DNA from: Parachlamydiales bacterium
Lineage (GTDB): Bacteria > Chlamydiota > Chlamydiia > Chlamydiales > JAFEGQ01
Assembly (NCBI GenBank): GCA_050250135.1
Contig: JBFWPF010000001.1
Coordinates: forward strand, 30,305 to 94,304
Length of the DNA: 64,000 nucleotides
Direction of reading: 5' to 3'
Shown: positions 1-64,000 of the stretch, piece after piece
Layout of the letters: every line of letters begins with the position of its first letter
Position numbering within the stretch: the first letter of the stretch is position 1
Program-made: the position numbers and the translations under genes
The notes under the pieces: generated by a model
Databases searched by the model: none
The model's input: only the letters and a program-made list of their open reading frames with translations
What the model was told of the DNA's origin: nothing

Positions 1-8321: not shown

Positions 8322-10079
8322 TCAATCTGGGTTCAGAGGGAGAAGGACGGTGAAGGTGGTCCCTTGGCCGAGGGTCGACTCGACGGTGACCCGCCCCTGG
8401 TGCTTTTCGATAATCGTCTGAACGAGGGATAGGCCAAGGCCCGAGCCCCCCATCCGGCGCGAATGGGCCTTATCAACGGTGTAGAACCGGTCAAAGATGT
8501 GGGGAAGATCCTCAGCAGGGATCCCGATCCCTTGGTCAGCGACAGCTATTTTGGCAAAGGGCTCCTCCCGCCAAAACTCCACCCTTACCTTAGCAGGCCC
8601 TTTGGAATACTTGGCTGCGTTGTCGAGAAGGTTGGTAAAGGCATGTTCCAAAAGGCCAGCATCGGCTAAGACGGTAACGGGGCCGCTCTCCCGATTCACC
8701 AGGGTAATATCGGCGGTCGTGTAGACCGAAAGGGTCATCTGGCGGCACCGTTCGAGTAGGTCATCCAACTTACACTCCTGCAGCTGCCCTCTCGGGAGGT
8801 TCTCCACATCGGCAAGGCGGAGAAGGTTCTTGATCAACGCCTCCATCCGACCACAGCTGTTGATAATCTTCGAGGTCACCTCGAGCTCAACCTCACGGGA
8901 GACCCCAGGGTTGTCATGGAGGGCCTCAGCAAAGCCCCGGATAATGGTGATCGGTGTCTTCAGCTCATGAGAGGCATTGGCGACAAAGTCCTTCCTCATC
9001 TCCAGCGCCCGGTAGTGGGCCGTCTTGTCCTGGAGCACAAGAACCGAACCCGCCTCCCCCTTCTTGGGAGCGGCGATCACGTCGAGGTAGAGCCGCTGCC
9101 GGTCCCCAAGTTGATAGGTTGCCGTGAGGCTCTGCTGCTGGGCCTGACAAGCCCTGAGGAGATCCTCAAATTCGGGCTGCTCAGTGACCGAAAAGGGGTG
9201 CTCCAAAATCCCCTCAGGCCCCTTACCCAGCATTTGGAGGGCGGCTGAGTTGGCATAAGTGATGATCAATTGGTGGTCCACGGCTATCACCCCTTCGATC
9301 AGCGCCTCTAGGATAGCCTCTTTCTCATTCCGCTCCTCTTCCAGCGTGCCGATGTGCTTCTCGATCCTCTGGTTGAGGGAGTTCAGGGTTCCCGCCAGCC
9401 GGTCAAAGTCATCCATCCGCTTTTTCGGCGGACCCAAATAGATTTCGGGAAGGTGGCTCTCCTTCCCCTCCTGGTAGGGCTTGATGGCTCGGATGATCTT
9501 GTCGATAGGGCGGGAGATATGCTGGGCCACTGCAATGATCAGAAAGCCAAACAAAAGGAGAACAACAACTCCGAGAGTGAAGAAGCCAAACTCAAAGCGG
9601 TAGGTCAGCTCGTGAACCTGTTTGACCGGGAAGGCGGTCCGCAAGACATAGGTCTTTCCCTGAAAGGTGAACCGCTTGGCGGTGTAGACAAGCTCCTGCC
9701 CAAGGGAGGCGGAGTAGCTCTCATGATACCCCTGCCCCTTTTCAAGCGCCTCTCGGATTTCGGGATGGTGGGCGAGGTACTCGGCTGGATCGAAGGGTTG
9801 AACCGGCTTTTCGGTATGGGAATCGAACAGGATCTGCCCATCGGGCTCAATGAGGGAGATGCGGAAGAAAAAGTAGGGCCCCTCTTGCTCCAGCCGCTGG
9901 ATCATCCGGTCCTCATCCTCCGTCCCCTCAATTCTCGCGATCACCTGGGAGGTCCGGTCCGCAAGGGTGCTCCGAACCACCGCCTCAACAGCCCCCTTAG
10001 CAAAGGGAAAGAGGAGGGCGAGGAAGAGGAGAAAGACGAGGAGGTAACCGATGATCAGCTTCTGCCGAAAACTAAACAC
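8322..10079 (-). CDS. sensor histidine kinase (PhoR-like: two TM helices, HAMP, PAS, HisKA, HATPase)
   Basis: H-box ANASHELKTPIT. The C-terminus has G-boxes DQGIGI and GGSGLGLS. The GTG start overlaps the cyclase stop by 8 nt. No response regulator lies adjacent. Confidence 0.85.
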   Translation of the reverse strand: MFSFRQKLIIGYLLVFLLFLALLFPFAKGAVEAVVRSTLADRTSQVIARIEGTEDEDRMIQRLEQEGPYFFFRISLIEPDGQILFDSHTEKPVQPFDPAEYLAHHPEIREALEKGQGYHESYSASLGQELVYTAKRFTFQGKTYVLRTAFPVKQVHELTYRFEFGFFTLGVVVLLLFGFLIIAVAQHISRPIDKIIRAIKPYQEGKESHLPEIYLGPPKKRMDDFDRLAGTLNSLNQRIEKHIGTLEEERNEKEAILEALIEGVIAVDHQLIITYANSAALQMLGKGPEGILEHPFSVTEQPEFEDLLRACQAQQQSLTATYQLGDRQRLYLDVIAAPKKGEAGSVLVLQDKTAHYRALEMRKDFVANASHELKTPITIIRGFAEALHDNPGVSREVELEVTSKIINSCGRMEALIKNLLRLADVENLPRGQLQECKLDDLLERCRQMTLSVYTTADITLVNRESGPVTVLADAGLLEHAFTNLLDNAAKYSKGPAKVRVEFWREEPFAKIAVADQGIGIPAEDLPHIFDRFYTVDKAHSRRMGGSGLGLSLVQTIIEKHQGRVTVESTLGQGTTFTVLLPLNPD

Positions 10080-12639
10080 TGGGCTCGGCTCCCCGCTCGC
10101 GAGCCATCTCAGAGAGGCGCCCTAGCAGAAGGTTGGGTTTGATCCCTTCGACCCGATAGACCGTCATGGGCTCTGCAAATCCCTTGAAACGCATAGACTC
10201 CTTTTCCGATAGGACCATGGTATCTTGAATTTGCTTTTGATGGGCCATCGTTTCGGAGATGAGGATCTCCTTTTCCCGTGCGTCATCGCAAAGGCGGGAG
10301 GCCAGGTTAACGTTGGAGCCTAGGACGGTGTAGTTGAGACGGTCCTCTGCCCCCATATTCCCCGCGACCATCGGCCCATAGTGGATGCCGATCCCGACAT
10401 GGCAGGTGAAGAGCCCTTGCGCCTTCCGCTCCTCGTTCCACTGAGTGAGCTTATCCCGGATGGTGATCGCGGCGAGTACCGCCTGAAGGGGGGCGTAGGG
10501 GTGAGAGACGGGAGCCCCGAAAAGGGCCATCACTTCATCTCCGACATACTTGTCGATCACCCCTTGGTAGATCTCGATAATTTGCGTCATCTCGTTCATG
10601 TAGGCGTTGACAAAGGTGATCACCTCCTCAGGGGGAAGGTTAGCGGTGATCTGAGTAAAGTTGCGGATATCGGCGAAGAGGACGCAAACCTCCCTGACCT
10701 CACCTCCAAGGGCGACATTCCCATGAAGGATCTCCTCCGCAATCTCCTTTGAAACGACCTTGTCGAGAACGCCTCGAATCTTCTCCCGATCTTGAAGGCC
10801 GTGGATCATTTTGTCGAACGACTCGGTGAGCACCGCGATCTCATTCTTCGATCCCGCCTTAACCTTAGGCAGCTCGATGTGTTCATAGTGCCCGGCCGCG
10901 ACATCCTCTGTTGCACGGGCCAGCTTCGTAATGGGCCTCGTAAAGCGGCGGACAATCAGCTCGAGCAGGATAAGGGCAATCAGAAGCACGCCTATCGCGA
11001 TGAGGATAAAGTGGAAGGTGAGCCGCCTGACCATCTCCTTGGAGCGGGCTTCGAACTCCTCGATCGGTCTAAGCACCTGCTCAGCGGGCTCGAGGGTCAC
11101 AAAATAGAGGTCCCACTCCGGCTTGGGTTGGTAACGGGAGTAGTAGAAGTCCTCTCCACCGAGATTCACAAAACCGGTTGGCTTTTGCAGCTGCCCCACC
11201 TGTTGCTGAATATCCTTTTGGACCTGTTCCGATAGCCCCCCTTCCTTATCGCTAACATGGAGGAGGAGCTCTCCTTCGAAGACCAGAAGGTTGGTGTCTC
11301 CCGTAATTTGGGCAAGAGTGGTGACAAGGGGACGCAGAGAGACTCCGAGGGTGAGGAAGGAGGGGGGATACCCTTGCTCTTTAGCTAGGCCGGGCAAAAG
11401 CTCCATGGTGTTCACCACGGTCAGATCGCCCCGCTCCTTCCCTTTAAGCAACCCGAAATCGGAACCGACAGGAACCCGCCCCGCGATAGGAGGATGGCTC
11501 TTGAGCCAGCCGGCGCCATCCCAGAGAGGCTGGTTAGCAAAGACATCGCTCGCCAAAATCCCGGTCCCAATCGACTGGGCCGGCTCAATCCGCGCTGAAC
11601 CGACGGGAGCCACTTCAGCAAATGGGGTTGCCCAGAGAACGTCGATGGAGGCAAGAAAGCCGAGTGCCCCGATCAGCTCAAGGTCATTGGTGCGCCGCAG
11701 CTGCCTCGATAGGGTCCCGGCAAAGCTTGCCTCGCCAACCGCTTGGGTCGACCTCTCGCCTACCCTCCCTGCGTAGGCGCCGATCGCCTGCTGCCCGACG
11801 ACCCGCTCAACGGGGGGAGCATCCCCCTCGTCTCCCTTTTCAGCTTTGAGACGGGCAAGGAAGGTCTCCAGCTTCCCCTTATCCCCGCCAAACTCCTTCT
11901 GGAGGTAGGTGTGGGCATCGTCGAGAGAGGTCAGGAGGCGCTTGGTTATCTCTGCCGCATTCTCAACCCCCTCGACCGGCTTCATGGTTTCGTCCTGCTC
12001 CTTGAGCAGAGCGGCATAATTTCCCTTCCCTAACATCAATTTCAAGGGGTCAAACAGCAGGAGGGTGTGGGGCGTTTCGAGCTCAGGCTGAAAGCCGAGG
12101 TTGAGGTGGGCAGTAAACTCCTTCGGGAACCAGATCCCGATGTAAGCCTCACTCCATCCCCTTTGAGCACCCAGCCCCTCATCGAGCACGACCCAGACAA
12201 ACCCATCCTCTTTCTTGGCGAGGCGAGAGCGGTAGAGGCGGGCGTTGGAGAGGGTGATAGCGGCATCCAAATCACCGAGATGGTTAACCTGGACAAAGTC
12301 GAGCTCATCGCTGTAGGCGAGGAGCTGAGTGGCGGGGAGCCACACCCTTCCGGGAGAGGGGTCATCCGTTCCCATAAGGGCCTGAGCAAGGGCTGGGTGG
12401 CCATGGACCAAAAAGAGGTAGGCGTCGATCACCCCTTCGGCCTTTCCGATCTGCCCCGAAAGCCACTCATCGATCCGGTCATGACTTGCCCTCCTCTCCA
12501 TCTCGACTTCGGCGAGGTAGCGCTTTCTGTCCTCCTCAACATGGCTCTCAGCCAAGAACTCGGGAACGATGTAGAGGATGATGCAGATCGCCAGGATGAG
12601 AACGCCGAGGAAGAGGAAGAGGCGGGTTCTTAGGCGCAT
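10072..12639 (-). CDS. membrane-bound class III adenylate/guanylate cyclase with a large extracytoplasmic sensor domain and HAMP
   Basis: Cyclase motifs VCVLFADIRNFT and KYVGDEVMALFGAP. TM helices lie at about residues 8-26 and 545-565. Confidence 0.85.
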   Translation of the reverse strand: MRLRTRLFLFLGVLILAICIILYIVPEFLAESHVEEDRKRYLAEVEMERRASHDRIDEWLSGQIGKAEGVIDAYLFLVHGHPALAQALMGTDDPSPGRVWLPATQLLAYSDELDFVQVNHLGDLDAAITLSNARLYRSRLAKKEDGFVWVVLDEGLGAQRGWSEAYIGIWFPKEFTAHLNLGFQPELETPHTLLLFDPLKLMLGKGNYAALLKEQDETMKPVEGVENAAEITKRLLTSLDDAHTYLQKEFGGDKGKLETFLARLKAEKGDEGDAPPVERVVGQQAIGAYAGRVGERSTQAVGEASFAGTLSRQLRRTNDLELIGALGFLASIDVLWATPFAEVAPVGSARIEPAQSIGTGILASDVFANQPLWDGAGWLKSHPPIAGRVPVGSDFGLLKGKERGDLTVVNTMELLPGLAKEQGYPPSFLTLGVSLRPLVTTLAQITGDTNLLVFEGELLLHVSDKEGGLSEQVQKDIQQQVGQLQKPTGFVNLGGEDFYYSRYQPKPEWDLYFVTLEPAEQVLRPIEEFEARSKEMVRRLTFHFILIAIGVLLIALILLELIVRRFTRPITKLARATEDVAAGHYEHIELPKVKAGSKNEIAVLTESFDKMIHGLQDREKIRGVLDKVVSKEIAEEILHGNVALGGEVREVCVLFADIRNFTQITANLPPEEVITFVNAYMNEMTQIIEIYQGVIDKYVGDEVMALFGAPVSHPYAPLQAVLAAITIRDKLTQWNEERKAQGLFTCHVGIGIHYGPMVAGNMGAEDRLNYTVLGSNVNLASRLCDDAREKEILISETMAHQKQIQDTMVLSEKESMRFKGFAEPMTVYRVEGIKPNLLLGRLSEMARERGAEPSV

Positions 12640-14250
12640 TTAGAGGGCATTGAGTTGATCGAGCAGGACATCGCCCAAGGGATAGGGTTCACCCCCTGCC
12701 CCCCCTTTGCGGGCCCCGATCCGCTCGAGGAGTTTGTTCGCTAACACCTTGCCCAGCTGCACCCCCTCCTGATCAAACGAATTGATGTTCCAGATGTAGC
12801 CCTGGAAGTCGATCTTGTGCTCGTAAAAGGCCGCCAACATCCCAAGGGTATAGGGGTCGAGGCGGCGGGCGAGAAGGAGGCTGCTCGGACGCCCTCCCGG
12901 GAAATTCTTGTTCGGATTTGGGCTCTTTTTCCCCATCGCAAGGGCTAGGCACTGGGCAAACAGGTTGGCCAGGAGCTTCTCCTGCGAGGTCGTCCCATTT
13001 TGCTCGAGGTCGAGGCCGCACTGGGTCTCTCGAAAGCCGATAAACTCGAGGGGAACGACATCGGTTCCCTGGTGAATCATCTGGAAGAAGGAGTGCTGCG
13101 CATTCGTTGCCGGCTCCCCCCAGACGATAGGGCAGGTGTGGCAGTCGCTCTCCCTTCCCCACCTGTCGATCCGCTTCCCATTCGACTCCATATCGACCTG
13201 CTGGATGTGGGCCGCAAAGCGGATCAGCATCTGTGAGTAGGGGATAATGGCGAGGGTGGGGTGGCCTAGAAAATTCCGGTTCCAGATACCAAGTAGGGCA
13301 GCTAAGAGGGGAAGGTTCTCATGGATATCCCGCTTCAAGGCGATCCTATCCATCTGATTGGCCCCCCTCAATAGGTCTCGGTAGGCATCAAAACCGCAGG
13401 CAAAGGCGATGACGATCCCCCCGATCACGCTCGTCGCGCAGTAGCGCCCTCCGATCCAGTTCCAGATATAGAAACACTCGAGAAAGCGCCCCTTGTCATC
13501 CATCGGGCTCCCCTGACCGGTCGCGGCGATAAAGTACTGCTGGGGATCGAGCCCTGCCTCCCGGTAATGGTGGCGGATCAGATCCTCATTGGTTTTGGTC
13601 TCGAGGGTCCCACCCGATTTCGATACCGAGACGACGAGCGTCCGCTTGAGATCGAGCCCTCGAAGCGCTTGAGCCGCATCGTCGGGGTCGACATTGGAGA
13701 TAAAGTGGACCGTGCGGTTGACCTTGGCATACCCCTGCAGCCCGTAGTAGAGGGTCTTGGGGCCAAGCTCCGACCCGCCGATCCCGATGAAGAGCATATC
13801 GGTAAAGCGCCCCTCCTCATCGACCCGCTTCATGAAGGCCTCAAGCTTCTTAAACTCCCCCTTCGCCGCCTCGGTCGCCTCATGGGCCTTCGGTGCGGGG
13901 TTGGGGCTATCGAAAAAATCGCGCACCGCGGTGTGAAGAACGGGGCGCTCTTCCGACTCCTGCCCCTCGATAAAGTTCATCACCTCACCCGCCTGCTGAG
14001 CCTCCATCTTTTCAAACACCTTGGCCTCGAGAGCGAGTGCATAGAGCTCTTCGATCGTCTCCTCCGTCACCTGTTGGGCCCCATAGAGAAGGCGGAGCCC
14101 CCCACTAGAGGCGACCATCTTGCTCAGCCGCTCTGGGGTCATCTCCTTGGGATTCGTCAGATCGAAGGGGCTTTTGGCAAGCTTTTCGAGCTGGGCCGTC
14201 GCCTTCGCCTTGGAAAAATGGTAGTGCTTATCGAATAGAGAATGCCCCAT
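12640..14250 (-). CDS. pgi: glucose-6-phosphate isomerase
   Basis: Full-length PGI-like sequence (IGIGGSELGP, ESNGK). Its stop codon directly abuts the cyclase ATG. Confidence 0.9.
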   Translation of the reverse strand: MGHSLFDKHYHFSKAKATAQLEKLAKSPFDLTNPKEMTPERLSKMVASSGGLRLLYGAQQVTEETIEELYALALEAKVFEKMEAQQAGEVMNFIEGQESEERPVLHTAVRDFFDSPNPAPKAHEATEAAKGEFKKLEAFMKRVDEEGRFTDMLFIGIGGSELGPKTLYYGLQGYAKVNRTVHFISNVDPDDAAQALRGLDLKRTLVVSVSKSGGTLETKTNEDLIRHHYREAGLDPQQYFIAATGQGSPMDDKGRFLECFYIWNWIGGRYCATSVIGGIVIAFACGFDAYRDLLRGANQMDRIALKRDIHENLPLLAALLGIWNRNFLGHPTLAIIPYSQMLIRFAAHIQQVDMESNGKRIDRWGRESDCHTCPIVWGEPATNAQHSFFQMIHQGTDVVPLEFIGFRETQCGLDLEQNGTTSQEKLLANLFAQCLALAMGKKSPNPNKNFPGGRPSSLLLARRLDPYTLGMLAAFYEHKIDFQGYIWNINSFDQEGVQLGKVLANKLLERIGARKGGAGGEPYPLGDVLLDQLNAL

Positions 14251-14323
14251 GAAGACCCCTTTTCCCTCTTTGGTAACCCTTGAGGCCGTTTTACCGAAAG
14301 ACCCTTCGTACGTCCTTAGAAAG

Positions 14324-14509
14324 TTATGGCCGGCAGCCTCTTAGCGAATCGAGCCAGATTGTTGAAATCGCGACGAAGCCCATAGCCAAAGCGCTATAGG
14401 TGAGGAGCGAGATCAACAAGGCGGCCGATGCAGCAAGAGGATGGCGCCATAACTTTTTAACCCCTGATTGCGACCTATCGTCCAGAGGGCATCGACAGCT
14501 GGCGGCCAT
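14324..14509 (-). CDS. possible 61-aa hydrophobic small protein
   Basis: It begins at an ATG and contains a predicted TM stretch LAASAALLISLLTYSALAMGFVAISTIWL. GGAGG lies 11 nt upstream. The start codon and SD are embedded in the long hairpin at 14457-14622. No homology was recognised. Confidence 0.2.
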   Translation of the reverse strand: MAASCRCPLDDRSQSGVKKLWRHPLAASAALLISLLTYSALAMGFVAISTIWLDSLRGCRP

Positions 14510-14622
14510 CTAGTGTACATCCCTCCTCACCCAGGTCTAAAGACCTGGCCTCGTCACGATGTACACTATCTGACCACCATCTGCCACGCCCCCCGGACGA
14601 TAGGTCGCAATCAGGGGTTTAA
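14457..14622 (-). repeat. long imperfect palindrome / extended hairpin (element A)
   Basis: The outer 27-bp arms 14457-14483 and 14595-14622 are nearly perfect. Inside them are an 11-bp stem (14511-14521 / 14558-14568) and a 9x9 internal loop. The apex is the hairpin CCAGGTC-TAAA-GACCTGG. Five transition mismatches in the middle segment all become G-U pairs only on the minus strand. Confidence 0.7.
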
Positions 14623-15563
14623 GGGCGTACGACCCTTCCCATAAGATACCGCAACATTCCCCACAGCTGCGGAAGGACGAGGAGCGACCGGTGCCAGGTG
14701 TAAAGGGCTGAGTCCTCGTGGGAGAACCCCTCCTGCTTGGCAACCCGTTCGGTTTCGAAGATGCGGGGCCAGAGGAGGAGGATGGCGGCCGGCAAAAGGA
14801 AGAAAAGGGTAAGGGGGGTAACAAAGAGGCCCAAAAGGGCCAGGAGGGTGACGAAAAGGGCTCCGAGCCCCCTCCCGAGAATTTGCCGAACCAGCGTCCA
14901 GTCCCGGCCCCTCCAAAAGGCAGCCCCGACCCGATAGCCCGACTTGACTCCCTCCTTCCAGTACCCCTTCCAATTGGGAATGTGGATCTGCCGCTCCGCC
15001 ATCGGAAAATTGAGGTGGATCACCCGCCGCCCCGTTGCGGTGAGGCGAGCGTTGAACTCGAGCGCTCCTCCGTGGGGTAGCGACTCGTTGTACCCCCCCG
15101 TCTCCTCCAGCATCTCCCGCCTTAGCAGGGGCTCAAGGTCGAGAAGGCGCCCCTCTGCCAGGTCTGCTTTCGAGTCGAGATAGGCGATACGATGCCACCG
15201 GTTTTTATCGGGATTAGTGGGGACGATCTGCCCGCAGATGGCGGCCACCCCACCCTCAATTTCCTTGGTTGCCCGCTGGAACCACTCGGGGTTGATCCGG
15301 TCTCCCGATTCCAAGAATTGGACAAGGGGGGAGCTCCCTCGGTCCCACCCTACATTGCGGGCCTTGGCCCGATTTCCGGTCGCTTCGGAAATGAAGGTCA
15401 CACCGGGGAAGCGGGCCGAGGCCGCTTCGCTTCGCTCACCCCCTACCACAAAGAGATGAACCGCCCCTCGGTAGTAACCCGCTTCGCTAAGGCTCTGGAG
15501 GGTCTCCTCTAAGGGAGCGCCTCCCTCTCCAATGACCACACAATCGATATCACTCCCCGCCAT
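14619..15563 (-). CDS. family-2-like glycosyltransferase with C-terminal TM helices
   Basis: It shows an N-terminal GT-A-like pattern (DCVVIG, ARNVG, FLESGD) and a hydrophobic C-terminus. Confidence 0.6.
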   Translation of the reverse strand: MAGSDIDCVVIGEGGAPLEETLQSLSEAGYYRGAVHLFVVGGERSEAASARFPGVTFISEATGNRAKARNVGWDRGSSPLVQFLESGDRINPEWFQRATKEIEGGVAAICGQIVPTNPDKNRWHRIAYLDSKADLAEGRLLDLEPLLRREMLEETGGYNESLPHGGALEFNARLTATGRRVIHLNFPMAERQIHIPNWKGYWKEGVKSGYRVGAAFWRGRDWTLVRQILGRGLGALFVTLLALLGLFVTPLTLFFLLPAAILLLWPRIFETERVAKQEGFSHEDSALYTWHRSLLVLPQLWGMLRYLMGRVVRP

Positions 15564-16245
15564 GGTCCCTCGCTCGCGCCTCGTAGACCGCCTTGTAGTG
15601 GGCCCTATAGTCGGCCAGCGCTAACCGAATGACCTCATGCGCCTCCTCCCTCCCGTAGACGGCAGCGATCTCGACCCGGAGCTCCTTCCCAGGCCCTCCC
15701 GGCACCGAGGAGGGGACCGCCTTGTAGGTGAGAAAGTAGTGGCGGAGGCGGTTGATCAAGGAGACGGGACATTCGGCCACCTCCCGGATCTTTCCGTAGA
15801 CTAGGTCCTTTTCGAGGACCGCGATGATCTTATCGTCCGCCTCATCCCCATCGAGCATCCTAAAGCCCCCAATCGGGATCGCCCGGATGAGAAGATCGCC
15901 TCGAGAGATGGGGCGCTCAGCAAAGATGCAGATGTCGAGAGGATCTCCATCCCCTACGATATCGAGCCGTTGCAGCTTCTCCTTGCAGTAGTCCCCTACC
16001 CGCTCCATGCAAAGGGTTTGGGGAATAAAGCCATAGAGCGCTGGGCAAACGTTGGAGAACTTTTGCGGGCGATCGATCTTTAAGATACCGGTCTCCTTAT
16101 CGAGCTCATACTTGACCGTATCGGTCGGCACAATCTCAACGTAGGCATTCACCAGCTCGGGCTGCCCCTCTCCAATGCTCACCCCATGCCAGGGGTGGGC
16201 CCGGTAGAGTTGGGTCAACAGGTGGCGCTCCTCCTCCCTCGTCAT
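15550..16245 (-). CDS. ppa: inorganic pyrophosphatase (family I)
   Basis: Motifs VEIVPTDTVKYELDK and DGDPLD. It overlaps the upstream gene by 4 nt (ATGA). Confidence 0.85.
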   Translation of the reverse strand: MTREEERHLLTQLYRAHPWHGVSIGEGQPELVNAYVEIVPTDTVKYELDKETGILKIDRPQKFSNVCPALYGFIPQTLCMERVGDYCKEKLQRLDIVGDGDPLDICIFAERPISRGDLLIRAIPIGGFRMLDGDEADDKIIAVLEKDLVYGKIREVAECPVSLINRLRHYFLTYKAVPSSVPGGPGKELRVEIAAVYGREEAHEVIRLALADYRAHYKAVYEARARDHGGE

Positions 16246-16598
16246 CCCGCCACCTCCGACGAAAAGGAGGCGACCGCCGACGGCACGTCAGCAAAAATCT
16301 CAAATAGGCGATGCATCCGGACAACCTGAAACATCTTCTTCACAGGGGAGGCCATGCTCGCCAGCCGGACATCACCGTCATGGGTATTGGTGTAGCGGAG
16401 GATCGAGAGGAGGGCTCCCAAACCGGAGCTGTCAATAAAACGGAGGGGCTGGAGATCGAGAACGACCCTCGTGATCTCAGTCTGATCGATCCGATCGAGA
16501 ACCGCCTGCCTAAAGTCGCGGCTCTGTGCGGCGTCGAGAACCTCCCCCTTTAGGTGGATCACCAGTATCCCCCCCTCCACTTCATGGTTAATTTCCAT
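16242..16598 (-). CDS. rsbV: STAS-domain anti-sigma-factor antagonist
   Basis: The 118-aa STAS pattern includes the phosphorylatable serine context FIDSSGLGALL. Confidence 0.8.
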   Translation of the reverse strand: MEINHEVEGGILVIHLKGEVLDAAQSRDFRQAVLDRIDQTEITRVVLDLQPLRFIDSSGLGALLSILRYTNTHDGDVRLASMASPVKKMFQVVRMHRLFEIFADVPSAVASFSSEVAG

Positions 16599-16989
16599 TG
16601 CCCACCACTACCGATAGCTGGAGTCGGTTCCACCCCTTTGCCCCCTCTTTGGGGAAGTAGGCGATCTCATCGGCCAGCTCCCTTAGGATTACCACCCCCA
16701 TCCCCTGCTCCCGACCTTCAGCCAGGTCGGGGACCGGAACCTCCATGGGGTCAAAGGAGCGCCCCTGGTCCCAAAGTTCGAGAACCACCCGCCCCCCTTC
16801 AATCATCAGGCTGATAAAGACCGCCTCCTCCGTCTCCCCGTGGGAGACGATATTGGCAAAGGCCTCATCCGCAACGGCGAGGAGCCGCTCAATCGCCTCC
16901 TCGCCAACGCCAGCACACCCCTCACGGATAAAACGGCGAACTCGGCGCAATTCGCCCAGCTCCGTTTCAAACGCCTCCACCTCAGGCAT
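16588..16989 (-). CDS. rsbW: anti-sigma factor / serine kinase of the HATPase family
   Basis: N-box EAFANIVSHG, G1-like DQGRSFDP and G2-like GMGVVILRELAD. It overlaps rsbV by 11 nt. Confidence 0.75.
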   Translation of the reverse strand: MPEVEAFETELGELRRVRRFIREGCAGVGEEAIERLLAVADEAFANIVSHGETEEAVFISLMIEGGRVVLELWDQGRSFDPMEVPVPDLAEGREQGMGVVILRELADEIAYFPKEGAKGWNRLQLSVVVGNGN

Positions 16990-17017
16990 AACTAAACCCC
17001 CAACGGGTACCTGTTTG

Positions 17018-17097
17018 CGGCGGTATTCCTCTCAATGGGGGAGGAGTGCAAGCTGCGAGATTTGTGACCCCCGCCCCTAGTGAGAGGAACCCCGCCG
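17018..17097 (-). repeat. imperfect hairpin of about 80 nt (element E)
   Basis: CGGCGGTATTCCTCTCA (17018-17034) pairs with TGAGAGGAACCCCGCCG (17081-17097), with additional G/C pairing inside. No U-tract follows. Confidence 0.5.
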
Positions 17098-17136
17098 TGA
17101 ATAGGCACCCCAAAGGCGCATCCTACAAATGGAGAC

Positions 17137-18171
17137 TTAAGGTGTAAAGGGACGGTTTGTGAGAGATTCGTAACCCTTACCGGTTACGACAACGGTATCC
17201 TCTAGTCGGACACCCCCCACTCCCGGCAGATAGATACCCGGTTCGATGGTGATCACCATCCCGGCCTCCATAGCCACCTTGCTATACGGCTCGCTGTCCC
17301 GTAGCACAGGGTGCTCATGGACCTCCAGGCCAACCCCGTGGCCCAAGCTGTGGCAAAAGGCCTCCCCATAGCCCGCCTCGGTAATAACCTCGCGCGCGGC
17401 CCGGTCGAGCTTGCTTGCCGTCACCCCTGGCTTTAGGATCGCCAGCGCCGCCTCCATCGCCTCCCTCACAATGCGGTAGATCTTCTTGATCTCAGGCTTT
17501 AGGGGGCCAAACCCGACCACCCGGGTCATATCCGATTGGTAGCGGTCAACCCGGAAGCCGAGGTCGAGCAAGACGGCGTCCCCCTCTTTAAGGGGAGTTC
17601 TGGCCGAGCGGTAGTGGGGGTAGGCACCATGCTCTCCAAAAGCGATGATCGGCTCAAAGGAGAGGGCCTCCCCCCCCTCGCCCAGACAAAAGAGCTCAAA
17701 CTCCCGGGCCAGCTCCCGCTCCTCCACACCCTCTCGCAGGCGGGTCAGCAGGTAGTCGTACCCCTTTCCGCATAGGGCGGCCGCTGCCCGCAAACGCTCG
17801 ATCTCGATCGGCTCCTTGACCGACCGGACCCGCTTCATCAGAGAGGGGACCGGGGTGAGCTTCAACTTGGCCGCCCACTTCTGGTAGGTCTGATAGGGGG
17901 TAGTCTCGCTATCGAAAGCAATCGCTCCCTTGGGAAGTTCGCCAAACACCTCATCCTTTAGAGGGGAGACCGGCATGGGGGCGGCGCTCGAACAGGCCTC
18001 CAGGTAACGCCCATCCACATAGAGGCGAGCCTCCTTACCGACAAAGAGGAGACCGGCGGAGAGGTTAAGGCCGGTCAAGTAGCCCAGGTCGATGGGGTTG
18101 TGGATGAGAGCGCCCACCGCTCCTACCTCAGCAGCTGCTTTCCGAACCCGATCTAAACGGCTATCCTTCAT
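17137..18171 (-). CDS. pepP: Xaa-Pro aminopeptidase (M24 family)
   Basis: M24 motifs DLGFRVDRYQSDMTR, HSLGHGVG and EPGIY. I prefer the ATG at 18171 (MKDSRLDR), which overlaps the mutL stop as ATGA. The ORF-track start is 18261. Confidence 0.85.
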   Translation of the reverse strand: MKDSRLDRVRKAAAEVGAVGALIHNPIDLGYLTGLNLSAGLLFVGKEARLYVDGRYLEACSSAAPMPVSPLKDEVFGELPKGAIAFDSETTPYQTYQKWAAKLKLTPVPSLMKRVRSVKEPIEIERLRAAAALCGKGYDYLLTRLREGVEERELAREFELFCLGEGGEALSFEPIIAFGEHGAYPHYRSARTPLKEGDAVLLDLGFRVDRYQSDMTRVVGFGPLKPEIKKIYRIVREAMEAALAILKPGVTASKLDRAAREVITEAGYGEAFCHSLGHGVGLEVHEHPVLRDSEPYSKVAMEAGMVITIEPGIYLPGVGGVRLEDTVVVTGKGYESLTNRPFTP

Positions 18172-19841
18172 CGGAACCTCCTCCCGATCTCTTCCAGCGT
18201 TAATAGGGAGCAAACCGGCCTCCCTTGAGGGCACCGGAGCGGCTCCCGACACTTTAGCCACTCTCGCACAAAACGGGGTGCCTGATCCAGCGTTGGCTTC
18301 AGGTGGGGAGCCACCCGGGTCGCCTCTCGCGCCGCCCCCTCTATCGAGATCTTACCCACACTTAATGTAGGAAGGATCTGCTCCAAGAGTCGCTTTACCT
18401 CGACACCGGCAAGGGGCGCCGGAACCCCCTCCACCACTACCTGCCGCTCCCCAAAGGGGCGGACCTGTAAACCTAGCGAATGTAAAGCCGCTTTACATTC
18501 GACCACCCTTTCGTACTCCTCGGGCAGCAGCTCGAGGGTAACCGGCACGGCTAACAGTTGGGAGGCCCCTTCCCCTTCGGTTTGGGCGAGTTTGTCAAAG
18601 GTAACCCGTGCGGCCGCTCGCCGGATATCGAGGAGCAGCAGCCCCTCTTGCCCCGCAAAGGGGCCGATCGGCTCAAGCAGCAGGTAATCTCCCAAATAGC
18701 CAAAGACCCTAACGGGCGCCTCTACTAAAATTGGCTCCTCCCACTGTACGGGCGCCGGGGAGGGGGCAAAGCGAAGCGGCTCAAAGGGGACCACCTCCTC
18801 TGCGACCATCGAAGGGGCAAAGGAGGGAAGGGGGCGCTCCCCCTCTAGTGCCCGGCCGATAGCGGCTAGGATGGCCCCCCTTAGCGCCCCCTCCTCCCGG
18901 AGACGGATCTCCCTCTTCTGGGGGTGAACGTTGACATCGAGCAGCGACGCGGGAAGGTCGATATGCAGAGCAAAGACAGGGTGGCGGCCGCTTCCCAGCC
19001 TAGTGCTAAAGGCATCGGCGACAGCGCCTGAGATCAAAGAGGAGAGGACCGGGCGCCGGTTGATCAGGAGCATCTGCCCCGCGCGGCTTGGCCGGGTAAA
19101 GCTGGGGCTCCCGACCACCCCTCGAATCTGAATCCCCTCCCGCTCCATCTCAACGGGAAGAAACTCCCCTCCAAGCAGGGTAGCGACCCGCTCCTCAAAA
19201 GCCTCTAGAAAGGGTCGCCCCTCTATGCCAACCGCCTCGAGGAGGAGCTCCTCTCCTTGCCAGAGGCGGAAGGTAGTCTCAGGGTGGGCAAGAGCAAGAA
19301 GGGTCACCGTCTTTTTGATCTGCCCCGTATCGGTCGCAGGGGAGCGTTGAAACCCCTTTCTCACCGGCGTGTTGAAGAAGAGCTCATCGACGGTGATCTG
19401 AGTTCCCTGCCTCCGGGCGATCATCTCCTTTCGCTGAATCACTCCCCCCTCCACCTGCAGGCGGATCCCCTCTCCCCCCTCAGAAGTCTCCAGCGTGAGC
19501 TTAGAGATCGAGGCGATCGAGGCGAGGGCCTCCCCCCGGAAGCCCATCGTTAGGACCGAGGCGAGGTCGGCCGCCGACCGGATCTTCGAAGTGGCATGGG
19601 GCTCGAGGGCTAGGTGGGCATCCTCCTCCCCCATCCCAACCCCATCATCCGCCACCCGGATCCGATCCTGCCCCCCCTCGAGGATCGAAATTTCGATATT
19701 TTTTGCTCCCGCATCTAAGCTGTTCTCTACCAGCTCTTTAACAACAGAGGCAGGGTTCTCGACCACCTCGCCCGCGGCGATCTGGTTCACATCCTCTGGG
19801 CTAAGCCGTTGAATCTTAGTAGACAAAGTCAATCCCCCCAA
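18168..19841 (-). CDS. mutL: DNA mismatch repair protein MutL
   Basis: N-terminal motifs IAAGEVVENPASVVKELVENSLDA and DDGVGM. The start is a TTG at 19841 or at 19826. Confidence 0.9.
   Translation of the reverse strand: MGGLTLSTKIQRLSPEDVNQIAAGEVVENPASVVKELVENSLDAGAKNIEISILEGGQDRIRVADDGVGMGEEDAHLALEPHATSKIRSAADLASVLTMGFRGEALASIASISKLTLETSEGGEGIRLQVEGGVIQRKEMIARRQGTQITVDELFFNTPVRKGFQRSPATDTGQIKKTVTLLALAHPETTFRLWQGEELLLEAVGIEGRPFLEAFEERVATLLGGEFLPVEMEREGIQIRGVVGSPSFTRPSRAGQMLLINRRPVLSSLISGAVADAFSTRLGSGRHPVFALHIDLPASLLDVNVHPQKREIRLREEGALRGAILAAIGRALEGERPLPSFAPSMVAEEVVPFEPLRFAPSPAPVQWEEPILVEAPVRVFGYLGDYLLLEPIGPFAGQEGLLLLDIRRAAARVTFDKLAQTEGEGASQLLAVPVTLELLPEEYERVVECKAALHSLGLQVRPFGERQVVVEGVPAPLAGVEVKRLLEQILPTLSVGKISIEGAAREATRVAPHLKPTLDQAPRFVREWLKCREPLRCPQGRPVCSLLTLEEIGRRFR
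18477..18501. repeat. palindromic motif copy CGAATGTAAAGC-C-GCTTTACATTCG (25-nt perfect palindrome)
   Basis: It lies inside mutL and is read as E-C-K-A-A-L-H-S. Confidence 0.85.
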
Positions 19842-19871
19842 TCGGCTCCATTCTATTAATCTTTACAAAAG

Positions 19872-19900
19872 TTGAAAATATCAAAAAAAAGACATATAAT
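19872..19900 (+). promoter_or_regulatory. sigma70-like promoter TTGAAA-N17-TATAAT
   Basis: The -35 box lies at 19872-19877 and the -10 box at 19895-19900. AAGGAG lies 5 nt before the ATG at 19923. Confidence 0.5.
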
Positions 19901-19922
19901 GTAGGGAGAGCAAGGAGTGATC

Positions 19923-20384
19923 ATGGAAATCCCACGCGAATACAAGGAATGGCATGAGGGGCACATTAACGCCCCCGGTCCTGCTTGGTACCAGAGCCTC
20001 CCCTGGCCCCTCTCTTCCCTTTGTGGAGCGGTGGGGAGCGGCTTTTCGGCCACAGGGCAATTTCTGAGCGACCACCCAACGGCCAAGTATGGGCTGATCA
20101 CGGCGGGCGCTGTCCTTCTCATCGTTGGGCTCGTCTATGCCCCCCAAATCATCGACTCGGGCTTTGTTCAGGGTATCCTCCATTCGAGCTTTGTGGAGTT
20201 TGGTACCTCGGTCTTCTTTGGTATTAAGGACACCTGGGCTGAGGTCTTCGGGACGACAGCCCTTATGGTCGGTCTGATGACCCTCCTCGACCCCAAGCCT
20301 CTCCGATGGGATGCGGGAGAGTGCACCATCCTGGCCCTTACCGCCATCCTCGGCGGCGGCATGATCTGGGGAATGGCCCGGTAG
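19923..20384 (+). CDS. hypothetical membrane protein
   Basis: The ATG at 19923 follows a good SD (the track's GTG start is at 19917). The protein has several hydrophobic segments. I recognise no family. Confidence 0.4.
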   Translation: MEIPREYKEWHEGHINAPGPAWYQSLPWPLSSLCGAVGSGFSATGQFLSDHPTAKYGLITAGAVLLIVGLVYAPQIIDSGFVQGILHSSFVEFGTSVFFGIKDTWAEVFGTTALMVGLMTLLDPKPLRWDAGECTILALTAILGGGMIWGMAR

Positions 20385-20418
20385 CGGTTAACCACTTTCC
20401 CTGATACCCTCACCCTTT

Positions 20419-21624
20419 ATGGAAAGAGACTTTGCCGCCCTCTCCCTCGTGGAGAGGCTCACTTCAGCGGGGCACCAGGCCCTCTATGCCGGCGGCTTTG
20501 TCCGCGACCTCCTCCTCGGCCACCACCCAGCCGACATCGATATTGCGACCAGCTGCCCAGCCGAAGAGCTGGCGACCCTCTTCCCCAAGACCATACCGGT
20601 TGGGATCCAATTTGGGTCGGTGATCGTGCCGGTGGAGAGCCACCAATTCGAGGTGACAACGTTTAGAAAGGAGGGGCCCTACCTCGACGGACGGCGCCCC
20701 TCCACAGTCGAGGCCTCTTCGGCCGAGGAGGATGCCAAGCGGCGCTCCTTCACCATCAATGGGATGTTCTACGACCCCCTTAAGGATGAGATTCTCGATT
20801 ATGTCGGGGGGCAGGCCGATCTGAAGAAGGGGATTATCCGAGCGATTGGCGACCCGATGGAGCGGTTTGCCGAAGACAAACTTCGGATGATTCGGGCAGT
20901 CCGCTTTGCGACCCGTTTTGACTTTGCGATTGAGCCCAAAACCCAAGCGGGTATTCAGGCAACGGTCGACGAGCTCTATCCCGCCGTTGCAGTCGAGCGG
21001 ATCTGGCAAGAGTTTAACAAGATGCAAGGTCCGGCCCACTTCGGCCGCTTTGTCACCGAGCTCTACCACTACGGCCTCCTCCAGATCATTTTCCCCGAGG
21101 CCCATACCGAGGAGATCGACGAACGGGTTGCTACCCTTGTCGAGCTGCCCGAAGAGAGTCCCACGATTGCCCTTCTGATGCAGCTCTTTCCCGAATCTCC
21201 CCTTTCGGAGCGGCTCGCCATCTGCGATGAGCTTAAGGTTTCAAACCGGGACAAAAAGCTGGTCGAGCGGCTCACCCAATGTGAAGAGTTGCTCGAAAGG
21301 GGATCCCGAGTCGACTGGATCCGGTTCTACGCCGATCCCTTGAGCGAACTCTGCCTGAAGATTGTCGCAGCTCGGCTAGATCCTGAGGAGCGGGGCCCCT
21401 TCTTTGCCCACCACCTCCGGGCCCGTTACGGCGCCTTGCGCCATATCGAGCGGCTCGAAAGGCGGACCCCTCTCGTCACCTCTGACCATCTGAAGGAGCG
21501 GGGGATCCAACCCGGGCCGGAGATGGGAAAACTCCTAGCCCAAGCCGAGGAGCTGGCCATTCGGGAGGACCTTCACCACCCCTCTGAGGTGCTGGATAGG
21601 ATTACAGCACGCGGACGGCCATAA
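20419..21624 (+). CDS. cca: CCA-adding enzyme / poly(A) polymerase family nucleotidyltransferase
   Basis: Motif GGFVRDLLLGHHPADIDIAT. Confidence 0.8.
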   Translation: MERDFAALSLVERLTSAGHQALYAGGFVRDLLLGHHPADIDIATSCPAEELATLFPKTIPVGIQFGSVIVPVESHQFEVTTFRKEGPYLDGRRPSTVEASSAEEDAKRRSFTINGMFYDPLKDEILDYVGGQADLKKGIIRAIGDPMERFAEDKLRMIRAVRFATRFDFAIEPKTQAGIQATVDELYPAVAVERIWQEFNKMQGPAHFGRFVTELYHYGLLQIIFPEAHTEEIDERVATLVELPEESPTIALLMQLFPESPLSERLAICDELKVSNRDKKLVERLTQCEELLERGSRVDWIRFYADPLSELCLKIVAARLDPEERGPFFAHHLRARYGALRHIERLERRTPLVTSDHLKERGIQPGPEMGKLLAQAEELAIREDLHHPSEVLDRITARGRP

Positions 21625-23413
21625 TGGTGATATCGTCGTGCTGAACATGGCCTCGGCAGAACCGTTTCACCGCTTCGACTAGGCCGTCAGCGATCTCCTC
21701 CGCATCGGCAGGGTGATCCTGCTCCAGGTAGGCCAAAAGGCGCTCCTCCCCAAAGAGCTCGAGCTTCTCATTGTGAGCCTCGGTAACCCCATCGGTCACC
21801 ATCAGGAGAAGGTCACCCGACTCGAGCTTCACCTCGTCGACCTCAACCCGGTCAAAGGGCTGAATCCCTAAAGCGAGCCCGTGCCCCTGAAGGGGCTCCA
21901 CCCTCCCATCCCGGCGGCGAAGGTAAGCGGGATTGTGCCCCTGAGAGGTGTAGGCAAGTCGCTTCTCCTCTCCATAAATGAGCGCAGAAAAGGCGGTCAC
22001 AAACATCCCCGTATCGGCCGTGTCGGCGCAGAAGATGTTGTTGGCATCGCGGACAATATCGGCAAGCCGCGCCCCATGAACGGTATAGGCCCTCAGCATG
22101 CTCCGGATGAGGAGAGCATACAGGCAGGCTGAGATCCCCTTGCCCGAGGCATCGGCCACGGTTAGAAGGACATCGCGCCCCTTATTCTCGATCGGAAAGA
22201 GGTCGTAAAAGTCGCCACCCACCTGCTTTGCGGGGAGGTAGCGGGCCCCAATATCGAAGCCCGGGAAGGTCGGCTTGGTGTGGGGGAGAATGCTGAGCTG
22301 GATCTGCTGGCCGATGTCGAGCTCCTTTTGAAAGGTCTCTCTCTGAATCCGCTCGGCATTTGCCTTAGCCATATTCTCCGAGAGGCTCTCAACCGTCTCG
22401 TTAAAGATCAGCCCGATCTGGTTGATCTCAAAACCCATGGGCTTTGGGTCAAAGCGGGGACTGAGGTCACCCTGGCTCACCGCCTGCATCACCTCCCGCA
22501 AATGGCCCAAGGGGACCCCCATCTTTTGCGTCAGGTAGAGGGCCAAGGCCCCACCCACTGCCAGGAGGAGAAAGAAGACCACCACCGTGCGGAGGAGCCG
22601 TTCGGTCTGAAAGGCCATCAGGGCCCCCCGATCGGCATCGACCACCAGAGAGAAGCCGGTCTTCCCAATCGGGGTCACCACCAGGATCCGGTCGCTCTCT
22701 CCCCACCGCAGGTTGTACCCCCCTGCGACTCCAGCAATAGGCTCCAAGGTGATCTCTGCCCCCCTCTCTTTTGGATCGAGAACCTGGAAGAGGAGGTCGG
22801 GATCTCCCGAAGCGTAGACCACCCTTTCTGGAGTCAAGACTGAGCAGTGGACCGGATAGCCGACATGGGGATTGGCCAGTATGGTGGTTAGGAGGGTGTC
22901 GATATCCCGTGCCACCACTAAAAATCCGGCTCCATTATCGACCAAACGGACCGCGTAGAGGTACTTTTCGAACTGGGTCGTGGAAAAACCGAGTACACTG
23001 ATCTGCCCCTGCTCGAGGGTCTGCTGCAGAGGGTAGTACCCACTAAAGTCCTCACCGACTTGACCCGGCTCGGAGCTAGCGGTCGCGACCCATCTCCCCT
23101 CCTCAATCGCGATGTAGAACGCTCTGGAGAGGCGCTGCCCTTTGACCACCGCCGAGAGGACCTCGCTGAGATCGCCCCTCCCCCTGAGGGCCTCTATCGT
23201 ATCGAGGGCATCGATCAGCTGGTTGTTCGCCATTTCGAATAGGGCGGCCCGCCCCTCGGCTATCTCCTCCAAGACGAGGATCGCCTGCTCGATATCCCGT
23301 TTGTAGTCAGCACGGTAGATGATCCCAAAGTAGACCATCAGGGGAACCGCGAAGACCAAAAAGCCCATCGCCAAAACCCGCAGTGGAAGGGAGCCTCGCG
23401 TAGGGCGCGCCAT
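21602..23413 (-). CDS. rsbU: RsbU-like PP2C (SpoIIE) phosphatase with periplasmic sensor domain and HAMP
   Basis: The SpoIIE region reads GGDFYDLFP...TVADASGKGISA...VTDGVTEA. The ATG is at 23413 (the track's TTG is at 23416). It overlaps cca by 23 nt in convergent orientation. Confidence 0.8.
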   Translation of the reverse strand: MARPTRGSLPLRVLAMGFLVFAVPLMVYFGIIYRADYKRDIEQAILVLEEIAEGRAALFEMANNQLIDALDTIEALRGRGDLSEVLSAVVKGQRLSRAFYIAIEEGRWVATASSEPGQVGEDFSGYYPLQQTLEQGQISVLGFSTTQFEKYLYAVRLVDNGAGFLVVARDIDTLLTTILANPHVGYPVHCSVLTPERVVYASGDPDLLFQVLDPKERGAEITLEPIAGVAGGYNLRWGESDRILVVTPIGKTGFSLVVDADRGALMAFQTERLLRTVVVFFLLLAVGGALALYLTQKMGVPLGHLREVMQAVSQGDLSPRFDPKPMGFEINQIGLIFNETVESLSENMAKANAERIQRETFQKELDIGQQIQLSILPHTKPTFPGFDIGARYLPAKQVGGDFYDLFPIENKGRDVLLTVADASGKGISACLYALLIRSMLRAYTVHGARLADIVRDANNIFCADTADTGMFVTAFSALIYGEEKRLAYTSQGHNPAYLRRRDGRVEPLQGHGLALGIQPFDRVEVDEVKLESGDLLLMVTDGVTEAHNEKLELFGEERLLAYLEQDHPADAEEIADGLVEAVKRFCRGHVQHDDITIMAVRVL

Positions 23414-23464
23414 CAATTACCCAACTTCGTTATTCTAAGGATGTCTCATAACACTTAGGGCACT

Positions 23465-24193
23465 ATGGAGACCATACGGAGCCTCAGCCACCCCAATGTA
23501 AAGCGGCTTTACAAGCTCCGTACCCGTCGAGAGGCTCGCGAGGAGGAGAGGAGGTGTGTGATCTACTCCGCCCTTATCCTGAAAGAGTTAAAGGGAGTTG
23601 TGCCCCTTCGAGAGCTCTGGGTATCGGGGGAGGTTCCGGCTGGCTTGGAACCCGAACGCCTCATCCTCACCACCCCAGAGGTCATCCGAAAGATCAGTGG
23701 GCTCCAGAGCGGAGAGGACCTGCTAGGGGTGGTCGACCTTCCTGCGGAGCGCCCCCTTACAGGGGAGCGGCTCCTCCTTCTCGACCGGATAGCCGACCCG
23801 GGCAATATGGGGACCCTGATCCGGACCGCCCTCGCCCTCGGCTGGGATGGGGTCTACTTTGTTGAGGGGGGGGCTGACCCCTTCAATGAGAAGGTCCTTC
23901 GGGCCTCAAGGGGGGCCCTTTTCCATCTCCCCTACCAGAGGGGGAGTGTCGAGGGGGCGCTCCTTGCCTGCCCTCACCATAAGTTGCTAGTGGCCGATGC
24001 AAAGGGGGAAGAGGCCGAAGAGAGGGGGGCACTCCTCCTCGCCCTAGGGAACGAGGCGGCAGGGCCCGATCCCTCCCTCCGCAAGCGGGGAAAGCTCGTA
24101 GGGATCCCCATCTCTCCTCAAATGGAATCGCTCAATGTGGCGATCGCTGGAGGGATCCTCCTTTACAAGCTGGGGCCTTATGGGAAGCGATAA
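23465..24193 (+). CDS. TrmH/SpoU-family RNA 2'-O-methyltransferase
   Basis: The SpoU motifs are DRIADPGNMGTLIRTA, LALGNEAAG and ESLNVAIAGGILLY. Confidence 0.8.
   Translation: METIRSLSHPNVKRLYKLRTRREAREEERRCVIYSALILKELKGVVPLRELWVSGEVPAGLEPERLILTTPEVIRKISGLQSGEDLLGVVDLPAERPLTGERLLLLDRIADPGNMGTLIRTALALGWDGVYFVEGGADPFNEKVLRASRGALFHLPYQRGSVEGALLACPHHKLLVADAKGEEAEERGALLLALGNEAAGPDPSLRKRGKLVGIPISPQMESLNVAIAGGILLYKLGPYGKR
23497..23513. repeat. palindromic motif copy TGTAAAGC-G-GCTTTACA
   Basis: It lies inside the trmH-family gene and is read as N-V-K-R-L-Y-K. Confidence 0.85.
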
Positions 24194-25259
24194 CGAGGGG
24201 CTCGAAGAGCATTTTGCCCGGAGGGAGAAGCGGGAGTCCCGCGCCCTCCGCAAGCGCGCTCAGCGGACCGACCGCTCGGGACAAAAGAAGAGCGACCGGG
24301 AGAAGGAGCGACCTGCCGAGATCCCCCTCCACCTCCCGAGGGGGAGGGTCCTAGCGATGCTGGGGAGGGAGATTGTGGTCGACCACAGGGGAGAGCGGCT
24401 CCACTGTGTTCTCCGAGGCTCGCTCAAGGAGGGAGCTAAGCGGCTAAAGACCCTCCTTGCGGTCGGCGACTTTGTCCGGTTTGAGCCGACAACCGAAGGG
24501 GAAGGGGTGATCGTCGCCATTGAGAAGCGCCGGTCGCTTCTCACTCGTGCCGATCCCCTCTCAAAGCGGCGGGCCCACCTCATCGCCGCTAACATCGACC
24601 TTGTGTTGATCACCGGCTCGGTCGTCTCCCCCCCGCTGAAGCCCCCCCTGATCGACCGCTACCTGATCGCTGCCCGCAAAGGGGGGATGGAGGCGGCCAT
24701 CGTCCTCAATAAGGTCGACCTTCTACAGGGGGGTGAGGAGCAGACCCTCTACGACCACTTTGTGGCTACCTACCGGGAGATTGGGTACACCGTCATCCCG
24801 ACAAGCATCGAGACCGGCGAGGGGATCGAGGAGATCCGGAGCGCCATGAGGGGAAAAGCCGCCGCCTTCTCGGGCCAGTCAGGGGTGGGAAAGTCCTCCC
24901 TCATCAACGCCGTTTGCGGCACTCACCTTGCGGTAGGCGATGTCGTCCGGACCACTCAGAAGGGGTCCCACACCACCACAAGGGCTCAGCTCCTCCCCCT
25001 TGGTGAGGAGACCTACTGCATCGACACTCCCGGGATCAAGAGCTTTGGCGTCTGGGAGCTCACCGCCGAGGAGCTACAGAGCCACTTTCCCGAGATTGCC
25101 CAGATGAGCAGTGGCTGCCGCTTCCCCAATTGCTCCCACACCCATGAGCCCTCCTGCGCTGTCCTAGAGGCCTTAGAAGCGGGGACCCTCTCTCAGCTCC
25201 GGTACCGCTCCTACACAACCCTATTAGCCGAGCTGGACACTCCCCACCTCAGGCGGTAG
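24180..25259 (+). CDS. rsgA: ribosome small-subunit-dependent GTPase A
   Basis: Motifs NKVDL and GQSGVGKSSLINA, plus the zinc motif CRFPNCSHTHEPSC. The alternative ATG at 24135 would overlap trmH by 59 nt. Confidence 0.85.
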   Translation: MGSDNEGLEEHFARREKRESRALRKRAQRTDRSGQKKSDREKERPAEIPLHLPRGRVLAMLGREIVVDHRGERLHCVLRGSLKEGAKRLKTLLAVGDFVRFEPTTEGEGVIVAIEKRRSLLTRADPLSKRRAHLIAANIDLVLITGSVVSPPLKPPLIDRYLIAARKGGMEAAIVLNKVDLLQGGEEQTLYDHFVATYREIGYTVIPTSIETGEGIEEIRSAMRGKAAAFSGQSGVGKSSLINAVCGTHLAVGDVVRTTQKGSHTTTRAQLLPLGEETYCIDTPGIKSFGVWELTAEELQSHFPEIAQMSSGCRFPNCSHTHEPSCAVLEALEAGTLSQLRYRSYTTLLAELDTPHLRR

Positions 25260-26630
<1,371 letters not shown>

Positions 26631-26634
26631 TTAC

Positions 26635-26663
26635 TTGATTTGTGCCCTTTAAGCGCCTAAATA
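26635..26663 (+). promoter_or_regulatory. possible sigma70-like promoter TTGATT-N17-TAAATA
   Basis: The -35 box lies at 26635-26640 and the -10 box at 26658-26663, upstream of the ORF at 26691. Confidence 0.35.
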
Positions 26664-26690
26664 GGGGGATAGAAACTCTCTCTCTTTTTT

Positions 26691-27083
26691 ATGCGCTGTT
26701 ACACCATTGCCCTTTTTGGCCAGACAGAGCGGGGCCAGTACCGGGTCGCCCACTACTGCAACGACTTGGCCCAGCTTGTGGAGACCTTTGGTCACCCCCC
26801 TCCTGAGACCACCGGGCTCTATCTCGCGATCCAAGCCCTCCTCTATAACCGGGCCATCATCTTCTTCCGAGTTGAAGAGGAGGGGTTTAGCGTCGATGAT
26901 TACCTTCTTGGACTCAACTACTTAAAGGGGCAAGACAAAAAGCAACGGATCGCTGCGATCGGCCTACCCGGGGTAGGGGATCGGGAGATCATCGAGGCTA
27001 GCACTCCGATCTGCACCGAGCACAAAAGCCTCCTCGTCTTTACCGAGGCCGACCTATACGACTACCTAACGGCTGAGAAATAG
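26691..27083 (+). CDS. hypothetical protein (130 aa)
   Basis: An ATG ORF with no recognised motif. It overlaps ahpC by 22 nt in convergent orientation. Confidence 0.4.
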   Translation: MRCYTIALFGQTERGQYRVAHYCNDLAQLVETFGHPPPETTGLYLAIQALLYNRAIIFFRVEEEGFSVDDYLLGLNYLKGQDKKQRIAAIGLPGVGDREIIEASTPICTEHKSLLVFTEADLYDYLTAEK

Positions 27084-27649
27084 GACTTAAGGCCTTTATC
27101 GTCGGGCCGCATCCCCTTTTTCCCCTTCGCCCAGTTAGCGGGGCAGACCTCCCCGTTCTCTTCAAAGAAGAGGAGGGCATCGAGCATCCGAATCGCCTCA
27201 TCGACCGACCGGCCGAGGGGGAGATCGTTGACCACCTGGTGGCGGACGATCCCCGACCGGTCGATCAGGAAGAGGCCCCGATAGGCCACCCCCTCCTCTC
27301 CATGGAGGACATCGTAGTCCCGGGCAATCGTCTTGTTGATATCGGAGACGAGGGGGTACTCGATCCCCTCAATTCCCCCTTGAGCCTTAGGGGTTCTGAG
27401 CCAGGCAAAGTGGGAGAAGTGGCTATCGACCGAACAGCCCACCACCTCACAGTTGCGCGCCTTAAAATCGCCTAGCCTCTCCTGAAAGGCGTGCAATTCG
27501 GTCGGACAGACGAAGGTGAAATCAAGGGGATAGAAGAAGAGAACGACATAGCGCCCCCGCATCTCCTCTAGTGAAAGGTCCACGACCTTGCCGCCCACCA
27601 CCGCTTTCGTTTTGAAGGCTGGCGCCTCCTTACCCACAAGTACACCCAT
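27062..27649 (-). CDS. ahpC: 2-Cys peroxiredoxin (AhpC/Tsa family)
   Basis: The peroxidatic Cys lies in FTFVCPTE and the resolving Cys in EVCPANW. I prefer the ATG at 27649 (MGVLVGKEAPAF). Confidence 0.9.
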   Translation of the reverse strand: MGVLVGKEAPAFKTKAVVGGKVVDLSLEEMRGRYVVLFFYPLDFTFVCPTELHAFQERLGDFKARNCEVVGCSVDSHFSHFAWLRTPKAQGGIEGIEYPLVSDINKTIARDYDVLHGEEGVAYRGLFLIDRSGIVRHQVVNDLPLGRSVDEAIRMLDALLFFEENGEVCPANWAKGKKGMRPDDKGLKSYFSAVR

Positions 27650-27659
27650 CTCACACCTC

Positions 27660-28259
27660 CTAATAAATCTCTTTTTCCCGACCCACTGTCGTTTTGGGCC
27701 CATGCCCACTGTAAATCACCGTCTCTGGCGGCAACCTAGCGATCCGCTCCAAGGAGGTCCCCATCCGCTCCGGCTCCGAGGTGGGGAGGGAGAGCGACCC
27801 GATCGCTCCCCGGAACAGCAGGTCACCACAAAAGAGGATCCCCTCCTCCTCACAATAAAAGCAGACCAGGCCCGGGGCGTGCCCCGGGGTGTGAAGGACC
27901 CTAAAGGTGATCCCCCCCACCTTGATCTCCTCCCCATCGCTTAGGAGGTGATCGGGCTCTCTTCCCGCAATCGCCCCGATAATGGGGGTTAACCCATCAG
28001 CGCCCGGATGGCGGAGATTTTCGGCATCCTCCGGATGGATGTAAACCTCAGCCCCAAAGTGGTCGGCCAGCTCCCCACAATCGGCGATATGGTCCCAGTG
28101 GGAGTGGGTAAGGAGAATTTTTCCTATACCCTTTCCCTCCTGCATAATTGAGGGGGCCGAGCCGGGCGGGCAGTCGATCAGGGCCCCTTCCCCCTCTGAG
28201 AGAACCAGATAACCGTTTGTGCTTAGGGGGCCTGACGTGAAGACCTTGATCTCAACCAT
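27660..28259 (-). CDS. metallo-beta-lactamase-fold hydrolase (glyoxalase II-like)
   Basis: The THSHWDH motif is present. The N-terminus MVEIKVFTSGPLSTNGYLV is typical of the family. The ATG directly abuts the tRNA 3' end. Confidence 0.8.
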   Translation of the reverse strand: MVEIKVFTSGPLSTNGYLVLSEGEGALIDCPPGSAPSIMQEGKGIGKILLTHSHWDHIADCGELADHFGAEVYIHPEDAENLRHPGADGLTPIIGAIAGREPDHLLSDGEEIKVGGITFRVLHTPGHAPGLVCFYCEEEGILFCGDLLFRGAIGSLSLPTSEPERMGTSLERIARLPPETVIYSGHGPKTTVGREKEIY

Positions 28260-28333
28260 CGCACCGGAGAGGACTCGAACCTCTAACCGCCCGGTTCGTA
28301 GCCGGGTACTCTATCCGATTGAGCTACCGGTGC
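28260..28333 (-). tRNA. tRNA-Arg (anticodon ACG), CCA not encoded
   Basis: It folds by hand into a cloverleaf. The acceptor stem is GCACCGG/CCGGTGC. The anticodon stem is CCCGG/CCGGG with loop CTACGAA. The T-arm is AGAGG-TTCGAGT-CCTCT and the discriminator base is G. Confidence 0.85.
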
Positions 28334-28436
28334 AGCAAAGGGCCCCATTATTAAGGCGAACCCCTTTTAGAGCAACGATGCCGTTGAGGCAAAAATTCGA
28401 TTAAATGCTACGGTAAGTAAGTGATGTGAGGGCCTC

Positions 28437-29780
28437 ATGAAAGTCGTTATCGTCGGGGCGGGGGACATTGGGATTGCGATTGCCTCTCTCCTCTCGGCAG
28501 AAAACTACGACGTCATCCTAGTCGACCAGGATGCGCACCGACTAGAGAAGGCCTCCGAAGATCTCGATATCGCGACGACGAGGGGATCGGGGACCGATTG
28601 GAAGGTGCTCGAGGAGCTCCAGGAGTTCACCCCCAGCATGTTGATCGCCGTCACCGACAGTGACGAGATCAACCTCACCTGCTGCGCCATTGCTAAGGCC
28701 CTCGCCTACCCGATCACCGTCGCTAGAGTCCGGCAAGCCAGCTACGTCAGCAAGTCTCGCCTCGATTTCGGCCGCATTTTCTCGGTCGACCACTTTGTCA
28801 GCCCCGAGTACCTGGCCGCCCTGGACGTTGCGACCTACGCCCTCAATTTGGGAGCCGTTAAAGTCCAGAATTTCGCGATGGGCTCGGTCCAGATGCGGAC
28901 GCTAACTGTTCCCCAGAAATGGAAACGGGCGGGGATACCGCTGGCCAAGCTTGATCTGCCCACCGGGGTGCTGGCGGGGCTGATCCACCGGCGGGATCAT
29001 GAGGCGATCATCTTCCCCCATGGAGAGGATAGCTTCCGCCCCGGCGATGAGGTGACCTTAGTCGGGCAGACCGAACCGATGGAGGAGATCCACGAGTTTT
29101 TTGGGATGAAGCAAAAGCGGGTCGATTCGGCAGTGATCATCGGCGGCGGGTTGATTGGAACCCAGGTGGCCCGCCTCCTCCTTGCCCACAACGTCAGGGT
29201 CCGCATCATTGAGAGGGACCGACAACTCTGCACTCTCTTGGCCGAACGGTTCCCCGAAGCGATCGTCATCCACCACGACGGCTCTAACCTAGAGTTTCTC
29301 CGCTCCCAGCGGATCGGAGATGCTGACATCACCATTGCGGCCACCCGAAGCGATGAAACCAATGTCTTTGCCGCCCTGTTGGCTCAAGAGGCAGGGGCCA
29401 AGCAGGTGGTCGCCGTGGTTTCGGAGGCCGCCGCGGTCGCTACCCTGACCCGCCATGGGATCACCCACATCGTCTCTCCCCGGAGCGTGGCCGCTAATCA
29501 GATCATCCAGATTGCGCAGTCAGAGTCGATCACCAGCTCCACCACCCTCTACGAAAACCGCGCCAAGGTGCTCGAGCTCACCGTTTCGATGAGGTCGAAG
29601 ATCGTCGGTATCCCGCTCGCTCACCTCGCCCCCTACTTCCCCAAAGAGTTTCTTATCGCGGTGATCCAAAATAGGGGGCGAACGTTGATCGCCGATGGGA
29701 GGCGGATCCTCTGCCCTGGCGACACCGCCCTCGTGATCACAAGCCCCAAACAGGTTGACGAGGTCCTCTCCCTATTTTGA
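28437..29780 (+). CDS. trkA: Trk potassium uptake protein TrkA (two NAD-binding/RCK modules)
   Basis: N-terminal motif VVIVGAGDIGIA and a second Rossmann motif VIIGGGLIGTQVA. Confidence 0.85.
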   Translation: MKVVIVGAGDIGIAIASLLSAENYDVILVDQDAHRLEKASEDLDIATTRGSGTDWKVLEELQEFTPSMLIAVTDSDEINLTCCAIAKALAYPITVARVRQASYVSKSRLDFGRIFSVDHFVSPEYLAALDVATYALNLGAVKVQNFAMGSVQMRTLTVPQKWKRAGIPLAKLDLPTGVLAGLIHRRDHEAIIFPHGEDSFRPGDEVTLVGQTEPMEEIHEFFGMKQKRVDSAVIIGGGLIGTQVARLLLAHNVRVRIIERDRQLCTLLAERFPEAIVIHHDGSNLEFLRSQRIGDADITIAATRSDETNVFAALLAQEAGAKQVVAVVSEAAAVATLTRHGITHIVSPRSVAANQIIQIAQSESITSSTTLYENRAKVLELTVSMRSKIVGIPLAHLAPYFPKEFLIAVIQNRGRTLIADGRRILCPGDTALVITSPKQVDEVLSLF

Positions 29781-29781
29781 T

Positions 29782-31419
29782 ATGCAATTACGAGAAATAT
29801 CGAGACTATTAGGCGCCTACCTCTTCTTCTTTGCAGCCACACTCTGTATTCCCCTGTTGCTGAGCCTCTACTTCGAGTGGTTTGACGACTCCTCTCCCTA
29901 CCCTTCGACCACCTTTGCCTTCTTGATCAGCCTTCTCGTCTGCCTCGCCCTTGCGCTCCTCCTCCGCTGGATTGGGCGAAAGGGAAAAGGGAGCCTCTAC
30001 CGGCGGGAGGCGCTCCTGATCGTGGTGATCATCTGGTTTCTCACAGGGATCGTGGCCGCCCTCCCCTTTACCCTCTCAGGGAGCTTGAGAAACCCCTTGG
30101 ACGCCTATTTCGAAGTGATCTCGGGGCTCACTACCACAGGGGCCTCCGTCATCACCGGAAAGGTCTACGATAGCAGCGGAAAAGAGATCCCTATCGAGAC
30201 GACCATTAAAACCGATCCCCCTACCCGATACACCTACTACGGAACCATCGCTCCCATCCGCGATGCGAGCGGAGAGATTATCCGAACCGGCGTCGAAGCG
30301 CTCCCCCCTGCCCTCCTCTTTTGGCGCTCCTTTCTCAATTGGCTGGGCGGAATGGGGATCGTGGTCCTCTTCCTGGCTATCCTCCCTGCACTAGGGGTCG
30401 GTGGAAAGCTCCTCTATCAGGCCGAGGTCCCAGGGCCGGTCAAGGACTCCTTTACCCCTAGAATCCGGGGGACCGCCAGCCTGCTTTGGAAGATCTACAT
30501 CCTCCTCTCCGTGCTCCAGGTCGTCCTCATGGTCGCCACCAATGACCAGATCTCCCTCTTCCACTCGATCCTCGTCACCTTTGCCACCATCTCCACAGGG
30601 GGCTTTACCCCCCATAACAGCAGTATCGGCGCCTACATCACCCCGACTACCCAGTGGATCGTCTGCGCCTTTATGGTGGTCGGTGGGCTCAACTTTGCCC
30701 ACTATGTCCACCTCATTCGGCGGAAGATCTCCCGCCTTTGGGAACCCGAATTGGTCACCTACTTTGTCCTCCTGATCCTCTTTTCCGCCTTCGTCTCCTA
30801 CAAGATCTTCGGAACCCCCCAAGACCTCCTCACCGGCCCTCCCACTGGCACCTATTCCCTTTCCGAGGCGATCCGCTACGGGACCTTTAACCTCGTCTCT
30901 TGCCAAACCTGCACCGGCTTTGCGACCGCCAACTTCGATCTTTGGCCCTTTGCCACGCAGGTCCTCCTCCTAACGGCGATGTTTGTGGGCGGTATGTCGG
31001 GGTCAACGGCCGGTGGCATCAAGGTTGTCCGTCAGACGATGTTTTTTAAGATCTTTCTCCACCGAGTCGAAGCGGTCTTCCGTCCCAATGCGGTTAGAGC
31101 CATTCGGGTGGGTCATGGGGAGATCGCTTATGATCGGGCCCTTACCGTTTGCACCTTCATCATCATCGTGATTGGCCTGGCGCTCATCGGCACCTTCCTC
31201 CTTGTTGTCGACGGTGTCGATCCCCAAACCTCCCTCTCGGTCAACGCCTGTATGCTCAACAACGTCGGCTTGGCCTTCCGCGCTGCCGGCCCTGAAGGGA
31301 CTTTTGCCTTCCTCACCCCCTTTGGCAAATCGCTCTCCATCTTCTACATGGTCCTCGGCAGACTCGAGTACTTTGCCATTCTGATCCTCTTCCTCCCCTC
31401 ATTTTGGAGATCAAAATGA
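29782..31419 (+). CDS. trkH: Trk-type potassium transporter membrane subunit
   Basis: A polytopic protein with TrkH-like GLTTTGAS and STGGFT motifs. The ATG at 29782 lies 1 nt after the trkA stop. Confidence 0.85.
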   Translation: MQLREISRLLGAYLFFFAATLCIPLLLSLYFEWFDDSSPYPSTTFAFLISLLVCLALALLLRWIGRKGKGSLYRREALLIVVIIWFLTGIVAALPFTLSGSLRNPLDAYFEVISGLTTTGASVITGKVYDSSGKEIPIETTIKTDPPTRYTYYGTIAPIRDASGEIIRTGVEALPPALLFWRSFLNWLGGMGIVVLFLAILPALGVGGKLLYQAEVPGPVKDSFTPRIRGTASLLWKIYILLSVLQVVLMVATNDQISLFHSILVTFATISTGGFTPHNSSIGAYITPTTQWIVCAFMVVGGLNFAHYVHLIRRKISRLWEPELVTYFVLLILFSAFVSYKIFGTPQDLLTGPPTGTYSLSEAIRYGTFNLVSCQTCTGFATANFDLWPFATQVLLLTAMFVGGMSGSTAGGIKVVRQTMFFKIFLHRVEAVFRPNAVRAIRVGHGEIAYDRALTVCTFIIIVIGLALIGTFLLVVDGVDPQTSLSVNACMLNNVGLAFRAAGPEGTFAFLTPFGKSLSIFYMVLGRLEYFAILILFLPSFWRSK

Positions 31420-32165
31420 GGGGCATTCTCCTCCTGCTGCTCCTTACCACTCAGGGGTGGACCCCAAGCCGGCAGACCCAGGTGATCGGTTGCGCCGAAG
31501 CGGTCTATGAGAGCCTCGTATCAAGCTATCCCAGTTACCACTACCCTTTTTTAGCGATCAAAACGGAGCGGCTCAAGGAGCAGAAGCAGGAGACCATTCT
31601 CCTCTTCAGTTACGGCAGCCTGATCAACCTCAAGTCGGCCCAGCAGACCCTTTCGGAGGAGGCGCTGGAGAGCCGCCAGCCTGCCATCGCCTTTGGTGTC
31701 CGTCGCCTATTCGATTACGACCCGACAAAGACGGCGCTCGGCCCTCCCAAAGACCCCAAGTACCGGGCGATGCTCAACCTCGAGAAAACGAAAGAGCCGA
31801 GCGATTTGGTCAACGGGGTGGTCCTTGAGGTGCCACGGGAGAACCTAGCCGATCTCTGCGAGAGGGAGGTCGGCTACGACCTTGTGCCGGTGGTCTATAC
31901 CCTGTGGGAGGGGGCGTTAGCCCTTGAGCCGGGGAGGTGCCCCCCATTCGGCGTCGCCTACGCCTTTATGGCCCCTGAGGCCGAAAGAGGGGGAAGGGTT
32001 CGGGTCAACCGGAAGATCAAGCCCCGCCCCGACTACTACAAGCTGGTGCGGGAGGGGGCTGCCGAATATGGCCCCGACTATCTGCAGCTCTTCATCAAGA
32101 CCACCTACAAGGGAAACGGCAAGCCGGTCAACGATAGGGCCCTGCTTAAACGAGCAGGGCTATAG
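31416..32165 (+). CDS. secreted ChaC/gamma-glutamylcyclotransferase-like protein
   Basis: Signal peptide MRGILLLLLLTTQG. It has the FSYGSLIN motif and a downstream EREVGYD. The start overlaps the trkH stop as ATGA. Confidence 0.45.
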   Translation: MRGILLLLLLTTQGWTPSRQTQVIGCAEAVYESLVSSYPSYHYPFLAIKTERLKEQKQETILLFSYGSLINLKSAQQTLSEEALESRQPAIAFGVRRLFDYDPTKTALGPPKDPKYRAMLNLEKTKEPSDLVNGVVLEVPRENLADLCEREVGYDLVPVVYTLWEGALALEPGRCPPFGVAYAFMAPEAERGGRVRVNRKIKPRPDYYKLVREGAAEYGPDYLQLFIKTTYKGNGKPVNDRALLKRAGL

Positions 32166-33758
32166 CATTTCCGAGCTTTTCGATTCGGATTTGTCGGCAA
32201 TCATCGCCGCTGTCGTCAAAAGAAGCCCCGCCACCGATACAGCATTCAAGAGAGCGCTCTTTGTGACCAGTACCGGATCGATCACTCCCGCCTTCACCAG
32301 GTCCTCGTACTGGCCGGTAAGGCCATTGAAGCCAAAGGGCCCCTCCCTCTCATAGACCCGCTCGGCGACTAAAAGGCCCCGCTCGCCACAGTTATCGGCA
32401 ATCGCCGCTAGCGGCGCGAAGGCGGCCTGGCGAAGCATTTCGACCGCAAGCTGCTCCTCCCCCTCAAGGGTGAGGCTCTTTAGACCGCGAACCGCTCTCA
32501 AAAGGGCAACGCCGCCGCCAGGGACGATCCCCTCCGCAACCGCCGCTTTGGTCGCGTGGAGGGCATCCTCAACCCGCATCTTCTTCTCTTTCATCGCCGC
32601 TTCGGTAGCAGCCCCCACATTGATGACCGCAATCCCGCCTGTCAGTTTCGCAAGCCGCTCCTCAAGCTTCTCTCGGTCGTACTCGGAGGAGGCATTCTCG
32701 ATTTCAACCCGAATCTGGGCCGCACGGGCCTTAATCCGCTTTGCCTCGCCCCGCCCCCCCACAATCGTCGTCTCCTCCTTGCTCAGGCTCACTCGGTCGG
32801 CCCGCCCCAGAACCTCGAGGCCAACCTTTTCCAGGTCGTACCCCGTCTCCTCTGAAACCACGGTGGCCCCGGTAACGGCCGCCATATCCTCCAGAAGGGC
32901 CTTGCGCCGCTCCCCAAAGCCGGGAGCTTTTGTGCTGCAAAGGGCCATTCCCCCCTTCAGCCGGTTGATCACTAGAGTCGCAAGCGCCTCATCCTCAATT
33001 GCTTCTGCAACTATCAGTAGGGGCTTGGCCCCCGCTTGAGCAACCTTTTCCAAAATCGGGACAAGCTCCATTGCGCTCGTCACTTTCCGATCGATCAGGA
33101 GAATCTGCGCCCCCTCAAATTCGACCCGCATCGTCTCGGGCTTATTCACAAAGTAGGGGGAGGAATAGCCCTGGTCGAACTGAATCCCTTCGACCACCTC
33201 GAGCTCGGTCTCCATCCCTTTTGCCTCGCCCGCTGTGATGATCCCCTCCTTGCCTACCCGTTTCATCGCCTCGGAGATGATCGCCCCGATTTCGGGGTCG
33301 TTATTCGCTGAGATCGTCGCCACTTGAGCAATCTCCTCTGGGGTGCTCACTGGGGTAGCCAATCGATCGAGCTCTTCTGCCAGTTTTCGAGCAGCCCGGT
33401 CGAGCCCCCGTTTGATCGCCATCGGATCGGCTCCAGAGGCGACATTGCGCAAGCCCGCCGAGTAGATCGCCTCGGCCAAAACCACCGCTGTCGTGGTCCC
33501 ATCCCCCGCCACATCGGCTGTCTTTGAGGCCACCTCTTTGACCAACTGAACCCCCATGTTCTCGAACGGATCGGGCAGGGCGATCTCTTTGGCGACCGTT
33601 ACGCCGTCCTTAGTGGACTTTGGGCTGCCGTAAGGGGTACGGATCACCACATTGCGCCCCTTAGGACCCAGGGTTGCCCCAACTGCCCGGCGCAGGGTCT
33701 TGAGCCCCTTATGGACCGATTTCAACGCCTCTTGCTCAAACTGAAATCTTTTTGACAT
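32160..33758 (-). CDS. groEL: chaperonin GroEL paralog (no adjacent groES, no GGM tail)
   Basis: Motifs GDGTTTAVVLA and VAGGGVAL. The ATG is at 33758 (MSKRFQFE). The track's GTG start is at 33800. Confidence 0.9.
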   Translation of the reverse strand: MSKRFQFEQEALKSVHKGLKTLRRAVGATLGPKGRNVVIRTPYGSPKSTKDGVTVAKEIALPDPFENMGVQLVKEVASKTADVAGDGTTTAVVLAEAIYSAGLRNVASGADPMAIKRGLDRAARKLAEELDRLATPVSTPEEIAQVATISANNDPEIGAIISEAMKRVGKEGIITAGEAKGMETELEVVEGIQFDQGYSSPYFVNKPETMRVEFEGAQILLIDRKVTSAMELVPILEKVAQAGAKPLLIVAEAIEDEALATLVINRLKGGMALCSTKAPGFGERRKALLEDMAAVTGATVVSEETGYDLEKVGLEVLGRADRVSLSKEETTIVGGRGEAKRIKARAAQIRVEIENASSEYDREKLEERLAKLTGGIAVINVGAATEAAMKEKKMRVEDALHATKAAVAEGIVPGGGVALLRAVRGLKSLTLEGEEQLAVEMLRQAAFAPLAAIADNCGERGLLVAERVYEREGPFGFNGLTGQYEDLVKAGVIDPVLVTKSALLNAVSVAGLLLTTAAMIADKSESKSSEML

Positions 33759-33786
33759 GGTCAAATCACCCTTGAGGTTTACCGAG

Positions 33787-33816
33787 AGTCTAGCCCCCAC
33801 CGCCCCCTTTTGTCAA
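33787..33816 (-). promoter_or_regulatory. possible promoter TTGACA-N18-TAGACT for groEL
   Basis: On the minus strand, the -35 box lies at 33816-33811 and the -10 box at 33792-33787. Confidence 0.4.
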
Positions 33817-33822
33817 GAATCT

Positions 33823-33845
33823 GGCACTTCAACATTTGAAGTGCC
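33823..33845. promoter_or_regulatory. perfect 10-bp inverted repeat; CIRCE-like operator or terminator hairpin
   Basis: The sequence is GGCACTTCAA-CAT-TTGAAGTGCC. Read as GGCACTT-N9-AAGTGCC, it matches the CIRCE core AGCACTC-N9-GAGTGCT at 5 of 7 positions per arm. Confidence 0.35.
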
Positions 33846-33854
33846 ATCCCCTTA

Positions 33855-35072
33855 TTATTTATACAGGAGGTAGGGAGCTCTTCGCTTTTTGAACGCCTCT
33901 CGCTCCTTTCCATGAAGGCCGATCAGTTTCCAGGAGATGTAGGGCTCGTCGGCTAGGATCTGGTAGAAGGCTTCACTCCCACTCGCCTTAGCCAACATCT
34001 CCCTATTCTTGGGGATCCCCTCCTTCACCTTTTCAGGGTAGAGGCTCTTGAGCACGCCGAGGATCAGAAACTGGGTTGAGGCCGGCTTGAAGGTGGCATA
34101 GTCGGTGATCACCAGCCGGACCCCATTGCAGAGCTGCCCTTTAAACCGCCCTGAGAAGGGGGTAAAGGCAAAGGGCTGAAACTGGATCCCTGCAAAACCC
34201 TGCTTATTGAGGGTCGCCGCCAGTTTCTCTCCATCGATCCAGGGCGCACCGACCACCTTAAAGGGGAGGGTGTAGCCGACCCCAATGCTGATATTGGTCA
34301 ACGCCTCACCCAAAAGACCCGTAGCGGGAAAGTAACAGGCGGTCTCCCAGTCGGGAATATTGGGGGAGAGGGGGGTCCAGGGGAGCTCACAGTCGGCAAA
34401 GCTCATCGACCGCTTCCACCCCTTCATCCGGATCACCTTAAGTTGGCAGCCGATCTGGTACTCCCCATTAAAGAACCGCGCCAGCTCTCCAATCGTCATC
34501 CCGTGGCAGTAGGGGACCTCGAGGTAGCCCAAGAAGGAGCGGAGCTTTTTCTCCAGCACCGGGCCATCGACCATCTGCCCATTGATGGGGTTAGGGCGAT
34601 CGAGAACCACTACCGGGATCTTTGCCTTTGCCGCCTCCTCCATCGCATAGAAGAGGGTGGAAGCATAGGTGTAGTTCCGACTCCCCACATCCTGAATATC
34701 GAAGACCAATAAGTCGATCCCTTTCAACATCTCCGCTGTCGGCCTCCGGTAGGCACCGTAGAGGGAGTGCACGGGCACTCCATTGGGCAGCATCTCTCCT
34801 TTGACCACCTTTTCAGCATAGACCGCCCCATTAAGGCCATGCTCAGGAGCAAAGACCGCTCCTAGCTGATAGGGACCCACGTGGCGCTGAAAGAGGGCCA
34901 GGGTCGACTCCAGCTCGCCGCTCTGTCCCGTGTGGTTCGTGATCAGCCCCACCCTCTTTCCCTCCAGGGAGGAGAGGAGCTCTTTCTCGGAAAAGAGGCG
35001 GTCGACTCCCAGCTTCACCTGACCGAAAAGGGGGAGTGCGGCAAGCAGCAGGATAAGGACTCTTCTCAACAT
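33855..35072 (-). CDS. DUF1343 family protein (NamZ-like exo-muramidase family)
   Basis: It has a signal peptide and the motifs GLITNHTG and FAPEHG. Confidence 0.7.
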   Translation of the reverse strand: MLRRVLILLLAALPLFGQVKLGVDRLFSEKELLSSLEGKRVGLITNHTGQSGELESTLALFQRHVGPYQLGAVFAPEHGLNGAVYAEKVVKGEMLPNGVPVHSLYGAYRRPTAEMLKGIDLLVFDIQDVGSRNYTYASTLFYAMEEAAKAKIPVVVLDRPNPINGQMVDGPVLEKKLRSFLGYLEVPYCHGMTIGELARFFNGEYQIGCQLKVIRMKGWKRSMSFADCELPWTPLSPNIPDWETACYFPATGLLGEALTNISIGVGYTLPFKVVGAPWIDGEKLAATLNKQGFAGIQFQPFAFTPFSGRFKGQLCNGVRLVITDYATFKPASTQFLILGVLKSLYPEKVKEGIPKNREMLAKASGSEAFYQILADEPYISWKLIGLHGKEREAFKKRRAPYLLYK

Positions 35073-35138
35073 AACCTTCCCCGTTTACCCCCTATTATGC
35101 TATCAGAGCTCTATCTGTGGATACCTTGTGGGTAAAAA

Positions 35139-36206
35139 ATGAAGCGTCTCCTCTCCCTCCTCCTTCTCTCAACTTCGGTAAGTGCCGGCTCCTTTCTCCC
35201 GCCCCCATGCCCCAATGCCCGCTACGGCGTCTTCGAAATCCAGTTCGACTTCCTCTATCTCCGCACGAGCGCCTCCGACTACCTCTACGCCATTGAGGAC
35301 AACCGCCCCTTTACCACCGCTGCCGAGGTCGCCTCCCGCCTCCCCGCCGGCCGCTCGGTCCGCCTCGATCCCGATGGGGCCCTCGGCTTTCGCGGCTCCC
35401 TCGGCTACCTCACCTGCCGCTGCTCCCAAGACCTTACCCTCGTCTACTCCACCCTCAGCGACGCCGAAAAGGAGGAGAAAACCCCCGAGGCTCTAGCGGG
35501 AGGGTTTTGGCCCCTCTTTGCCCACCCCCGGTACATGAATCAGACCCCCCTTTACTCCCCAAACCTCCTCGACACCGACCCCGCTCGAGTCCTTGCCGAC
35601 GGCTCATTCGACTGGGATGCCGTCGAACTCCAGCTCGGAAAGCGTACAAAAGTACGCCGCTGTGCCCAACTTCGAGGCTTTGCTTCCCTCTATTATGTCC
35701 ATCTCCGCAATGGGCTAGACACCGCGTACGAGGGGTTCATCGACCCCAGCCAGGATCGGTTCCTCGCAGCCCACGTCGATTTCGACGGGAAGACCTGGGG
35801 GGTTGGCCCCCGCATCGGCTTTGACCTTTCCCAGCGAATCTGGTGCGGCCTTGGGGTCTCCGCTCATTTCGCAGGCGGCCTCCTCGCCGGCCGAATGGAG
35901 AGCAAGCTCTTCGAAACGGTCGCCGAAACCCTCGGCGGCCTCATCCAATTTGAAGAGGAGCTTGCCGTACTCGATCACAGCCGCGCCATCCTCTTTCCGA
36001 ATATTTCTGGCGCACTAGCGGTGAACTACACCTATATCTGTGAGAATTTCTTCGCCTTTATTGCCGAGGTCGGCTATGAGTATACCTCTTACATCAATGT
36101 AGTTAGGGATCCGACCCGGTACAACGACCAGAGGGGAACGAGGACCCAAAACTGCGGGAACTTTGATCTGAACGGGATCTATGTTCGGCTAAAGGTTCGG
36201 ATGTGA
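35139..36206 (+). CDS. MOMP-like outer-membrane beta-barrel protein, paralog 1
   Basis: It has a signal peptide and the family motifs FEIQFDFLYLR, WGVGPRIGFD, YEYTSYIN and FDLNGIYVRLKVRM. It lacks the N-terminal Cys cluster. Confidence 0.7.
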   Translation: MKRLLSLLLLSTSVSAGSFLPPPCPNARYGVFEIQFDFLYLRTSASDYLYAIEDNRPFTTAAEVASRLPAGRSVRLDPDGALGFRGSLGYLTCRCSQDLTLVYSTLSDAEKEEKTPEALAGGFWPLFAHPRYMNQTPLYSPNLLDTDPARVLADGSFDWDAVELQLGKRTKVRRCAQLRGFASLYYVHLRNGLDTAYEGFIDPSQDRFLAAHVDFDGKTWGVGPRIGFDLSQRIWCGLGVSAHFAGGLLAGRMESKLFETVAETLGGLIQFEEELAVLDHSRAILFPNISGALAVNYTYICENFFAFIAEVGYEYTSYINVVRDPTRYNDQRGTRTQNCGNFDLNGIYVRLKVRM

Positions 36207-36385
36207 GCTAAGCCGATGCGGGAAAAAACTTTGGAAAAAAAGTCAGGGTCCGCTACGGTGCAGACTATAGAGCTTTTGAACAAAAAGGGTGGGGTCGTGA
36301 GTGCGGCCCCATCAGAAAAACAGAGGGTTCTAGGCTAGCTCTTGGGAGCTAGCAGAAGACCCACAGTGATAGATAGGAGAAAACC

Positions 36386-37642
36386 ATGAAACGATTCGTT
36401 CTATCGCTACTTGCCGCTGGTGTCAGCGCGGTAGCGGGTTTGCAGGCTAGCGGCTATGGGAGCTGCAATTCCTGTTGCGATCCTTGTTGCGACCCATGCC
36501 CCTCCTGGTGCTGTGGGAGCTTCGAGGTAGGGGGACAGTGGATCTACCTTAGACCCACTTCCTGTGACTTTGATTTCGTCATTAAAGATCCTCGGACGCT
36601 AGATACCAGCATCACCACAGGGGACAACAGCCCTGCCGACTGGGCAGGCTTCCTTCCCCAAGGGAAGAGCCACGGGATCGACCCTGACTATGAGTCGGGC
36701 TTCCGGGTATCGCTTGGCTACATTATGGACTGCAGCTGCTATGATGTACGCGTAGAGTACACCTACCTCCACCCCTGCGATCGCTCTAGGGTCTATGGAG
36801 ATGCGCTAACCAACGCGCTATGGCCTACCTACATGCACCCTCGGTACTCTCAGAATCTCGAGTTCGTGATGGGTAACAACACCCTAACCACCTTTGAGAC
36901 CCCGATTTTCAGCGGGACACCTAGCATTACCGATGCTGAGGCTGTTGATGCCTTTGCTTGGTCGAGCGTTAAGTTCGACTACGATGCGGTTGACCTCCAG
37001 TTCGGAAGCCGTGGCTACAAGAGCAACTGCCTCTGGCTGAGAACATACGCCGGTCTCCACTTCATGAACCTCGACCACCGCCACAAGGCCCACTATCGGG
37101 GCGTCTTCTGGGGAGTCGACAACTTCGATGACGGGGTGGTTGCTGAAGCTAACAACGTTGCTGGTTTCTTTGACACCTTCGTCAAGTGGACCAAAAACAC
37201 TTGGGGTATCGGACCCTTGTTCGGCCTTGACGCCCGTTATGAAGTCGCTTGCGGCTTCGGGATCGGCGGCCACTTTGGCGCCGCTATCCTAGCCGGTGAG
37301 ACCGACGGGAAAATGTTCGAGCATGACACCCGTAACTTCTCCGATGGTCAAGGGATCCTCAACCGAGGTGACTTCTCCGGCTTCGACATCGACGAGACCC
37401 TCGATGTTCGCCATGACCACAGAAACCTCCTCTTCCCCTACCTAAGGGCGAGTCTGGGGGTCAACTACCTCTGGTGCTGCGGCAACTGCCTCAAAGTGCT
37501 GGTGGAGGTGGGTTATGAGTTCAACAGCTACATCAACACGATCGGTCAGTTCCGATTCAATGATGAGCGGGGAACCGGCATGGCCAACTGCTATAGCTTC
37601 AACCTTGACGGCATCTACGTCAGCGTGAGAGCGACCATCTAA
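36386..37642 (+). CDS. Cys-rich MOMP-like outer-membrane protein, paralog 2
   Basis: GGAG lies upstream. It has a signal peptide and the motifs CCDPCCDPCPSWCCGSFEVGGQWIYLRP, WGIGPLFGLD and FNDERGTG..FNLDGIYVSVRATI. A terminator follows. Confidence 0.75.
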   Translation: MKRFVLSLLAAGVSAVAGLQASGYGSCNSCCDPCCDPCPSWCCGSFEVGGQWIYLRPTSCDFDFVIKDPRTLDTSITTGDNSPADWAGFLPQGKSHGIDPDYESGFRVSLGYIMDCSCYDVRVEYTYLHPCDRSRVYGDALTNALWPTYMHPRYSQNLEFVMGNNTLTTFETPIFSGTPSITDAEAVDAFAWSSVKFDYDAVDLQFGSRGYKSNCLWLRTYAGLHFMNLDHRHKAHYRGVFWGVDNFDDGVVAEANNVAGFFDTFVKWTKNTWGIGPLFGLDARYEVACGFGIGGHFGAAILAGETDGKMFEHDTRNFSDGQGILNRGDFSGFDIDETLDVRHDHRNLLFPYLRASLGVNYLWCCGNCLKVLVEVGYEFNSYINTIGQFRFNDERGTGMANCYSFNLDGIYVSVRATI

Positions 37643-37667
37643 TCGACTCACCCTAGTCGGTAGAGAG

Positions 37668-37699
37668 GGCGCCGGAGGGAAACCTCCGGCGCCTTTTTT
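37668..37699 (+). terminator. intrinsic terminator
   Basis: GGCGCCGGAGG-GAAA-CCTCCGGCGCC followed by T6. Confidence 0.85.
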
Positions 37700-37713
37700 G
37701 TTTTGGCTCCGAT

Positions 37714-37753
37714 CTTTCCAAAGAAAGGGCCCCTTGCGTAAAATTGTGGTACC
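37714..37753 (+). promoter_or_regulatory. conserved 40-nt leader/promoter block (copy 1)
   Basis: CTTTCCAAAGAAAGGG..GTAAAATTGTGGTACC is shared with 41769-41808. It contains the mini-hairpin CTTTC-CAAA-GAAAG and a TAAAAT box 10 nt before the ATG. Confidence 0.4.
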
Positions 37754-38941
37754 ATGAACAGATGGCTCCTCCTCCTCACATTGGCGACGGTCCCCCTACA
37801 GGCCACCTGCTGCTGGAGCCGCTGGGCCCACCCCTGCTGCGATCCCTGCCCCCCCTGTTGCGGCGGCAGCTTCGAGGTGGGCGGGCAGTGGATCTACCTC
37901 CGCGCCTCCTCATGCGACTTCCCCTTTGTCATCCGAGATGGCAGGGAGTTCGACGCCACCGATGTCGGCATCCCTGAAGTCGTTGCCCGCCTTCCCTACG
38001 GAAAAGGGCGCGGAGTAGCTGTCTACTACCAGTCGGGGTTTCGCGCCTCAGTGGGCTACCTCTCCCAAAGTGGGTGCCAGGATGTAAGGATCGAATACAC
38101 CTACCACCACCCCTCCGACAGTCGGCGCCTCTTTGCCGGGTTCATCGATAGGGGCCTCTGGCCCATCCCCATGCACCCCCGTTACGCCGCCAACGTCAAC
38201 CTTACCGGAACAGGGGCAAACACCTTTGACGGCTTCGAGACCCCCCTCTACTGCTTTCCACCCGCCGTAGAGGGTGACTGCTTCGCGTGGAGCAGCCTTA
38301 ACGTCGACTACGACGCCGTCGACCTGCAGCTAGGGGCGAGAACGGTAGAGAAGTGTACCCTCTCCCTCCGGGGCTACACCGGCCTCCACTACCTCAACCT
38401 CGACCTCCGCCAACGCTACCAATACAGCGCCTTTTCCGCGGGGCTCGATGGGGTCGTCGAGCCCCCTATCCCCATCGTAGCCTCCTTTCAAACCGACCTT
38501 TTGCGAAAGCAAAAGCTCTGGGGAATAGGCCCTCTTCTCGGGGGAGAGGGGCGCCTTCCCCTCTTTCGTGGGGTCGGTATCGGCGGCCATCTGGGAATCG
38601 CCCTCCTAGCTGGAGAGACCTCCACCCGATACGATGAACACGACGTGCGCAACTTTAACTTCGACGGCCCAGTTGGCCTTCCCGACGTCGACGAAGAGGC
38701 AACCCTCTTCACACACAACAGAGGGATTCTCTTCCCCTTGATTAGAGGGAGCTTAGGGGTCAACTACCGCTGGTGCTGCGGCGATTGCCTGACCGTCCTC
38801 GGGGAGGTGGGTTACGAATTTAACAGCTATATCAACTGCGTCGGCCACTTCCAATTCAACGACCAGCGGGGGACCGGCATGGCCCTCTGCGACAGCTATA
38901 ACCTCGACGGATTCTACGTCAGCCTACGGGCGCTGCTCTAA
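37754..38941 (+). CDS. Cys-rich MOMP-like outer-membrane protein, paralog 3
   Basis: It has a signal peptide and the motifs CCDPCPPCCGGSFEVGGQWIYLR, WGIGPLLGGE and YNLDGFYVSLRALL. Confidence 0.75.
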   Translation: MNRWLLLLTLATVPLQATCCWSRWAHPCCDPCPPCCGGSFEVGGQWIYLRASSCDFPFVIRDGREFDATDVGIPEVVARLPYGKGRGVAVYYQSGFRASVGYLSQSGCQDVRIEYTYHHPSDSRRLFAGFIDRGLWPIPMHPRYAANVNLTGTGANTFDGFETPLYCFPPAVEGDCFAWSSLNVDYDAVDLQLGARTVEKCTLSLRGYTGLHYLNLDLRQRYQYSAFSAGLDGVVEPPIPIVASFQTDLLRKQKLWGIGPLLGGEGRLPLFRGVGIGGHLGIALLAGETSTRYDEHDVRNFNFDGPVGLPDVDEEATLFTHNRGILFPLIRGSLGVNYRWCCGDCLTVLGEVGYEFNSYINCVGHFQFNDQRGTGMALCDSYNLDGFYVSLRALL

Positions 38942-39047
38942 CCCAGTAGCGTTCTCCCATATACAAAAAAAAACTCCCTCTTCTAGAGTGAGGCCATAGC
39001 CTGCGGCATGTGGGCTATAGCTTCCTCAACTTTTGGAGTGTACGAAA

Positions 39048-40310
39048 ATGAAACGTTTTGTGTTTGGGCTTGCTTTGATGGGTGTAGGCACCCTGGCAAG
39101 TCTCCAGGCAAGCAGCTACAATAACTGTGGCTCTTGCTGCAACCCCTGCTGCGACCCCTGCCCCTCATGGTGCTGTGGGAGCTTCGAGGTAGGGGGACAG
39201 TGGATCTACCTTAGACCCACCTCCTGTGACTTTGATTTCGTCATTAAAGACCCTCGGACGCTAGATACCAGCGTAATCGTGGACTCTGTCACCCCCACCA
39301 ACTGGCTCGGCTTCCTTCCCCAAGGGAAGAGCCACGGGATCGACCCTGACTATGAGTCGGGCTTCCGGGTATCGCTCGGCTACATCATGGACTGCAGCTG
39401 CTATGATGTACGCGTAGAGTACACCTATCTCCACCCCTGTGACCGCTCAAGGGTCTATGGAGATGCCCTGACCAATGGGCTGTGGCCAACCTACATGCAC
39501 CCTCGGTATTCTCAGAATCTCGAGTTTGTAACGGTTGACGGCAACAATACCCTAACCACCTTTGAGACCCCGATTTTCAGCGGGACACCTAGCATTACCG
39601 ATGCTGAGGCTGTTGATGCCTTTGCTTGGTCGAGCGTTAAGTTCGACTACGATGCAGTTGACCTCCAGTTCGGAAGCCGTGGCTATAAGAGCAACTGCCT
39701 CTGGCTGAGAACCTATGCGGGTCTCCACTTCATGAACCTCGACCACCGCCACAAGGCCCACTATCGTGGCGTCTTCTGGGGAGTCGACAACTTCGATGAC
39801 GGGGACACGACCGATGCCTTCAACGTTGCTGGCCTCTTTGACACCTTCGTCAAGTGGACCAAAAACACTTGGGGTATCGGACCCTTGTTCGGCCTTGACG
39901 CCCGTTATGAAGTCGCTTGCGGCTTCGGGATCGGCGGCCACTTTGGCGCCGCTATCCTAGCCGGTGAGACCGACGGGAAAATGTTCGAGCATGACACCCG
40001 TAACTTCTCCGATGGCCAAGGGATCCTCAACCGAGGTGACTTCTCCGGCTTTGACATCGACGAGACCCTCGATGTTCGCCATGACCACAGAAACCTCCTC
40101 TTCCCCTACCTAAGGGCGAGTCTGGGGGTCAACTACCTCTGGTGCTGTGGCGACTGCCTCAAAGTGCTGGTGGAGGTGGGTTATGAGTTCAACAGCTACA
40201 TCAACACGATCGGCCAGTTCCGATTCAATGATGAGCGGGGAACCGGCATGGCCAACTGCTATAGCTTCAACCTTGACGGCATCTACGTCAGCGTGAGAGC
40301 GACCATCTAA
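39048..40310 (+). CDS. Cys-rich MOMP-like outer-membrane protein, paralog 4 (near-duplicate of paralog 2)
   Basis: The ATG at 39048 follows a GGAG (the track's TTG is at 39033). The protein is almost identical to 36386-37642 outside four short patches. Confidence 0.75.
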   Translation: MKRFVFGLALMGVGTLASLQASSYNNCGSCCNPCCDPCPSWCCGSFEVGGQWIYLRPTSCDFDFVIKDPRTLDTSVIVDSVTPTNWLGFLPQGKSHGIDPDYESGFRVSLGYIMDCSCYDVRVEYTYLHPCDRSRVYGDALTNGLWPTYMHPRYSQNLEFVTVDGNNTLTTFETPIFSGTPSITDAEAVDAFAWSSVKFDYDAVDLQFGSRGYKSNCLWLRTYAGLHFMNLDHRHKAHYRGVFWGVDNFDDGDTTDAFNVAGLFDTFVKWTKNTWGIGPLFGLDARYEVACGFGIGGHFGAAILAGETDGKMFEHDTRNFSDGQGILNRGDFSGFDIDETLDVRHDHRNLLFPYLRASLGVNYLWCCGDCLKVLVEVGYEFNSYINTIGQFRFNDERGTGMANCYSFNLDGIYVSVRATI

Positions 40311-40335
40311 TCGACTCACCCGAGTCGGTAGAGAG

Positions 40336-40369
40336 GGCGCCGGAGGGAGACCTCCGGCGCCTTTTTTTT
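40336..40369 (+). terminator. intrinsic terminator
   Basis: GGCGCCGGAGG-GAGA-CCTCCGGCGCC followed by T8. It duplicates the terminator at 37668. Confidence 0.85.
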
Positions 40370-40489
40370 GCCCCCTACCTATACAAAAATCGGCTCCCTC
40401 TCTACGGTGCAAAATTAACTTATATTAGTTCCCTCTGAACCCAAGGCCGGAGACAAGAGGGCGGGTGCTAAAAAGAATAGGAGAGGCGG

Positions 40490-41767
40490 ATGAAACGGCT
40501 ATTGATGATAGGGGTGGTACTCACCATAGGGATCCTCTCAGCTCTTGAAGCGAGGGGATGTGGGAACTGTTGCGACCTTTGCAAGGCGCTGCCCAACCTC
40601 TGTTGTGGGCAGGTGGAGGCTGGGGGGCAGTGGATCTACCTGAGACCCTCTTCGTGCGAATTCGATTTTGCGATCAAAGACCCCCGTCCGCTCCGCCAGG
40701 CCCCCTCTCCGACCGATAGCAACTTCGTCCAATCGGTTACCGACTACGCGGGCTATCTCCCTACAGGGCAAAGTTACGACATCGACCCCGATTTCCGCTC
40801 AGGCTTTAGAATCTCCGCTGCCTATGTCTCCCCCTGCCACTGCTATGACATCCGCGTCGAATACACATGGCACCATGCCCGCAATAGAGCCAATATCGGG
40901 GGAGGCTGCAACAACTCGGGAATCTGGCCCTCGTTAATGTCCCCGGCGCATACCCAAAACTATAACCTCGTCGAGAGTGCCGGTGGGACGATGACCGATA
41001 CCCTTAGCGGATTTCAGACCCCCCTCTTCTGCTGGACCCCCGCTATCAGCAATGCCGAGTTTACCGATGCCTGTGCTTCCTCCTGGGTCCAGCACGATTA
41101 CGACGCCATTGACCTCCAATTGGCAAGCCGCACGACTCGGGGGTGTAACTGCAACCTCTGGATCAGAACCTACCTGGGGCTCCACTACATGAACCTGGAT
41201 CAGAAGCAGGTGGTCGACTACCACGGTGTCTTCTTCGGAAACGATGTGAGGAGGGATGGCGCTACGATCCTTGCGACAAGTGCTGTGGGAGGCTACTTCG
41301 ACACCTACGTCTGCACAAACAGCAATACCTGGGGCATTGGCCCCCTATTTGGAGTCGACTCCCGCTATCACATCGGGTGTGGGATTGGGATTGGGGTCCA
41401 TGTCGGCGCCGCTGTCCTTGCCGGCGACAGCCACGGCAAATGGTACGAAAACGATACTCGACGATTCCCCAACGGGAACGTTGCTCAAACAGGCAACTTC
41501 TCCGATGCTAATGTGAAGGAGAGGCTTGACGTTCGAGCTAAGGATAGATCGGTCCTGTTTCCCTATATCAGGGGGAGTCTTGGACTGAATTACCTCTGCC
41601 GTTGGCATAACTGTGCCCTCATCCTGTTTGAGGTTGGCTATGAGTTTAACAGCTACATCAACGCCGTTGGTCAATTCCGATTCAACGATCAGCGGGGAAC
41701 GGGTAGCGCATCGTGCCAAAACTACAACCTCGATGGGATCTACATCTCGGTAAGGGCTACGGTCTGA
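40490..41767 (+). CDS. Cys-rich MOMP-like outer-membrane protein, paralog 5
   Basis: AGGAGAGG lies upstream. It has a signal peptide and the motifs CCGQVEAGGQWIYLRP, WGIGPLFGVD and YNLDGIYISVRATV. Confidence 0.75.
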   Translation: MKRLLMIGVVLTIGILSALEARGCGNCCDLCKALPNLCCGQVEAGGQWIYLRPSSCEFDFAIKDPRPLRQAPSPTDSNFVQSVTDYAGYLPTGQSYDIDPDFRSGFRISAAYVSPCHCYDIRVEYTWHHARNRANIGGGCNNSGIWPSLMSPAHTQNYNLVESAGGTMTDTLSGFQTPLFCWTPAISNAEFTDACASSWVQHDYDAIDLQLASRTTRGCNCNLWIRTYLGLHYMNLDQKQVVDYHGVFFGNDVRRDGATILATSAVGGYFDTYVCTNSNTWGIGPLFGVDSRYHIGCGIGIGVHVGAAVLAGDSHGKWYENDTRRFPNGNVAQTGNFSDANVKERLDVRAKDRSVLFPYIRGSLGLNYLCRWHNCALILFEVGYEFNSYINAVGQFRFNDQRGTGSASCQNYNLDGIYISVRATV

Positions 41768-41768
41768 G

Positions 41769-41808
41769 CTTTCCAAAGAAAGGGTGCCCTGGGTAAACTT
41801 GTGGCACC
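41769..41808 (+). promoter_or_regulatory. conserved 40-nt leader/promoter block (copy 2)
   Basis: CTTTCCAAAGAAAGGG..GTAAACTTGTGGCACC starts 2 nt after the stop of paralog 5. Confidence 0.4.
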
Positions 41809-42852
41809 ATGAACAAATGGCTCCTCTTCCTTACATTGGCGCTGGTCCCCCTGGCGGCTCAGCCCTTCTCCTGCGGCAAAATCGAGGTGGGCGGCAGCGC
41901 CCTCTACCTCAGGCCCACCGGCTGTGAGTTCCCTTACGCCATTACCGATGGGCGCCCCTTTGTCGATTGGCAGCGGGATGATGCCCGCCTCCCACAGGGC
42001 AACCACCGGGAAATTGATCCCGATTATGCCTGGGGCTTTCGGGTGCTCCTCGGTTACCAGTGGGATTGCTCTGACCTGCGCCTCCTCTATAGCCGGCTCC
42101 ACTCCGAAGACACAGGAGAGCAGAGCGCCCCCTTCTGGCCCTCACTAGCCCACCCCCTTTACCAAGGGCTCGTCAGCAGCGCCGCTGGGACGTTCGCCCA
42201 AAGCCCTCTCTTTCCTGAGGGGAGGGTAAGATCCCGGGTCGACTTTGAGTACGATGCAATCGACCTCGAATATGCCCAGCGGAGCTGCCGAGGGCAGTGC
42301 CTGAAGCTGAGGAGCTACATCGGCCTCCACTTGGCCGACATCCTCCTCCGTTTCCGAGCCGATTACAGTGGGGTGCTAGGGCCCGACGATCCGATCACGG
42401 CCACCGCCACCACCTCCACCCGCTGTAAACAATGCAGCTGGGGGATCGGGCCGATCGTCGGCACCGAAGGGCGGTATGGGATCGGGCGGGGCTTTGAGCT
42501 GGTCGGCAAAGGGGCTTTAGGGGTTCTGGCGGGAAAGCGGGATGGGAATATCTTCTCGCAGGATGTCCGAGAATGGATGGGGATGGATGCCCCCGAAGAT
42601 GTCAATGCGATGCTCCTCTTCCACATGGAGGAGCGCAACATCGTCGTTCCCGTGATCCGGGTCGCCTTCGGGATCGATTACCCCTTCTGTCTCTGCCGAC
42701 TTCCTGGGGTATTGGAGCTGGCCTATGAGTATTCCACCTATATTAACGCCCTCCAGATCCTCCACTTTAACGACCGGCGAGGTACAAGCGTTGCCGAATG
42801 CCAGAGCTTTAACCTAAATGGGCTCACCCTCTCCCTCCGGGTGATTCTTTAG
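41809..42852 (+). CDS. MOMP-like outer-membrane protein, paralog 6
   Basis: Its signal peptide MNKWLLFLTLALVPLAA resembles that of paralog 3. Motifs are IEVGGSALYLRP, WGIGPIVGTE and FNLNGLTLSLRVIL. Confidence 0.7.
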   Translation: MNKWLLFLTLALVPLAAQPFSCGKIEVGGSALYLRPTGCEFPYAITDGRPFVDWQRDDARLPQGNHREIDPDYAWGFRVLLGYQWDCSDLRLLYSRLHSEDTGEQSAPFWPSLAHPLYQGLVSSAAGTFAQSPLFPEGRVRSRVDFEYDAIDLEYAQRSCRGQCLKLRSYIGLHLADILLRFRADYSGVLGPDDPITATATTSTRCKQCSWGIGPIVGTEGRYGIGRGFELVGKGALGVLAGKRDGNIFSQDVREWMGMDAPEDVNAMLLFHMEERNIVVPVIRVAFGIDYPFCLCRLPGVLELAYEYSTYINALQILHFNDRRGTSVAECQSFNLNGLTLSLRVIL

Positions 42853-42896
42853 GATCGTGGCCAATTAATCTGGGCTGCTTTACCTTGTAGGGGAAT

Positions 42897-43058
42897 CGTA
42901 AGTGTTTAGCTCCTGTAGACGCATACCGCGATGTGCGGGCCTGGCAGATGCGAGTGGAGCGACGACCCAAGAGCCATGCGCCCTGGGGGAGGAGCTCCGC
43001 GAAGCAGATGTCGGGTCCCCACACGCGGAATGCGGCTCAAAGGAGCTAAATGCTTACG
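42897..43058 (+). repeat. long imperfect palindrome / extended hairpin (element C)
   Basis: CGTAAGTGTTTAGCTCCT... (from 42897) pairs with ...AGGAGCTAAATGCTTACG (to 43058), and imperfect pairing continues toward an apex near 42977. Most transition mismatches are G-U compatible on the plus strand. Confidence 0.65.
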
Positions 43059-43081
43059 GACAATCGATTTCAGGATTTGGG

Positions 43082-44176
43082 ATGAAGCGCTGGCTACTGG
43101 GACTACTATTGATTGGCACCGCCGCTGGGGTGGAGGGGCAACGGACAAGCTATAACCTCTGCTACGACCCGTGCGCCTACTGGGCCTGCGGCGGCTTTGA
43201 GATCGGAGTCGAAGCGCTTTACCTCAAGCCCACCTCGTGCGACTACGAGTACGCAATCCTCGATCCTCGCCCTTTCAATGCGGTCGAAACACCCACCGAC
43301 CTTCCCCAGGGGAAGCAAAGGGGCATCCGCCCTTGCTACAACTGGGGATTTCGGGTCTCGGCAGCCTACCTCTCGAGCCTCCAGTGTGAAGATGTCACCG
43401 CCCAATACACTCGATTCCACAACGGCAACTCGGCCGACGTCAACCCGGGGCTAGGGGGGCTCTGGCCTACCCTGGGTCACCCCCGCTATATGGTCGAGAC
43501 CCCCCTTTTCACGGGGGTTGAGGCTGATGAGATCGCAGCTGAGGCCGATGCTAAAATCCACTTCGACTACGACGCGGCCGACATCGAATATGGGTCGCGG
43601 GCCCTCGTGTCGAGGCGGCGGTGTGTCTGGCTCCGCACTTTTTACGGCCTCCACTATGCGTGGATCGACCACCGGTTCAACGTGGCCTACCAGGGAACTT
43701 TGATGCCGGGGGCAGCCGATGCGCAGCGATTCTCGACAACGGTCGAATGGAGGCGAAAGAGCTGGGGAATCGGCCCCCGCGTCGGGTTTGATGGGCGGTG
43801 GGAATCCCCTTGCGGGGTAGGGCTATGTGGCCACATCGCCTTTGCCGCCCTCGGAGGCGAGGCCCGCGACCGGGCCTTTTCTCAAGTGGATATCGTTCCC
43901 GTTGGGGGGGTACCCGAACCGATCAACGAGACCCTCTCGGTCCGCTTTTGCCACCGCCATCAGCTCTTCCCCTATGTCGACGCACGGCTCGGGGTCGACT
44001 ACCTCCTCTGCCGGGGACGGGGCTACCAGATCCTCTTCGAGGTAAGCTACGAGTTTCACGCCTACATCAACACCCTCCGCCACTATCGCTTTAACGATGA
44101 GCGGGGGACCGGGGCGGCCAACTGCACCAACTTCAACCTCGACGGTTTCTCCCTAAGCCTCAACATCCGGCTCTAA
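43082..44176 (+). CDS. MOMP-like outer-membrane protein, paralog 7
   Basis: The ATG at 43082 gives the signal peptide MKRWLLGLLLIGTAAG. The track's GTG at 42902 would read through hairpin C. Motifs are CYDPCAYWACGGFEIGVEALYLKP and WGIGPRVGFD. Confidence 0.7.
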   Translation: MKRWLLGLLLIGTAAGVEGQRTSYNLCYDPCAYWACGGFEIGVEALYLKPTSCDYEYAILDPRPFNAVETPTDLPQGKQRGIRPCYNWGFRVSAAYLSSLQCEDVTAQYTRFHNGNSADVNPGLGGLWPTLGHPRYMVETPLFTGVEADEIAAEADAKIHFDYDAADIEYGSRALVSRRRCVWLRTFYGLHYAWIDHRFNVAYQGTLMPGAADAQRFSTTVEWRRKSWGIGPRVGFDGRWESPCGVGLCGHIAFAALGGEARDRAFSQVDIVPVGGVPEPINETLSVRFCHRHQLFPYVDARLGVDYLLCRGRGYQILFEVSYEFHAYINTLRHYRFNDERGTGAANCTNFNLDGFSLSLNIRL

Positions 44177-44177
44177 G

Positions 44178-45170
44178 ATGCGCAAGGCAGTCGCAGCCCT
44201 CCTCCTCCCCATTGCCCTAGCGGCAAACGGCTTCACCTGTGAAGACCTCTGCGGTTTCGGGAGGTTGGAGGTAGGGGCGGGGCTAATCGCTCTTCGCCCC
44301 TCCACTTGGTCCCTCGGCTATGCGATTGAGGACGCAGGGGTCACAAGCCTGCCCCAAGGGACGATGCGTACCCTCCACCCCGAGCTCGAGATCGGCCTGC
44401 GCGCCTCCATCGGCTATGGGGCCAGAGGGGGGTGCATCGATGCTCGGGTCGAGTACACCTACCTCCACTCTCGAGATCTCAACGGCTCCCGCTCAGACGG
44501 GACACTGTGGCAGGTGCTGATCCACCCCACCCCCTTCTCTCCCCTCACCAACATCCCGATTCCCGCCGATATCCATATCCGGTCAAAGTTCGACTACGAT
44601 GGGGTCGACCTTCAACTCGCTACCCGATACATGAGAGGGCGGTGCCTCCACCTCCGCTCCTACTGCGGCGCCCACTACGTCAACCTCGACCACAAACTCG
44701 CCCAGGATATCGAAGGGGGGACCCCCGATCATTTCGAGCTCTCCCAGTTCTGGAGCGATCGCCGCTGCAGCTGGGGGATCGGCCCCCTCTTTGGCACCGA
44801 CTTCAACTGGCGCTTCCACCGCTCCCTTGGGATCACCGGCCGCATCGATGTCGCCTTAGTGTCGGGTGTGACCCGCTGGAAACGGGTTGAGTTGACCGAG
44901 ATTCCCTCCCTCTTCATCGATGAACGGCTGGACGTAGCTGCCAACCACATCCCTCACCTAACCCCTTACTTCCGGGCAAGCATCGGCGCCATCTACTGCG
45001 TCTACGTCCCCTGGGCCTACCAGCTCACCGTCGAGGCCTCCTACGAATTTCGCTCCTACCTCGAGGGGCTGAACCTTTTCCGCTTTAACGACGAGCGGGC
45101 AACGGGGAGCAACTACTGCCTCCCCTTTAACCTAGACGGCCCTGTTTTGATGGTCCGCCTCGTGATTTAA
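44178..45170 (+). CDS. MOMP-like outer-membrane protein, paralog 8
   Basis: It starts 1 nt after the previous stop. Motifs are LEVGAGLIALRP, WGIGPLFGTD and FNLDGPVLMVRLVI. Confidence 0.7.
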   Translation: MRKAVAALLLPIALAANGFTCEDLCGFGRLEVGAGLIALRPSTWSLGYAIEDAGVTSLPQGTMRTLHPELEIGLRASIGYGARGGCIDARVEYTYLHSRDLNGSRSDGTLWQVLIHPTPFSPLTNIPIPADIHIRSKFDYDGVDLQLATRYMRGRCLHLRSYCGAHYVNLDHKLAQDIEGGTPDHFELSQFWSDRRCSWGIGPLFGTDFNWRFHRSLGITGRIDVALVSGVTRWKRVELTEIPSLFIDERLDVAANHIPHLTPYFRASIGAIYCVYVPWAYQLTVEASYEFRSYLEGLNLFRFNDERATGSNYCLPFNLDGPVLMVRLVI

Positions 45171-45197
45171 ATGGCTCCAATCTTTTACTTTTAGACC

Positions 45198-46232
45198 ATG
45201 ATCCGTTGGCTCTTTCTCCTCTTCGCTGCCCCATTGTGTGCTCTGCCTGAAACGATGTGCCATCCCGAGATCATGGTTGAAGGGCTCTACCTCCACCCCA
45301 CCGCATGCGATCTTGACTTTGTGATCCAAGACAGCCGCCCCTTCAACCCGGCCACCACCCCCCTTGACCTCCCGCAAGGGGACTCCCACAACATCCGCCC
45401 CGATTTCAATGGGGGGGTCCGACTCGCCCTCGGCTACTTTATCAACTGTTGGCAACTCCGCCTCGTCTACACCTACCTCTCGACCCTCGAGCGGCGCACC
45501 TTTATCCCAATGGAGGGGGAGGGGCAATGGCCTGTTGCTGTCCACCCCCGCTACACCGACGGCACCCCCCTCTTCCCCCCCCTTGCTGCCACCGAAATCG
45601 CCCCCCTCACGTTCGCCAAGGGGACGAGCCACTACCAGACCTTCCAGCTCGAGTGGGGGCGCGATTTTGCCCCCAAATGCCGCCTCTACCTCCGCTCCTA
45701 TGGCGCGCTCCAACTCGCCTACATCGGAAACGCCCTTGAGGCCTTCTACCGGGGGACCGAAAGGCCCGGTGAAGCCGATGCCAGCCGCTACCAGTCGAAA
45801 TCGAACTGGAACCGGTGGTGCTGGGGGGCCGGCCCCCTCTTTGGCACCACCCTCCGCTACACCCTCGGCTACAACTTCGGCGTCGGCGCCCTCCTCCAAA
45901 TGGGGGTAATGGCGGGTCAGACCCACGGCGACATCAAGCAGTGGATCGAGATCGAGGCGACCGACGGGACACCCCAAGTGACGGAGCATCTCGATGTCTT
46001 CCGCCGCTACCGCCTCCTGATCTTTCCCTTCTTTGAAGGAAAGATCGGGATCAACTATCTCTGGTGCTGTGGGGACTGCTTCACGATGCTGATCGAGCTC
46101 GGCTACGGCTTTCTCAGCTACATCAATAGCGTGGAGCGGTTTACCTTTAACGACCAGAGGGGAACAGGGATGAGCAGCTGCTACAGCTTTGGGCTCGACG
46201 GGGTCTACCTCCAATTCAAACTGCAACTATAG
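45198..46232 (+). CDS. MOMP-like outer-membrane protein, paralog 9
   Basis: It has a signal peptide and the motifs WGAGPLFGTT, LWCCGDC and FGLDGVYLQFKLQL. Confidence 0.7.
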   Translation: MIRWLFLLFAAPLCALPETMCHPEIMVEGLYLHPTACDLDFVIQDSRPFNPATTPLDLPQGDSHNIRPDFNGGVRLALGYFINCWQLRLVYTYLSTLERRTFIPMEGEGQWPVAVHPRYTDGTPLFPPLAATEIAPLTFAKGTSHYQTFQLEWGRDFAPKCRLYLRSYGALQLAYIGNALEAFYRGTERPGEADASRYQSKSNWNRWCWGAGPLFGTTLRYTLGYNFGVGALLQMGVMAGQTHGDIKQWIEIEATDGTPQVTEHLDVFRRYRLLIFPFFEGKIGINYLWCCGDCFTMLIELGYGFLSYINSVERFTFNDQRGTGMSSCYSFGLDGVYLQFKLQL

Positions 46233-46240
46233 GGATTATC

Positions 46241-47308
46241 ATGCGCCGCCTCCTATTGCTCCTCCTTCTCCCCTTTGTCCCGGCGCAGGCGATCTACTAC
46301 TGCTGCCCCAACTACTGCTTCAACCCCTGCTACTCCTGGACCTATGGGAAGCTCCAGCTCTCCGCTGAGGCCTTCTACGCCAAGCCCCACACCTGCGACC
46401 TCGACTTTGTCATCCAAGATCCCCGCCCACCAAGCAGCGCCACTGCAGACTTTCTCCCTCAAGGGAAAAATATCGCCGTCCGCCCCGAATATGAGTGGGC
46501 CCCGCGGATCCTCGTTACCTATGTTGTTCCAGGAGGGTGCGTCGATTTTTCCGGGATCTACACCGGCTTCCACCACTCCAACAAGCGGTGTATCTTCCAG
46601 CAGGGCGATGGGGGCCTCTGGCCGGTCAATGTAAACCCGCTTTACATGGGCCTTACCCCACTCTTTTCGGGCAACGTGATGGGGGAGGCGGTCGCCGCCT
46701 ATGCCAAGGGGCGCTCCCGCTATGACTTTGACTCGGGTGAGCTCCAGTTTGCCCTGCGCGGCCCCTTAGGCTCGCGCGTCTGCACCCGGATCTTTGCCGC
46801 TGTCCATATCATGCAGCTGAACCAGTACCTTGACTCCGAGTTTTTCGGCCTCACATTCCCGGTGCTGGGCGCCCAATTGCTCGAATCGGCGAGCCTCCAC
46901 AACAAGCAAAAGGTCTGGGGGGTCGGCCCTAAGGTCGGCTTTGACGCCCATCTTAACCTCTGGTGTGGCTTTGGCGTCGGAGGAAAGATCGCCGCAGCGG
47001 TCCTCGCTGGCCGGTCATGCGGCCACCTCTGGCAGGGGGTGGAGATCTCCTCGGGCGTCGACGAGACGATGGACATCTCGGAGATGAAGTTTGGGCGGGT
47101 CTTCCCCCAGTTTGAGACCCGCCTCGGCATCGACTACACCTACTGCTGGTGTGCCTCCCTTTGGCACCTCGAAATCGGTTACCAGTTCATCAGCTACATC
47201 AACCTCCTCTGCAACACCTCCTTTAACGACCAGCGGGCGACTAGCGTAAACCGCCCCGCCTCCTTTAACCTCGATGGCCTCTATATCCGCCTTAGCTTAC
47301 AGATATAA
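46241..47308 (+). CDS. MOMP-like outer-membrane protein, paralog 10
   Basis: It has a signal peptide and the motifs YYCCPNYCFNPCYSW, WGVGPKVGFD and FNLDGLYIRLSLQI. Confidence 0.7.
   Translation: MRRLLLLLLLPFVPAQAIYYCCPNYCFNPCYSWTYGKLQLSAEAFYAKPHTCDLDFVIQDPRPPSSATADFLPQGKNIAVRPEYEWAPRILVTYVVPGGCVDFSGIYTGFHHSNKRCIFQQGDGGLWPVNVNPLYMGLTPLFSGNVMGEAVAAYAKGRSRYDFDSGELQFALRGPLGSRVCTRIFAAVHIMQLNQYLDSEFFGLTFPVLGAQLLESASLHNKQKVWGVGPKVGFDAHLNLWCGFGVGGKIAAAVLAGRSCGHLWQGVEISSGVDETMDISEMKFGRVFPQFETRLGIDYTYCWCASLWHLEIGYQFISYINLLCNTSFNDQRATSVNRPASFNLDGLYIRLSLQI
46629..46647. repeat. palindromic motif copy ATGTAAACC-C-GCTTTACAT (one mismatched pair)
   Basis: It lies inside porin paralog 10 and is read as N-V-N-P-L-Y-M. 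Confidence 0.7.
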
Positions 47309-47337
47309 TTGACTTTAAATCCCCTTTCCTGTATAAT
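47309..47337 (+). promoter_or_regulatory. near-consensus sigma70-like promoter TTGACT-N17-TATAAT
   Basis: The -35 box lies at 47309-47314 and the -10 box at 47332-47337. The interval is AT-rich and the ATG lies at 47356 without an obvious SD. Confidence 0.6.
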
Positions 47338-47355
47338 TTAAAATAAAAATTATAT

Positions 47356-48021
47356 ATGGATATCCTTGCAGGTGCTGCCCAGCTTGGTGCTGTGGCCCTC
47401 CACTACCCCCTTCGCTCATCTCAAGTTATCGTATCGGCCCTCCCTTGGGTCCATCTTGCCTACTACAAGCTAGCTCCCCGGAGCCACCGCTCCGAGAGGC
47501 TGATGCATGCCTCCTGGATAGCCAGCGGCCTCTTTGGCCTAGCCACCACCACAGGGCTTGCCCGCTTAGCCTCGGCAACCAGCGCGGCGATGGGAGGGCT
47601 TAGCCTCTTCCTCTACCTCCGCGCTCCCAAGCTCACATTCGCACACAGAGAGGAGGGTGGCGGGATACCCCTCTACTGCAGAGATGTGGACTTTGAGCAG
47701 AACTTTGTAACCCGGCTCAATAAGGCGGAGTTTACCCACTTTCCCTGGTCCCATGTTTTCATCGACAACTTCAATGGGCATCGGTCGCCTAATGCTTTTG
47801 AGATGCAAGATGGGTGCTTTAAGGACTATTGGGAAACTGTGGAGCAGGCGAAGGGGGGCTCCGTTCTCCTTATCACGACGATGGAGCCTTCGGGAAGGTC
47901 CATGATAGAGGCCCAGTCCCGGATGAAAGCCTTCATCGAGCGGGGTCACCGATTCGAGATGATAAAGGACCCCTCATTTGAAGATCTGATCGCCCTACTG
48001 GAAAAGCTAGGGGCGGCTTGA
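47356..48021 (+). CDS. hypothetical protein with N-terminal hydrophobic segments
   Basis: An ATG ORF behind a strong promoter-like signal. The N-terminal third has two hydrophobic stretches and the C-terminal domain is unrecognised. Confidence 0.5.
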   Translation: MDILAGAAQLGAVALHYPLRSSQVIVSALPWVHLAYYKLAPRSHRSERLMHASWIASGLFGLATTTGLARLASATSAAMGGLSLFLYLRAPKLTFAHREEGGGIPLYCRDVDFEQNFVTRLNKAEFTHFPWSHVFIDNFNGHRSPNAFEMQDGCFKDYWETVEQAKGGSVLLITTMEPSGRSMIEAQSRMKAFIERGHRFEMIKDPSFEDLIALLEKLGAA

Positions 48022-48035
48022 TATCCTCCTCCCCT

Positions 48036-50120
48036 ATGCTCACCCTTAATCCCGCACAGCTCCAAGCAGCAGAACATATCGAAGGGCCCCTTCTTGTCCT
48101 CGCGGGCGCAGGGGCGGGCAAGACCCGCATTGTAACCGCCAGGGTCGCCCGCCTGATCGAACTCGGCGTCTCGCCTAGCGCCATACTCGCCGTCACCTTC
48201 ACCAATAAGGCGGCCGGGGAGATGAAGGAGCGGATCTTACGCGCCTGCCACAAGAATGTCCTCGTCTCGACCTTCCACAGCCTTGGCGCCCGGATCCTCC
48301 GGGAATCGATTGGCGAGCTGGGCTTCTCTTCCGACTTTGTCATCTACGATGAGGAGGATAGCCAAAAGCTACTCAAAGCTTGCCTCGAGCAGGTGGGTGC
48401 CCCCAAGGAGGTAAAGCCCAAAGCGATTCGGGGGCTCATCTCCGATGCGAAAAACAGCCAAACGCCCCCCGAGGCGCTGAGTACCTCGGGGCTCACGACC
48501 AAAGCGGAGCGCCTCTTCCCCGAGGTCTACGCCCTCTACCAGGCCAAGCTCAAGGAGTACAACGCCCTCGACTTCGACGACCTCCTCTTCCTCACCGTCC
48601 GCCTCTTTCAGGAGCATCCCGAAACCTTGCGGCGCTATCAGGAGCGGTGGCAGTTCACCCTGATCGACGAGTACCAGGACACCAACCAAGCCCAGTACCT
48701 GATGAGCCGCTACTTAGCGGGCGAGCGGCAGAATCTCTTTGTGGTGGGCGATCCCGACCAGTCGATCTACTCCTGGCGGGGCGCCAACATCAGCAACATC
48801 CTCGACTTTGAGAAGGACTATCCCGGCGCCAAGGTGGTGCGGCTTGAGCAGAACTACCGGAGCACGAACACGATACTCGAGGCGGCCAACGCCCTCATCC
48901 AACACAACCGGGGGCGCTACGAGAAAAACCTCTGGAGCGAGCTCGGCGCGGGGGAGCCGATCCGGATCGCCCGGGTCGGGTCGGAGCGGGAGGAGGCCGA
49001 CCTGATCGTCCGGGAGATCGACCGGTTCCACACTCGCGAGGAGATCTCCCTCGACGAGATAGTGGTTTTCTACCGGACAAACGCTCAGTCCCGCCCCTTT
49101 GAAGATGCCCTCCTCGCCCGCCGTATCCCTTACGTGATCGTCGGCGGCCTCTCCTTCTACCAGCGGCGGGAGATCAAGGACATCCTTGCTCTCCTCCGCG
49201 TCCTCGCAACCGGCTCCGACTACCTCTCCTTTGCCCGCACCGTCAACATCCCCAAGCGGGGCCTTGGCAACACCACCCTCCAGAAGATCGAGGCCTACGC
49301 CAGCGAGCACCAACGGCCCCTCCTTGCCGCCTGTGAGGAGACACCCGGCCTCTCCAAAAAGCAAAAGGAGGGGCTTGCCGACTACCTCGCCCTCATCCGT
49401 GCCTTGCGCGAGGTTCAGGAGAGGGCCCCTCTCTATGAACTGGTCTACCAGGCGATCAAGCAGTCGGGCTATGTCTCTTACCTCAAGGAGGACATGGAGA
49501 CCTACCAGGATCGGAAGGAGAACCTCGACGAGCTTGTCTCCAAAGCCTCCGAATGGGGCGAGCAGAATCCCGAAGGGACCCTCGGTGCCTTTTTAGAAGA
49601 GCTCTCCCTAAAATCGACACTCGATGAAACGGCCGGCCCTGATGAGCGGATCAGCTTGATGACCCTCCACAACGGGAAGGGGCTCGAATTCACCGCCACC
49701 TTTATCGCCGGGATGGAGGAGGGGCTTTTTCCCCACATCAACTCGGCTGGCTCTCCCGAAGCGCTTGAGGAGGAGCGGCGCCTCTGTTACGTCGGGATGA
49801 CCCGCGCCAAGCGCCACCTAACCCTCACCCACGCCACCTTCCGCTTTATTTGGGGCTCCTCTCAAACGATGCGCCCCAGCCGCTTCCTCCGAGAGATTCC
49901 GAAAAAGTACACCCAGGAGATGGCCGGCCCGGTCGATACCTTCCTCCACCGCTCAGCCACCTTTTCTACGGGAGACAGGTTGGAGCATCCCGACTTTGGC
50001 TGCGGAGTCATTCAGGAGATCGGGACCAACTCCCTCGGTGTAGTTTATCGGGTCCAATTCGAGCGGGATGGGTCGGAGAGGACCCTAGTTGCCAAGTACG
50101 CTTCCCTCTACCCCGCGTAG
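48036..50120 (+). CDS. uvrD: ATP-dependent DNA helicase UvrD/PcrA
   Basis: Motifs AGAGAGKTRIV, DEYQDTN and TLHNGKGLEF. I prefer the ATG at 48036 (MLTLNPAQ) over the track's TTG at 48018. Confidence 0.9.
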   Translation: MLTLNPAQLQAAEHIEGPLLVLAGAGAGKTRIVTARVARLIELGVSPSAILAVTFTNKAAGEMKERILRACHKNVLVSTFHSLGARILRESIGELGFSSDFVIYDEEDSQKLLKACLEQVGAPKEVKPKAIRGLISDAKNSQTPPEALSTSGLTTKAERLFPEVYALYQAKLKEYNALDFDDLLFLTVRLFQEHPETLRRYQERWQFTLIDEYQDTNQAQYLMSRYLAGERQNLFVVGDPDQSIYSWRGANISNILDFEKDYPGAKVVRLEQNYRSTNTILEAANALIQHNRGRYEKNLWSELGAGEPIRIARVGSEREEADLIVREIDRFHTREEISLDEIVVFYRTNAQSRPFEDALLARRIPYVIVGGLSFYQRREIKDILALLRVLATGSDYLSFARTVNIPKRGLGNTTLQKIEAYASEHQRPLLAACEETPGLSKKQKEGLADYLALIRALREVQERAPLYELVYQAIKQSGYVSYLKEDMETYQDRKENLDELVSKASEWGEQNPEGTLGAFLEELSLKSTLDETAGPDERISLMTLHNGKGLEFTATFIAGMEEGLFPHINSAGSPEALEEERRLCYVGMTRAKRHLTLTHATFRFIWGSSQTMRPSRFLREIPKKYTQEMAGPVDTFLHRSATFSTGDRLEHPDFGCGVIQEIGTNSLGVVYRVQFERDGSERTLVAKYASLYPA

Positions 50121-50774
50121 GTATTTCCGAAGGTCCTCCCGCCCATCGAGCACCGGTCGGAGGTCCTCTCTCTTTGAGAAACGGATGATCTCCTCATCTG
50201 TCAGTCGGTAGGCAATCGCCCGAGCGCCCCTCGCATCGCTAATCGCCTCCAGCTTCCGCAGCAATCGACTCAGTGTCCTGTGCCGCCTTACCCGCCTCCC
50301 CACCCCAAGGCCCATCAGCACAGCTGGCAGCACCTTAAGGGGCATAAACAGAGGCCATCCCAGTCCAATAGAGACGAAATCGGCAAAGAGGGGGAGCATC
50401 ACAGCACCTAGAAAGGCCCACACCTCCCAAGGGCGCTCGATCATCGGCCCTAGCCACCGCCTGAGCAGGCTCCCGCTGACCCAGTAGGCAAAGATCTCCT
50501 CGAACTTGGGTTCATTGAGATGGGCCCGTCCTGCATGGACCAGCTCGTGGGCGACCAGCTCTTCCCGCGAGTAGAGCCCCAGGTAGCGCTCCTTAGTCCG
50601 AAAGGCCTCTCGCAGCTGGATCCCCTTACTGGGGTCCATAAAGCCCCCATGCCAAGGCATCAGCCCTTCATTGCTGTAGGTAACGGGGACCCAGGTAGGG
50701 GCAACATCAAATAGCACCCGAACCCTCTCAACGGCCGGCTGCAGCTCTAAGGGGAAGAGCCCCTCCCCCTCCAT
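50085..50774 (-). CDS. membrane-associated HExxH protein (putative zinc metalloprotease)
   Basis: The HELVH motif is followed by hydrophobic helices. The ATG at 50774 lies 5 nt after the upstream stop. The track's longer ORF overlaps the upstream gene. Confidence 0.45.
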   Translation of the reverse strand: MEGEGLFPLELQPAVERVRVLFDVAPTWVPVTYSNEGLMPWHGGFMDPSKGIQLREAFRTKERYLGLYSREELVAHELVHAGRAHLNEPKFEEIFAYWVSGSLLRRWLGPMIERPWEVWAFLGAVMLPLFADFVSIGLGWPLFMPLKVLPAVLMGLGVGRRVRRHRTLSRLLRKLEAISDARGARAIAYRLTDEEIIRFSKREDLRPVLDGREDLRKYLRGVEGSVLGN

Positions 50775-50779
50775 AGACT

Positions 50780-52732
50780 CTACTCCTCGTCCGACGGACC
50801 AAGAGACGCCAAGCCCACCACCTGCTGTGGTGGTCTTGGGGCGTTCCCTTTTGGCAGGTGGGGCCAGGCAGCGTAGAGGTGGTCGGCTCCATTCAGGAGG
50901 GCCCAATCGAGCACGCGCGCCCCTCCGTAGCCGGCCAGGGCAACTGCTGCTGCCTTGGGGAAATCGAGAGAGGGGGTCCACTTCCGGCTAGCAAGGTAAA
51001 CCGACAGCACCGCCAGCCCAAGGCCAAGGCCTTGGATGTAGGGGTTGACAATGGCCGGTACAGCACCCTCGTCATCTCGTTTCCAATAGTCGGTGCAGCT
51101 TGCAACCGTCAATGCTGGCAATGCGATGGCGAAGGGGCTAAAGGCAGCACCCGCGATCCAGACCCTAAGGGGCACGGAGGGAACAATCCTATTCAGGAGG
51201 AGGGGGGCTGCTAGAGCGCCTCCCAGAGCGATCGCTAGGTACTTTACAGCTGCCAGGCGGTAGCCATCCGCCTTATCCCAGCCACACTTATCACAAGGCT
51301 CAGTCCGCCACTTTTGCTCCTCATCCTCAAAATAGGGCCTCGGCTTTAGGGCGCTTGCCCAGCCAGCTGCCGAATAGACGATGAGTGAGCCAAACCCGAG
51401 CACCGCCCCATCTCGGAGAATCGAAAGCCCCGTCAGAGCAGTCGGAGAGAAAAGGGTGGTGACGGCAACCGCCACGGTTGCCAGGGGGACCGTTGCCAGG
51501 AACCGGATCCCCTCGTTAATCCGCTTGTCCCGTTCAGCCAATTCGATCCCTAGCACCCCGTCAGCCAGCCCGGCCAACAGAGCGGCCGAAACGACCGCCT
51601 GAGTCGAGCTGCTAAGGGCTAGCGCACCCAGCGCCTTGGGGAAGGGGATGTTCGTAAGCAAAAGGGCAGCTAGGCTATAGATAATCGGTCTGAGAACCCG
51701 CTCCTTTTGAGCGGCACTCCTTTTGTCATCGAAAACCCCGCACCCCTTCTCACAACCCCCCTTTGCCTCTCTCTTGGGTTCAGAGGCCAATTGGGGCCAC
51801 GAACGGTAGGCATCGCGAACGAGCGCTGCTGCAAATTGATCCAACACCCGAGAGGCAGCATAGCCGAGGAGAGCCACACCCGCAATCTCGTGAGCCCCAA
51901 GAGCAGGGCCCCACTGCTGAGAGATGAGGTAGACCGCCAGGGAGGCAAGGCCAACCCCAACCCCATTTATTAAGAGATCGCCAGCCTGTACCTCTTTCCC
52001 CTCTTTCCCCTCCCACATTGCCCGAGCCTGGCCGACTACGGCAACAGGGCTGAAGAGGGCACCCGCCATCCACATCCTAGCTGGAATCACCGGTAGAGCT
52101 TTGCTGAGCACCAGAGACGCTGCCACCCCACTTACGAGGGCCGCCACGACATACTTGACGGCCGCCGCCCTATTGGTATCGTAGATCTCCTGGCAATCCC
52201 GACCGGGGCATTTTTTAAAGACCAAGTCCCCATTTCCATGTTCTTCGCTCACCCCTAGGCAAGGGTTAGGCCAAACCCTGCGAGCCCCGGATACGAGTAA
52301 GCCTAGGGTGGGGAAAATAACGGCCGCTCCCACTCCAATCTGAAAGCCATCTTTAAGCCAGGCCCGATAGTTGAGGGAGCGCTGAACGACTAAACTCCCG
52401 ATCCCAAGGAAAAGCAAAGAGAGGGGGATAGTCAGCGCAAAGCGGGAGCGATCGGGGATCCTTACGGGTGTTGAATCAGTATCGTCGTCCTCCCAACCCA
52501 ATACCAATCCGAGGACCCCCTCCACGGCACCAACGGCCAGAGCCGCAGAGACCACGAGCTTGCTAGAGTGGGTCAGCTGGAGAGGCTGAAGCCCCTTAGG
52601 GAGGGAGAGTTGGGTGAAGCAGTAGGCGGCTAGCCCATAGACAAGGGGGCGGAGGGGTAGTTCCCCAACGGCCACTATCATCTTTCCTTCATGCCCTGCT
52701 CTAACCGTGTAGCACTCGCTGCAAGAGGCCAT
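50780..52732 (-). CDS. polytopic membrane protein with internal duplication and four Cys-pair motifs
   Basis: Two homologous halves of about 325 aa each are visible. Cys pairs are CSEC, CPGRDC, CEKGC and CDKC. It has many hydrophobic helices. Confidence 0.55.
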   Translation of the reverse strand: MASCSECYTVRAGHEGKMIVAVGELPLRPLVYGLAAYCFTQLSLPKGLQPLQLTHSSKLVVSAALAVGAVEGVLGLVLGWEDDDTDSTPVRIPDRSRFALTIPLSLLFLGIGSLVVQRSLNYRAWLKDGFQIGVGAAVIFPTLGLLVSGARRVWPNPCLGVSEEHGNGDLVFKKCPGRDCQEIYDTNRAAAVKYVVAALVSGVAASLVLSKALPVIPARMWMAGALFSPVAVVGQARAMWEGKEGKEVQAGDLLINGVGVGLASLAVYLISQQWGPALGAHEIAGVALLGYAASRVLDQFAAALVRDAYRSWPQLASEPKREAKGGCEKGCGVFDDKRSAAQKERVLRPIIYSLAALLLTNIPFPKALGALALSSSTQAVVSAALLAGLADGVLGIELAERDKRINEGIRFLATVPLATVAVAVTTLFSPTALTGLSILRDGAVLGFGSLIVYSAAGWASALKPRPYFEDEEQKWRTEPCDKCGWDKADGYRLAAVKYLAIALGGALAAPLLLNRIVPSVPLRVWIAGAAFSPFAIALPALTVASCTDYWKRDDEGAVPAIVNPYIQGLGLGLAVLSVYLASRKWTPSLDFPKAAAVALAGYGGARVLDWALLNGADHLYAAWPHLPKGNAPRPPQQVVGLASLGPSDEE

Positions 52733-52840
52733 GGCTGATCCTTTTTTGTTTGAGATTCGGAGTTAAAGGATAGATAAAGGTTGGGTTTTTGCCAACGGCT
52801 TGCGTGGATTTGTGGCCCCCCTTTAGCCTAACTCCATTCC

Positions 52841-53791
52841 ATGACAGTGATTGTACAATCAAATCTTTTGTGTGCTCTTCCGCCGCTCGACTACTCGGCG
52901 GCCATTCTCCTCTCCGATCGGGAGGTGTTTGATCGGTATGGACCGAGGGTAATCGCCCAGCTCCCCTTTAAGTGCGAGGTGTTCCTGGTGCCGCAGGGAG
53001 AGGCCGGGAAGGAGTTAGCGGTTGCCCGCGCGTGTTGGGAAAAGATGGAGGGCCTCGACCACCAATCGGTGGTGATCACGCTGGGGGGCGGGGCGATCTG
53101 CGACCTGGGGGGCTTTGTCGCCTCCACCTTTATGCGGGGCATTGGGCTGATCCACATCCCGACCACCCTCCTTGCCATGGTCGATGCGGCTATCGGGGGG
53201 AAGAATGGCCTCAACCTGGGGGGGAAGAACCGGATAGGGACGGTCTATGAGGCGAAAGGGGTGATGGTCGATCCAGAGGTGCTAAAGACGTTGCCAGAGG
53301 AGGAGATCCGCGCGGGAATGGCCGAGGTGGTGAAGATAGGGATGGTCGCCGATCCGCATCTCCTTGAAATGGAGGAGATGGTCTCGATTATCGAGCGGTC
53401 AATTCGACTCAAGGAGCGGATTGTACGGGAGGGGCGGCGCACCTTATTAAACTGGGGGCACACCTTTGCCCATGCGCTCGAGGCGCTAATGGGCTATCGG
53501 ATCCGGCATGGGGAGGCGGTGGCTATTGGGATGGGGTGGGCGGCAAGGCTCAGTGTGGCGATGGGGCTGGCGGGGCCCGAGCTCATCGAGGTGCAGGAGG
53601 GGGCCCTTAGGCGAAGGGGAATCTCTGTCGCCCTGCCAAAGGTCGATGGGGAAAGGATGGTCGAGCTGATGGCCCGGGACAAGAAGGGGAGAGGGGGAAA
53701 AGTTGCCTGTGTGGTGAGCCGCGGAGTCGGGATGATGGAGCTTAATCCTGAGGTCGATAAAAAGTTGATTCGGGAAATCCTTGCTCTTTAG
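52841..53791 (+). CDS. aroB: 3-dehydroquinate synthase-like protein
   Basis: Motifs GGGAICDLGGFVASTFMRGI, PTTLLAMVDAAIGGKNG and LNWGHTFAHALE. At 316 aa it is somewhat short. Confidence 0.75.
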   Translation: MTVIVQSNLLCALPPLDYSAAILLSDREVFDRYGPRVIAQLPFKCEVFLVPQGEAGKELAVARACWEKMEGLDHQSVVITLGGGAICDLGGFVASTFMRGIGLIHIPTTLLAMVDAAIGGKNGLNLGGKNRIGTVYEAKGVMVDPEVLKTLPEEEIRAGMAEVVKIGMVADPHLLEMEEMVSIIERSIRLKERIVREGRRTLLNWGHTFAHALEALMGYRIRHGEAVAIGMGWAARLSVAMGLAGPELIEVQEGALRRRGISVALPKVDGERMVELMARDKKGRGGKVACVVSRGVGMMELNPEVDKKLIREILAL

Positions 53792-53827
53792 GGCGTTGAA
53801 GGATACAAATGTACGGTCACACAGTAA

Positions 53828-53974
53828 GTGATCGCTATAGGGTGTCTACTTAGGGTGAGCACAGGTGCAAATCATTTGAGCTTAATGGAGAAGCTCATAG
53901 GCTTAAAGCTCAAAGGATTGGCGCCTCCGCCCCTGTAGGGAGAAACCTCTTAGCGATTGCTTACACCAATAGCC
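53828..53974 (+). repeat. imperfect long inverted repeat with alternative pairings (element D)
   Basis: AAATCATTTGAGCTTAA (53869-53885) pairs with TTAAAGCTCAAAGGATT (53903-53919). The outer pairs are ATCGCTA/TAGCGAT and GCTATAGGGTGT/ACACCAATAGC. A competing small stem is GAGCTT (53878-53883) with AAGCTC (53891-53896). Confidence 0.45.
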
Positions 53975-54018
53975 AGGAATTGAGTAAGGGGCTATCAGGG
54001 GCCTTTGAGGAGTCGGGA

Positions 54019-56526
54019 ATGGGGAAGAAGCTGATCATCGTCGAGTCTCCGGCCAAGATGAAGACGCTAAAGAAATTCTTGGGACCCGACTATGTCTTTG
54101 AGTCGTCGGTGGGCCATATCCGTGATCTCCCCCAAAAGGGATTTGGGATCGACGTGGAGCACGACTTCGAGCCCACCTATGAGGTATTGCCCGAGAAGAA
54201 GGGGGTGGTAGAGAAGCTGATCCGGGAGGCGAAAAAGGCCGATATGGTCTACCTCTCCCCCGACCCCGACCGAGAGGGGGAGGCGATCGCCTGGCACATT
54301 GCCGCCCTATTGCCCAAGGGGACCAAGATCAAGCGGACCGCCTTTAACTCGATCACGAAAGATGAGGTGGTGCGGGCGCTGCAAAATCCAGAAGAGATCA
54401 ACCTGGCGCTAGTCGATGCGCAGCAGGCCCGCCGCTTTTTGGACCGGATGGTGGGCTATAAGATCTCCCCCATTTTGGCCCGAAAGGTAGCCGGAGGGCG
54501 GCGGATCGAAGGGGGATTGTCGGCCGGGCGTGTTCAGTCGGTCGCCCTTAAGCTGGTCGTCGATAGAGAGAAGGAGATCGAGGCGTTTAGGCCGGTCGAG
54601 TACTGGAACCTCTCCGCTAAGCTGGACCACAAGGGGAGCGAGAAGCCGATTGTGGCTCACCTCTTGTCGGTAGGGGGAAAGCGGGTCGAGAAGGAGCCAA
54701 TCGAGGGGAAAGAGGTCGCCCTGATCCCGAACGAGAAGACGGCGGCGGCAATTAAGGCCAAGCTCGAGAAGGCTACCTACAAAGTGGGCGCGGTAGAGCG
54801 GAAGGAGAAGCGGCGCAATCCGGTCGCCCCCTTCATTACGTCGACGCTGCAGCAGGAGGCAAGCCGCCACTTTGGCTTTGCCTCGTCGAAAACGATGAGC
54901 GTCGCTCAGACCCTCTATGAAGGGGTCGATATGGGCACCGAGGGGACTGAGGGTCTGATCACCTACATGCGTACCGACTCGGTCCGAACGGCTCCAGAGG
55001 CGATCTCGGCTGTGCGCACCCTGATCGAGAAAAAGTTCGGCAAGCAGTATGTGCCCGAGCAGCCCAAAATCTACACAAGCAAAAAGAGCGCCCAGGATGC
55101 TCACGAGGCGATCCGCCCCACTAACTTGGCCCATCCCCCTGAGCGGGTAAAAAAACACCTCACCCGCGACCAGTACTTCGTCTACACCCTGATCTGGAAG
55201 CGGTTTGTCGCCTCCCAAATGGCCGCCGCGGTCTATGACACCGTCTCCGCCGACATCGAAACCAATACCGATCTGGTGCTGCGGGCCACAGGGGCGATCA
55301 TCAAGTTTAAAGGGTTCCTCGCTCTGTACGAGGAGAAAAAAGAGGAAGAGGAGGAGGAGGCGGTTCAAAAGCTCCCCGAGCTAAAAGAGGGGGAGTCCCT
55401 CAAGCTGCAAGAGGTGGGGATGGAGCAGGCCTTTACCCGCCCACCGCCCCGCTTTACCGAGGCCTCGCTGGTCAAGGAGCTGGAAAAGTCGGGGATAGGC
55501 CGCCCTTCGACCTATGCGGCGATCATGAACAAGATCCAGAGCCGCTCCTACACCGTAAAGGAGAACAAGCGGCTCAAGCCGACCGAGCTCGGACGGGTCT
55601 GCGCCGACCTCCTCGAGCGGGCCTTTCCGAAGATCATGAATGTCGACTTTACGGCGAACATGGAGGATGACCTCGAGCTGATCGCGGAGAGCAAGAAGGA
55701 GTGGAAGGCGGTCATCCGGGAGTTCTGGAACGACTTCCTCCCCACCGTCCTCGAAGCTGAGAAGTCGGCCCATGTCCCCAAGATCGACACTGATCTCCCC
55801 TGCCCCAAGTGTGGCAAGCACCTCCAGAAGATCTGGGCGCGGCAAAAGTACTTCTACGGCTGCGTCGGCTATCCCGATTGCGACTACTCGGCACCGATCG
55901 AAGAGATGAGCTTCGACAAGTCGGAGTACGACCCCAACTTCAACTGGGAGCAGCGCTGTCCGATCTGCGACTCCGAAATGAAGGTCCGGCACGGCCGCTT
56001 TGGCCCCTTCCTCGGCTGCACCCGCTACCCCGAATGCAAGGGGACGGTCAACATCCCCAAGAAGGGGGAGGAGATCCCCTCTGCTGACGAGCTTCCCAAC
56101 TGTCCCGCTATCGGCTGCCCAGGGAAGATCCAAGCCCGCCGCTCCCGCTACGGGAAGATCTTCTTCTCCTGCTCGACCTACCCCGACTGCGATGTGATCG
56201 TCAACAAGGTGGAAGACCTCGCCAAGAAGTACAAGGACCACCCCCGCACCGCCTACGTCAAGAAGGCAAAGGGGAAAGGGGGCAGAGGTAAAGCCGCTTT
56301 ACATGCCCTCTCCAAGGAGCTGATTGACGTGGTCGGGGAGAAGGAACTGTCCCGCGGCGATGTGACCAAAAAGCTGTGGGAGTACATCAAGGCCAACGAC
56401 TTACAAGACCCTAAAAACAAGCGTCTTATCGTGCCCGACGCCAAGCTAACTAAGCTGTTCGGTTCTAGCGATCCCCTCGACATGTTCCAGCTCGCCCGGG
56501 TGATCAGCCGCCACCTAAAAAAATAG
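54019..56526 (+). CDS. topA: DNA topoisomerase I fused to a C-terminal SWIB/MDM2 domain
   Basis: The Toprim N-terminus is KKLIIVESPAKMKT. The C-terminal region has Cys4 zinc ribbons. The SWIB tail reads LSRGDVTKKLWEYIKANDLQDPKNKRLIVPD. The ATG is at 54019. Confidence 0.95.
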   Translation: MGKKLIIVESPAKMKTLKKFLGPDYVFESSVGHIRDLPQKGFGIDVEHDFEPTYEVLPEKKGVVEKLIREAKKADMVYLSPDPDREGEAIAWHIAALLPKGTKIKRTAFNSITKDEVVRALQNPEEINLALVDAQQARRFLDRMVGYKISPILARKVAGGRRIEGGLSAGRVQSVALKLVVDREKEIEAFRPVEYWNLSAKLDHKGSEKPIVAHLLSVGGKRVEKEPIEGKEVALIPNEKTAAAIKAKLEKATYKVGAVERKEKRRNPVAPFITSTLQQEASRHFGFASSKTMSVAQTLYEGVDMGTEGTEGLITYMRTDSVRTAPEAISAVRTLIEKKFGKQYVPEQPKIYTSKKSAQDAHEAIRPTNLAHPPERVKKHLTRDQYFVYTLIWKRFVASQMAAAVYDTVSADIETNTDLVLRATGAIIKFKGFLALYEEKKEEEEEEAVQKLPELKEGESLKLQEVGMEQAFTRPPPRFTEASLVKELEKSGIGRPSTYAAIMNKIQSRSYTVKENKRLKPTELGRVCADLLERAFPKIMNVDFTANMEDDLELIAESKKEWKAVIREFWNDFLPTVLEAEKSAHVPKIDTDLPCPKCGKHLQKIWARQKYFYGCVGYPDCDYSAPIEEMSFDKSEYDPNFNWEQRCPICDSEMKVRHGRFGPFLGCTRYPECKGTVNIPKKGEEIPSADELPNCPAIGCPGKIQARRSRYGKIFFSCSTYPDCDVIVNKVEDLAKKYKDHPRTAYVKKAKGKGGRGKAALHALSKELIDVVGEKELSRGDVTKKLWEYIKANDLQDPKNKRLIVPDAKLTKLFGSSDPLDMFQLARVISRHLKK
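56288..56302. repeat. palindromic motif copy GTAAAGC-C-GCTTTAC
   Basis: It lies inside topA, in the linker before the SWIB domain, and is read as G-K-A-A-L-H. Confidence 0.8.
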
Positions 56527-56550
56527 GTATTAATAAATTTTTAATATCCC

Positions 56551-56556
56551 TATAAT
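56551..56556 (+). promoter_or_regulatory. TATAAT box 6 nt upstream of the ATG at 56563 (possible leaderless transcript)
   Basis: The -10 box is a perfect hexamer, the -35 is weak, and there is no room for an SD. Confidence 0.3.
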
Positions 56557-56562
56557 GGGGGG

Positions 56563-56799
56563 ATGGAAAGAGTAGAGCCAAGACCCCTCAACCCCTTTGT
56601 CCCTATCCTGGCGGTGGGGGCCGTGGTCGGCATTGGCGTTAGCCTGTGCTCCTTTTTTGGCCCCGAATCGGTTCAGTTTCTGTCGCTTAGCCAATCGGTC
56701 TGGGTCCTGGGGATCAGCGGGGGGGTGCTATTGAGTGCCTCTACCACCCTCATTTCCAGGGCCTTGACACATGAGGCTGTTGATGAGTCCCTTAAATAG
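56563..56799 (+). CDS. small membrane protein (78 aa, two hydrophobic helices)
   Basis: An ATG ORF. Its bilobed hydrophobic pattern resembles the N-terminus of the next gene. Confidence 0.35.
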   Translation: MERVEPRPLNPFVPILAVGAVVGIGVSLCSFFGPESVQFLSLSQSVWVLGISGGVLLSASTTLISRALTHEAVDESLK

Positions 56800-56870
56800 G
56801 AAGTAGGTGGCAGCCAACAACCCACGGCGAGATTATCCTTAAATCGGTTTAGTTTTATCCCACTCTAGGA

Positions 56871-56876
56871 TAAAAT
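56871..56876 (+). promoter_or_regulatory. TAAAAT box 6 nt upstream of the ATG at 56883 (possible leaderless transcript)
   Basis: The -10-like hexamer overlaps the hairpin TTTTATCC-N7-GGATAAAA (56854-56875). TTTAGT lies 17 nt upstream. Confidence 0.3.
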
Positions 56877-56882
56877 ATTACC

Positions 56883-57626
56883 ATGAATCGAATTGAGAAA
56901 CCCGAAATAACCCTCCCCTTCCTCTTCGTAGGGGTGGTGAGCGCTGCCTGCCTACTGCCGGCTATCCGCCGCTTCCGGGAGGCGCATGTTCCGTTCCTGT
57001 CGCTCCAGCGGGGGGTCGCTCCCCTCCACCTCTCCTACCTCGGTGTGCTAGGGGCCGGGGGAGCACTCGGCCTAACCCACTGGAAGCGGATCGCCTATGA
57101 GGGGTCGCTCCTCTACACCGACTACTCAATCGCGGCACAGGGAAACCGATGGTACGACGAGATAAAGGGGAGTAACATCATCCTAAGCGCCATTCCCCTT
57201 AATGATAGGGGTCATCTCGAGGAACTCAAAGAGAAAGGGGTAGTCGCGGTCTTGGCCTGCGTTGAGGATTTTGAGCTTCTGCCGGGGTGGCAACATACCC
57301 CCGTTACGGCTGAGCAGTGGCGCGAGGCGGGTATCGAGTGGAAGCAGATTCATGCCCAGGACTATCTCCCTATGGCACAGAATCAGGTAAACGAGGCGAT
57401 GACTTTCCTGGAGGAATGGACCCCGAAAGGGAAGGTGGTTGTCCACTGTAAGGCTGGACGAGGGCGAAGTGCTACGGTGGTCACCGCTTACCAGATGAAA
57501 AAAAATAAACAGGACCGGACGACAGCTCTAAAGGATGTTCAGAAGTACCGGACTCAGGTTAACCTCAACGCCCTTCAGAAAACGGCGCTAACGAAGTTCG
57601 AGAAATCACTCTCCACCGAAGGCTAA
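56883..57626 (+). CDS. membrane-anchored dual-specificity (Cys-based) protein phosphatase
   Basis: The active-site motif is [15 protein letters not shown] (HCx5R). The N-terminus has two hydrophobic helices. Confidence 0.65.
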
Positions 57627-59588
57627 TTCTCTTTCTCGCCACTCCCGCCACAGATCGCGGTAGTGGGCCGCCTCCTCATACCGGTGCTCCTTTGCCGCCC
57701 GCTTCATCGCCTGCTCGTACTCCTGGGCCCGCTTTCTGGCCTGCGCGACCGTAACAGGCTGGAACTCCTCCCGCTCAGCCACCACCTCCTCTTTCTCTGG
57801 CAGCTTCATCTCCCAGCCGATCTCCCGCTTCACGGTGACGGGGGTGATCCCGTGCTCTTCGTTGTAGGCTTGCTGGATCCGCCGCCTCGACTCGGTAGTG
57901 TCGATGGTCTGGCGGATCGAGTCGGTGATCGTATCGGCATACATGATCACCCTCCCCTCGGCGTTCCGGGCCGCCCGGCCACAGGTCTGGATGAGGGAGG
58001 TGGCGGAGCGGAGGAACCCCTCCTTGTCGGCATCGAGGATGGCGACGAGGGAGACCTCGGGGATATCGAGCCCCTCCCGGAGGAGGTTGATCCCGACCAG
58101 CACATCAAAGGTGCCGGTCCGCAGCTCCCGGATGATCTGCATCCGCTCGAGGGTGTCGATATCGGAGTGAAGGTACTTGGCCTTGACGTCGAGCTCGAGG
58201 AGGTAGTCGGTAAGCTCTTCGGAAAGCCGTTTGGTAAGGGTCGTGACCAACACACGCCCCCCTTTTTGGGTGTGGTCGCGGATCTCGCCGAGGCAGTTGT
58301 CCACCTGCCCCTCGGCGGGGCGGACCTCGATGATCGGGTCGAGAAGGCCTGTCGGGCGGATGATCTGCTCGACGATCTCTCCGCCACACTGCTCCACCTC
58401 CCAGGGCCCTGGTGTTGCCGAGACAAAGACCCGCTGCCCTATCCGCTCCCGCCACTCCTCAAAGGTCAGGGGGCGGTTGTCGTAGGCTGAGGGGAGGCGA
58501 AACCCAAAATCGACGAGGGCCTTCTTCCGCGCCCGGTCCCCGTTGTGCATCGCCCGGATCTGGGGGAGGGTCTGGTGGGACTCGTCCACAAAGATCAGGA
58601 AGTCGTCGGGGAAATAGTCGAGGAGGCAGGGAGGGGGATCGCCTGGGCCCCGCTTGCTAAAGTGGCGGGAGTAGTTCTCAATACCCTTGCAAAAGCCCAG
58701 CTCCTTGATCATCTCGAGGTCATAGCGGGTCCGCTGCCCGATCCGCTCCTCCTCTAAGAGCTGCCCCTGGTCGTGAAAATAGCGGCTCCGCTCAGCCAGC
58801 TCATCGCGGATGCTCGCCATCGCGTCGATCCGGACCTCTTCGGGGGTGACGTGGTGGGAGGCGGGGAAAACGGTCGCACTCTGAACCCTCTCGATCACCT
58901 TGCCGGTAAGGGGATCGATCCAGCTGAGCCGCTCGATCTCCTCATCGAAAAACTCCACCCTTAGCGCCAGCGCCTCTTCGTAGGCGGGGAAGATCTCGAG
59001 GGTATCGCCCCGCGCCCGGAAGGTCCCCCGCCCAAAGTCGACATCGTTGCGCTTGTAGTGGATCTCCACAAGGTGGATCAGCACCTCATCCCGCCGATGC
59101 ACCTTGCCCACCTCAAACTTGAGATTCATCTTGGCGTAGTACTCGGGGAGGCCCAGGCCGTAGATGCAGCTAACCGAGGCGACGATCAGAACATCGCGCC
59201 GCTCGATCAGGGAGCGGGTCGCTGAGAGGCGCATCTTGTCGATCTCATCGTTGATCGACATGTCCTTTTCGATGTAGGTGTCGCTCCGGGGGATGTAGGC
59301 CTCCGGCTGGTAGTAGTCGTAGTAGGAGACAAAGTACTCGACCGCATTCTCGGGGAAGAAGGTCTTAAACTCCTGGTAGAGCTGGGCGGCAAGGGTCTTG
59401 TTGTGGGCCATCACGAGGGTGGGGCGCTGCAGCGCCTCCACCACACAGGCCATCGTGAAGGTCTTGCCCGAGCCGGTGATCCCCAAGAGGACCTGTGACT
59501 CTTTCCCCCCTTTGATCCCCGCCACCAGCTTCCCGATAGCGGCCGGCTGATCCCCTTTCGGCGAATAGGGGGTTTTGAGCTTAAACAT
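57606..59588 (-). CDS. uvrB: excinuclease ABC subunit B
   Basis: It shows a full-length UvrB pattern ([17 protein letters not shown]-terminal UVR motif). Confidence 0.95.
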
Positions 59589-60618
59589 CGCGGGCGATGC
59601 GGGAAATCTTGTTCCAGGTTCCCGAGAGCCCCATGGCGCTCATCATCTCTTTCAGGGTCCCGTTGGAAAACTCCCGCATCCTCTCGGTCCCCTCGTAGAG
59701 GATCCGCTCGACAAGCCCCCTCTCCCCCTCGTAGTAGGCCCTCCGCTCCCGGATCGGCTCAAGAAAGTTATTGATTGCCTTGGCGAGCTTCTCTTTCACC
59801 TCGACATCGCCTACCTTCCCCACCCGATAGCGGGCTTTGAGGTCCTCCACTTCCCCTTTGTCGGGGTTGAAGAGGTCGTGGTAGATAAAGACCGGGTTCC
59901 CCTCGACGGTGCCGGGAACATCGGCCGAGACCCGGCTGGGATCGGTGTACATCCCCCGCACCTTCTTCTCGACAGTCTTGGCGTCGTCGGCCAGATCGAT
60001 CGTGTTGCCGAGCGACTTGGACATCTTGGCCTGCCCGTCGGTCCCCACCAGGGTCGGGTGGTCACTCAGCAGCACCTCCGGCTCGGGAAAGACCTCGCCA
60101 TAGAGGGTATTGAAGCGGCGGGCGATCAGGCGGGCGATCTCGACGTGGGCCTCATTATCCTTCCCTACCGGCACCAGGTCGGCCTTGGGGCCCAGAATAT
60201 CGGCCGCCTGAAGGACCGGGTAGCCGATTAGGTTGTAGGGGATTGACTCCTCCTCAATGTGGGCATTGCGGGCCATCTCCTTAAGGCTGGGGAGGCCGGT
60301 CAACCGGTTGACCGAGATCAGGCCGCCAAGCAGCAGCGCCATCTGGTAGAAGGCGGGGCAGGCCGACTGCAGGTAAAAGGTGGTCTTGGCCGGATCGAGC
60401 CCGCAAGCCAGGTTATCGAGCAGGCAGTCCCGCACATGATCTCGGATCAGCAGGATATCCTTTTTCTCCCGCTTGGTCGTAAGCACATGGAGGTCGGCGA
60501 TGATAAAGGAGCAGTCGTACTTGTCCTGCAGGGAAACCCGGTTTCGGATTGAGCCGATCCAGTGGCCGAGGTGGAGTTTCCCCGTTGGGCGATCCCCTGT
60601 CAGTACCCGCTTCTTCAT
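59581..60618 (-). CDS. trpS: tryptophan--tRNA ligase
   Basis: The HIGH-type motif is [10 protein letters not shown] and KMSKS is present. The ATG at 60618 overlaps the upstream stop by 1 nt (TGATG). Confidence 0.9.
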
Positions 60619-61793
60619 CACGCCTTCCCCTTTGTCATAAAGAAGACGATAACCACGAGGAGGAAAAAGCAAAAGGAGAGGAGGAGGGCGACCTTTCCCC
60701 CTGCAACATGGTAGTCGAGCCGCTTCTTCCGGACATAACGCTCCCCCCAGACCATCGCCGTCGGCAACAGCCCCAGGAGGATCGCTACAAGGGGTCCCCC
60801 ATAGCTGAGGGCCAGCACAAAGCCGCTAGGGTAGAGAAGAGCAAACGCAAGGGGAGGGATAAAGGTAAGGGCCGCGATCATCCCCCGCCCCAACCGCGAG
60901 GTGGAGACCTTGAGCCCATCCCGCAGAAAGTCGGCAAGGCTGATCGAAACCCCCAGAAACGAAGTCAGCAGGGCACAGACCGAGAGGACCCACATCACCG
61001 GCCCCAATACCGCCCTCCCCGTTAACCGGGGAAAAAGGGAGGCGAAGGCGGGGCCGGGCTGCCCTCCCTTCAAAATGGCGAGCAGCTCCCCCTTCGGGAC
61101 CACCCCCAACACCACCACCTCCCAGGCGATATAGACGACCAGGGGGATCAGGCACCCGATCAGGAGGCAGAGGCGGCACCGGTTGACCTCCCGACCGAGG
61201 TAGTCGACCAAACTCGGGACGATGATATGGAAACCAAAAGTGGTCACCACAAGCGAGAGGGGGGCCGCCAGCGCGGGCAGGTGGGCCGCCATAAGAGGCT
61301 TAGCCTCAACCCTAACCCCAAGCATCACAACCAAAATAAGATAGGCGACAACAAGGCCAACCATCAGGACCCGGTTGAGCTTGTCGACCGACCGGATTCC
61401 GAGGTAGACCATCGCCCCGAAGAGGAGGACCCAGGGGAGGGGGCCGACCCACGGCGGCATCGCCGGAATCGCCTCCGCCAGCAGGGCCCCACTCCCGGTG
61501 ATGTAGGCCGCCATCAAGACGTAGAGGAGGAGCATATAGGAGGCCCAGGCGATCACCTCGCCCACCGGCCCCAGCGTTACTCGGGCCATCGAGACCAAGT
61601 TGGCGTGCTTGGGCGCAACCAAGGTCGCCTCAAGGAACAGGAAGGCGGTGTAGGCCATAAAGGCCCAGACCACTCCGAAAAGGAGGAGAGAGGGGAAAAA
61701 CCCCGCCTGAGCGGTCGCTACCGGCAGCGCCAACATCCCCCCGCCGATGGTCGTCCCCGCGACCAGTAAAATCCCCCCGATCAGCCGCATCAT
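60618..61793 (-). CDS. tyrP: aromatic amino acid permease (Mtr/TnaB/TyrP, HAAAP family), copy 2
   Basis: The N-terminus is [15 protein letters not shown]. The protein is polytopic. It overlaps the upstream copy as ATGA. Confidence 0.8.
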
Positions 61794-63004
61794 CCGGCCA
61801 TCCCCAACTGCTTAGCGAGCTGAATCCCCATCACCCCAAGGGCAACCAGGATCACCACCACCAGCATCGGCCTCCCTCCACGGGCTGCGTGGAAGGTCTC
61901 CTTACCCTCTCGGTAGCGGAGCTGCCACACCATCAGGGACGGCATGATCCCGAACAAAACGACCGCCCCATAGGCCCCGGCCATCTGGAGGGCCTTCACA
62001 AAGATCCCCGGGTTATAGAGAGCCGCCATATAGGGGGGAACGAGCGCCAGTAGGGTCAGCATCCCCCTCCACAGCTGGGTGCGGGGGGTCTTAAACCCGT
62101 CGGCCAAGAAGTCGACCAGGCTCAGCGCTTGTCCCAGCACCGAGGTCACGATCGCAAAGAAGGCAAAGAGCTCCCCTGCAAGGGTGATCCACCCCTTACC
62201 GAGCACCGCCGCTAGCGCCTTGGGAGCAATCTCCCCCTCATCGTTTCCCCCGAGGAAAAAGATCTCCGGTGGAACGATTCCCAGGACCACCGCTTCCCAG
62301 ACCAGATAGATGGCGAGCGGAATCAGGCTTCCGATAATCACCACTTGCCGCATATGGCGGGCATCCCCCTCCAGGTAGTGGGTAAGGGTGGGGAGCATGT
62401 TGTGGAAGCCAAAGGCGATCACCAGCACCGGCATCGCAAAGGGGGCCTTTTCCCAGTAGAGGTGCCTGAGCAGCTCTCCCCGGATCTCAGGAAAACCAAA
62501 AGCAACCAGCGCCACATAGGAGACCACAAGGCCGACCATCAGGTAGCGGTTGACATAGTCACACGCTGCCGTCCCGATAAAGACGAGCAGACCCAAGATC
62601 GCCGTCACGATCAGGCTTCCCGCCCATACCGGTGGGGGCTGCCCCCCGTAATAGGTGACAAACTCAGCCACCAACTGCCCGCTCCCCGCGGTGTAGGCGG
62701 TCAGGATCAGGTAGAAGAGGTAGCAGAAGAGAAACCAGCTAAGGCCCTTCCCTACCACACCCAGCGTCCGCCCCGCCATTGAGACGATCGAGACATTGGG
62801 GCCCATCCAGAGGTTAACCTCGAGGAGCAAAAGCGCCGTCGTCGTCATAAAGGCCCAGGCCAACAGGAAGGCCAACACCGCCGGCACAAAACCGGCCATC
62901 GCGGTTGCCGTGGGCATCGCGAGCATCCCTGCCCCGATGCAACTTCCTGCAATCAGAAGGATTGCCCCTAATGTTCGTGTCCGTATCTGCTTAGAATTCA
63001 ACAT
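61790..63004 (-). CDS. tyrP: aromatic amino acid permease (HAAAP family), copy 1
   Basis: Motif RTLGAILLIAGSCIGAGMLAMP. I prefer the ATG at 63004 with AGAGG 6 nt upstream. The track's GTG is at 63028. Confidence 0.8.
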   Translation of the reverse strand: MLNSKQIRTRTLGAILLIAGSCIGAGMLAMPTATAMAGFVPAVLAFLLAWAFMTTTALLLLEVNLWMGPNVSIVSMAGRTLGVVGKGLSWFLFCYLFYLILTAYTAGSGQLVAEFVTYYGGQPPPVWAGSLIVTAILGLLVFIGTAACDYVNRYLMVGLVVSYVALVAFGFPEIRGELLRHLYWEKAPFAMPVLVIAFGFHNMLPTLTHYLEGDARHMRQVVIIGSLIPLAIYLVWEAVVLGIVPPEIFFLGGNDEGEIAPKALAAVLGKGWITLAGELFAFFAIVTSVLGQALSLVDFLADGFKTPRTQLWRGMLTLLALVPPYMAALYNPGIFVKALQMAGAYGAVVLFGIMPSLMVWQLRYREGKETFHAARGGRPMLVVVILVALGVMGIQLAKQLGMAG

Positions 63005-63015
63005 GGATAACCTCT

Positions 63016-63203
63016 GATAAGTAGACACCCGACTTGCCAGTTACTAATGCCTTTTATCCGAGGGGAGATCGGTTTCCAGGGCTGCGTCTGAGCCGCAGGA
63101 CAGGGCCAAAGCGCCCTGTTCAAGGCGAAGAGACAGCCCTGGGAGCCAATATCCGCCGGAGAAAAGGCGTTAGTAGCTGGCAAGTCGGGTGTAGACTACC
63201 GCC
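63016..63203. repeat. long imperfect palindrome / extended hairpin (element B)
   Basis: The outer helix has about 35 bp, pairing 63025-63059 with 63158-63192. A second tier is CCAGGGCTG/CAGCCCTGG. The apical hairpins are CTGCG-N7-CGCAG and CAGGGC-CAAAGC-GCCCTG. It abuts the tyrP SD. Confidence 0.7.
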
Positions 63204-63247
63204 AACCAAAAAATGGGCCCTGGCTGTGATGATAATCGTCTCTCATA

Positions 63248-63952
63248 TCAAAGGTCTTGAGTGGTTACGCTTAGGGTAAGAGATTCCTCTTTTTGGGACA
63301 AGGTTTGAGAGGGATCCTCATACCTCCAATTCATCTTCAGGGGGTGGGGGTCATCCCAATGGTAGACCCCCCACAAGATCGACACCTGGAGATGGGGGCA
63401 CTGCCGATAGAGTGCTGGGAGGCGATCCTCCAGCGAGCACTCCACGACCTCCAACCGCTTCAGCTGCTTAAGCGACGGGACGAGCACAACCAGAGCCTCG
63501 ACATCGGGTTTCGAGTAGCTCACTACAAGCCGCGTGAGATTGGGCGACCCCTCTCCCACCGCCCTAAAGAGCTCCGCATCCAACCCTTTGCACCGCCGCA
63601 TCACCAGCTCTTTAAGGTTTTTGCACCCCTTTAGCTTCTTGATGAAGGGGGCATTTAGGCATTGGGTACTCAGATCGAGCACCTTCAAATTGGGCCAGCC
63701 TAGCAGCTCCTCACGAAGGGGGTCCTCAAGGGGCGATCTCCTCACATTGCACCGGTTCACCCAGAAGTCGGGAATAGTCCGGAAATAGCGGCAGACCCGT
63801 TGGAGGGTGAGGTAGGTCCCTTCATCGGTATAGGAGACGATCTGCCACCACAGCTCTGAAGGGAGGGGCTCAGGCGGGCTTATATCCCATTCTAGCTTAA
63901 GCTTCTTGGTCTCCATAAGAGGATTATACCCCTTCTTGCACTCTCCGTCCAC
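63248..63952 (-). CDS. eukaryote-like F-box / leucine-rich-repeat protein
   Basis: The F-box-like motif is LPSELWWQIVSYTDEGTYLTLQRVCRYFRTI. LRRs follow (LKVLDLS, CKNLKELVMRRCKGL, SPNLTRLVVS, LKQLKRLEVVEC). Confidence 0.6.
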   Translation of the reverse strand: MDGECKKGYNPLMETKKLKLEWDISPPEPLPSELWWQIVSYTDEGTYLTLQRVCRYFRTIPDFWVNRCNVRRSPLEDPLREELLGWPNLKVLDLSTQCLNAPFIKKLKGCKNLKELVMRRCKGLDAELFRAVGEGSPNLTRLVVSYSKPDVEALVVLVPSLKQLKRLEVVECSLEDRLPALYRQCPHLQVSILWGVYHWDDPHPLKMNWRYEDPSQTLSQKEESLTLSVTTQDL

Positions 63953-64000
63953 TGAATATCAATATCTTAAAAAATAACTTTAAATAAATTAACAAAATAT

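Follow-up and report, generated by a model that had tools for sequence, protein, structure and literature searches.

A long hairpin at the stop codon of a chlamydial glycosyltransferase gene is probably a copy of a palindromic non-autonomous mobile element

A long hairpin that begins at the stop codon of a family-2 glycosyltransferase gene (GT) in a member of the Parachlamydiales probably represents a single copy of a transposable element that is non-autonomous, 157 bp long and palindromic throughout. We class it as a MITE in the broad sense, with a behaviour resembling that of Rickettsia palindromic elements (RPEs). We assign this reading a probability of about 0.85. The element, called A below, represents an undescribed family of a known type of mobile element, in environmental Chlamydiota.

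Genomic context

The window, i.e. the whole stretch of 64,000 nt that was analysed, is part of a 94.9-kb contig and has a G+C content of 58.5%, and the proteins of its MAG (Parachlamydiales bacterium) are tagged AB7F31_. The gene order on the minus strand is mutL, M24 peptidase, RsbW-like kinase, STAS protein, inorganic pyrophosphatase, GT, glucose-6-phosphate isomerase (PGI) and adenylate cyclase. The hairpin lies between the following two genes:

14619..15563, minus strand: GT, family-2 glycosyltransferase gene (Pfam PF00535), whose C-terminus and stop codon were remodelled by an insertion (element X, see below), as judged by comparison with the relative L002
12640..14250, minus strand: PGI, glucose-6-phosphate isomerase gene (Pfam PF00342), 368 nt downstream of GT, formerly about 50 nt

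The NCBI accessions of GT and PGI are consecutive (MGE3953600 and MGE3953599), which means that the depositors' pipeline annotated no gene between them. In L002 (GCA_021772495.1), whose PGI belongs to the same 90% cluster as that of the window, the GT stop codon is followed by a spacer of 48 nt and then by PGI. The closest GTDB representative, L012 (68% PGI identity), also has GT upstream of PGI, with a spacer of about 50 nt. A block of about 330 nt, consisting of A and X, is missing from both relatives. The ancestral spacer of about 50 nt suggests an original co-transcription of GT and PGI. The initial annotation of this locus had overlooked that the whole block is absent from relatives.

Structure of the hairpin

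The inverted repeat spans 14456-14622, and the GT stop codon TAA (14621-14619) lies inside the TTAAA with which the hairpin begins, as the initial annotation had noted. The minus-strand RNA of 14440-14640 has a minimum free energy of -141.2 kcal/mol, versus -69.9 +/- 4.4 kcal/mol for shuffled sequences (z = -16.1), and the plus strand of the same segment folds more weakly, at -107.3 kcal/mol. For the core of A alone, the energies are -129.2 kcal/mol on the minus strand and -96.3 kcal/mol on the plus strand. On the minus strand, the outer helix is paired without interruption over 37 positions, of which 25 are Watson-Crick on both strands. The hairpin further contains an 11-bp helix (UAGUGUACAUC/GAUGUACACUA), a 9x9 loop (GUGACGAGG/GUGAGGAGG) and an apical stem of 7 bp (CCAGGUC/GACCUGG) with the loop UUUA. 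Hence, the minus-strand fold recovered all helices, the 9x9 loop and the 7-bp apical stem of the large hairpin that had been described from the sequence.

Comparison of one arm of A with the reverse complement of the other yielded 60 Watson-Crick positions and eight transitions. Each of these transition mismatches forms a G.U pair on the minus strand but not on the plus strand, in agreement with the strand bias reported earlier. Both GGAGG and the AUG at 14509, previously proposed as the Shine-Dalgarno sequence (SD) and start codon of a 61-aa ORF, were found at their reported positions within the paired 3' arm.

Two nested insertions

The block between GT and PGI can be resolved into two palindromic elements and their flanking repeats:

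14461..14617, minus strand: core of element A, a 157-bp palindromic non-autonomous mobile element that forms the reported hairpin (folds, copies and covariation)
14618..14622: target-site duplication TTAAA, upstream copy, which contains the GT stop TAA (14619-14621)
14456..14460: target-site duplication TTAAA, downstream copy
14308..14455, plus strand: main body of element X, an older palindromic element with its central module on the plus strand (folds and match to the covariance model R1, see below)
14623..14630, plus strand: far end of X (GTACGCCC on the minus strand), cut off from the main body when A was inserted
14631..14638: upstream copy of GAAGGGTC, a direct repeat on either side of X that is probably its target duplication
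14300..14307: downstream copy of the direct repeat GAAGGGTC

The core of A runs from CCCCTGATTGCG to CGCAATCAGGGG, with the termini CCCCTG...CAGGGG. Element X is related to A and measures 161 bp once A is taken out; its far end at 14623..14630 encodes the last GT codons (Arg-Pro) before the stop. When A and one TTAAA were deleted, the outer stem of X grew from 11 bp to 19-23 bp. The restored stem (GCCCTTAAAAAGTTATGGC/GCCATAACTTTCTAAGGAC) is paired at 17 of 19 positions and can be extended by GTAC on each side, and the plus strand of the reconstituted X folds end to end at -81.4 kcal/mol. Deletion of X as well made the end of GT and the spacer colinear with L002, with a spacer of about 50 nt. 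Because stepwise deletion restores the terminal repeat of X and then an L002-like spacer, X must have been inserted before A. These results show that A was inserted at TTAAA within the terminal repeat of the older X, which had itself been inserted in the last codons of GT.

In this order of events, X was inserted a few codons ahead of the GT stop, giving the gene a new end (…V-R-P-stop). Subsequently, A was inserted at TTAAA in the terminal repeat of X, with duplication of TTAAA; by chance, this target holds the new stop codon of GT.

The length of the X duplication is ambiguous (4-8 bp), because the ends of X (GTAC/CGTACG) are themselves palindromic. GTAC was considered as the duplication and rejected, as the 8-bp GAAGGGTC just outside is more parsimonious; with CGTACG being palindromic, the ambiguity stays. 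Repeats of 5, 6 and 8 bp flank the related elements, and a single duplication length for all families does not fit the data (5 bp for A; 6 bp for L107, L108 and B; 8 bp for X and C). The hairpin X (~14308-14455), which is the source of the 'TM helix' in the 61-aa ORF, had been overlooked in the initial annotation.

Further copies of A

One of the six reading frames of A is open and gives a translation of 53 residues, which was searched with phmmer against 1.84 billion representative proteins. Element A was found embedded in MGE3954317.1 (AB7F31_03845; 89% identity) and in the ankyrin-repeat protein MGE3954660.1 (83% identity), both encoded on other contigs of the same MAG. Their assignment to the MAG of the window follows from the AB7F31_ tags of the window's own proteins. 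This MAG thus has at least three copies of A, namely the present one and these two, which are known as translations only. The translation also matched P0011, a protein from a JGI/Logan sample (72%), and a later search added P0017 from a JGI sample. The contigs encoding P0011 and P0017 (L119 and L121) supplied three DNA copies with unrelated flanks:

L119, 4991-5147: copy of A with the duplication TTTAA, 87% identical to A
L121, 3169-3325: copy L121b with the duplication TTTGA, aligned with A over its full length
L121, 960-1118: copy L121a with the duplication CTAGA/TCTAG (1-nt offset), aligned with A over its full length

The two copies L121a and L121b, both on one 4.6-kb contig, have ends and an apex that are conserved with respect to A. 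The copy at 3169-3325 is likewise nested, inside a palindrome at 3042-3376.

The core of A and its duplication together add 157 + 5 = 162 nt, or 54 codons, to the insertion site, by which the reading frame is kept. The protein P0011 contains a 54-residue in-frame insert, and its orthologue P0016 from the MAG of the window (AB7F31_06945; 52% identity) is without the insert. The host proteins of the in-frame copies are an ankyrin-repeat protein (P0010), a hypothetical protein and P0011.

Two further insertion sites involve stop codons. The CTAGA target of L121a contains the stop codon of efp, and the duplication TAGTTA of a related element on L107 includes the stop codon of a gene for UDP-glucose dehydrogenase. 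At 58% G+C, the T/A-rich 5-mer targets (TTAAA, TTTAA, TTTGA and CTAGA) often overlap stop codons. Hence, that the hairpin starts at a stop codon is a matter of target choice and not of function, and the coincidence of preferred targets with stops explains why a giant hairpin is found at this position.

An exact 20-mer from the arm of A had no matches in the GTDB representative genomes, a collection without this lineage. It had no matches in the JGI metagenome contigs either, which is a false negative, since L119 holds the 20-mer; the JGI contig collection is therefore incomplete. A blastn search of the block against plasmids gave no match.

Covariation and strand polarity

The four DNA copies of A have 64 pairs in common, with 98% of the cells paired. 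The helices are supported by covariation, a check that had been advised for this hairpin: 22 compensatory pairs changed on both sides in the four copies, compared to 6.6 +/- 2.0 in column shuffles (0/500), and slid-partner controls gave at most five double-sided changes. A single divergent copy, L121a, accounts for the majority of these double changes. Conserved parts in all four copies are the apex and about 17 nt at the ends; the middle helices diverge yet stay paired. Transition mismatches in the four copies were biased towards the strand that reads GACGA...GAGGAG, with ratios of 8:0, 10:1, 8:0 and 3:0, and several G.U pairs occur at identical columns in three or four copies. The family is thus under selection for single-strand folding, with GACGA...GAGGAG on the folding strand.

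Of six copies in the A family, five (L119, L121a, L121b and both protein-embedded copies) are antisense to their host gene. As the same G.U pairs are present in copies antisense to host genes, the polarity is a trait of the family and not of the present transcript. The match between the G.U strand and the strand of the flanking genes is therefore an accident of this copy's orientation. The initial annotation had used that match to argue for an RNA-level structure; the single-strand fold with its polarity stands, whereas the tie to the strand of the flanking genes does not, given the antisense copies elsewhere. Ordinary cut-and-paste transposition by an end-reading transposase needs no whole-length complementarity, compensatory changes or polarity. 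Hence, the MITE reading leaves part of the biology of A unaccounted for.

Relation to known palindromic elements

MITEs have terminal inverted repeats and flanking direct repeats but no transposase, form long RNA stem-loops, often lie adjacent to genes and are transcribed (PMC3184786, PMC3733652). With a core of 157 bp, A is well within the size of MITEs (< ~300 bp). Its terminal repeat, CCCCTGATTG(C/T)GAC(C/T)T with its complement, is nearly invariant in the four copies; columns 1-16 pair with columns 144-159, with two variable positions. Target duplications flank each of these copies (TTAAA here, TTTAA in L119, TTTGA in L121b and CTAGA/TCTAG in L121a). A has no Pfam match and its ORF is not gene-like, which indicates that it has no coding capacity. 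The element is multi-copy, with at least three copies in the MAG AB7F31 and two on contig L121, and empty sites are available for two insertions, by L002 and L012 at the present site and by P0016 versus P0011 at another. An autonomous element with the ends of A was not found with the arm 20-mer in GTDB representatives and JGI contigs, in which this lineage is missing. The CC ends and the 5-bp A/T-rich duplication recall the IS1380 family.

The families Correia/NEMIS of Neisseria, ERIC/YPAL of enterobacteria, RUP and Nezha resemble A in being about 150 bp long, with terminal inverted repeats, short duplications and no transposase, and in being multi-copy, located at or next to gene ends and able to form very stable stem-loops (PMC3184786, PMC3733652). 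Such bacterial MITEs are co-transcribed with their neighbours (PMC3184786, PMC3733652). Unlike the described MITE families, to which it has no sequence similarity, A is paired over its whole length, with compensatory changes and strand polarity. It also differs from usual MITEs in a GA-rich core that is common to elements with different ends.

RPEs are palindromic repeats of about 100-150 bp from an obligate intracellular lineage, located in frame in protein-coding genes (PMC3733652). Element A resembles them in that other copies lie in frame inside protein genes, with 162 nt and one open frame. It differs in its phylum (Chlamydiota), its unrelated sequence and the clear 5-bp duplications of the A family, and the copy in the window is intergenic rather than within a gene. 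The different phylum makes sequence homology between A and RPEs unlikely. A-type elements in environmental Chlamydiota nevertheless remodel gene ends, nest and insert in frame, as RPEs do in Rickettsia. Short-read assemblies break at such elements, and spurious ORFs arise from them, so that recognising them improves the annotation of these MAGs.

REPINs and the REP-RAYT system are similar to A in that they are short mobile hairpins whose single-strand fold matters for mobility. A fold-dependent mobility of this kind is one possible explanation of the conserved pairing and polarity of A. REPINs are shorter, however, carry GTAG/CGTC tags and are moved by HUH Y1 transposases without target duplication (PMC3733652, PMC3116915). 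For A, we saw no RAYT gene, and duplications are present.

Integron attC sites were considered and rejected, as by eye the ends of A (CCCCTG/CAGGGG) are not RYYYAAC...GTTRRRY core sites and the neighbours are housekeeping genes. In Rfam 15, searches of the window, the locus and related loci with gathering and E-value thresholds gave only sub-threshold generic miRNA-precursor hairpins. The anatomy of A and the lack of an Rfam match rule out identity with attC, REPIN, 6S RNA, SRP RNA, bridge RNA and retrons. Our literature search found no description of such palindromic elements in Chlamydiae.

A shared GA-rich central module

The apical part of A contains a module that recurs in other elements:

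14504..14575, minus strand: conserved central module of A (R1 match with 72.5 bits and E = 1.6e-19; alignment and consensus fold)

In A, this module consists of a CAGAU/AGAU loop with tandem G.A, a 12-nt helix, GACGA opposite GAGGA(G), and an apical stem-loop. The same architecture was found in A on the minus strand, in X on the plus strand and in a third hairpin of the window, C, on the plus strand (42897-43058). In all three, an outer arm of 43-48 nt is followed by CAGAU, of which GA is unpaired opposite AGAU, and a helix of 11-12 nt separates this loop from the GACGA/GAGGA(G) internal loop. The pairing within the internal loop is G.A/A.G, C-G, G.A/A.G, such that a C-G pair stands between two tandem G.A mismatches. 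The sequence of the apical stem-loop varies among A, X and C.

A search pattern derived from A and X was run on metagenome contigs. It recovered the module at the apex of a hairpin on four contigs (L095, L118, L107 and L108), and the other 30 of the 34 matches were dismissed as G+C-rich coding coincidences. For L095 and L118, the folding energies of the hairpins are -94 and -88 kcal/mol, versus -57 and -64 kcal/mol on the opposite strand. Those on L107 and L108 are flanked by 6-bp repeats, and their ends are related to those of X. The covariance model of the module, R1, scored 63-87 bits on L095, L118, L107, L108, A, X and C; the match in X lies at 14352-14426 on the plus strand (63 bits). Scores were 37-46 bits on the other copies of A and 20.5 bits on an element at 3022-3186 of L119. 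No members besides A, X and C were found with R1 in the window, nor were additional ones found in 22 chlamydial PGI loci, and the module pattern had no matches in viral contigs. The bare motif GACGA-N-GAGGAG occurs frequently in coding DNA, with 16 matches in the window, and is therefore uninformative alone. Transition mismatches across independent families favour the motif strand by 26:8.

MITE families normally share their ends, with variable cores. The shared module is for this reason the one unusual feature of A. The polarity and covariation of the fold, together with this shared GA-rich core, provide a lead to the recognition of the element or to a role in RNA.

Alternative explanations

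The initial annotation had considered that the hairpin might hide, as a 5' structure, the SD and start codon from which a small hydrophobic protein would be translated, i.e. a type I toxin or a regulated leader peptide encoded by the following ORF:

14324..14509, minus strand: 61-aa ORF, judged not a gene, composed of the 3' arm of A, the duplication and X, and ending at a TAA in the terminal repeat of X

Type I toxin-antitoxin mRNAs indeed offer a likeness, as in them a structured RNA covers the SD and translation start of a short ORF for a hydrophobic peptide. The paired arm does contain GGAGG and the AUG at 14509, and the frame is open with one hydrophobic stretch, so that this much of the earlier description is correct. 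However, the ORF is not conserved, annotated or coding-like, and we conclude that it is not a gene. It is a chimera assembled from two separate insertions. No homologue was found in 5.8 billion protein clusters, and the exact 61-aa sequence was not present in the protein collection. Its G+C content at the three codon positions (0.50/0.57/0.60) departs from that of genes (0.63/0.42/0.72), and its codon log-odds are -0.15 per codon, versus 0.59 +/- 0.22 for genes; lower scores were obtained for only 0.2% of real in-frame windows. The start AUG (CUAGAUGGCC) is changed to CCAGAUUGCC or AAAGAUCGG in all three other DNA copies, which retain the hairpin. Loss of the ORF with persistence of the hairpin is the outcome that the initial annotation had itself named as speaking against its proposal. 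A conserved ORF after GAGGAG was not found in any family member, and relatives lack the entire block. These results show that the 61-aa ORF arose by chance, as an open frame through the 3' arm of A, the duplication and X. The readings as toxin or leader peptide, now very improbable, can be regarded as refuted, and a false small-protein or toxin candidate is thereby removed. The likelihood that the block is an assembly artefact, for example a palindromic chimera, is negligible. Independent Logan contigs from the same run as the source do stop at 14601 and resume near 14365, but such breaks are expected at a multi-copy repeat. The same contigs confirm both outer junctions, namely that of the GT stop with the initial 17 nt of A and that between PGI and the distal half of X. 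Moreover, in contrast to fold-back artefacts, the hairpin is imperfect and contains structured loops and eight G.U pairs, and homologous copies are present in other assemblies.

The reading as a mobile element leaves room for effects on the GT-PGI transcript and for a function of the module. As a sense-oriented insertion, A would place its stronger fold (-129 kcal/mol, about 69 pairs) in a GT-PGI co-transcript right after the stop codon. There, it might act as a barrier to 3' exonucleases, as a target of double-strand-specific RNases or as a partial transcription block that uncouples PGI. Such barrier, substrate and blocking effects have been described for bacterial MITEs (PMC3733652, PMC3184786), for which both stabilisation and destabilisation of neighbouring mRNAs have been reported (PMC3733652). 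A scan of 14100-14800 predicted neither a sigma-70-like promoter nor an intrinsic terminator, and because no promoter-like site was detected between the genes, read-through transcripts of GT and PGI would include the hairpin. An effect of A on the expression of GT or PGI is possible as pure inference, and it is equally possible that the insertion is near-neutral. The inserted hairpin might even have been co-opted as a cis-element of the operon, i.e. as a terminator or attenuator, a 3' stabiliser of rsbW-rsbV-ppa-GT or a processing site that uncouples PGI. The sense orientation straight after the stop, a fold of -129 to -141 kcal/mol, the missing promoter-like site and the reported effects of MITEs on flanking mRNAs would agree with co-option, which we consider possible but doubtful. 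The idea that such a role was acquired by a hairpin of mobile origin is compatible with our main reading and equally tentative. With intrinsic terminators, A shares a G+C-rich hairpin right after a stop codon, but it has 69 pairs versus about 5-15, and the sequence 3' of the hairpin (UUAAAAAG) has no U-tract. Hence, A is not a canonical terminator. The ordinary terminators of this genome are short G+C stems with T-runs, e.g. after the genes ending near 37642 and 40310. Furthermore, orientation is not conserved, as five of the six copies are antisense, and the insertion is lineage-specific, with two relatives managing with a 50-nt spacer. It is rather unlikely that the module of about 75 nt is the functional unit, i.e. 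a motif of structured RNA or of single-stranded DNA that several element families share, with the hairpins as its vehicles. The identical module in A, X and C at a fixed loop distance of 11-12 nt would fit this, as would its presence with different ends and covarying stems in L095, L118, L107, L108 and L119 3022-3186, and the 26:8 bias. Conversely, X runs against this bias (2:5), only about ten members are known, the words of the module alone are common in coding DNA, and the likeness could stem from shared descent of related parent elements. A role of the module as candidate recognition site, be it for a structure-reading mobilisation enzyme, a transposition protein or a host RNA-binding protein, appears unlikely to a similar degree. 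If true, chlamydial palindromic elements would be a structure-defined class like attC sites and REPINs, instead of end-defined MITEs.

Among the metagenomic carriers of the module, the hairpin on L118 is located 5' of a fused glyQS gene. Fusion of glyQS is a chlamydial trait.

Further palindromic elements in the window

Long palindromic elements occurred at a density of five per 64 kb in an otherwise compact genome. Three of them are listed here.

42897-43058, plus strand: element C, a 162-nt hairpin between two plus-strand genes
53824-53965, plus strand: element D, a 142-nt intergenic hairpin
63020-63197, plus strand: element B, a 178-nt hairpin, antisense between two minus-strand genes

Folding energies were -103 kcal/mol on the plus strand vs -80 kcal/mol on the minus strand for element C and -132 vs -113 kcal/mol for element B; for element D the values were -81 vs -66 kcal/mol. 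Element C contains the GACGA/GAGGAG internal-loop module of the mobile element A and of X, the related palindrome that A interrupts (72 bits with R1, the covariance model built on this module). Its termini, GTAAGTG.../...TGCTTAC, are the same as those of element D. The flanks of element C, GGGGAATC and GGACAATC, match at 6 of 8 positions, and we take its GTAA ends and 8-bp duplication to be reminiscent of IS66. No clear target duplication was found at the flanks of element D. Element B shares the apical sequence GCCAAAGCGC with X. Its ends (ACCCGACTTGCC...) are bordered by the direct repeat GTAGAC, and one end lies 16 nt upstream of the start codon at 63004.

Related elements on other contigs

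Similar elements were found on two metagenome contigs bearing copies of A, and hairpins of 130-170 nt at four loci of other Chlamydiota MAGs.

L121 3042-3376: A copy inserted within a 173-nt palindrome with 37-nt arms
L119 3022-3186: additional element of 165 nt
L018 9359-9530, L022 7891-8048, L026 2-129 and L023 6112-6243: hairpins in Chlamydiota MAGs

The arrangement on L121 is a second instance of nesting. X and the additional element on L119 have identical apices, GACGAAGCCCATAGC. L119 (Ga0247389_10016360) is a JGI contig that contains the exact 20-mer of the A arm for which our scan of JGI metagenome contigs gave no hit. The collection scanned lacks some JGI samples, so that negatives from it are weak.

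Between L018 and L022 the stems of the hairpins are unrelated, but the internal loops have words in common, CAAGGAGG in the 5' arm and CCGACGCAG in the 3' arm; these hairpins probably represent another structure-conserved family. The small contig L095 bears, besides its module-bearing hairpin, a 115-nt palindrome of CAGATAA-like short repeats (946-1060), with the gene of a RecD-like helicase on one side and a 289-aa gene on the other.

Other genes in the window

Two gene 3' ends (37640-37700 and 40300-40370) have about 70 nt in common, ...CGACCATCTAATCGACTCACCC.AGTCGGTAGAGAGGGCGCCGGAGGGA.ACCTCCGGCGCCTTTTTT. The corresponding genes, 36386-37642 and 39033-40310, appear to be tandem paralogues that end in canonical terminators, and the adjoining ORFs of 395-425 aa probably belong to the same set. 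Annotated names for 56883-57626, 63248-63952 and 35139-36206 include a dual-specificity protein phosphatase, an F-box-like protein and an Lpg1974-family outer-membrane pore, a eukaryote-like effector repertoire typical for amoeba-associated chlamydiae.
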